Under the pieces are notes generated by a model. The model was not told the origin of the DNA. It searched no databases and saw nothing but the letters and a program-made list of their open reading frames with translations. The position numbers were made by a program, and so were the translations under genes. A stretch of 64,000 nt of DNA from Macrostomum lignano (lineage: Eukaryota), in contig NIVC01000201.1 in NCBI GenBank assembly GCA_002269645.1, positions 727,734 to 791,733 on the forward strand. Direction: 5' to 3'. Position 1 is the first letter of the stretch, and every line of letters begins with the position of its first letter. This document shows, one piece after another, positions 1-64,000 of the stretch.

Positions 1-3000
1 GCCAACAAGCTGGAGGCCCCAGCGCTGCTGGGTGAGCCAGCGGGGCAGGAAGCTTTGGTTCAGGCGGTAGGGCCGCATCTCACGCAGGGAGGCGTAGCTG
101 CTCAGGGGCAGTGAGCAAAGCAGTGAGAGCATTGAGAACCTCGTGTTTCTGACTGACTATTGCCAACAATTATCTCTAAATCCGTAAAAGAGAATCCCAG
201 AAATCAATTAACTACAAGTGCAGACTGACAGCCTTAAACTCATCCATGTAATTCACAGAATCCTCAGATCGCAAACTTCGAGTACATTCCTCAAATCCCC
301 AAAACTGGAATCCTCAAACCCCCAAAACTGGAATCCTCAAACCCCTAAAACTGTAATTCTCAAATCCCCAAAACTGGAATCCTCAAATCCCTAAAACTGG
401 GATCCTCAAATCCCCAAAACTGGGATCCTCAAATCCCCAAAACTGGGATCCTCAAATCCCTAAAACTGGGATTCTCAAATCCCTAAAACTGGAATCCTTA
501 AATCCCTAAAACTGAAATCATTAAATCCCTAAAACTGGGATCCTCAAATCCCCAAAACTGGGATCCTCAAATCCCCAAAACTGGGATCCTCAAATCCCCA
601 AAACTGGGATCCTCAAATCCCCAAACTGGGATTCTCAAATCCCTAAAACTGGAATCCTTAAATCCCTAAAACTGAAATCATTAAATCCCTAAAACTGGAA
701 TCCTTAAATCCCTAAAACTGAAATTAAATCCCTAAAACTGGAATCCTTAAATCCCTAAAACTGAAATCATTAAATCCCTAAAACTGGGATCCTCAAATCC
801 CCAAAACTGGGATCCTCAAATCCATAAAACTGGGATCCTCAAATCCCCAAAACTGGGATCCTCAAATCCCCAAAACTGGGATCCTCAAATCCCCAAACTG
901 GGATTCTCAAATCCCTAAAACTGGAATCCTTAAATCCCTAAAACTGAAATCATTAAATCCCTAAAACTGGAACCCTTAAATCCCTAAAACTGAAATTAAA
1001 TCCCTAAAACTGGAATCATTAAATCCCTAAGACTGGGATCCTCAAATCCCCAAAACTAGGATCTTCAAATCCCTAAAACTGGGATCCTCAAATCCCCAAA
1101 ACTAGGATCTTCAAATCCCCAAAACTGGAATCCTCAAATCCCCAAACTGGGATTCTCAATCCCCAAAATTGGGATCCTCAAATCCCAGAGTCGAATCTCA
1201 GAAACCGCAAGCTCCAATCCCACAAGCCCAAAGCAGAAGGCCCAATTCAACAAGGGAACAGGCCCGGACAGCAGGCAGAAGTGCAACTCACTTTCCCAGA
1301 TCCTCAGGCGGCACCCAGCGCAGCACCCGCTGGTCGGGAATCTGCACGACAGTCGTGTGCACCTTCTGGCCGTTGCGGTACCACATCGGCAGGATGCCCA
1401 GCTTGATGCCGACCAGGCCGCAGCGCTGGCTCACCCGAGGAGTCCACAGCGGCCTCGCCGCAGGCGGCTCCTTCAACGGGCTGGCGGCGGCGGCCGCCTC
1501 GCTGCTACTCGCAACGGCGTCCCGCACTCGCTGCAGGCGCCACTGCCGCAGCCAGTCGCGATTCTCCGGCGTCAGGTCGGCGTCCACCCGGCGCGCCTCA
1601 AACTGGCGAACCCAGTGCGGCTTCGGCTCGTCCTTCCACGGGTAGTCGATTTTGTACAGCCGGGTGGCCTTGCTGTAGGACCGGCAGCTGGGGACCAGGC
1701 GGAGCCACGTATGGGGCGCCGTTGCCATGGCGACAATCAGCTGGCTGCTCAAGGCTGGTGCGGAGGCCGCTGAAACCATGGACAGCGCTTGAGAACTAAA
1801 CATGGCAATCAGGAAATTGAATATTGTGATCGGGTAAGGTATTTTAGCGTTTCGGGTCTTTTGAGACTTTGGGACTTGTAGGACTTTAGCAAGATTCAAG
1901 ATAGAATGATGAGATTCAGGATGGGGATCATGAAATTCAGGATGGGGATCATGAGATTCAGGATGGGGGTTCATGAGATGCAGGATGGGGATCATGAGAT
2001 TCAGGATGGGGATCATGAGATTCAGGATGGGGGTTCATGAGATGCAGGATGGGGATCATGAGATTCAGGATGGGGATCATAAGATTTAGGATGGGGATCA
2101 TAAGCTTCAGGATGGGGATCATGAGATTCAGGATGGGGATCATGAAATTCAGAATGGGAATCGTGAGATTCAGAATGGGGATCGTGAGATTCAGGATGGG
2201 GATTATAAGATTCAGGATGGGGATCATGAGATTCAGGATGGGGATCATAAGATTCAGGATGGGGATCAAAAGATTCAGGATGGGGATCATAAGATTTAGG
2301 ATGGGGATCATGAGATTCAGGATGGGGATTATAAGATTCAGGATGGGGATCATGAGATTCAGGATGGGGATTATGAGATTCAGAATGGGGATCGTGAGAT
2401 TCAGGATGGGGATCATAAGCTTCAGGATGGGGATTATGAGATTCAGTTAGTAATTTTTAGAAAGAACTGTGGCTCAGACAAGAAAAAAACAAAAAAGCAG
2501 AACTGTACCAGAGAAAAATTAGATTGCAAAATTTCTCAAATATATTAACAGTATAATAAAAGCAAAACTCAAGCTATCCTACTCAAAGTAAGCTAAACAG
2601 CGCCCATTCAATAATGCCTATAGCCTCGCTTAACAGCATAGGCCTGTTCAAAGTTCGGCTTGTCCTTCTCGCCGAACTTGCACTGCTCGCCAGTTGAGCA
2701 GGGCCGCACCCAGTCTGCCTCGGTTTTGTCGCACACGTGGCCGCGAATCATGAAAGGGTCGAGGCGCTGCAGCGGCCGCAGGCGGTCCTTCACCCCCGGC
2801 GGCGACTCGAAGTGCACCAGGAAGTAGTGCCCGATCAGCGGCTTGTCGCCCACGGGAGCCCGCATGTTCAGCGGCAGCCGGCGCTCGCCCAAGTTGTCAA
2901 CGGAGCGAATGACGGCGCCGCAGCGCAGCAGGTGGCCGAGGTTGCTGCGGAGGCCCGCCGCCACGTCTGCGCGACTGGCGCACTTCAGGATCAGCGTCTG

Positions 3001-4003
3001 CTCGAAACCCGGCTGCAATGGCGCGGAGTGATTTCACTCAGATTTCTTGCAATTGGAGTGACTTTACCCTGATGGCTTGCAACTAGAGTGAATTCAATCT
3101 GATGCTTGTGATTGGAGTGACTACACTCTGATGTCTTGCAACTGGAGTGACTTCACCCTGATGGCTTGCAATTGGAGTGACTTTCACTCTGATGGCTTGC
3201 AACTGGAGTGAATTCACTCTGATGCTTGTGATTGGAGTGACTACACTCTGATGTCTTGCAACTGGAGTGACTTCACCCCGATGGCTTGCAATTGGAGTGA
3301 CTTTCACTCTGATGGCTTGCAACTGGAGTGAATTCACTCTGATGCTTGTGATTGGAGTGACTTCACCCTGATGGCTTGCAATTGGAGTGACTTCACTCTG
3401 ATGGCTTGCAATTTGAGTGAATTCACTCTGATGGCTTGCAATTTGAGTGAATTCACTCTGATGCTTGTGATTGGAGTGACTTCACCCTGATGGCTTGCAA
3501 TTGGAGTGACTTCACTCTGATGGCTTGCAATTAGAGTGAAATTCACTCTGATGGCTTGCAATTTGAGTGAATTCACTCTGATGGCTTGCAATTGGAGTGA
3601 CTTCACCCTGGTACTTGCGAATGGAGTGACTTCACTCTGATGGCTTGCAATTGGAGTGACTTCACTCTGATGACTGGCAATAGGAGTGACTTCACTCTGA
3701 TGGCTTGCAATCGGAGTGAATTCACCCTGATGACTTGCAATTGGAGTGAATTCACTCTGATCTAGTAGCTTTGGAATAGGAGTGACTTCACTCTGATCTA
3801 GTAGCTTTGGAATAGGAGTGACTTCACTCTAATCTAGTAGTGTTAGAATAGGAGTGACTTCACTCTGATCTAGTAGCTTTGGGATGGGAGTGACTTCACT
3901 CTGATCTAGTAGCTTTGGGATGGGAGTGACTTCACTCTGATGTCAATCCAATAATAATTATTAACAAACAGGACTTACCCGTCAGCCATTTCCCTACTTG
4001 CAT
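1..4003 (-). CDS. MRPL3: Mitochondrial ribosomal protein L3, 5' part; exons 4003-3979, 1769-1292 and 97-<1, continuing beyond the window
   Basis: The ORF has the uL3m motif RCGLVGIKLGILPMWYRNGQKVHTTVVQIPD. Donor AA|GTGAGT at 1291 joins the exon at 97 (YASLREMRPY...RWGLQLVG) in phase. The mini-exon MQVGKWLT-G|GTAAGT (phase 1) joins acceptor TTTCAG|CG at 1769 in frame, giving a presequence-like N-terminus. Confidence 0.88.
290..1195. repeat. Minisatellite, ~22-23 bp unit (AAAACTGGGATCCTCAAATCCCC), in an MRPL3 intron
   Basis: Tandem array visible directly. Confidence 0.95.
1905..2446. repeat. Minisatellite, 21 bp unit (GAGATTCAGGATGGGGATCAT)
   Basis: Tandem array; produces the spurious MIPILNL-repeat ORFs. 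Confidence 0.95.
2608..3012 (-). CDS. MRPS6: Mitochondrial ribosomal protein S6, nested in MRPL3 intron 1; the start ATG is not in this exon
   Basis: PGFEQTLILK...GAVIRSVDNLGERRLP...GHYFLVHF...IRG matches bS6m (human MPRYELALILK...GAIVRDLENLGERALP). The exon begins right after acceptor TTGCAG| at 3013; the ORF-track 'M' is a TTG. Confidence 0.9.
   Translation of the reverse strand, partial: PGFEQTLILKCASRADVAAGLRSNLGHLLRCGAVIRSVDNLGERRLPLNMRAPVGDKPLIGHYFLVHFESPPGVKDRLRPLQRLDPFMIRGHVCDKTEADWVRPCSTGEQCKFGEKDKPNFEQAYAVKRGYRHY
3024..3942. repeat. Minisatellite, ~30 bp unit (GGAGTGACTTCACTCTGATGGCTTGCAATT)
   Basis: Tandem array. Confidence 0.95.
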
Positions 4004-4550
4004 CAAGCTAAAATAAATAAAAAATAAGAACCTGATTGTAATGTTGACGCGAATAGCCGGGGTTTATTGACAATATTTTCAGAGCCAATCGGCTAAAAGT
4101 TACTAACCAATTTACAAAAAAATTATTGAACCAGCGCATAAAAAATAAAACAACATGCGCACTTTTCGAGCTAGCATTGAGACCAGCTTATAAAGAGACA
4201 CAAGAAAAGCTAAAAGTACTTTTGCCAAAGCGTGCAGGACAATAAAAATCAGCGGGCAGGAATAACAGTTATTAAAAACTTGCTTTGTAGAAATTTTGTG
4301 ATAAAAATAGTTACAAAATACGCATGCAAAAACCGGACGCTGGCAGTAGTAAAATAAGTGCTGTGACAGACGCAATTTCAAATTTCAGAATTTGTGCAAC
4401 AAGAGCGATAAAGAAATGCAATTAAAATTGTACAAGTTTGACAAAGAGTTCGACACACAACTTTGACTGGATAGTGAGTTGAGTACATATAATTATTGTT
4501 AGCTTGATAGAAAATAAACAGATATGGTAAATACACTACATACTTCGGCC

Positions 4551-6155
4551 AATTGGGTCATTGAGTCACCTGATCATGCTATGTACTCTCATGGATGATT
4601 GGGCCGTTGAGTCACCTGATCCTGCTATGTAGTCTTGTGGATATTGGGCCATTGAGTCACCTGATCCTGCTATGTAGTCTTGTGGATATTGGGCCATTGA
4701 GTCACCTGATCCTGCTATGTAGTCTTGTGGATAATTGGGCCATTGAGTTACCTGATCACGCTATGTACTCTTGTGGATAATTGGGCCATTGAGTCACCTG
4801 ATCACGCTATGTAGTCTTGTGGATATTGGGCCATTGAGTTACCTGATCATGCTATGTACTCTTGTGGATAATTGGGCCATTGAGTCACCTGATCATGCTA
4901 TGTACTCTTGTGGATAATTGGGCCATTGAGTCACCTGATCACGCTATGTACTCTTGTGGATATTGGGCCATTGAGTCACCTGATCACGCTATGTACTCTT
5001 GTGGATAATTGGGCCATTGAGTTACCTGATCATGCTATGTACTCTTGTGGATGATTGGGCCATTGAGTCACCTGATCACGCTATGTACTCTTGTGGATAA
5101 TTGGGCCATTGAGTCACCTGATCATGCTATGTACTCTTGTGGATGATTGGGCCATTGAGTCACCTGATCACGCTATGTACTCTTGTGGATAATTGGGCCA
5201 TTGAGTCACCTGATCACGCTATGTACTCTTGTGGATAATTGGGCCATTGAGTCACCTGATCACGCTATGTACTCTCATGGATGATTGGGCCGTTGAGTTA
5301 CCTGATCCTGCTATGTAGTCTTGTAGATATTGGGCCATTGAGTCACCTGATCCTGCTATGTAGTCTTGTGGATAATTGGGCCATTGAGTTACCTGATCAC
5401 GCTATGTACTCTTGTGGATAATTGGGCCATTGAGTCACCTGATCACGCTATGTAGTCTTGTGGATATTGGGCCATTGAGTTACCTGATCATGCTATGTAC
5501 TCTTGTGGATAATTGGGCCATTGAGTCACCTGATCATGCTATGTACTCTTGTGGATAATTGGGCCATTGAGTCACCTGATCACGCTATGTACTCTTGTGG
5601 ATATTGGGCCATTGAGTCACCTGATCACGCTATGTACTCTTGTGGATAATTGGGCCATTGAGTTACCTGATCATGCTATGTACTCTTGTGGATGATTGGG
5701 CCATTGAGTCACCTGATCACGCTATGTACTCTTGTGGATAATTGGGCCATTGAGTCACCTGATCATGCTATGTACTCTTGTGGATGATTGGGCCATTGAG
5801 TCACCTGATCACGCTATGTACTCTTGTGGATAATTGGGCCATTGAGTCACCTGATCACGCTATGTACTCTTGTGGATAATTGGGCCATTGAGTCACCTGA
5901 TCACGCTATGTACTCTTGTGGATAATTGGGCCATTGAGTCACCTGATCACGCTATGTACTCTTGTGGATGATTGGGCCATTGAGTCACCTGATCACGCTA
6001 TGTACTCTTGTGGATAATTGGGCCATTGAGTCACCTGATCACGCTATGTACTCTTGTGGATAATTGGGCCATTGAGTCACCTGATCACGCTATGTACTCT
6101 TGTGGATGATTGGGCCATTGAGTCACCTGATCATGCTATGTACTCTTGTGGATAA
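4551..6155. repeat. Minisatellite, 45-46 bp unit (TTGGGCCATTGAGTCACCTGATCACGCTATGTACTCTTGTGGATAA)
   Basis: About 35 tandem copies. Confidence 0.95.
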
Positions 6156-6185
6156 TCTCAATGACCTTAAATGACCCCGCTCAGC

Positions 6186-8188
6186 TCAAAGGCCGGCAAA
6201 GCTGATTGGCACGGGGCCAGACAGACCCAGATGGGCGATGTCCGGCTTTACATCCAGGGCCTCCTGTTGGACGTCGGAGGCGGCGGCCGCGGTGGCAAAG
6301 TGCAGCACAGGCTGCTGATGCCCGCCAGCCGGATGGTCCTGGCTGGACACGAAGGCTACCTGCATCGGCTGCTGCTGGCCTCCAGGCATTTGAATAACAT
6401 ACTGCACCTGCTGCTGCGGCTGATGAGACGAGGTGACAACAGTGACAGCAGCTGGCTGAGCCGGAGTCTGGTGCTCCATCAACTCGGCAGTGAGCGAGGC
6501 GTGGCCAGTCGCGGCGGCGGCAGACGCAGCAGAGACAGGCGCAGGCGCAGTAGCGGAAGCCGCCGCAGGCGCAGAGGCGGATCGAGCCGGGGTGGCGGGC
6601 AGCTGCTGCGGTTCCTCGCGCGGCACAATGTCGATGAGAAAGTCGAACTGGTCGGTGTCCTGGTCGTAGACGCTGGCGGAGATGTCGATGCGTTGCAAAG
6701 TTCGCCGGCGCTGCCGCTCCGTGTGCGACCAGGCGCGGAGGGTCAGCTCCTGCGGGATGCGGGCGGGATGGCAGCGATGGGAGCCGGTGCCGGGACTCAG
6801 GGAGAGACAGCCACTTGCCGAGAGGCTTGGGGACAGCGTCAGACCTATCATTGGCGCGTCAGCACTGCAGCTTTAGCTTTGAAAGCTGGCAGTTTCGCTA
6901 TAAAATGCTCTGTAGATTTCATCATTAATTGCTCAGAGAATGTACTTTAATTCTCCGAGGGGAAAACAGGGTGGGCTTATTAACTTAGAAATATCCTATT
7001 TAAGAGGAACTGATAAATCCCAATATCCCAGTTGCCTGATTTATCCAATATCCCAGCTGCCTGATTCATCCCAATATCCCAGTTGCCTGATTTATCCCAA
7101 TATCCCCTGATTCATCCCAACATCCCAGTTGCCTGATTTATCCCAATATCCCAGTTGCCTGATTTATCCCAATATCCCAGCTGCCTGATTCATCCCAATA
7201 TCCCAGCTGCCTGATTCATCCCAATATCCCAGTTGCCTGATTTATCCCAATATCCCAGTTGCCTGATTTATCCAATATCCCAGCTGCCTGATTCATCCCA
7301 ATATCCCAGTTGCCTGATTTATCCCAATATCCCCTGATTTATCCCAACATCCCAGTTGCCTGATTTATCCCAATATCCCAGTTGCCTGATTTATCCAATA
7401 TCCCAGCTGCCTGATTCATCCCAATATCCCAGTTGCCTGATTTATCCCAATACCCCCTGATTTATCCCAACATCCCAGTTGCCTGATTTATCCCAATATC
7501 CCTGTTGCCTGATTTATCCAATATCCCAGCTGCCTGATTCATCCCAATATCCCAGTTGCCTGATTTATCCCAATATCCCCTGATTTATCCCAACATCCCA
7601 GTTGCCTGATTTATCCCAATATCCCAGTTGCCTGATTTATCCCAATATCCCAGCTGCCTGATTCATCCCAATATCCCAGTTGCCTGATTTATCCCAATAT
7701 CCCCTGATTTATCCCAATATCCCAGTTGCCTGATTTATCCCAATATCCCCTGATTTATCCCAATATCCCAGTTGCCTGATTTATCCCAATATCCCAGTTG
7801 CCTGATTTATCCCAATATCCCAGCTGCCTGATTTATCCCAATATCCCAGCTGCCTGATTCATCCCAATATCCCAGCTGCCAGATTCATCCCAATATTCGA
7901 TGCTCAAGGCATCCAATTGATCCCCATTATCCCCAACTATAGCAGTGCTGCCCCAACCTTGATGAGCAGCTCAGCAGCCTTGGAGAACAGCAGAGGCGCC
8001 TCCGCGGCGATCATCATCCCGCGCACATCATCGTCCAGCTTCATGATCTTCTTGATTCGCGCCAGCGGCAGCTCCGAGTTCTTGAAGGCGGCCGTGTCTG
8101 CGGGCAGGGCGGCGATCTCCCTGGCCTCGTCCTGCATCAGCCTGGCGATGCGGGCGCCCAACAGCGAAATGGAATTGACGTTGGCCAT
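6186..8188 (-). CDS. NFYC: Nuclear transcription factor Y subunit gamma; exons 8188-7958 and 6749-6186
   Basis: Histone fold [17 protein letters not shown]...[16 protein letters not shown]|[11 protein letters not shown]...RRTLQR...[12 protein letters not shown] with a Q-rich tail; phase-0 GT-AG intron. Confidence 0.95.
6835..6930 (-). ncRNA. Intronic box C/D snoRNA candidate, copy 1 (NF-YC intron)
   Basis: Box C ATGATGA at 6925-6919 and box D CTGA at 6842-6839. The D guide CAATGATAGG is complementary to the conserved LSU rRNA stretch CCUAUCAUUG. It lies ~90 nt upstream of the 3' splice site and has a paralog at 9748-9829. Confidence 0.65.
7018..7895. repeat. Minisatellite, ~26 bp unit (ATCCCAATATCCCAGTTGCCTGATTT)
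   Basis: Tandem array in the NF-YC intron. Confidence 0.95.
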
Positions 8189-8249
8189 GAGGCTCTGGCT
8201 GCTGGAACTGGAATGCGGGCAGCTAAACTGATGAAGCATCTCAGAATCC

Positions 8250-9185
8250 CAACCCATTCTTACCCATTACTCATATCCCAATCTCAGCTCATATCCCAAT
8301 CTCACCTCAGAGACCCAATCTCACCTCAGAGACCCAATCTCACCCCAGAGTCCCAATCTCACCTCAGAGACCCAATCTCACCCGAGTCCTAATCTCACCT
8401 CAGAATCCCAATCTCCCTTTCGAATCCTAATCTCACCCCAGAGTGCTAATCTCACCTCAGAGTCCTAATCTCACCTCAGAATCCCAATCTCCCCTCAGAG
8501 TCCCAATCTCATCTGAGAGTCCCAATTTCATCCCAGAGTCCCAATCTCACCTCAGAATCCTAATATCTCTTCCGAATCCTAATCTCACCTCAGAGTCCTA
8601 ATCTCACATCAGAGTCCTAATCTCACCTCAGAGTCCCAATCTCATCTGAGAGTCCCAATTTCATCCCAGAGTCCCAATCTCACCTCAGAATCCTAATATC
8701 TCTTCCGAATCCTAATCTCCCCTCAGAGTCCTAATCTCACATCAGAGTCCTAATCTCACCTCAGAGTCCCAATCTCATCTGAGAGTCCCAATTTCATCCC
8801 AGAGTCCCAATCTCACCTCAGAATCCTAATATCTCTTCCGAATCCTAATCTCCCCTCAGAGTCCTAATCTCACATCAGAGTCCTAATCTCACCTCAGAGT
8901 CCCAATCTCATCTGAGAGTCCCAATTTCATCCCAGAGTCCCAATCTCACCTCAGAATCCTAATATCTCTTCCGAATCCTAATCTCACCTCAGAGTCCTAA
9001 TCTCACCTCAGAGTCCTAATCTCACCTCAGAGTCCTAATCTCACCTCAGAGTCCTAATCTCACCTCAGAGTCCTAATCTCACCTCAGAGTCCTAATCTCA
9101 CCTCAGAGTCCTAATCTCACCTCAGAGTCCTAATCTCACCTCAGAGTCCTAATCTCACCTCAGAGTCCTAATCTCCCCTCTGAAT
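8250..9185. repeat. Minisatellite, 19 bp unit (TCTCACCTCAGAGTCCTAA) with higher-order blocks
   Basis: Tandem array. Confidence 0.95.
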
Positions 9186-9592
9186 CCTTGGTTAATCTAA
9201 AAGTAATAATAATCTGGAGAAACCACCTGGACACTCGCATTTCACTAAGCCATAGCAACCATTCCAAAAACAACAGAACACAAAGTTTCCAAAAACGGCC
9301 ATCTCGCAGGACAAGCTCGAACTGGCAGGCCAATGCGCCGGGGTTGCCACCGCATTTCCACATCGGCTCGCAAGTTAGTAAAAGAGTCGCCCATCTGTTC
9401 TCATTTATTATTCAGACAAATATTACAGACCATCGCCATGATAACGAATTAATTCATTAATAATTATTAATAGCACGCGCAATATCAGATATAATTGAAC
9501 GATAGCAATTCAATCCCAAATTCGGATATCAAATACGCTGCGCTCTTGTGCCTTCCAGTTTCGCCCTTTGTCCAGCCTCCGTTCGCCTCAGA

Positions 9593-10772
9593 CTAATCCG
9601 TCATCTTCTGCAGGAACTCCATCGCCTGACTGGCATGGCTGGAGCCCAGGTCCTGTTGGAGACGGGTGGGTAATGTTATTCTTAAAGTACATTTACAACT
9701 ATGTCACGTGAGCGCTTGATAAAGCATAAATAATTTGGGATTATAAGTCAGACCTATCATTCAAGCTTCACCGCTGGCGGAATTATAGCCGGACAGCTTT
9801 GCTGAAAATTGCTCACAGTCTATCATCATTTCAGAATTGAGATTTGAGACGACATGCGACATCCGGAAGTCAAGGCAAGGGATTGGGATTCATTCTTGAT
9901 GGGGATCCTGAGTTAAAATTGGGATTCTATGGTAAGATTGGGATTCATTCTTGATGGGATACTGAGGTGAGACTGGGATTCTGACATTCTTGATGGGGAT
10001 TCTGAGGTGAGATTGGAATTCTGACATTCTTGATGGAGATGCTGAGGTGAGATAGGGAATTCTAACATTCTTGATGGGGATGCTGAGGTGAGACTGGGAT
10101 TCTGAAATTCTTGATGGGGATGCTGAGGTGAGATTGGGGATTCTGACATTCTTAATGGGGATGCTGAGGTGAGACTGGGATTCTGAAATTCTTGATGGGG
10201 ATTCTGAGGTGAGATAGAGGATTCTCGCATTCTTGATGGGGATGCTGAGGTGAGACTGGGATTCTGAAATTCTTGATGGGGATTCTGAGGTGAGACTGGG
10301 ATTCTGGCATTCTTAATGGGGATTGAAGTGAAGTGAGATTGGGACAGTTAGATAGAAATCTAAGAGATTCCGGCTTGGGAATCTGATAGCTGAGATGCAG
10401 AATTGCAGAGTTACATTCCAGCCTCACCTTGACAACCACGCAGGAGCACTTAACAACCTTGCGCGGCTTGCCCTCTTTGTCAATCTTGCACAGGCCGGCC
10501 CACTCGCCCAGCTGCTTGGCCTGGTCCACCCGCACCAGCCGGACGCCGTGCTCTGAGCAGAGCGCCTCCACCAGCTTGCTGTAGGCGGCCTCGTCGCAGT
10601 CATTGGCCAGAATGCACAGCAGGGCGTTGCGCTTCTCCAACGCTTTCGTGGCCTCGTGGAGGCCGCGCGATAAACCATCGTGCGCCATGGAAGTTTTGAG
10701 CACCTCCTGCACGGCTGTCTCCATGGTGAGCTCGCCGCCAGCAGCGGCATCAACATCGCCAGCGTCGCTCAT
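9593..10772 (-). CDS. RPS12: 40S ribosomal protein S12; exons 10772-10428 and 9652-9593
   Basis: MSDAGDV...ALQ-like [30 protein letters not shown]...[22 protein letters not shown]|[19 protein letters not shown]; phase-0 intron. Confidence 0.96.
9744..9835 (-). ncRNA. Intronic box C/D snoRNA candidate, copy 2 (RPS12 intron)
   Basis: Box C ATGATGA at 9829-9823 and box D CTGA at 9751-9748. It has the same AATGATAGGT-CTGA guide end as copy 1 and lies ~95 nt from the 3' splice site. Confidence 0.65.
9880..10340. repeat. Minisatellite, ~41 bp unit (GATGGGGATGCTGAGGTGAGACTGGGATTCTGAAATTCTT); detached partial copy at ~11435-11505
   Basis: Tandem array in the RPS12 intron. Confidence 0.9.
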
Positions 10773-12084
10773 TGTTATTGGACTTAGAGTGGATTGATGA
10801 GCAGGCCTGAGCCTCCCGGCTGCAATTATGCATTTATTAATCAATCTAGTGTAGGGGTGTCTGCGCAATTTTTATTTTTAATCTCCACGCTTTATCAGAA
10901 ATTCAGTCAGTCAGTTTTTCCTCTAGCATTTTTACAATGCATTTCAAGTCGAAAAGTCCATGTGACCTTTGAAAAAAAACATGTTTTTTTCGAATATTTA
11001 ATCGCCTTAGCAGTGGCGGATCTAGAATTTCATTTCGGGGGGGGGGGCGGACCAAGTTTGTGGCACCAACGAGTGTGAGGGCGCCAATTTTTAAGCTAGG
11101 TGGCGCAAATATGCGTGTAGGGCTGAAAAATCGAGTTTAGGAGGTGCAAGCTTAGGTTTTCGGGCGCAATATGTTCTATCAAGGTATTTTTTAGGGGGAG
11201 CTCTTAGCAATGAGCAATTTCCTAGCCAGGAGATATGTACCATCACGGGAAATTTTCTAATCAAATGGTGCAAGTTTCATCAAGATCACTTGAGCAGTTT
11301 TTATAAAATAAATCACACACATGGATACCTTGAGACAACTCATTTTTAGTACATAAAGGAAATAAAACAAACAATCTACGCCTCCATTGTGGAGAAACAA
11401 TTTTTTTAATAAACTATCACATATAGATAGCTTTTATGATGGGCATCCTAAGTTGAAATTGGGATTCTAGGGTAAGATTGGGATTCATTCTTAATGGGGA
11501 TCCCAATTATCAATCCCAATCCCAATATTAACATTGTACAGTTTATACTGTTAGTTGCTTATGAAAAATGATGTTTAAAGCAAACAAGCATCAGCCCTAA
11601 AAGCCAGCTATCTAACCTGAGACATCAGCATCTAATTTGAACCCTATGATGCTACAAAAACTTTTTGCATATACATCTGCTAAATAAATAAATACAATAA
11701 AAATACTAAATTAATTAATTGGGAAAAAATAAAACCTAAAACAGCAATGACATGAATTTGCATAGCCATGATCTCCAATCCTACACTAATCTGAGGCTAT
11801 TTTGTTTTTTGAGCTTTAACAAGTTTTTATTCAATTTTTTTAATTAGCAAGCAGTACTTAAAAAAATAGAGTTGAAGATTTTGTGAATGCTAGGATAATG
11901 CTCTTAGTCTACCTGTTCCTAAACTTTACTTATAAAGAACCTATTAATACAATATATAGTTTTGCTCTCTATTATCCTCTATGCAACATAGTTATACCAG
12001 GTATCTAGAGAACTTTTTGCAACATTTTTAGCACTTGGTTGATCAGCTTTATTATATAAATTTATTGGTCACCCTATCAGTCAT

Positions 12085-12242
12085 GCGCAACCTTGGGAAT
12101 CACTCGGCCATTTCTATTGGTAACACACACACATGTAAGTCGCTATTGGACGGAATAGTAGTCACATGACTACTCTCAGCCAATAGCAACTTACATGTGT
12201 GTGTTGCCAATAGAAACGGCCAGATGAATCCCTAGGTTGCGC
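12085..12242. repeat. ~158 bp near-perfect palindrome (fold-back/MITE-like)
   Basis: The arm GCGCAACCTTGGGAATC...ACACACACATGTAAGTCGCTATTGG pairs with CCAATAGCAACTTACATGTGTGTGT...CCCTAGGTTGCGC. The centre is AGTAGTCA-CA-TGACTACT. Confidence 0.85.
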
Positions 12243-15200
12243 CCAAGCATGTACCCTATTGTCAGGATTGACCAAGCTAGCCAAGTAATTTACATATATG
12301 TCTTGCATTTTATAGTTAAGCTAAATTTGTTGCAATATTTAATCAGTTTTTTGTTGAATTATTCTGCAAAACAGCTTGAAGAAAATCCCCTGTTTATTTT
12401 ATCCTAAAACCTTTGGATCCCAAATATTTTTGGGTACTTAGGATTAGAATCCTGGACTTAAAAACTTAGGAATTAGGCTTATAGCTTAGGTATTGAAAAC
12501 TTATTAGGACCTAGTCTATTTGTACTATATCATTTATCTTTTATTTTTGGATTTAAAAGGCTAACTAAACAAAAAGTTTAAGCATGGAAGGTCAAACAAA
12601 TACATACATGCCCAACACCTGTCCAACCTGTCTGAACTAGATAGGTGAAATGGCTACTGGCCAAAGAAAGTCCCAAAATTTGAAATGCAAAAAATAAAAA
12701 ATTGGGGGAAGAAAGAAAGGAGAGAAAGAGAAAAGGAAAAAAGGATGGAGAAAAGCGAAAGGGGAAAAAGGAGAGAAAAAAATAGAAGAAAAGAGAAAAA
12801 GACAGAAAAAGTCATATACAAAGTGAAAATTACTAACTAAGTTGCAATTAAGAGGAACTAAGTTGCAATTGGGAGGAACCAAGTCAGAAATCTAGACAAA
12901 ATTAAGTTGCACCAGATAGGTAAAATTTTAAGGTTGGGCATATATGAACAAATATATAGCCAATCAAACAACTTGTTTAGTTCTTGTATAAAATAAAAAT
13001 TTTAAAAAACTTTTAAATATATTTATTTAACAGGTTTGCTTTGTTTTGTCTAGAAAAAATTATTATGCAAAATTATATCTAATATTAGACTTATAAAGAA
13101 TATTGGACATTGGCTATAGCAGAAAAACAAATTTTTGGTAGGCCTAGAACCTAAGCACTTTAGTAAGGGTCTTCCTATGACTTGCTAATATATTTGCAAA
13201 AAGCAAAATTTAAAAAGTTATTTTTTATTAATGAATATAATGATTAATGAATATTAGGCCTAATAACTTTAAAATGATAGAATTATATAAAATAGAAAGC
13301 AAATATATACTAGAAAAAAATGACAAATACTTATAACTTGTTTTTCATAAAATATAAAAAAATTATATATTATCTATAGGCCTATACTAAAAATTTTTCT
13401 ATTTATAAAAAGACTAAATCCTATACTAAAAATTATAATCCTTTCTTACCTAGGCCTATATACAAAAAATGAAAATCTTGCTTGTTTGTGCACAATCAAT
13501 TATTTCCTGAATGGCTTAACCAATTTTTATGAGACTTGCACTATTCAATCAGAAATTTTCCCATGATGGCACATAAGCTGCAGGGCTGTCCTGGGGAGAC
13601 ACAGCGGGATAGCACAAATGCCCATTCCACTACATGGTGGTACGTGTCTTGTCTAAGAAATTGCTTGATGCTAAAGGCATTAAATATTTGAAAAAAACAT
13701 GCTTTTTTGCAAAGGTCAAGCAAACTTTTTGACTTGAAATGCATTGCCATTGAAAGAATGCAAGAGAAAAAACTGGCTGGTTTGAGTCTGATTCTGAAAT
13801 AAATTGTATCACAAAGGCTTTTTAATATTTATTTATTGTCTATGTACTGGCTGAATTTTGACACTGAATTCAATTGCATCACAGTGTTGAAAATATAATG
13901 TTAATTATGGAATCATATAGCACTAGACTTGATTTAGATTGTGTAACCATATTGTCAACTTTAATTGAGACTGATACTGAATTGCCTGAGAAATTGATTA
14001 TGTCATAACTGCTTTGTGAGTGAGTGTTGAATTATTTAATAAGTGCTACAATTTCATTTATAAATTTTATAAGAGCTAGACTAGATGTGAACTGAACAGA
14101 TTGGACTGCTAATGCAGCGACCTGGGTTCAAATCTTAGTAGTGAAATTTTTTTATTGAAAGCTTTTATTAAAGGACTAATAAAGGACTAAAGGCGCCATG
14201 TAAAAAATCATAGAAGTGTCATGTAAAAAATCATAAAAAGAAAAATGCAATTAAAAAAGAGTAAAAAATTAAGATACAAATTTTTTTATTGTTCCCTCCC
14301 CCTTTTGAATTTAGTTGTCGGTTTTGTTAGTTGCCACATTTGCGGCTATTCAACTTCTGCTCTTTGGCTCTTAGACTTAGTCTTAATAACTCACTGACAA
14401 TCACAGATTCAGTTAGTTGTAGGTTTTATGATAATATATGTTGTAGCATCTTATCAATAATTTTGAAACTAACCACGCGCACGTCGACATGCAATTAAGT
14501 AAATGTAACTATTTAACCATGCAAGTCTATACTCAAGATAATTTGCACGTACGAGGGTCTGTATAAAAGCTGGTCACGTATTGGACGCGATTACCGATGG
14601 TAATGGCTAGAGTTCCGGCACCGGAACCTGTTTTCTAATGGCTATGGATCCAGCAGTCTACTGCAGGCAGTTATCTACTAATGAAGTCTTTGAACATTAG
14701 AAGTATCTTGTTTTGAATCTCATCGTTTCGTTTTGATCTTATCTTGAGCAAAATCCCAATATCAACAACCCGTTAAAAAAGTAAAATGTTTCTGCTATAT
14801 TACACACATAAATTATTACCGATTACCGCGGAATGTGAATTGTGCTTGTGCAGTTAGCAGTTAGCATGTTGTTTTTTTTGAAAAAATTAATAGGTTTAAC
14901 AAATTAAACGCGTAGCTTTTTTAATTCTTAAAAAACCAGGTTTTTCATTTGATTATATTGTTTTCAAAATAAAAACTAACTCAACAAACTTTGTATCGTT
15001 GTTTTTTATTAAGTAATTTCCTAGTGACGATTAAATTTATTCATTTTTTATTGATCCACCACCCGGGCAGTTGAGACTGGTTTTACTGATGTAAATTTTT
15101 AATATTCGAAAATCAGCTGTTCCACGCAGCCGTGCCGAGTATTTTGATGTTATCCAATAAAATGTGTGGGCCCTACATGTAACTAATTTATGCGAATGAT

Positions 15201-16089
15201 GCTAAAAATATCCTAGCTAATTTCTTGGACAGCTTAGTTTCTTGAGGTAGATTCAAGTCGTCTTTGCTTCAACGCAAAATTTAGGGATAGCCTATTTATA
15301 TAAGTCGTCTTCGTTATGCGTTCATCTAGTAACACGTATTGTAAAAATATTTGTTCTAGCCCAGAGTGCTCAAAATTAATAGGACGTAAAGGAATAAGAA
15401 AAAAGTTCTCTCTGGCCGATCAGAATGTAATGCCTTGCTGAATATGTAGGGATAACTTAAGTTAAATTTGATATACACAAAAGTCAGTCGCTAGTATAGA
15501 AACTATACATATATAATGTACATATACATTTTTGCAGATGTGTTTCCTTATGAAGAAACGCGCAATTTTGGTTTTGAAATAATTGTTGGAGGGCATTTTT
15601 AATGAGTGGTGTACGTGATGCCTTTTTGAATTTTCGTGAATATTTTTTTCCATGATAACTACGAGGATACGTGTAACACCTGCAAAATTTTTTTTGAGAA
15701 TTCTGAAGAACGCCCACGTCAAAATGCCTAAATTGCTACATTTCAATACATTCTAAATTGTTCCAATTCTGCAGCACAATGCAAATAATTCGTTTAAATA
15801 ATTGGACACCAGTGCTGTAGTTTCCCCATATTTAACACTTCAAAACTGCTTCCCTGGAAATCTTCGTCGTTAAAAACTTTTTGAGAGGAAGAGAATTTTT
15901 TGAATGGTTGTCAATAATTGCTGTCAAATACATGTTTGCATATCATCTAGCTGTAGAAAGATTGGAGCGTCAATCTATAGATATAAATAGTAGAAGCGGA
16001 GCTGCGATTATCAACTGCATTCACTGCTGAATTCTGAATCCTGCTAAAATATACTGAGGGAGAATACAGCAGCTGTTTACTGAGTCGCA

Positions 16090-16836
16090 ATGTCGGGCAA
16101 GAAGACCTTCGCTGTTCTTTTTCAAATCCTACATGCATCAGCGAAATCTACTGCTAGGCTGCAGCAGTACCAGGGTGTGCACAATGGCATCCTCTGCATC
16201 AATGCCCAATTCGTCGAAGTTCATCCAGATGAAAGTGGCGACATTGGCTGCGCTGCGATCTGCAGCTCCGTGCCCCGCTGCCAGGCCTTCACCACCGCCG
16301 ACGGGCCGTGCCAGCTGTTCGTGTTCGACAAGTGCAGCAGGTCGGTGCGGGACTGCAGCTGCGTCAAGAGAGGCCGCCTGTTTGTGAAGCGGCAGCCGGG
16401 ACTCTCGGCGGGCTCGCTGTGCCCCACCGGCTACGGTGACGAGCGGTGCGGAGTGAAGTACAAAATGCTGATGAATACCGGCGTCTGGACAGCGCAGAGA
16501 CAGGTGTGTGAGTCCGACGGTGAGCTGACCACGATGGCCGACGTGATCGACAGCGCGGAGATGAGCCACGTAAACTACCTATTCGCTAAGCACGGATCGA
16601 AGGGATTTTACCTTGGCGGCTGGCAGGTGCCGGGCAGCGACGAGCCGGCAGGCGGATGGGTCTGGGCCGGCTGCAACACCACCATCGACGGCACTCTTTG
16701 GGTCCCCAGCGAGCCCAACAACGGAGTGGCTAACGAGAACGCCATCATGCGTGTCGTTCCTTTCTCTAAGCTGGTCGACGTCACAGGTTTCCTCGTCAGG
16801 AGAGCTCTGTGCGAATGCGTGTCTCCATTCGATTGA
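16090..16836 (+). CDS. Secreted protein with a PAN/apple-like domain and a C-type lectin domain, single exon
   Basis: Hydrophobic N-terminus; CAAICSSVPRCQAFT...CQLF; CTLD motifs FYLGG, WVW...C, WVPSEPNN, ENAI and terminal ALCEC. Confidence 0.85.
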   Translation: MSGKKTFAVLFQILHASAKSTARLQQYQGVHNGILCINAQFVEVHPDESGDIGCAAICSSVPRCQAFTTADGPCQLFVFDKCSRSVRDCSCVKRGRLFVKRQPGLSAGSLCPTGYGDERCGVKYKMLMNTGVWTAQRQVCESDGELTTMADVIDSAEMSHVNYLFAKHGSKGFYLGGWQVPGSDEPAGGWVWAGCNTTIDGTLWVPSEPNNGVANENAIMRVVPFSKLVDVTGFLVRRALCECVSPFD

Positions 16837-17211
16837 CTTCGAGGGATCTCTATGCTGAAAAAACAGAACATTATAGCACACAGTTTTGTCAGACTGACTG
16901 ATGCGACGTATTGCTAAATGCTGCTGTCTAAGCGTTTATATTCTACAGCAGTTTCTTAATTCTTAAGCAAGAAAGAGCAATACTGAACAATAAAAATGTG
17001 AAAGATGCTACTTTAAGTACAGTGGCGTTTGGCTCTATATTTTTAACGGATTTTTACACCAGTCACCGTCTCTGCACCCCACTGCCACACCAGAATTGGC
17101 CCAGTCGGCGACTCCAGCTGGCAGCCTTTCAATTCATCCGTGCTGAGTCGTATTGCGCTTTCAGGCGGTTTCAAAAGGTGCTTCAGTGGCTGACGCTACG
17201 TTTCGTCGACT

Positions 17212-17470
17212 GCCCGCCCTGAGTCTGTCACCCCAGACTGCCCGCCCTGAGTCTGTCACCCCAGACTTCCCGCCCATGAGTCTGTCATCCCAGACTTCCC
17301 GCCCATGAGTCTGTCACCCCAGACTGCCCGCCCTGAGTCTGTCACCCCAGACTGCCCGCCCTGAGTCTGTCACCCCAGACTTCCCGCCCATGAGTCTGTC
17401 ATCCCAGACTTCCCGCCCATGAGTCTGTCACCCCAGACTGCCCGCCCCTGAGTCTGTCACCCCAGACTGC
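17212..17470. repeat. Minisatellite, 28-29 bp unit (CTGAGTCTGTCACCCCAGACTGCCCGCC)
   Basis: Tandem array. Confidence 0.9.
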
Positions 17471-18215
17471 CTGCCCCTATTCGTGCCCAGCTTATGGAGC
17501 CGCTAAGAGCAGCTGGAGCATCTTTAGTATACAATGCAACCCATATCCTATTGGTTGAATGTTTTTAACAAAAAAAGCAATCTGAAGGATCACGGCCAAA
17601 AATTATCCATCCGATAACGATGCAAAATTTGTAGTTGCCATGCATTTAATATTACCCACTTAGCATTTGCGTAGCAGCGTCTTGAACCCAGCTCGCTAAG
17701 ACTCTTCAACGTAAATTTTTTATTCATTCTGACATTCGCGTGAGGACTATCTTTTAGCTTTGCGAATCTGATCATCAAAGTCCTTCATGCTTAATTTGCG
17801 TGAACATGATGAAGAGAATACTCGATCCCGCGTTCCTACGCCCCAGCTATGTTCTTCTCAAGATATTGACTCATTTCTGCTCAGCAACGGGTCAGAGTTG
17901 ACCTCCGCTGACTCAAAACTGCCTGAAAAATGGGTCCAGAGATTCGGGAGTTTGGCTTTAATCTTAGTCTTTGACTTTAAAATTTAAATGTCAGCAATAA
18001 AAATTTGCTAGTTTAGGAAGGAGCACAGAAAGCTTTATCAAAAGTTTAGACTAAATTTGTCTGTTTGAAATTCTTCCAGGTGCCAGGTGAGATACCTATG
18101 TCAAACATGTGAGATACCTATGTCAAACATGTGAGATACCTATGTCAAACATGTGAGATACCTATGTCAAACATGTGAGATACCTATGTCAAACAGGTGG
18201 CATACATGTGTCAAA

Positions 18216-19458
18216 CACGGACTACTTAAGTAGAAGGACGCGACACGCGCGAAACGTGCAAATTTTATTGGAGGCTGAATGTTCAATTTTATGTAGCCCG
18301 ACTCCAGAAACTCGCCGAAGTGTAGTTTTTTTCACAGGATGCACATAACTTAGTCCTTGTTGGTGTGAGATACGAGCTATGTAATGTATGATTAAAACGA
18401 TGTAGAAACCTTAAAATTAGTTTCAAGCGACGAGTACTTAGCTTTTGTCTGGTGAGTTTCGAAGTGCGACACTATGGCATAAAATATGGCTCTTTACTTT
18501 GATATAGCACCTACTTCAAACGATGCTTCAGTATTACCCCGTTGATTGTCTCTGTGGAGCGAACCTTTAACCTGGGCATACGAAAAACCTATCGCAGACG
18601 TACAGGTATAGATGCCACTGGTTCTGTGCCCATCGCATCGGATAAAAAGAGTCAAAAGACGAAATAAGACAAAGATTTTGAGAATAATAATTTTAAGTCT
18701 AAGTATTCAATTATGTTTTTTGACGTCATTTTAATATCATAGGCTTTTATCAAAATGTATGCAAAAGGTATAGACTAAATTGGTATAACAGGTTTCTTGT
18801 ATAAAGCAAATGTGAAACACTTTCAAAAATATAAACAAAAACGTACAACGAAAAATTTACAACAAGCTGAACTACTGTATAAAGACAACTTGCTTATATT
18901 GCATAAAACAACAAATGCAAACAACAAAAAAACAAATAGCCTATAGACTTACTAACTAATGCCAATGGTAATGCTAAACTAAACAGTAGCTAGCTAGGGC
19001 CTATAACTAGACAATGTAGGTATATCAACATTAGTCCCCTAGCCTAGCCTAATAATTAAATACATGCTATAAATTATAATAACAAATACACTATATTATA
19101 TAATCGCCTGTGACAGTAAGGCCTGCCTGACTAAAAAATGTTGACAAAATTTTCAAAAAGAATACTTGCATAGTATAGCTATAGGTCTTCATACAAGGCC
19201 TAGCTATACATAATAATAGATATATAAACGAAGTCTCCAGACATTTTTAAACAATACTAAGCTAGGCCGACATTATATAGTGGTAAAAAATTGGAAAAAA
19301 TACGAAAACACTCTGAAGAAATGATCTGCATTCAATGATAAGAATATTTCAATGTATGCTCCAGAATAGGCTACGCTAATGGGAAATTCAGCCTCCAAAA
19401 AAAATTACACGAATCGTGCGTGTCGCGTCCTATATAAACGACAATTAAGTAGTCTGTG
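18216..19458. mobile_element. Non-autonomous TIR DNA transposon (1243 bp) inserted in a 22 bp minisatellite
   Basis: Ends are CACGGACTACTTAA...GGACGCGACACGC and GCGTGTCGCGTCC...TTAAGTAGTCTGTG. The 8 bp direct repeat GTGTCAAA lies at 18208-18215 and 19459-19466. The interior is AT-rich and non-coding. Confidence 0.8.
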
Positions 19459-20708
19459 GTGTCAAACAGGTGAGATACATGAGTCAAACAGGTGAGATAC
19501 ATGAGTCAAACAGGTGAGATACATGAGTCAAACAGGTGAGATACATGAGTCAAACAGGTGAGATACATGAGTCAAACGGGTGGCATACATGAGTCAAACA
19601 GGTGACATACATGAGTCAAACAGGTGGCATACATGAGTCAAACAAGTGACATACATGTGCCAGAGTGTGTAACGAGTTTAAAACGATTCAAGCCAGTTTA
19701 TCTCTCCCATGCGTGTAAGTTAGTCCAGGCTCGTACCGAAAGAGAACATTGATAGCAGTCCAAGTTTCTTAGTTCAGTTCTCATCTCAAGCCAGACAGAC
19801 ATCGACTAAGGGAGTTTTTTAGTTTTTGCTAAGCATTTATGGAGCCGAGCGCCCTGTCAGTCACGGCCGACATGATACAAGGGCCGCAGACTGACAGGAA
19901 GTCGGTCCCAAATTGAATCGAGTTTTGCCATTATAGGCAGCCTGCCACATCCGGTGCCATCCATGCTGGTCATTGGCCAGTCTTAGGGAGCCGCCAAGTC
20001 TTCCCTTGTTTCCCAGATCTATTCATCTTTCTCCTCAGGTAAAACCGCGCGCAAGAAATGCGCTGATCTGTGAATTATTCGCGCATCTCTGCCGATGAGT
20101 GCCAGCCGGCCTGTTGATCTCACGTCGCATCTTGGAGACTCTCGCAGTGCACCTGCCAGCCATCAAATTCTAATAAGGCATTCGAGGTACATTTAACTCG
20201 TAGTAACCATTTGCTGCAGTACGTCATTTGCTGTCGTTTTTAATCGGATCTCTCAAAAATGCAAGCATTTTTTATCTTTCTTTGAATGCCCTATTGATGA
20301 AATTTTGTTAACTCTTGCTCGAAATGTCCGGAATCTGGAGTGCCCGTTGAGTGACTGGGTAGTTTGAAAAAATGCGCCCTCCAGCAAATCGACGCATTTG
20401 AGGCGAGAAAAAAAACAACCAAAGCCGCTCCATCGAAGACTTTCCTATTTTGACATGTCCGAAATTCGGGAGGGGAGGGCGGGTGCGCTGAGCTGCCTTT
20501 TGGCGGACCCGTCCTCCTCATGCAGTCTGGAGAAATATCCCAACACAGCGCGGTTCCCTCTGGCGGGCTTAGCAGTCACTCTGGGAGGGCGGGCTTGTAG
20601 CAATCCTGCCAGGGGCTTACACACCGCTCCCTGCCGCAGGAGCTCAAATCCGGACCAAATCTGGGTCGAGCAAACTTCCACCTGCATTGCAGACAAGTTG
20701 CCTAGCGT

Positions 20709-20847
20709 CTCTATATAAGAACTCAGCAGAGCGGCCCTCTCAGCCGCCTTTTTCAGTCGAGAGAGAAACAATTAGCGTAGTCGCTTGAAGGTCTCCGCCT
20801 GCCCGGGCTCCACAAACGCGCTGACACACTTAGAAGAGAACGCCAAG
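20709..20847 (+). promoter_or_regulatory. TATA box, Inr-like start and non-coding first exon of the prohormone gene
   Basis: CTATATAAG at ~20711, TCAGT ~40 nt downstream, donor AAG|GTAATT at 20848. Confidence 0.5.
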
Positions 20848-20971
20848 GTAATTAATAGCTTTCAAATCTTCTTTCCTTCTTTGCATGTTTCGAATTCAGT
20901 TCTCTACGTGTTGAATTATCCTGTACAGTACGAGCGTAACTGCTTCGTAACAACTTAGAGCCGGATCTGCC

Positions 20972-21734
20972 ATGGTGCATCCAACAAAAAGCCTGCTGAT
21001 TGTCGCTGCCTGCCTAGCCGTCGCTTACGGATCCAAGGTGAGCAGGTTAACTAGCTCGTCAATGAGTTCACTGAGAAGAAAATTGTGCACGAAACTTCGT
21101 CTCAAACTTTCAGGCTGCCGGTGTTCACGACGTTGACAAGAAGAGCAAAGGCTTTGAAAAAAGGTCAAATCCTCTCGTCGACTCCGGCCCGAACTATGAG
21201 TACGCCAGCCTTCAACATCCGTACGGCATGAAGCGATTCGACCCTCTGTCCGGCATGAAGCGCTTTGACCCACTGTACGGCATGAAGCGATTCGACCCAC
21301 TGTCCGGCATGAAACGCTTTGACCCACTGTACGGCATGAAGCGATTCGACCCACTGTCCAGCATGAAGCGCTTTGACCCACTGTACGGCATGAAGCGCTT
21401 TGACCCACTGTCCGGCATGAAGCGCTTTGACCCACTGTACGGCATGAAGCGCTTCGACCCACTGTACGGCATGAAGCGCTTTGACCCACTGTCCGGCATG
21501 AAGCGCTTTGACCCACTGTACGGCATGAAGCGATTTGACCCACTGTACGGCATGAAGCGCTTTGACCCACTGTCCGGTATGAAGCGATTCGACCCTCTGT
21601 CCGGTATGAAGCGATTCGACCCACTGTCCGGTATGAAGCGCTTCGACCCACTGTCCGGTATGAAGCGATTCGACCCACTGTCCGGAATGAAGCGATTTGA
21701 CCCTCTGGCCGGCATGAAGCGGTCAAAGAATTGA
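20972..21734 (+). CDS. Neuropeptide prohormone with 18 KR-flanked FDPL(S/Y/A)(G/S)M peptides; exons 20972-21037 and 21114-21734
   Basis: Signal peptide MVHPTKSLLIVAACLAVAYG and a phase-0 76 nt intron. Repeat variation is almost all synonymous in this frame (AAG/AAA, CGA/CGC, TTC/TTT, CCT/CCA, GGC/GGT/GGA). AATAAA follows the stop. Confidence 0.9.
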
Positions 21735-22235
21735 CGAAAAACAGTCAATAACCAATAAAAAACGAATACTTGACCAGCATATAGTGTTTCCGTGTGTCCT
21801 AGAAACTTTCTACTCAAATAGACACGAGGTTAGCATCGCTTCATTCATGATGAATGTCTCAGAAGACTGGAATGCTTGTTGCTAATAACACGGGGGTTTT
21901 TTCTGAGTTCTTTTGTCTCTACCAGCTGGAAGCAACATAGTTATGTTCTGTACTTTTGTGGTGCAAGGGCAACCCGCTCTTCGTCCCGCATGAGGAAGTG
22001 CACCCTCATTTATTTTTGTTTTCGGCCTAACCTTGGCGTGTAGGCTGTGGGGTGGGGGTCGTTCGGCTGGGGATTGATTGGCTGGGCTTTTCCTGCGGTG
22101 CGATTGGCTGACGTGGGGTTCGGCCGGTCGGGACAGACTGTGGGTGGGGTGGTGAGCTTAAGGGCTTGCAGCCTCCCCCCCCCCGACGCCTGCTACGAGG
22201 CGAGGTAGTTGCGCTGCTATTTGCGCCGCCACTCG

Positions 22236-22279
22236 ACGTAAGGACGGTCTCTTATTGCGAAGGCCCAATCCTTTGCGTG
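22236..22279 (+). ncRNA. Spliced-leader-exon-like sequence (variant or relic)
   Basis: ACGTAAGGACGGTCTCTTATTGCGAAGGCCCAATCCTTTGCGTG aligns ungapped at about 35/44 to the Macrostomum SL as I recall it (CCGTAAAGACGGTCTCTTACTGCGAAGACTCAATTTATTGCATG). It has no terminal ATG and no adjacent GT donor. Confidence 0.45.
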
Positions 22280-22949
22280 TCAGTTAAATACTTGTGTATT
22301 TAATAAACACAGCACAGTTACAGTTACATACCGGCCCACTCATGTCAGCTACTGCTGCCAGGAAAGTGAGTTCGTAGCTACTTTGTCTCCTTTCTTTTTT
22401 TCAGTTTGGTTGCCAATGGGACAGTTAAAGGTCCGTCCTGTCCCGACGCCAACTCAGTTTAGGCTACGTAAGCATACCACACATGTCTGATTTCAGCCCC
22501 GGCGTCCTCAGGCGGGCATCGACCACACGAGAGCATTCTGACGCCCCAGATTTCAGGAAGCCTCGAGCAGTCGCATCCTGACTTTAGCAATTTTTAGCAT
22601 GTTCGTATTAAAGACATTTATTAAAACCAATAGCAGCTACAGACTACGCAGAGGGGAAACTTATTAAATAGACTGAAAAGGTAGACATATAGGTGTTTCC
22701 TACCATGCTATTGCAGAGCTTAGATTTCTAATTATTAATTAAAAACAACTTAAGTACAAGGGGACAACTATTGAGTCTATATCAGATACGAGCGTAGCAC
22801 AGCGGGTGCGAAATCAAACGATTGATCTATGAACAGTCGAAGCACTCTGAATGTAAGCATTTTGGATTAATAAAAAATCAATAATAGTGAAAATTTTAAA
22901 CAAAAGCTACGAATAGTTTATGAAAAATTTATAAATAGAGTCTGCTGAT

Positions 22950-25900
22950 CTACAGACCAGAATCCTGAAGCTGGTATCTGAGTGAGTGCATTCGAAACAC
23001 GAGGGCAGAAACGTGCTGCGCTATCTGTTTCCATATCTCTGTCTCGTTAGACCGCTTCTTGGCCACCGCCAGGAGGTCCTGAAGGCCCGGGAACCCGGCC
23101 GAAATTTCCGTCTCCTCCGTCTGGGAAGAGAACACCAGATTTCGCAGCGTCTTGTCGCGCAGCAGAGCTCCAGGATCCGCTAGCGTCTGCATGACCCGCA
23201 TCCGACGATCGTTGAAGCCGCGCACCGACATCGGATCGATGTCCTCACTGCCCGCGTCGATGCGCTCCTGCAGCTGCTGCACTGCCGAGCCAAGCCGGGC
23301 GCTCTCAGCCTCCAGAGCTGTCAGCGCGCTATCAAACTCTTTCCAAGTGTCGTTCACGTACTTGTCGTACTTGGCCGCGCTCGCGGGCCAGCCCCACTGC
23401 GACGGTGGAGTGGCAGAGTTGAAGCGATTTCGAATGTTCGCAATCAAAGCGGCCTCGTCGTACGGGAGAAGCCAAGTTTCGGACAACAGTCGCAGCATCT
23501 CAACGCCCCAGATGGCCACCTCGCCGTGAGCTCGCAGGCCAGGATCGATAATACTCTCCATCACGGGCAGCGTTTCGTACATCGAATGATACAGCGGGTA
23601 GTACGAGCTGTACTTCGGATCGGCCACGTAGCTCGCATCGATAATCGGTACTGCAGCCGTCTGTATGAAGGCGGAGTAGTCGCTGGAGCCAATCGGAACG
23701 CTGAGCTTGTAGTCTTGGTCTAGCCAGCGTCTCTTAAACTCCTCGAACATGGTCCCGCCGTCCTGGGCCGGCAGGTTTTTCAACGCCTGCAGGGCCGCCT
23801 CCTGGAGCAGTGGGTCTGCATTCGTACGAATTGAGTAGTTTCCACGCACTGCGATGTCGATGTTGATGTAGGCTACCACTTTCTAGACAAGGAAGTAAAG
23901 AATGTGGGACAGCTTCCTGTTTGTGTACGCTATCATTAGCTCCTGTACTCTAAACAAATTCTTAAAAAGAAGTTTCCTCATACCTCCCTAATCTGCGGAA
24001 GGCGATCTTCCACCCATTCCCAGCTGCCGGTGATGCCCTGCTCCTCGACGTCCCAGCTACACAGAAGGATGCTGCGTCGCGGTCGCCAGCCGTCAGAGTA
24101 GAATTGGCCGAGCATTCTGGCAATTTCCAGCAGCACCGCGCTGCCACTGGTGGCATCGACCGCCCCGGCACCCCAAGCATCGCGGTGATTGCCAAGAAGG
24201 ACGTATCTGTAGACATTGCAAGTAAAAAACATCCCATTATGCCTGTAGGCTCTATTCAGGGGGAATTCACATTGTTAATTGAGCATTATACTACTACAAA
24301 CGAAGCCTTTTTAGACCTGTATCCGTTTGTTTGCTCATTAAGTCTAATACAGTAAGCTTCTCTGTGAATCGGTTCGAGAATATATCGCTGTGAACTGCGT
24401 CTGAAGTGTTGCCATGCGAGTCTACCTTTAGGCACAGTTAATTACGAGTGTAGTCTATCACTACAGCTATATCAGCTTTGATTAACTATTGCAAGCTTGT
24501 AAATACCAAGCATTACTCGCAGCGGCGAAGTGTGACGGAGAACTCAAATTATTATCAGACTCCCGAACCAAAAATGGTAAAAACCGCACATTTGGAACCA
24601 ATTAAAAGTCAAATCACCTGTCCGGTTCCAAGTCGCCTTTCATCTCCGCGAACACATTCACCGCGTTGACACCTTCCAAGATTCGATTATTAACAACTAG
24701 TCTGGCATGATCCACGCCAGGTGCAAAGCTGCCTCCAGCTCGATAGTCGATGGGCAGGCCGCCCTTTACGTACGAGCTGATGTTGGCGCCCTCGAGTACG
24801 CCCAGCAGCTTCATGGCGTCTCCGTAGCCAACGGGATAGCCTGGAATCGGGGAGAAGACCGGCGGATCCGTTTGCTGTTTGATTTCGTCGAATTCGTCGC
24901 GATAGGCGAACGGCAGCGAGGGATAGGCGGGCGTCTGCGGGTCGGCCTGGCGCATTTTGGCGCTGCCGCGTTGAACGCCAGTGGGCGGCAGCCACCAGGA
25001 GTTCGGGTAAACGTCATCAAGCCTGCCCGGCACCGCCCAGCCGTCGGCAGGGTCAGAGTAAACGATGCCACCAATGCAGCCGTAGGCGGCCGCGTTGACA
25101 AGTTTCTTGCCGCGACCGACGCCACCGTAGCGCATGAGGGCGATGGCGCCGCTCAGAGTGACGTTCAGCTGCTGCAGATACTCAAAGTCGCGCTCTTTGC
25201 CGTAGTTTGCGAATACGACTGGACCAGAGACGTTTCCCGAGGGCGTGAAGGAGAGGATCGGTGGCACCTGTCAGATTGAGCGTGGGTAGCAGGAATGAAT
25301 ATACCGGTAAATATATAAATAAATATTTGAATTGCGGACACCCAGGCGCAACAACTTCGGTGACATCGTCCTATAACCAGTGGTCAGATCTCTGCACATT
25401 CGCATGCCTCAGTAATGAAAGAAATCAGGACGATGGCCGCTACATCAAATTGCAGGTAGCAATTTGATGTAGCGCTTCAAAAGTTACAAACCGACTTGAT
25501 GTGGAAAGTGGAAGCTCACAAGATAATAAAATTCTCATATTTTTAATAACTGCCCCTGCCGCCCAATCGGGATTTCCTGGTTTGGAACTTTTTATTCCTA
25601 CGCTCGTAAAGCAAGGCGGAGGTGGGCAACAGATGTCACAAGAGGTGCTATGATCGATTTTGCATTTATCCAAACATCACCAAGGCCCACCTGGTCAGTA
25701 AGGTTGAGCTTCACCAGTTCCTTCTCCTGCCTCTGACTCTCCACCACGGTTCCATTGGAATAGACAATGGTGAACAGGGACTCGCCCTGCCCCACCGTCA
25801 TGCCCACCGGCACTGAGTAGTTCCGGGTGAACACCTCAAAGCCCGGCAGGCCGCTCAGCACGTCCCTGAAGTAGTCGGCGGTGGCCTGGTGTCCCGGCGT

Positions 25901-26164
25901 GCCGGCAATGTGCGGTCGCGACGCCAGCGAGCTCAGGTGCCGTCCGATTTCGTCGCGCCGGACGGCGGCCCGCACCGACTGGCCGGTGAAGCCGCGCTCG
26001 TGCCGGCCGAGAGCTCGGTAGCGGTCGGCCAGAGCCTGCAGGCCGGACGTGTCCGGTGGTGGCCGAGCCGCATAGCCAATCCAAAAAAAGATCAGGGCGA
26101 TGAGCAGTCCGCCACCGATAGCGGCTCCGATCAACAGGCGCCGGCTTTGACCGCTTTGTCGCAT
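22950..26164 (-). CDS. Glutamate carboxypeptidase II / NAALADase-like (M28B); exons 26164-25691, 25267-24618, 24206-23984 and 23882-22950, ~759 aa
   Basis: N-terminal TM helix; HIAGT; PA domain VFANYG...RYG..GRGKK; zinc and catalytic motifs [23 protein letters not shown] and YPLYHS; all introns in phase. Confidence 0.93.
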
Positions 26165-27075
26165 TTTTTCACCTGGCAATATTGTCTGCTACTGGTAGGT
26201 ATGAGTATGCAACAACCTGCTGGCTGATCTAGAGCAAAAAAACAGCACAGAAGTGACTCCATTTTGTCATTCTGTTTATACTTAGGTTGCGCGGCTGCTT
26301 CAATCGAACTATATGGCGACTGATAAGCAAATGCAGAGCGCAATTGACTCGAATTTCGTTTCAGAGGGTCTTATTTGAGATTCTTACCTCTATAGCCAAC
26401 TCTTCGCCATAGCAATTCTCTCTTACAGTATGCCGGCTTGGTGAAAATTTCAGTATTGCGTTCTAAGGTTCTGCTATCTTGAGCCAGGCTAAAGTGACAC
26501 AGAAGCAGATTTCAATGTGAAACAGACATGAATATTAATATTTATTATAGCTATCGACAGTTTTTATCTCATTAACAATCTTTAACTGTTTTTTCCACAG
26601 CTAATTTTATTTCAAAGAGAAGCCGCAATAGTCCGTATTAAAGTTTAGTGTAATTTTGGACGCGTGGTTGATTCTCGTAGTTTTCTGTCACGTTTTCTTC
26701 ACGAAGCAACGATAAGATGGAATTGAATAACTTTAAGGCTCGGTCAACTCCTGACTCTCCACCACGGGTAGACCTCGTAAGAGCAGGTGCTGTACCTGTT
26801 TTAGACAGTATCCTTAACTGCACAAAATTTCTAAAACTAGCGACAGAACATTAAAATGACGTCGCCCAAGCTGAAGCGTACAATGGTAGGACCCGTACAA
26901 TGGTAGGGCTATGGTAAGATGGTAAGATGCTATTTTAAGAACTTCCTGTTTCTACCATAGACAGTAGTTTAGTTCTACTTGTGCAACACTAGAAAACTTT
27001 CAAGAAGACACCAGTTCAAAAAGAATTTTTTATGAATGTCCGTATTTCAAGCAGCTTAGTTTCCTGACACTAGCA

Positions 27076-28262
27076 ATGTCAAGCGTCTCCCTTGAGTGCT
27101 ACCAGCTCATGCTGCTGTCTCTGAGGCTACTGCCCTCCTTCTTCATCATTTGCTTTGGGGCCGTCGTCTTCATGTTCCGGATCGACATGGGCTTGTCCAA
27201 AACTGACTTGGACACGATTACTCAGTTCCTGACCAAGGACTACTCCGTCATCCACGGCGTGAACCTGGGAAAGCCGCTGTTCTGGACCACCATCGGTCTG
27301 GTCTGCTTCCTGCTGTGGATCGCCTTGCATCTCATGCTGCTGGTGCTGCTGCAGATTGCCGGCGTAGAGAGGCCCGCCGCTCTCATGAGGTTTTACCCAA
27401 ACTACATGTCGCACAAGCTGAAGAGACGCCGGGCTGTCAGCGACACTGCGAACTTTATCTACTTTGCTGGCGCGATCACCTTTGTCGTCAGGTGAACGAG
27501 TCTGTCTGTCTGTCTGTCTAGATTGTATCACATAATGGTACCGCCCGGTTTTGGCCAGAATGCTCTATTTGACCTTTTGACTTTTTGACCGCCTGGTCTT
27601 CTCTGGGTGACTCTACTGTCTGACACCCAACCCGCAGCCTGGCCATCGGCCTGTGCATCTGCCTCAGCGCGCGCCGCGACATCACCGATGCCAAGAAGGT
27701 GAACTTGGCCGAATCGATTCGCAAGGCCATGCTGTCATTCAAGCTGAAGCCATGGCAGGGCGTGAACAAGACTCAGCGGCTGATTGACAACATTCAGATG
27801 AGCTTCGGCTGTTGCGGGCTTAACAGTTACCATGACTACGCGCTGGAGCCTCGCCAGACTGGCGTCTCCTGGGAGCGACATTTTTACGATCGCAGCATGG
27901 CGGCCGTGGCGGCTGGCCTGCAGCAGGGGAAGCACCTGGTCGCCAGGCCGCCTGCTCAGTCGTGCTGCCTCCAGACCGACACAGGGAAGCAGCTGAATTG
28001 CACCGTTGGCGACGCCACTGAGGAGCGTTCTGGAGACCCCGCAGTCGATGTGGCGGCTGTTGCCAAGAGCTCCAACAGTAGCGGCGCCGGGACCGGCGCA
28101 GTCAGCGCACGGAAGACCATGAAGCTGCACAAACTCGGCTGCTACATCCGGGTGCTGCAGTACATCCGGCATCGACAGGCCGAGGCTGAGTACTGGAGCT
28201 TCGTCATCGGAGCCTGCATAGCCGCCATGGGCTCCATGGCCTACTGGGCCCAGGCCATGTGA
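27076..28262 (+). CDS. Tetraspanin, peripherin/RDS-like; exons 27076-27491 and 27638-28262
   Basis: Hydrophobic TM segments; large loop IDNIQMSFGCCG, PAQSCC and GCY; phase-2 intron joins in frame. Confidence 0.8.
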
Positions 28263-28902
28263 TCCAACGCCACCACTTTGTTAATTATCACTTCCTAATA
28301 GTAAAACTTTTGATTACTTGAAGAAATCTAAGATTAAAATGCATTTTTAGGTAGATTATTTAAGGTTCTCAACGTTAAGTTAACTTCTTTGAAGACCAAT
28401 TGAAATATGAATATTTTGACGTCACTTCAACGACCTGTTAGGAAATAAATATTGGAGCTTATATATTTATGCAAGCGCGTTGCTATCTGCTCGAAAAAAA
28501 GTAAATCAATAATAGTTCTGAAAAATCACCAAAAAATAGCCTTATTCTTCGATTTGACCGTTTCCAAAAACAATAACACAACAAAAAACACAGCATTTTC
28601 TCAAAACAGCGTCACAAAATCCGGGGCGTCAGCCAGCAGGCTCTCTACTAATGCCGAGTGCGCGCCTGTCCTTGCCGGTAGTGCGCCGTCACCGTCAGCA
28701 GCACCTGTTCGGTCTGAGGGCTGTGCGACGGCGCGGATGATGCGGCCTGTCAGCTGGAGTGGCCGACGGCTCAACAGGTCGCTTGGACGCGACTGAATGA
28801 GGCGAGAGTTGACACTAAATCAAGTACAGATCGAAGCATAAGCCATCTGCAAGTTTAGCCTTGTTCTGCTCTTACAGCACTCAGGACAGCACAATAAGTT
28901 TT

Positions 28903-29229
28903 GGGGGGGGGGGCTGTGCTCTAATGGTCAGAGCGTCGGACTCACGACTTGAAGGTCGGGGGTTCGATTCTTGATCCCACAGGAACGCTTTCTGTCCCTG
29001 AGCAAGACACTAAGGCATTGCCTTAGTTCGCCCAGTTGTTAAATGGGTGCCAGCATTAGCTGGGGTGATTGAGGCTGTGTGTGGCGACCCCCCAGTCCTT
29101 GGACTGAACAGCCGTACGCAGCCTTCGGATGCGCCGCGCTATAGCTGCGGCTGAGCTGTCGGTTGCAAATCTGGCCTAATTGAGGCTTTTGTAATCTATT
29201 ATTAGATCTATTATTACTATTATTATTAC
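28903..29229 (+). mobile_element. tRNA-derived SINE
   Basis: A box TGCTCTAATGG and B box GGTTCGATTC, followed by a central CCCTGAGCAAGACACT...TAAATGGGTGCC segment typical of V/Meta-type SINE bodies and a (TAT)n tail. Confidence 0.8.
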
Positions 29230-29727
29230 TGTCGCCTACACAATTCAACAGTGTTGGAACTTATAAAGATTTTCGCGCAAAATCGAGAGATATTTACTTG
29301 AATTGATGGAGGCCTGAATGAGTCTAACCACACTCATTTTTATTTATTACAATTGTACTCGAATCTGTGTGTACATCAGTAGAGTTGCATGGCAAAGACT
29401 AAGAGACCAAGCCACCCTCCTGGTCACGAGACCATTGTCACTGCGCTGTTTATCAGAACGTTTGTGCTCACTGGGGCCGCCGACTGCCTCATACACACGG
29501 TTGCGTGTTTTATCGATAGATAGCTCCATGAAGCAGTGCGGTTACGTCACTGTGCAGACGGGCAATCTCGCCACGCTGTCTAATAGCATAGGGGCCTATC
29601 GTGTACGCGCTACACAGTTCCAAATGAGTATAAAGGCGCTGGACAGCTGACTTGCCGATTGGATCTAGCAAGTTGCATATTTGACTCGTCACTGTTTGCT
29701 GAGACAACGAGAATCTTTATATTTGGA

Positions 29728-32560
29728 ATGTTTCTGTTGGGCATCGGGCTGCTGTGCCTGACGCTTTCTGTGCCCAGGGCTGCACCAGCTCGACAGGAGT
29801 CCGAGGTGACTGCACCGGCCGCAACAACTGCACCTGCTGCTGCTTCGGGTTACAGCTCTATTCAGGTAGAATCAAGCACAAATGCACCAGCTCCAAATGA
29901 GTCCAGGTTGACTGCACCGGCCGCAACAACTACACCTGCTGCTGCTTCGGGTTACAGTTCTATTCAGATAGAATCAAGCACAAATGCACCAGCTCCAAAT
30001 GAGTCCAGGTTGACTGCATCGACCATACCTGCACCCGAAACTACTACATCATCTGACAACTCTGCTTGGAAAGAATCAACCACAACTGCACCTGCTGCTG
30101 CATCAATTCAATTTGAGTCCATGTTGAATGACGCATCGACTACAACTGCACCAGCAACTCTACCAGCTCATAAGTCTACTTTGAGAGACTCTACCAAAAT
30201 TGTACCTGCCACTGCATCAACTCGAGTTCAGTCCAATTCGACTACTCCAACCGACAATACTGAATCAGCTGACGAGTCGTCGTGGACAAAATCAACTGCA
30301 GCTGCTCCTGATGCTGCATCGGCTCGGTTAGAGTCCGACTTCACTGCATCAGCCACAACTGCGCCTGTTGCTGAAAGTGCTCACGAGTCCACTTCAACAG
30401 CGGCACCTGTTTCGTCGTCTTTCACCATAGCGAAGCCCCATCGGGGTGAAAGTCTATCGAGTCCGACAGCGGAGGCCACGGGTCGCTGCGGCCTGCTAAT
30501 TCGCAGCAACCTGTACCGGTGCAGCGACCGGCCCAACTGGTGGCTGTCAAAAGCCGACCTGAACGAGTTGAAACTTCGGCTGCTTGCGGGCCAATCGGAG
30601 ACCATCTGCTGCCGGGACTGGCGGAATCAGGCCATCTATTCGAACCTGAACCAGCACTGGGACAGCGCGGCTGGCTCCCGGATGCGAATCAACTGCCCCC
30701 TGGCACTGGCCACCAGTCAATCTTCCCTTGACAACGCCTTGACAACAGTTGTGACTGGCTCGGAGCTGCACTGCTACAATCTGTGCAACACAACCTTAGC
30801 CCTGGGCGATGGCGGGCGCACGCACTATAACTTGTTCCTGCCGATCCACTATGCGCCCGTCAAATGTCAATGGCGACTCAAAGGCGTGAGTAAAGTCGTC
30901 ATCAGGTGAGCAGTCAGTCATTCTTTTTAGATGCTGTATATGAGCTTGCAGACAATACCGGTGTTACCGAGTGACAATATGACCGAGTGACAAAATGACC
31001 GAGTGACAATATGACCGAGTGACAATATGACTGAGTGACAATATGACCGAGTGACAATATGACCGAGTGAAAATATGACCGAGTGACAATATGACCGAGT
31101 GACAATATGACCGAGTGACAATATGACCGAGTGACAATATGACCGAGTGAAAATATGACCGAGTGACAATATGACCGAGTGACAATATGACCGAGTGACA
31201 ATATGACCGAGTGACAATATGACCGAGTGACAATATGACCGAGTGACAATATGACCGAGTGACAATATGACGCAATACAAAGCATTAACCGTCAATAAAC
31301 ATAATTTTCAGCAAGAGCCAGCTGCAGGCCTGGGATCAGCTTCGCCCGTTCCTGTGCCTGTCGGACGCGACTCGCCTCGGGGCTTGCGGTTCGGAGCGCG
31401 CATCTGGTCAGGTGTATCCGCTGACCAGCTCGGCAACTGAAGTTCTGCAGTGCCGCAGTGGCGACTGCCTTCTATGGTACGATTGGAGATCGGCGATCGC
31501 GTCTCAGCGCCGGTTTGACTTTCGCAGCTTAAAAGTGGAGCTTTTTGGCAGGGCTGCAGTGAGTTTTTGAGATTTTCTGTTTAAGTTTCCGCTAACTGCC
31601 TGCATTGTCTACGGGTCTTCTGGTGCGCCCCCTATGGCACCTCTGTAACTCTGCACCTCTCTGTCCCCTATTTGGACATCTCTTGGCATTGATGCCAATC
31701 TGTTTTCATGCCCTCAAAAAGTACACCAAATACCCGACAATTGAAATTGCTCCTTCCTTGCTAGCTAGTGTTAGTAATAGCCACTGCACTTACATTTGGG
31801 GAACCTTAGCGACTTTCGAATAAAAGTACACAAGGTTCGATTCCGTGAGCGGCCACATTTATTTGGGGCCAGCGCGCAGGGACCATTGATCACGATTGAG
31901 GTTTTTGTGCGGTTCACCCCCATGAGGGCCAGCCTCGTGCTCTGGGTCAGCGGATTGGAGTGTGTGCTGGCCGACCGTCGCTTTGATCAGCCTCAGGCCT
32001 CCTGAAAACTGGCCCAATAGCCGCTAAATTCGCCTCCCACCCAGCCCACTTCCGGACCAGAGGCGCCCGCTCTGCCGCAGCAGCGAACACCCCGGCCAGC
32101 CTCTCTGACGACTGCCGCAACACCGACAGCAGCCGGAAGCCGCCCAGCCGGCCCGCCCTCACAGCCGCCGCTGCCGAGGTCCTCGGAGAAATTCCCGCTG
32201 GAGTTCCGCGTCACCCGCGGCGTGATGGCCGGCGTCACGGCTGCCGCGGTGGCGCTGATCTGCGCTGCCGCCTGCATCTGGGGCTGCCGCAGCTGGCACT
32301 ACCGCATGTACAGCTCGCCGCTGCGCCGCCTCCTGGGCCGGACGCCGCTGCACCGGCTGCCGACCTACTCCAGCCGGCTGTTCGACCTCGAGCAGCTGCG
32401 ACTCGACCAACCGTGCAGCGCCAAGGAGGCGCCCGACGCTTCCGAAGCCACGCCTTCGTCGTCGGATGAGGAGGACGTCGATGAAGAGGAAGACGACGGG
32501 GTGGAGGAGATCGACATGATGATGGAGCTGGTCGCGGGTGAGGTTCCGCGTCGGGCTTAA
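29728..32560 (+). CDS. Type I membrane protein: signal peptide, mucin-like S/T/A/P region, Cys-containing (CUB-like) module, TM and acidic tail; exons 29728-30905, 31312-31558 and last exon ~32021/32165-32560
   Basis: MFLLGIGLLCLTLS signal; internal TAPAATT..GYSSIQ duplication; in-phase splice sites; TM VMAGVTAAAVALICAAACIW. The middle exon structure at 31800-32160 is uncertain. Confidence 0.7.
30965..31270. repeat. Minisatellite, 16 bp unit (CCGAGTGACAATATGA)
   Basis: Intronic tandem array. Confidence 0.95.
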
Positions 32561-33443
32561 GTCTCGTCTCGTGGCCTTTGCGGCGGTGTGCGGTTCAAGA
32601 TTATTTTGCTGATCTTCGTTTTGAACAATATTGCGTCCCATTGATTCATTTAATCCCGTTTAATCCCAAGTTTAATCCTAGGGCCCGATTATCCATTTCT
32701 TGATTCTTCTGGGTTGTTTAATTACTGTACAAAACATTTGAGGTTGATCTATTGCAATAAGATTATAAGCCAATTGATTTACTTTATTGCATTGTTTAAC
32801 ACTTAATCTTGAGTACCACTGTTCATTTTTAATCTAATTTAATTTTTGTTTGATTTCTCACTTTTTGAAAGTATACACTAAACTAAAATTCTTAAACTAT
32901 TTTCAAGATCTCTTGTTTCTTCACCTCTGGAAAAGAAGATGTTCAAACTGGCGAAAATTGGTTGTTATAATGCACAGAAAACTGGCGAAAATTGAAATGA
33001 AAGAAGAGAAAAAATTCATGCATTCAGTTCTATTTATTAAAATGAAGACCGCCAATAAAGATGTAAAAAACTAGTTGCTTATCTAACTTTTAGGGAGATT
33101 CTGACAAGCAGAAGAAAATAAAATAATGAGCTTAAGCTAAATAGACAGTAGCTAAAAGTCATTCTTGGATCGTATCTAATTTGCAAGATTAGTGGGATGA
33201 AGATTTAAAAAAATAATTAATCGAGAAATTCTTTGTAATAAAACAGACAGACAAACCGGCAGCCTGTAATTTTCATAATTTTGTGCAGATGCAGCTCGCA
33301 GAGAGAATAAAATAAAAGCATTAACAAAAAATTTCAAAATCTTTTGTTTTTTGTCACTTAATTTTCACGCAAACGTTTTTAAGCAGAATTTTTTGTTAAT
33401 CTGAAGAAATTTTCACTTTTCAAATCGCCCTGCGACTCTAAGC

Positions 33444-33815
33444 CAGGGGTCGGCAAGCTCTGGCCGGCGGGCCACATGCTGACCGCGAAGCCTCTGTCCG
33501 GCCCTCGGGTCCTTTGAAACTTCACGATAGCAATCCGGCCCGCTCAAGGTTTGTCTCTTCTCAGGTGTCTTCTCTCCAATCTCCTCTCCCGCCTTTCTCC
33601 TTTCTCCCCTCCTCTCGCCCCTCTCTCCCCTCCTCTCGCCCCTCTCTCCCCTCCTCTCGCCCCTCTCTCCCCTCCTCTCGCCCCTCTCTCCCCTCCTCTC
33701 GCCCCTCTCTCTCCTCCTCTCGCCCCTCTCTCCCCTCACCCCTCGTATCTACTTCTCTCTGGCCCAGTCTTGCGCTAGAACTGGCCCTTAGGTTAAAATA
33801 TTTAGCCAACCGCTG
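33444..33815 (+). mobile_element. hAT (Charlie-like) MITE, 372 bp, with an internal CT-rich 21 bp repeat
   Basis: Left end CAGGGGTCGGCAAGCTCTGGCCGGCGGGCCAC, right end TTAGCCAACCGCTG. The 8 bp TSD CTCTAAGC/CTCCAAGC matches 7/8. Confidence 0.75.
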
Positions 33816-33944
33816 CTCCAAGCAACCACTAAAGCAAACAAAAGAGATGTATATACTCGTATTTTAACAAAAATGTCGTTTTTAATTTGCTAACTTACGA
33901 GCTATAAAGAAACAGAATTTGTAGAAAAAAGTTCAGACGGTACT

Positions 33945-44426
<10,482 letters not shown>

Positions 44427-44664
44427 GGCAGCTGGCTCGGAGTCGCTGACTGAGAAATCTGTTTCAAAGCACAGAAGTGTCGGGCAGCGCCAGCTCTTTT
44501 CCAGGCTGCTGCCGAGCTTTTCTACCTTCGCTCACTTCTGGCTGGCCCGTCTGATTGGCTGGTGGGAGCTGGGCAGGGCTGCTGCCCTCCCCGTGCACTC
44601 TAACCGGTTTTTGGGTCTCCGGTGCACTCTTAGTGCAATCGGCGGAAAATTGGATAAATTTCTT

Positions 44665-45600
44665 CGTGGGCGCCCCTGTCTCTTGATGGGTGCCTCTGTA
44701 TTTTGGTGGGCGCCCCTGTCTCTTGATGGGTGCCTCTGTATTTTGGTGGGCGCCCCTGTCTCTTGATGGGTGCCTCTGTATTTTGGTGGGCGCCCCTGTC
44801 TCTTGATGGGTGCCTCTGTATTTTGGTGGGCGCCCCTGTCTCTTGATGGGTGCCTCTGTATTTTGGTGGGCGCCCCTGTCTCTTGATGGGTGCCTCTGTA
44901 TTTTGGTGGGCGCCCCTGTCTCTTGATGGGTGCCTCTGTATTTTGGTGGGCGCCCCTGTCTCTTGATGGGTGCCTCTGTATTTTGGTGGGCGCCCCTGTC
45001 TCTTGATGGGTGCCTCTGTATTTTGGTGGGCGCCCCTGTCTCTTGATGGGTGCCTCTGTATTTTGGTGGGCGCCCCTGTCTCTTGATGGGTGCCTCTGTA
45101 TTTTGGTGGGCGCCCCTGTCTCTTGATGGGTGCCTCTGTATTTTGGTGGGCGCCCCTGTCTCTTGATGGGTGCCTCTGTATTTTGGTGGGCGCCCCTGTC
45201 TCTTGATGGGTGCCTCTGTATTTTGGTGGGCGCCCCTGTCTCTTGATGGGTGCCTCTGTATTTTGGTGGGCGCCCCTGTCTCTTGATGGGTGCCTCTGTA
45301 TTTTGGTGGGCGCCCCTGTCTCTTGATGGGTGCCTCTGTATTTTGGTGGGCGCCCCTGTCTCTTGATGGGTGCCTCTGTATTTTGGTGGGCGCCCCTGTC
45401 TCTTGATGGGTGCCTCTGTATTTTGGTGGGCGCCCCTGTCTCTTGATGGGTGCCTCTGTATTTTGGTGGGCGCCCCTGTCTCTTGATGGGTGCCTCTGTA
45501 TTTTGGTGGGCGCCCCTGTCTCTTGATGGGTGCCTCTGTATTTTGGTGGGCGCCCCTGTCTCTTGGTCGGCGCCCCCGTCTTTTGGTTGGCGCCTCTGTC
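44665..45600. repeat. Minisatellite, perfect 40 bp unit (TCTTGATGGGTGCCTCTGTATTTTGGTGGGCGCCCCTGTC)
   Basis: About 22 identical copies. Confidence 0.97.
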
Positions 45601-47448
45601 TCCTAGTTTGGCTGCTTCTTCCCCTCGGTCCTTCAGTTGAGTTCAGCGGACTGACAGCAGTTTAAACAGATTGGTTAATTCATTCGGTTGGTAGTTCGCA
45701 GTCTCAGTCAGAGCAGCGAATTCGACCCTCTCGCCCAAGCTGCATCTGATTCGGTGCTGCGGACTGATAAACTTTACAGATCACGCGGCTTATTGACCAA
45801 GAGCGACTGCGGGATTTAATCGACAATTTGGCCAACTGTGAGCTGCATGTGCTCAAACAATCCAATCCTAAATTGAATTCATCGAAAATTAAATTATGTA
45901 CGACAGTATTAAATAAAAAAGTAAGTGTACCAGCATTCTTCAAGTCCACTTAAAAGTACATCAATTGAAATCAACCCGGGATTACTCAAGTAGAATGCTG
46001 CACTTTCAAATCTTGCTAGAAAATGCATTGGCGAAACGGCAAGTCCAGTTTTTAGAGCTAAATTTCCGGGATCCCACATCTCGCCTTCTGGACTGGCGCG
46101 AATTCCAAATGAAGCAGAAAAGCGTTTTGTCGGAGATGCAACCAAACCAATATTTTTTCCTGAAATGCAACTGGAAACCGGCAAGCAAGCAGAGTTCTCG
46201 CAGAACTTCAGCTGCTCTTGTTGCTTCAATCGTCTACTCGTATGAACAGACCTCATTGATTGCAACGCAGAAAAGCAAAAACCTGTTTATTAGAAACGCC
46301 ACTGCATTTCAAAAGAATTGATACCCTCCGATATCACCTCAAGAAAACTTTTCCCAGCAAAAATCATATATGTACTTTCTTTATTAGACTTTCTGAAGTC
46401 CAAAGTCAATCCAAAAGACTGGCGACCCTTTAAACCCATGTTCTAATTGCATGTAATTAATGAAGCACTATGATAGATCACAGAATGCAAATCAGTCAGT
46501 AATATGACCCATTAATTAAAGCCAGGCAAGAGACCAACCTACTTAATCAGACCGAAACTCATCTGAGCAGCACCCTGATGACGCATAGATTAGGATCGTT
46601 CTTAGTAGGAAGAACTAAATCAGTAAGCCAGTTCGTCCTGTTTCCATCAATCAACATCTGTCTGCCAATTGAAGAACACAGCGCTGAAATCACAGAGCAA
46701 ACAGCTCAGAGACAGCGACCGCTCTTGTCATTAAATCAGCAGAGGGCAGAGTACACGCAGCCGCGCCACGACTACTGGTTTGATTCCATGCGTGGCCACC
46801 CTCATTTGTGCAGCTTGCAGTACATGAAAATCGGCCCAGGGTCGATGTGCCATTCACATTACTCGCGAAGGCCAACCCCTCCCCAAGGTACAGAGAGTGT
46901 ACAGGTACATGGCCCACAATTAGAAAATCAGGGCTGCTTCACACCCTGCGTGAGCGTGTGTACGAGAGCGTGCCTGCATACAGTATCCGCGCGCTTGTGT
47001 GTGCTCATGGGCAGAATTACCCCAGCTTCTGGTTGCTCGACGATGCCTCCGAATACGTTGTGCCAGGGTGTCCATGCACAGCCTTCCAGCGAAAAATGTT
47101 ATACACTCAGCAACATGCTGAGGTTTCCACCCGTAAATCAGTGGTCAACAAGTGGAAGCTTTAATCCAACTCTAAGCCATCTACACTCTCTCCTTACCAA
47201 GCTTAGGCTAATTACATCACCCAACTTTAACACAGTTGAGACGAGAACGCGGGCGTGTGGTGTGAATTGCATCTCTTAGGGCAAGGATCTGAGAAAAGTT
47301 GACCACTGGTTTTGCAACGGAAGCTTTAACATCCGCCATCCCGGACCCGGACCCAGTGCGCCTGAGCGAGAGTTGGAAAACCTTGCGTCATTTGCATTGC
47401 CGTGATCTGAATTGGGCCGATGCTCGATGCCCTAGGGTGGCGGTTTTC

Positions 47449-49012
47449 AATGTTGCTGAATATAAGTATCTCAGATACATCGCTCTAGGGTGGCAGCTTT
47501 CAATGTTTCTGAATATAAGTATCTCAGATACATCGCTCTAGGGTGGCAGCTTTCAATGTTTCTGAATATAAGTATCTCAGATACATCGCTCTAGGGTGGC
47601 GGTTTTCAATGTTGCTGAATATAAGTATCTCAGATACATCGCTCTAGGGTGGCAGCTTTCAATGTTGCTGAATATAAGTATCTCAGATACATCGCTCTAG
47701 GGTGGCAGCTTTCAATGTTTCTGAATATAAGTATCTCAGATACATCGCTCTAGGGTGGCAGCTTTCAATGTTTCTGAATATAAGTATCTCAGATACATCG
47801 CTCTAGGGTGGCAGCTTTCAATGTTTCTGAATATAAGTATCTCAGATACATCGCTCTAGGGTGGCAGCTTTCAATGTTTCTGAATATAAGTATCTCAGAT
47901 ACATCGCTCTAGGGTGGCAGCTTTCAATGTTGCTGAATATAAGTATCTCAGATACATCGCTCTAGGGTGGCAGCTTTCAATGTTTCTGAATATAAGTATC
48001 TCAGATACATCGCTCTAGGGTGGCAGCTTTCAATGTTTCTGAATATAAGTATCTCAGATACATCGCTCTAGGGTGGCAGCTTTCAATGTTTCTGAATATA
48101 AGTATCTCAGATACATCGCTCTAGGGTGGCAGCTTTCAATGTTTCTGAATATAAGTATCTCAGATACATCGCTCTAGGGTGGCAGCTTTCAATGTTTCTG
48201 AATATAAGTATCTCAGATACATCGCTCTAGGGTGGCAGCTTTCAATGTTTCTGAATATAAGTATCTCAGATACATCGCTCTAGGGTGGCAGCTTTCAATG
48301 TTTCTGAATATAAGTATCTCAGATACATCGCTCTAGGGTGGCAGCTTTCAATGTTTCTGAATATAAGTATCTCAGATACATCGCTCTAGGGTGGCAGCTT
48401 TCAATGTTTCTGAATATAAGTATCTCAGATACATCGCTCTAGGGTGGCAGCTTTCAATGTTTCTGAATATAAGTATCTCAGATACATCGCTCTAGGGTGG
48501 CAGCTTTCAATGTTTCTGAATATAAGTATCTCAGATACATCGCTCTAGGGTGGCAGCTTTCAATGTTGCTGAATATAAGTATCTCAGATACATCGCTCTA
48601 GGGTGGCAGCTTTCAATGTTTCTGAATATAAGTATCTCAGATACATCGCTCTAGGGTGGCAGCTTTCAATGTTGCTGAATATAAGTATCTCAGATACATC
48701 GCTCTAGGGTGGCAGCTTTCAATGTTTCTGAATATAAGTATCTCAGATACATCGCTCTAGGGTGGCGGTTTTCAATGTTGCTGAATATAAGTATCTCAGA
48801 TACATCGCTCTAGGGTGGCAGCTTTCAATGTTGCTGAATATAAGTATCTCAGATACATCGCTCTAGGGTGGCAGCTTTCAATGTTGCTGAATATAAGTAT
48901 CTCAGATACATCGCTCTAGGGTGGCAGCTTTCAATGTTGCTGAATATAAGTATCTCAGATACATCGCTCTAGGGTGGCAGCTTTCAATGTTGCTGAATAT
49001 ATGTATCTCAGA
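47449..49012. repeat. Minisatellite, 53 bp unit with the internal palindrome GTATCT-C-AGATAC
   Basis: About 29 near-identical copies, no spacers. Confidence 0.97.
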
Positions 49013-49839
49013 TCCATTGCGCACCGCGAAAGCTCCCAGCTCTCAGCAAAATCCCCAAACCAAAGCCCCCTTGTTTTACAGTCTCCATTCCCGCTGAGGC
49101 GAACTGTACTCAATACCCGGCTAATTGCCGGGCTGTAATGACCAACCAACCTACAAAGTCAGTCGGATTGCTAAGCCGGCTCTCCTCTCGATCACTGCAC
49201 CGCTTCCTCCGCCGCAAAGAAATCCGAGACTGACTGATTTGAGCGAGCTGTTTTTCACGCGACACTGCATGGCTACATGACTAGGGAGAAGCAGAGTTAA
49301 TGAGCTCATGGACACCGAGTGAGCAGGCGGGCTAATCTGCGGCCGCTCAGGGCTAATGACCGGCCGAAGCTTGGGAAGAAAGTAAATGAACAAGTCGGGA
49401 AAAAGGCGTTTAAAAGCCGGCTTGCAATCTTTGTCTACGAATTTCCATGGGTAAAGCGATTTGAAAGAGCTCAAAACCTCCATATCCCAGTTGAGCACAG
49501 AGTTTTCTAAACAATTGACGGACGCAAGTCTTTTTTATTCTTGCATTTTTCTAATGAAAACAGAAACATTGCTATCATTTTAACGAAAATCAGGTACTAT
49601 ACTTACTCAATACTAGGGACGTGAATCGAAAAAATTAGAGGCCAAGGACCTTCATATCTTCTTATCATATCGCTTGCAGTCAGTGAATTTGTGTCTGTGG
49701 TAAAGTCCTATCCAAGTACGCTCGTAATGCTTTTCGAGGAATACTTATTGATCAATAGATTAGCCTCCAACTGTTGTCGTTTCCCGTCCCTAGTATTGAG
49801 TAGTCCCTGCAGGACGAAAATGAACAAATATGAACACCC

Positions 49840-50362
49840 ATATTTGAGCCCCGCACTCCCAACACCATTGAGTCCCGCACTCCCAACACCATTGAGTCCC
49901 GCACTCTCAACACCATTGAGTCCCGCACTCTCAACACCATTGAGCCCCGCACTCCCAACACCATTGAGCCCCGCACTCCCAACACCATTGAGCCCCGCAC
50001 TCCCAACACCATTGAGCCCCGCACTCCCAACACCATTGAGCCCCGCACTCCCAACACCATTGAGTCCCGCACTCTCAACACCATTGAGTCCCGCACTCTC
50101 AACACCATTGAGCCCCGCACTCCCAACACCATTGAGCCCCGCACTCCCAACACCATTGAGCCCGCACTCCCAACACCATTGAGCCCCGCACTCCCAACAC
50201 CATTGAGCCCCGCACTCCCAACACCATTGAGCCCCGCACTCCCAACACCATTGAGTCCCGCACTCTCAACACAATTGAGTCCCGCACTCTCAACACCATT
50301 GAGTCCCGCACTCCCAACGCTCCAACATCATTGAGTCCCGTACTTCAACACCATTGAGTCCC
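49840..50362. repeat. Minisatellite, 24 bp unit (ATTGAGCCCCGCACTCCCAACACC); isolated copy near 50615-50645
   Basis: Tandem array. Confidence 0.95.
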
Positions 50363-50804
50363 ACTGAACACACTAAAATAGGGGTCAAATAACGCGTAGG
50401 CACACCAAGACAGGTTTCTGGCTCGTTTGTCTTCGTCAGTCAGCCACAGTTACGCGCCGTCCTTTCCCACCACTTTTAGTGTGCAGACGTATCTTTTATG
50501 CTGTAATTTCTTCTATGGCGACATTTTCGAGCTATGCGAGGGATTTAACGATTCAAATCTTTATTATCTGTCTACTTTTCTCGGTAGCATAAATTTGAAT
50601 CTCTCACACCACATTCCAACACCATTGAGTCCCGCACTCCAACGCGATGATACGAGCGTAGTTATAGATGCAGAACTACAACGTAATAAAGATAATAGGC
50701 TTGTGACAAGCACTGCTAAGTACGAGTATAAAGTGTGGTTTAAGAAGACGGAACCTCAGTCAAATCTTCATTATTCAGTTTGAGTTTCAGGCAGAAAATA
50801 GAAG

Positions 50805-53800
50805 TCAGCGCGGTGCGCGGCAGAGCGGCTGATGGTCGTAGACTTCCTCGGCAGAGTCAAACGCCCGAACGCAGAGCCAGCAGAAGTGACAATGACACCT
50901 GGTGCAGGTCATGTGATTGCAGCCGGCATTTTTCTCGATGTGCACCCGGCACCGCGGGCACTGCTTGCGATTGCGCGAATCAGCGGTCAGCCACGTCTGC
51001 GGGAAATCCGGTTTGCGGAATCGGTAGTACGAGCTCGTATTTTGCTTGCAGATCTGGGAGAAACGGCATGCTCTCGAGCTTCTACTTACAGTACGAAGCT
51101 TGGTAATGAGCGGGAGCAGTTATAGTTGTGCTACTCTCTTATTTTATTTGCCCCACTTAGCGCCTGTGTGTGTGTCCATCTCCTGCTTGTCTGCCTTAGT
51201 GTCTGAGAGTCTTTGTGTCTTAGAGCTTAGTCATAAATTCTGTTTTAGTATCCGCCCATCTTAGTGCCTGCAACAGTGTTAGTCTGTCAAAACAAACACG
51301 ATGCACAACACGAAAAGCCTCAAATGCCAAACAGGCTACTAGCAGTAGCTGCTGCAGCCAATCAGAACAAACTTGAAGTCCGTAGTCCGGATTCGCCCTG
51401 ATCTCCTTGGCGGTCTCGCAGGTCAAGCCGACGTGGCTGAAGTATTGACAACTGAAATTACGGAAAAGATACCATTTGAAAAGAATTCGAAATTTACTAG
51501 CAGAAGCAATTTTATTCGCGAGAGGCTGCTCACTCCAGACAGAAGGTTCCACGACAGACTTTGCAGCGGCTCTCCCTGACGGCGGCCTCTTTGAAATCGC
51601 GCAGCAGGCCGGGACAGTCGGGCGCCGGGCAGAACTGCAGACAGCTGGCCGGTAAATTTACGTGACTCTTCAGGGCGGGTCCGAGGAGGCGGCGCATCAG
51701 CTGCTCTCGTTCGGCTGGGCTGGGCGCGCGGTCAAGGATGTCCTGTGCCACGTGGAACGGTCGGCCACAGCCCTGAGCAGGTCCGAGACAAAGGTGAAAG
51801 TGTGGAAAATGGGATGAGACACGGAGGATGGGAAGAGGGATTATATTAGAGAAGAAATTATCCATTCGAGCCTCACCTCAGCAGCACACAGCAGAGGCAC
51901 ATCGGTAGTGGAGGCCAGCTGCAGGTCCAGGCAATCGGTGCAGTAGACGTGACCGCACAATGCCAGGGTGGTGGCGGCCTCAGTGCCCGCTGGCGCGAAG
52001 CACACGGGGCACTCCAGCTTCACGGTGCCAGGCACAGCAACCGTTGTGGCGTTCAGAGCCGCCGCAGCAGCCGCGGCGGCCGCTTCCTCTTCGGCCAGAC
52101 GCTCAACGGCCTCAGCGGCGGCGGCCACAGCGTCGGCGTTCACTCCAAACAGAGTCAGCGTCCTGCTGTCGCCTAGGTCGAGCTCGGCGGTGACGGACTC
52201 GTCGCCCAGTTTGGACAAATCCCTGCCGAATGTCTTCAATAGGCGACGGATGAGGCTGCGAGGGCGATGAGCGCCAGCCAGAGAGAGTTCGCGCAGGCTG
52301 AGTGCCTCTCGCTCTGACAAGTAGCTGGGGAGTTCAAAGATTATTTTAAGTATCAAACAGGACTGCGTGTACTTCTAATAATATCGGCTACTATGGTTTG
52401 TATTTAACAGGTGAGCACGTGACTACGGCACGACCACAGCAACTGGTTTGCTATGCGTATACATTGTCTAACGGTGAAAATACCGTTCCTCGAATACCTA
52501 TGCGAGTGTATGTACTCAGAGTAAGTTAGTGGAAGAAGCATTTTGAGCATCTATATTTGTATTTGAAAGTAAGATTTGAACTCGCAATAGGCCCAGATGG
52601 ATTTCTTAATACTCTTCGTCACCTGGTAAACGAAGTTCTGATCAACTTTTAGATTGAGTGTAATTAAATTTTAGCAGACACCCCACAAAAATTCCAACAG
52701 TGTTCTTTCCCTTGCGTACGACTTGCTTGCCAAGCTGTAACCAAAACAAAGTATAAATATAAGCTACTGTCCTAAGCAAGTTACAACCTTCCAACATCTC
52801 CTTAGTTCACACTTTAACGGATGCTACAAACTAACAATTCGCAACATTTTTATCAAAATTTCGCTTCACATTCTTTGCTTGCTGCTCTTCGATAGGCGAT
52901 TACTAAGGGTTGACAGTCCCGAAAATTTATACGGAGCTAAATTAATTAACTATTTAATCGTTCACTTACTTGTTGATGATAATCTGGCACCGGCTCTTGA
53001 CCGAGTCGGTACCGTAGATGCTCAAGCACTCGCGCCGCCTGTCGAATATGGCGTGTGACAGTTCCGGAAGACGTTTACGCAGCTCGGACTCCGACCTGGC
53101 CAGCAGAAGGCTTCTGAGAGCGTCATTCCTGCTGCAGTCCAGCTCGTACGGCATCAGCGACTTTCTCAGGTGCTGATAGGTGAAGGACCAGGTGGTGACA
53201 TCCTGTGTGTCGACGTCAATTTTTACCTTTTTCACTTCGACTCCACGATGTTTCTCACGGTAGTCCGTATTTATATTAATTGACACGGGGTTAACTCGCA
53301 GCATATTTTGAATAGCAGTAGGGAACAGCGAACTCCGCACCTCAATGTCCCGCTTCACTTCAAGCAGTAGCGGCTCTGAGGCGGAAAAAATTTCGCTGGA
53401 AACAATTAGCGGAGGAAAAATTAACTCGAACTTTGAGCCAGCGAATGCGGACGCCTTGTAAGCATTTTGCTTTGCCAGGAATATACTTTTTCGTTCTCGG
53501 CCGCGAACGGGTAACCATGCGACCAATTAGACAGATTTGCCAAAGCAAAACCTTTCAGCTGTTTAAACTCCCTAGCAAACACAATGTAGTCGTCATCGTA
53601 TCTGAAACAAATCGTCACTTGCCAGTCAAAGAAGCCAGAATTGGGTGGATCTCGAATCCCAAATTGATAGTTTTCTTCGTCATCTACAAATTCCGAACTG
53701 AATACGGCTCTTAAAATTTCAAGCACTCGCGCGCCAGCGGCCTCCTTTGATAGGGCATTATCTTGGTGCTCGCGGCGCATCGTAACTCTCGGGTTCATAG

Positions 53801-54274
53801 AGTCCAGCAGCACAGCAGAGCGAGCAAGCTCATTAGCAATAACATCTTCATCGATCCATAACGGCACGTCAAAAATGATTAGCTTTTCAGGATCTCTCTT
53901 GTCAAGGGCCATTTTACTTGCCCAAAAGCTGTTGTTGAGTGACAGAGAAGTTACGCGTTCAAGAACGCTGCTAGCATCTTCCGGATTGTCGAATGAAACA
54001 TTGGCAAAACCTGTAGGGTACCGGCGAGGAAAAGTGAGCCGCAGCTTCAGCTCGTTTAAGTCGCAGGTTTGCTGTCTGTCCGTGCTATTAGAGTACGAAT
54101 GTGGCTTTATCTGGGCTAAATACGCCACCTCAGATGCATTTAGCTTTTCAACTAGTTTCTGAGCGACGACTGGCGACTCGGCTATCAGAAACTTGCCCTT
54201 TTCGTTAACTTGAATTTCACCGAATTCGTGACCGTACTTTGTAGCAACGGCGTTGAGCAACGGGATTGAAATAG
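50805..54274 (-). pseudogene. 3' part of an RBR (RING1-IBR-RING2) E3 ligase gene preceded by RRM/KH-like region, disrupted by a Polinton insertion and one frameshift; exons <54274-52970, 52324-51877, 51772-51534, 51451-51373 and 50996-50805
   Basis: RING1 CPVC..CGHVYCTDC; IBR CPAPDC..CKVC..FCLD|CQYFSHVGLTC; RING2 CPRCRVHIEKNAGCNHMTC..C..HFCWLC. Introns are in phase. The frame changes near 53420-53520 and no N-terminus is present in the window. The layout resembles the C-terminus of DEAH-helicase-RBR proteins (inference). Confidence 0.75.
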
Positions 54275-55388
54275 AGTAGTAGGGGAAATGTGGACTCTGC
54301 CGCAGGAATTTCCGTGGGAAAACCACGGGCCTATAGTGTGTAAACATAGCGCCTATGTAAATGCATTGGTGGACTCTGCCGCAGGGAAAGCCACGGAATT
54401 TCCATGGGGGGGGGGTCGGAGAGCGAAATATACGGGCTTTTCATATGACCGATTCCAGGACCAGAATCGGTTCGAAGCTTTTCATATTGTCTGTTCCGTT
54501 TTCATAGTCGCGGTTCCAAAACCGCGATCCGATTCTGGAATTCGGTTCGAGAAATTTTCTCGATCTTTTATCGTATTTCTATAGAAACGAAAGGACGAAT
54601 TTGAAATAACATTTCAAACATTTCAAAAGAATACTAGTTTCTAGATTTTAAATGAAAATGTTTTTATCCTTTGAGAAGTAATTAAGCTAATTAGACAAAA
54701 AAAAGAAAAATTTGACGCTTTTCATTTTCCTACTACTCGATCTTCAATGAAAAAAGCCGAATAGAGCTCTATGTAAATGGATTGGTGGACTCTGCCGCAG
54801 GGGAAAGCAGCATAAGTTCCTGGGAAGCCCAAAACTGACTCTCTAAAAATAGTAAAAAACTTCTCTAGTGTACATTAGCCATAGTTAATTGAAAATTGGG
54901 CGAACCTGGCTTCCGATCTCCACAATATTTAAACTTTGTTGGCAGTGGGAATACATAGGCCTATGTTCATGAGTTCCTCCGCACTTTAGTACGAGTCTCG
55001 CAAATTGGACTGAATTTGTTGTGAAAGTGAGCTTGCAAAGCGCCGTTTATTGCCTTGTTATTGTTTTTCTTGATACTGCTGATTTGGCCGCGGGGAAGTG
55101 GGGTGCAGGTCTGGGGTGGAGGTCTTTAAAACTAACTGATGCACGGGACGGGGGGAATGTTATCAGTTTTATTATTATTATTGCTCAATAACGGTAAGAA
55201 AATAATTAGTGCATACACATATGTAACGTGTAAACATATCTGTATGTGTACATATAGGCGATATTGCCTGGTGATTTGAATATAAGGACTGAAAAATTCT
55301 ACTGAGCCATTAAAATATATTTTGTTGAGATTTAAACGGACTTCGAAATTTCAAATTTTCACAAAAACCCTTGATTAAATTTTAAACC

Positions 55389-56300
55389 ATGAGCCATTCT
55401 CGGTGCCCATCCTACGTTCATGAGGTGTGTGTCACCTGCAATATTAGTATGCTCGGTGGACTAAAGCACCATGTAGCGAATGAAGGCTGCAGTGTCACCC
55501 GATGGCTACTATGCCATGAATGCCAGTCCGTTGAGCTCTTCACCGTTAGAGGCCAAATCAAAAGGCATAAAAATCATTCGACTGTTAATTGGAGCTCTGC
55601 TGAAGACCGCGAGCAGGCACGCATTACTGCTCTGGAAGTTGCACGTCAAGAGGAACGCAACAGGGCGGCAGAACGCATTCGAGAGCCGGTGAGCACTTTG
55701 AGTCAAGTTATCACGAGCTTATGCGGCCGAGTAACGAACACTGGTGACCAGCCCAACGCCCAGCCTGCTGCTGCTTCTGCTGCTCTACTCGACGGTGATG
55801 TCGGAGCTCCCCTGCTTGATGCTGCTGATGGAGGTGGCACCCCTGACTTCGAGCTGAATGAGCTGGACACCGCTTTCTTCGAGAACCTCGATGGTGAGCC
55901 TGAAGCACAGGAGCAGCAAGAAATGCAACAGCAGCAGCAGCGGCGTGCAATCCCTGTTCCCGAAAAAAATATGGAGCGTGCCAGGATGCTGGCAGAAGTC
56001 AGCCTGTCCGACGTGATTCGCGATATGGACTCAGGCCCTGCGCCTCCACCACCACCACCACCGACTGAGGTTCAGCCTGCGGCCGAAGTCAGCCTGTCTG
56101 ACCTGATTCGCGATATGGACTCAGGCCCTGCGCCTGCACCACCGCCACCACCGACTGAGGTTCAGCCTGCGGCCGCTAATGAAGTGCAGCAGCCAGCACC
56201 TCTCTGCATCCAGCTGGTTCTGCCCAACAGTGTTACGGGTGAATATTGGATTGACTTGGGAGGGGCTTTCCGTATTCGCCTGAGCAATTCTCAATTCTAA
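55389..56300 (+). CDS. Polinton accessory protein of unknown function (Cys/His N-terminus, coiled coil, duplicated Pro-rich segment)
   Basis: Intronless 303 aa ORF with a real ATG; CVTC...HH...CHEC; AEVSLSD.IRDMDSGPAPPPPPP.TEVQPA occurs twice. Confidence 0.65.
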   Translation: MSHSRCPSYVHEVCVTCNISMLGGLKHHVANEGCSVTRWLLCHECQSVELFTVRGQIKRHKNHSTVNWSSAEDREQARITALEVARQEERNRAAERIREPVSTLSQVITSLCGRVTNTGDQPNAQPAAASAALLDGDVGAPLLDAADGGGTPDFELNELDTAFFENLDGEPEAQEQQEMQQQQQRRAIPVPEKNMERARMLAEVSLSDVIRDMDSGPAPPPPPPPTEVQPAAEVSLSDLIRDMDSGPAPAPPPPPTEVQPAAANEVQQPAPLCIQLVLPNSVTGEYWIDLGGAFRIRLSNSQF

Positions 56301-57086
56301 ACTAATGATTCTAATGTACCAGTCGTTAAATATTAAATTAGCAAACATTCTGTGTTGAATTAAATTGCGAGATGATTATCTGTATATTGCAAAAGTGAAT
56401 AATATTTATTTTTCTTTTCAACATCTCATTGCTATTTTTAAAGTTCATATTTATGCAGGCAGTGCGCGTTGATCAAGCTGTGCTTGGGTGTGAATGCAGA
56501 TTGGGTTTGATTCTGTTTGGGTTTGTAATCTCCTTCTTTAACTTGTGCTTCTAATAATGTAGCGTATCATTGCTTTTTTAAAATATAAATTTTAAAGCGC
56601 AATGAAGCGCTGAATTTTGGAAAAGTTTGCAGCTTTGAGTTATTTTGAAATATTTTTAGAATTCGTTTTATAAGACCCTTTTATTAAACCCTTTTATTAG
56701 ACCCTTTATTAGACCCCGAAATTTGACACGTAACGACAAGACCCGAAGTACAACTTTCGAAAATATGTACACTTAATACGAGCGTATATCCACAAATTAG
56801 GGATTTAAATTTACTTTTGCAAGAAAAAATAATTTCACAAATATGTATTTCAGCAAATTTCCTCATCTAATTCTCATCGAAAATGCTCTAAGCCGTGTCA
56901 TCAACCGAACCGAGATGCCTTCTTCGAGAGAAACTTCATCATCATCATCAGCAAGTGATCGGCCGCTTGAGTCTACCAATTTTGCTATCGAAATCGAACC
57001 AACCAGTGAGTCAATCCAATGTGATTAGTAAAGCCAGTAAAGTAGACTCTTCCCTCTATAAGTACAAGAAAAAGTAGTCATAAAAC

Positions 57087-57655
57087 CCGATTCCTGATTC
57101 GCCGATTCACCGATTCCCGATTCCCGATTCACCGATTCACCGATTCACTGATTCCCGATTCCTGATTCACTGATTAGCGATTCACCGATTCCCGATTCAC
57201 GGATTCACCGATTCCCGATTCACCGATTCACCGATTCACCGATTCACTGATTCCCGATTCACCGATTCACTGATTCCCGATTCACCGATTCACTGATTCC
57301 CGATTCACCGATTCACCGATTCACTGATTCCCGATTCCTGATTCACTGATTAGCGATTCACCGATTCCCGATTCGCCGATTCCCGATTCACCGATTCCCG
57401 ATTCGCCGATTCCCGATTCACCGATTCCCGATTCGCCGATTCCCGATTCACTGATTCCCGATTCACCGATTCACCGATTCACTGATTCCCGATTCCTGAT
57501 TCACTGATTAGCGATTCACCGATTCCCGATTCGCCGATTCCCGATTCGCCGATTCCCGATTCACTGATTCCCGATTCCTGATTCACTGATTAGCGATTCA
57601 CCGATTCCCGATTCGCCGATTCCCGATTCACTGATTCCCGATTAACCAATTCCCG
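57087..57655. repeat. Composite 7 bp-based repeat (CCGATTC / ACTGATTC variants) upstream of pPolB
   Basis: Tandem array. Confidence 0.9.
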
Positions 57656-57729
57656 CACCATAATGAGGTGGAATTAGGAATATGATTTATAAATTTTAAC
57701 TGTCGAGTGAAACGCGTACATCCAACAAC

Positions 57730-60700
57730 ATGCTAATTCATGCAGGCATTCAATTCAGCTCGGCTATTCACGCTAGTGCGCATGATGACACGCTGCAGGT
57801 CAGACGCTTCACTCCAGCATCAAGAGATCTCGAGCCATTTCATTTTTTATCATCAACGAAGTTTGCAGTGCTACAGGCTGTTGAGATGAGATTCGATTCA
57901 TCCGAGAATAATTCTATTCGAGCGCAGCTTAAGTTCAACATCAGAATGGTGAGAATCAAGGAAGCTGCGGTAATCAATGCAGAAGATAAGTGGATCGCAT
58001 GCGGTCTTGAGCTTCTCTCTGATCTAAGAGATTTTGAATTGTGGTGGTTGCAGCAGTTTTCTGAGCTGGAACGCAAGATTGATGCCTACAATTCAAATGG
58101 GAGCGGTTGGATGGTTGAGCAAATCAACTATTTTGATCTGTGCTCTGCCCTCACTGATCGCATTCGCTACTATCGTGGACGATGCGCGAATTTTACTTTG
58201 CCCAATCAGCTGGCGGTTAAGAAGGCCATAATCAACCCACCGAGCGATGGAAACAATTGCTTTCTGTTTGCCTGTCTCGCTTACCTGCACATCAGAGATC
58301 CTGGTGTGATGAAGTCTTGCCATCGACTAACAACTTACAGCAGATGGTTGGATGAAATCGATCTGAGCGGCATCGCACTACCAGTCGCAATTTCCGATTT
58401 AAACGTTATAGAGGAAAATAATTCCGAAATCTGTTTCACAGTTTTTAGCTGGGAAGATGATGAGGCCTATGTCATTCGCCAGCCTCTTCCTGGGATTTGT
58501 GCCTCTCGCAAGGTTATTCCTCTACTCTTGCTTCGCAACTCCAGCTCCGATGATGCTGATGATGATGGTGGTGGTGATGAGAATTGTGGGACTGGACACT
58601 GGTGTGCAGTTTCGAACCTGGACCGGCTCCTGAACAGCAAAAAAGGTCTGAGGAATCGCAAATGGTGTGAGAAGTGCATTTCTCCGTTTCGATCCCAGGA
58701 AGAGTTGGAGCAGCATCGAGACAGCTGCAATCCTCAACTGAAACCAGCCATCATGGAGCGCATGCCTGATGCAAGTAGCAACACAATGCAGTTCATGGCT
58801 TGGGAAAAGACAATCAGTCCCCCATTTGTTGTCTACGCAGATTTTGAAGCTCTGAACACCCCACGTGAACCAGTGGAGTCTGAAAGAGAAGTTACTGTCA
58901 CCAAGTTAACTGAGCATGTACCTGTAGCTGCTGGCTACATTGTTATTCCAAGAGAGGGTATGAGCAGCAAAATTCTGAGGCCGAGTGAGGATGTTTTCCT
59001 CTGCAGCGGACCCAATCCGAATTCTGTCGTGAAACAGTTTTTGGCCTCACTCGAACGTCTTGCTCGTGAAGTTTATGGTTGGAATACCGAGTTTAGTCAT
59101 CAGATTGCTGACAGAAACAGAGATGACAACAGGCGCAGCTTTCAAGATGCCCCACAGTGCTATTTATGCAATGCAGTGTTTATTTCATCTTCTGACAAGC
59201 ACTGGGATCACGACCACCTCAGCGGTGAATACAAGGGTGCTGCCTGCGCTTCGTGTAACAAGCTTGCTCGGCTAAAACGGCGATTTTTGCCAATAGTTTT
59301 CCACAATCTTCGCGGATATGACCTGCATTTGATTTTCTCAACTGCGCTGGGTGACATGACTGGTTGGAGGGTGAGCGTCATCCCCCAAACTGCCGAGTCG
59401 TACCTCTCCATGAGGGTCGAGTTCCAGATTGATGAGTATGAGAAAGATGGCGTAAAAAAGCCCCTGTTTTTCACGCTACAATTCATCGACTCACTGCAAT
59501 TCCTACACAGCAGTCTATCTCAACTTATTAAGAACTTGCCGGAGGACAACTGTCCCATCACTAATGCGATGCGATCAAAGTATCCAAATCTTTCAAGCGA
59601 TGTACTGTTTAGTAAGGGAGTTTTCCCTTATGATTATCTCTCGAATTTGAATGTGCTTGATGATCGCCAACTACCAAAAGTAGAAAGCTTTTTTAACCGA
59701 CTCACCAACAGCCACTGTACCGAGGCGGAGTATCGGCATGCGCAGAAGGCCTGGACTGAATTCGAATCTACAACATTGCGCGATTACATGCTCTGCTACT
59801 TGGAGCTGGACATCAGGCAACTAGCAGATATCTTTGAGGGTTTCGAAGGCTGAGTTTGCAGGAAGACAAGCTAGATCCGGTGCATTTTGTGTCAACTCCA
59901 GGCCTATCATTCGCTTCTGCACTAAAGTCTTCTCAAGTCAAGATCGAACTGCTAACTGACCTCGAGATGTATAAAATGTTTGAAAAAGGAATTCGGGGTG
60001 GAATGTCTTTTGTCAATGTACATCATGTCCAGAGCGAAAGTAGCGATGATGATAATGAACCAGCAGGTAGGAGTTTACTGGCTGTTGATGCTAATAATCT
60101 TTACGGTCATGCGCTCACAATGCCCCTACCTGTTGGTGGCTTTCGCTGGCTCAGTCAAGAGGAGCTCTGCTCATGGTCCGAGTGCCGCTTTCTTTCCCTG
60201 GATGATGACGCTCCAATCGGCTACCTTGTCGAAGCGGATTTGCTCTACCCAGCCGAAATCCACACGGCAACGGAGGATCTTCCATTCGCCCCAGAGAAAA
60301 GGTGTCCGAATTTTGAAGAATTTCCGCAGTACATGCGAGAATTATGGGTACTGCTTCAACATGACAATGATCATTCTCAGCATCATCAGCAGCAGCAGCC
60401 CGACGCGAACACGACTGAGAATCCTACCGTTGCGCGCTACCGTGGAGTACAAAAATTAATGCTCACATGCCACAACAAGTTTTCCTATGTACTGCACTCG
60501 TTCTGCTCTCCGATTCTATCTATCGCACGGAATGAAGTTGCATGGGCTCCACAGGATGATCGAATTCAGGCAAGAACCTGTCTTCGCGGACTACATTAAG
60601 ATGAATAGCGAGAAGCGCTCTATGGCGAAAAATGATTTCGAGAAGGATTTCTATAAACTGAAAAATAACTCCCTGTTTGGCAAAACAATGGAGAACGTGC

Positions 60701-61488
60701 GCAAGCGGCGGGACATCAGAGTGTGCAGTGACAAGAAAAAAGCCAAGACTGTTTCTTCTCAACCAAATGTCGCATCATTCACAATCATTACGCCGTCACT
60801 CAGCATCTTTGAGCTTCAAAAGCGCGAAGTAACTCTTGATCGCCCAGTTTTCATGGGGCAGTGTGTTCTAGATCGCTCCAAGATCATCATGTATCGACTT
60901 TACTATGACAAAATAAAACCCATGCTAGAATTCCGTGATGGAGCAAGAGTTCGAGTTTGCGGTGGCGATACAGACTCGTTGTTTTTGAGCTTAGAGAACC
61001 TTAGTTTGCAGAGAGAAGTGCTGCCAATCCTGCATGCCGAAGGCCTCTTGGACACCTCCAATTTTCTCACTAATCATCCTCTCTTCTCGAATCGGCTAAA
61101 GGCCAAGCTAGGCTGCATTAAAGATGAAGCTGGTGGACTGCAACAGATTGAGTGGGTGCTGCTAAGGCCCAAGCTCTATTCTTTCCTCGCTGAAAGCTCG
61201 GCGGCATGCAAAGCAAAAGCAAAAGGCATCCAACGAAGCGTGCTGAAGAATGAAGTCTCCCACGACGACTACGTCAAGATTTTCAAGGGGGCTTCAAAGC
61301 TGTCGCTCACTGTTCGTCGAATTGGAAGTGAGAGACATCGCGTTTTCACCATTGAGCAACGTAAGCTCGCTCTCAGTATCTGGGAGGACAAGCGAGCGTG
61401 GACTGGCTCGAACTCAAGTCTTCCGTTCGGCCACTTTCAGCTGTTAATCAGGGGTAGTCCGAAAAGGACAGCGGACTGCTTAGAGTGA
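57730..61488 (+). CDS. Protein-primed family B DNA polymerase (pPolB), split by two frameshifts (~59845 and ~60500)
   Basis: N-terminal GSGW and AIIN..DGNNCFLFAC; endonuclease VII-like DHDHLSGEYKGAACASCN; Exo I YADFE, Exo II FHNLRGYD and Exo III YLELDI; polymerase motifs DANNLYG, KLKNNSLFGK and GDTDS. Confidence 0.95.
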
Positions 61489-62205
61489 TGCTTTGCACAT
61501 CTGTGTAACCTTGGCGTTGAAATTTATTGACTTTTACTTATGTACTCCATGAATTGTTTCTGTGGTTTAATTAATCTGAATGATGGATGATGATGATAAT
61601 GATGGATGATGATGATAATGACAATGCTGGAACGAATAGAGCCAATTCAGTTAGTTACATATTTGTAGTCTCTAAGCAACTAACTGAACGTAACATTTTC
61701 GAGTTGAGTTGTTCCAGATTTATTTCAATACGAACTTGTGAAAGCCATGTTGGAATAATTTGCGGCATATTGGTCTGGCTTTCCCTTTTTATTATCCTTG
61801 AATTTTTGCACAATTGAATGAACTGAGTTACTGTCCTTTTTTATCTTTGCTAGCTTTTCCACTCATATTTTTTGTAACCATTATCCAATGATTATCAGAA
61901 AAATATTTGCTTCCTTTTTCATTTCTGCTAGTTCTTGTTCGTTTTTATTTGTCTTAGCAGTGCATAATCTGAGTGATGGGTGTGCTTTTTTTTCTTGAGT
62001 TGGTGGTGGTCTGATTAAATTTTCTATACTCAAACTAATATTGCGATTTCAGTTATGAAAATAAAGAAAAAGTCGATCGAAGTCTGATTTTCAGGTATAT
62101 TGATTAAAATGCACGCATCTTAATACGTGGTATATGCATGCAAGATTATTATATTTTTGTTCAGCTGTCGTCTTTTTATTTAATTGTTGAAACATATGGT
62201 TATTA

Positions 62206-62767
62206 TTAGCACAGAAAACGGACAAGCAAGGAAAAGTCGGAAATTAGCATGCTCATTGTTTTTGCACCACTGAGAACGAATGAGCCATTGTGAAAAAGCA
62301 GGCATTTGCAGAAGCTTAGTTTGCAGATCAAAGCAGAAAATGATCTGGCTCATATTGAGCATTTGGTAAAGTGTTCACAAGATTAGCGAGGGGAAGTGCT
62401 CTGCACAAGTCAATTTTCCCATGCGCAGTAATAGTTTTAATCCGCACATGCACAGTTTGATGAGGCAGCAGTTGAGCAGGCACTCTGCGATGCAGCATAG
62501 CCACGAAGCGACGAGCGGCCCTGACTGAGGCCGAGTAGCTCCGGGCGCCACAGATACTCAGTTGTCCAGTCGGATAGAGCAATAGAGTCACTCTGGGACT
62601 CCGCATCCTCTTGATAAGCACTCGGGGCCAGACGGGCGATAGATGACATGAGCCATGCTGAGAGCCAGTTCCCGCAGAGGCAACTGAGCACCCCTGTCTC
62701 CAGCAAGTCTCAGATCCACGCCGCCGACCAGATTGGTCACTCGCAGGGCTGTCGCAGGTGTACTCAT
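62206..62767 (-). CDS. TATA-binding-protein-like (TBP fold) gene inside the Polinton, ~187 aa, two single-base frameshifts (~62625 and ~62335)
   Basis: Reconstructed protein: MSTPATALRVTNLVGGVDLRL...LPLRELALSMAHVIYRPSGP/RVLIKRMRSPRVTLLLYPTGQLSICGARSYSASVRAARRFVAMLHR...RIKTITAHGKIDL...LPLANLVNTLPNAQYEPDHF/xALICKLSFCKCLLFHNGSFVLSGAKT.... It is colinear with both TBP core repeats. Confidence 0.85.
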
Positions 62768-62829
62768 TTAGAGAGTCCTTTCTGTCAGTGGTGCTGTCTT
62801 TGCGAGCTTTTGAGTGGTGCGGGCACACC

Positions 62830-63278
62830 TCGCTTCTTAAGTTGATACAGAACTTCGGTTTCAGCCAGTTGTAGTACAGTAATACATTTTTCACTGCACA
62901 ACCAGTATCAGATGCTTGAATCAAAGGTGATCCAGATCCTCTAGGTTGTACACCTGTCTGCCAAGCAGCTCAGTCAGAAAGATGGACTTTTTCACCCGCT
63001 TGTCCAGGTGGACCGTAAGCAATGTTTAGAATGTCATTAGCCAAATTCATGTACGGTCGGGATCCATCTGTCCACTTGAAATGATGCAAATTCTTTGAGA
63101 GCTTTCTGTAATGTACTTGCATCTCAGGTGAGATTCTGTCCCATGAGAACGGAGAGGCGTACACGTGATGAGTGATATGGTAACTGCCAGCCCGGACTTG
63201 GGCAATGGCCAGCTCCTTCACAACGAAATCTCTGCTCGATCTCTCGCGTGGGAAGCCTTGGAAGTCAATATAATTCAT
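62830..63278 (-). pseudogene. Polinton-type small DEDD/RNase H-fold exonuclease-like gene, frameshifted
   Basis: MNYIDFQGF...FVVKELA...PFSW...HHFKW.DG..PY, then in other frames KSIFLTELLGRQVYNLEDL and GCAVKNVLLYYNWL. The family assignment is from my recollection of Polinton accessory ORFs. Confidence 0.55.
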
Positions 63279-63399
63279 GATCGGATGGTTTCAAGACGCA
63301 AGATGTCGGGAAGCCGACTCAGTTCCCCTTCTTAAATAGTTTTTTTTCCTGCTCAGGTGTAGCCAGGCTCTCCCACTCCGAATCCCTTAACTGTATGAT

Positions 63400-63997
63400 G
63401 TGCAGGGGTGGCCTCTGGAGAAACAGCCGGTTTAGAAATTAGCTGCCTTACTGACTTTCCTATAGCCGAAGCTGGGATGTTAAGCTTTTTGTCTTGAAAG
63501 CAATGAGACAAACTCACTCCAGCCTACCGCTCGTTGGCACATTTCGAATCCCTCACCGCACTGTGAAACAAAATCCAGAATGTTTGAGGAGGGTATTGTC
63601 TTCCCAGAAATTTGCGCCTCGCCATTTTCGGACAGCTCCGAATCAGAGAGGGATTGCCAGATAGGATGGCCCATAGACTGCGGGCTCTCGCTTTAAACTT
63701 CTGCGGCACGGATTGGGTGATCTTTTTCCCCCAGCTGCTTGTGCAATATCTGTTTTTCAGCATCTTTGCATCACTCGCAGGTACCGCACCATCCTTTCCA
63801 GTCCGCTTGCGCTTGACCAGCAAACTCTTCATCGCATCATGGTACATGGCAGCTTTCACATCGTCTGGGCAATCCTCGCAAGCAAAATATCATTGCATTT
63901 CCTCTGCGCATATCTCACAGCAGTGTCCATTTCAGACTCGACTGGCTTCAAAATTCTGTGTGAGCATGTCGTATTCTGACTTGGGGATCAGAACCAT
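63400..63997 (-). pseudogene. Conserved Polinton hypothetical protein, frameshifted
   Basis: MVLIPK...DDVKAAMYHDAM...QSVPQKFKARARSLW...NPSL/SENGEAQISGKTIPSSNILDFV...VGWSEF. This pattern recurs in Polinton hypothetical proteins (recollection). Confidence 0.55.
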
Positions 63998-64000
63998 CTT

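Follow-up and report, generated by a model that had tools for sequence, protein, structure and literature searches.

Polintons/Mavericks (adintoviruses) are recognized by AGTAGT termini, terminal inverted repeats (TIRs), 6-bp target-site duplications (TSDs), a protein-primed DNA polymerase (pPolB), an rve integrase with a chromodomain, an adenovirus-type protease, an ATPase and capsid-type genes. All of these, the capsid-type genes as candidates, were shared by an element of the flatworm Macrostomum lignano, a laboratory animal; one copy of the element lies at the end of a 64,000-nt stretch of contig NIVC01000201.1 (C201; positions 727,734 to 791,733, hereafter the window). The element differed by a gene for a TATA-binding protein (TBP) and by a lineage-specific TATA-like word, both undiscussed in the literature searched. 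A “TBP” label for MELD viruses with adintovirus-like PolB stands in the Fig. 5 legend of Starrett 2021 (PMC8502044, consulted in part), of which section 3.4 and one supplement, as far as available, had no further mention. Beyond this legend, no text on a TBP in Polintons was found in the literature searched, Repbase, subscription papers, figures and bioRxiv supplements lying outside this scope; term look-ups in the accessible text of PMC10748475, PMC11071308, PMC12220804, PMC7221094 and bioRxiv 2025.02.07.637071 gave none.

Beta- and gammaherpesviruses encode a TBP of their own (vTBP, e.g. KSHV ORF24). According to the available part of PMC12529657, ORF24 has Asn at V122, T124 and V161 and reads TATTWAA before late genes; the element resembled this system in a virus-encoded TBP, a variant TATA word before structural genes, a predicted use of host Pol II and polar changes at the same three positions. 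ORF24 is large, makes direct contact with Pol II together with five viral partners, and was modelled as incompatible with TFIIB (same source, same part), whereas the element TBP was a bare 187-aa core that kept the TFIIB stirrup and had no recognisable partner, its neighbours matching no family. This likeness is drawn as an analogy rather than as demonstrated descent. A viral TBP fold is also common to the element and to giant viruses (NCLDV, mirusviruses), but most viral TBPs, including those of most giant viruses, lose the stirrup glutamates (human E284/E286) and supply a TFIIB of their own (Ravarani 2020, PMC7221094, from the part available), and the element TBP kept these glutamates. With cellular TBP and TRF2/TBPL1 (PF00352) it shared the two-repeat saddle (TM about 0.8) and N69, V71, L114, YEPE, F190 and F207, but it was 27–30% identical to host TBP and TRF2, had no N-terminal extension, carried an altered DNA face and formed a separate branch. 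The element is a Polinton, and its protein is a member of the TBP family, not a canonical TBP, a TRF2 or a retrocopy.

In the window the element interrupted, at about 54275, a host gene (50800–54440) encoding RBR (RING-IBR) and DEAH11-like KH domains. Its left TIR (54275..54409, plus strand) started with AGTAGTAG. On the same strand followed a 303-aa accessory ORF of the polymerase arm (55389..56300), without a family match and with a canonical-type ATATAAGG near 55280, a possible 5′ coding exon of pPolB (56843..57005), and pPolB with an endonuclease VII insert (57746..61488), which was split into three frames here and was one 1200-aa ORF in copy C130. The minus strand carried the TBP-like gene (62206..62767), an accessory ORF of 281 aa in unbroken copies (62437..63278) and a 240-aa accessory ORF (63291..64000) reaching the contig end, so the TBP gene lay between pPolB and Polinton accessory ORFs, as the preliminary description had placed it. 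Both accessory ORFs were broken in the window and gave no match in Pfam, PDB sequences or Atlas. Since the contig stops at the window end, the right TIR of this copy is outside the sequence; its structural block is also past the contig end. Tandem repeat arrays were seen at 44464–45660, 49700–50350 and 57050–57670, the last inside the putative pPolB intron. A contig of run X2, which also skipped host introns, joined 57005 to 57746 at GTGAGT..CAG (GT..AG), its shorter side covering 29 letters; this hints weakly at transcription and splicing of the element. Across 62100–64000, contigs of the compared runs showed many single-base gaps against the window, including across the 3′ break of the TBP gene; these may be assembly errors, or the run contigs may come from other copies.

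Complete copies with TIRs and exact 6-bp TSDs were found in C84 (TCTATA) and C106 (CTAGCA), and a third in C1545 had a TSD matching at 5 of 6 positions. In complete copies the TBP gene was within the TIRs, which started with AGT, the element termini being AGTAGT; the window displayed the left TIR only. The gene order was PC4-like, integrase-chromo, penton-like, basic core, capsid-like, protease, ATPase, 105-aa, 240-aa, 281-aa and TBP, followed by the convergent pPolB and the 303-aa ORF. In Pfam, pPolB matched PF03175 (E 7e-14), the integrase rve PF00665 (E 2.5e-16) and the protease PF00770 (peptidase C5, above cut-off); chromo and PC4 domains were supported, and the candidate packaging ATPase was a P-loop ORF with weak Pfam matches. 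No Pfam match was obtained for the 427-aa and 269-aa capsid-type ORFs. The names capsid, penton and core are ones that we presume from size, position and resemblance. Among the element's genes, none was recognisable as TFIIB-like or as an RNA polymerase. The copies in C84 (667694–679831) and C106 (360392–372511) occupied different sites and had the same 4-kb deletion of pPolB with TIRs and TSDs intact; this pPolB-deleted form is a non-autonomous derivative that spread. The C106 flank (353964–375023) contained inverted repeats of several kb with 99% similarity, which may be an assembly artefact.

The TBP gene was repeated across the genome. A TBP family search gave 330 candidates, and the best 150 of these, when scored, comprised 3 host TBP loci, 3 TRF2-like loci and, for the remainder, element-type loci. 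Among the matches listed, a capsid gene was 2–5 kb upstream on the same strand at at least 72 of 118 element-type loci. These locus counts are not copy numbers, because the assembly has host genes in triplicate.

On the minus strand of 62206–62767, pieces of both TBP core repeats were recovered in three frames. The two breaks reported earlier were located near 62640 and 62340, and one extra substitution was seen in comparison with a natural unbroken copy. The longest window piece alone matched Pfam TBP (E 2.7e-10). A motif first read as YEPDHF came from a shifted frame; because unbroken copies read YEPESF, both stirrup glutamates are kept. A genome DNA search with this gene gave 139 candidates, of which the best 40 were scored and 30 fetched. 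An unbroken TBP ORF of 187–188 aa was present in 22 of the 30 copies, and the other 8, including the window copy, were broken; breaks were as frequent in the pPolB and capsid genes of these copies as in the TBP gene. The natural 187-aa ORF of copy L003 (P0001) was taken as reference. It matched both TBP repeats (PF00352) with E 4.5e-22 and 78.1 bits against a cut-off of 22.9, and its 35 distinct matches among PDB sequences were all TBP-containing. Its model, folded with an 85-row alignment that included TBPs, was a saddle with pLDDT 95.2 and TM 0.76–0.85 to solved TBPs, and Foldseek returned viral TBP-like proteins among the structural matches. The public gene models P0010–P0013 joined pieces of this gene to unrelated exons, and it is therefore mis-annotated in databases.

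Whole-gene dN/dS was 0.13–0.29 in 18 and 0.35–0.45 in 3 of 21 non-independent pairs from seven natural copies of five subfamilies. The element TBP gene is under purifying selection. The TBP ORF overlapped the tail of the upstream 281-aa ORF by 332 nt, and in this overlap constraint was found in the TBP frame only. The 281-aa ORF was under purifying selection over its first ~155 codons; a genuine overlapping gene in its tail was ruled out by dN/dS of 2.6–3.5 in 8 of 10 pairs, the tail being a passenger frame. Subfamilies (L003, L028, L029, L047 and L052) were 95–100% identical over the structural block and TBP repeat 1, dropping to 53–82% at repeat 2. Subfamilies alike in the structural block carried different pPolB arms, with the switch at TBP codons about 90–110, the lobe boundary. 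As judged from these alignments, recombination has occurred repeatedly at the TBP lobe boundary with the frame retained.

The DNA-contacting residues, given in yeast numbering and confirmed by Table 1 of PMC12529657 (seen in part), were compared. The preliminary description had N69 kept, N159 replaced by Thr, F190 and F207 kept and F116 replaced by Tyr, and the alignment agreed at each position. It had also called the one remaining intercalating Phe lost: F99 aligned to Pro48, but a conserved Trp47 adjoins this residue, so that this Phe is only possibly lost. P0001 also kept V71, L114 and the stirrup E186/E188. Its changes were V122S, T124C, N159T, V161T, K120Q, K211S, F116Y and F99P; several basic DNA contacts were lost, and the canonical set of four intercalating Phe and both central Asn was incomplete. 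The acidic C-lobe stirrup for TFIIB (human E284/E286) was present as E140 and E142 in all nine proteins of this lineage. Among 70 related proteins, chosen by similarity to our own profiles and with Polinton context known for some, N159T was found in 56, V161T/S in 58 and E188 in 69.

In a tree of 50 rows the element TBPs did not group with host TBP; a clade of the two was rejected (AU p 1.06e-41), and the TRF2 rows grouped with cellular TBP, away from the element rows. Barring alignment artefacts, selection and tree together excluded an origin as a host-TBP retrocopy. In an initial broad profile search, canonical TBPs made up most of the matches. A word-indexed protein search gave five close relatives, two labelled Macrostomum lignano and three at about 70%, and a full profile search extended the set by P0014, P0020 and many short orphan TBPs. 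Scans of viral contigs with A2, P0045 and P0014 as queries found no relative. A metagenome scan with one orphan TBP group yielded two loci (L087 and L088) of 339 pattern matches, both Polintons in which the TBP adjoined integrase-chromo.

Two further lineages were found. In lineage 2 (C291, C255) the capsid was about 40% alike and the TBP, in the same position, was 33–36% identical. In lineage 3 the capsid was about 30% alike, and 4 of 7 stretches had a far more divergent TBP within the TIRs, ahead of pPolB, the other 3 being cut or giving no clear TBP match. The Pfam matches of this TBP were weak (E 1e-5 and 3e-4, none for C1975); its model (pLDDT 85.8) matched TBPs at E 6e-9 with TM 0.63–0.69. 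Lineage 3 was first read as a TBP-less control, until wider stretches revealed the TBP gene before pPolB, and no TBP-less Polinton was found among the lineages examined. The lineage 3 TBP-like ORFs (L120:9345, L126:3290, L137:2628) all started at a pyrimidine tract followed by CAG, which suggests an upstream exon; the gene, described earlier as intronless, is so in the window's lineage but may not be in lineage 3, where it starts at this splice-acceptor-like site. In a branch of lineage 3 (C362 and C297; L126:1872-3290, L134:1440-2846) the TBP-like region was in frame with a deoxynucleoside kinase (PF01712, E 7e-24), and these elements also carried a dUTPase-like ORF. A gene for PC4 (transcription coactivator p15) was present in lineages 1 and 2 and also in L087, directly before TBP (L067:8661-9422; L087:261-1127); it is possibly a second transcription or replication factor. 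In a 44-row TBP tree with 11 rows left out, all 10 TBPs with shown Polinton context fell on the same side of a 96/83 branch as 16 unplaced metagenome proteins; this branch joined long branches. Because the branches are long, a single origin of the Polinton TBPs is given as possible only.

Upstream sequences of the element genes were searched with no prior pattern, and CTTAAGAA was the top k-mer. In the window this word (62834..62841, minus strand), a putative element-specific TATA-like box, was 74 nt before the start codon of the TBP-like gene, inside the upstream ORF, and a TTTAAGAA word (63329..63336, minus strand) was 58 nt before the start of the 281-aa ORF. Six genes (integrase, penton, ATPase, 105-aa, 281-aa and TBP) had a word of the form YTTAAGAA at a distance of 41–74 nt upstream, and in C84 the core gene had one at 149 nt. 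Such words were present in 6/10, 6/10 and 5/9 upstream windows of three subfamilies, where chance would give about 1 (P 1e-4 to 6e-4), with 7 in sense and 0–1 in antisense orientation, and a shuffle test gave 8 against 0.84 expected (0/200 shuffles). The 54-kb host part of the window contained 8, both strands together. Before the integrase the word was preserved where the flanks were unalignable, and inside ORFs it dictated the codons used (4 of 22 Leu-Arg pairs, 0.4 being expected). No YTTAAGAA was found within 130 nt of the protease or the 240-aa ORF. The capsid gene was without it except in C96, only a CCTAAGAA variant being there in subfamilies A–C. The PC4-like gene and the 303-aa ORF had canonical TATATAAG-type boxes.

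Other lineages had words of their own, which barely crossed between lineages. That of lineage 3, TATAAGC, occurred 7, 5 and 5 times in sense and never in antisense orientation (0/200 shuffles each). Lineage 2 words were mostly TATAAGAA and CATAAGAA and were weaker (10/200 shuffles). L087 and L088 had TATAAG(A/T) before the integrase and core genes; TATAAG was not significant there (16/200 and 22/200 shuffles), and the narrower patterns that reached 1/200 were picked after reading the sequences. A general [TC][AT]TAAG pattern mostly showed no enrichment, only the lineage words being enriched. In lineage 2 and in L087 the TBP gene carried a canonical TATAAAAG.

We propose that the element-specific TBP probably binds the variant TATA word and recruits host TFIIB and Pol II to late promoters, a prediction from sequence and modelled structure. 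Host TBP would read the terminal genes first (the PC4-like gene and the 303-aa ORF, with TATATAAG-type boxes). The element TBP would then bind YTTAAGAA, the putative promoter box standing at about -30 across the 8-bp footprint of TBP with G at position 6; this register is deduced from the conserved span of 8 bases. The remodelled DNA face (N159T, V161T, V122S, T124C, F116Y and F99P) would read the word, and the invariant E140/E142 stirrup would dock TFIIB, presumably that of the host because the element has no recognised TFIIB-like gene. Host Pol II would then switch on the integrase, capsid, packaging and accessory genes, and the word before the TBP gene itself in the window's lineage would give positive feedback. 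The earlier suggestion that the element redirects host Pol II to its own promoters was supported by the lineage-specific upstream word and the kept TFIIB stirrup; the putative promoters, which it described as AT-rich, are a defined variant TATA word, not simply AT-rich.

Because crystal structures exist of wild-type TBP on boxes with a single G(-26) or T(-30) variant (PDB 1qn5 and 1qna, by their titles), host TBP may read variant words. Host TBP/TFIID could then serve the element promoters, and the element TBP could act as a decoy or antagonist, sequestering TFIIB, NC2, Mot1 or TAF1 or lowering host transcription; an invariant protein-binding stirrup beside an eroded DNA face fits such a role. 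However, each lineage has its own word together with its own divergent TBP, the recurrence of N159T (56/70) and V161T/S (58/70) looks like changed specificity and not decay, and F190, F207, N69, V71 and L114 were kept, so that we regard a decoy as unlikely. It is rather improbable that the word is another signal (RNA processing, 3′ end, trans-splicing or packaging) while the TBP acts elsewhere, e.g. at the TIRs or with Pol III. Before the integrase the word follows a non-coding gap, and that of the TBP gene is placed well within the upstream ORF; the spacing of the words clusters at 41–74 nt, and this TATA-like word of 8 bp is confined to the sense strand, even though several words coincide with the 3′ end of the ORF before them and for some the next ATG is 100–170 nt away.

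TAAG is the late promoter of baculovirus/nudivirus type. All lineage words contain this core, and Polinton-like viruses have been described, in the part of the literature available, as hyperparasites of large viruses; the word could thus be where the RNA polymerase of a co-infecting large DNA virus starts late transcription, with the element TBP as an accessory. We consider this very improbable, as the bases flanking TAAG vary by lineage within one host and a viral polymerase would have no obvious use for a TBP that carries a eukaryotic TFIIB stirrup. The broken state of the window copy and of 7 of the 29 other fetched copies is what a functionless passenger copy of host TBP would show, but in these copies pPolB and capsid genes were equally often broken, dN/dS was below 0.5 in 21/21 pairs, the AU test rejected a common clade, and the TBP was found in three lineages and two foreign contigs; a passenger is hardly credible. 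Recruitment of host TFIIB and Pol II to a variant TATA word by the element's own TBP is thus the reading that we prefer. Extended to animal Polintons as a broad class, it would be a herpesvirus-like two-stage programme based on one minimal TBP of ancient acquisition; the DNA face of this TBP would co-evolve with a private word of 8 bp in each lineage, so that co-resident lineages are insulated while host TFIIB and Pol II are common to all; we hold the chances of this wider proposal to be evenly balanced.

For the expression of Polinton capsid and integrase genes, and for the viral nature of these elements, a dedicated TBP and promoter word offer a direct handle. From the model of a TBP paired with a word follow predictions on start sites and on the division into early and late genes, and knock-down of a single gene should shut off the structural block; in M. 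lignano such tests are practical. The model would account for the large number of “TBP” gene calls in this genome, where 330 candidates stand beside 3 host TBP and 3 TRF2-like loci. If true, it would extend viral TBPs from large viruses to elements of 12–17 kb without an RNA polymerase of their own, and would provide natural altered-specificity (orthogonal) TBP–DNA pairs and a master switch for Polinton capsid expression.
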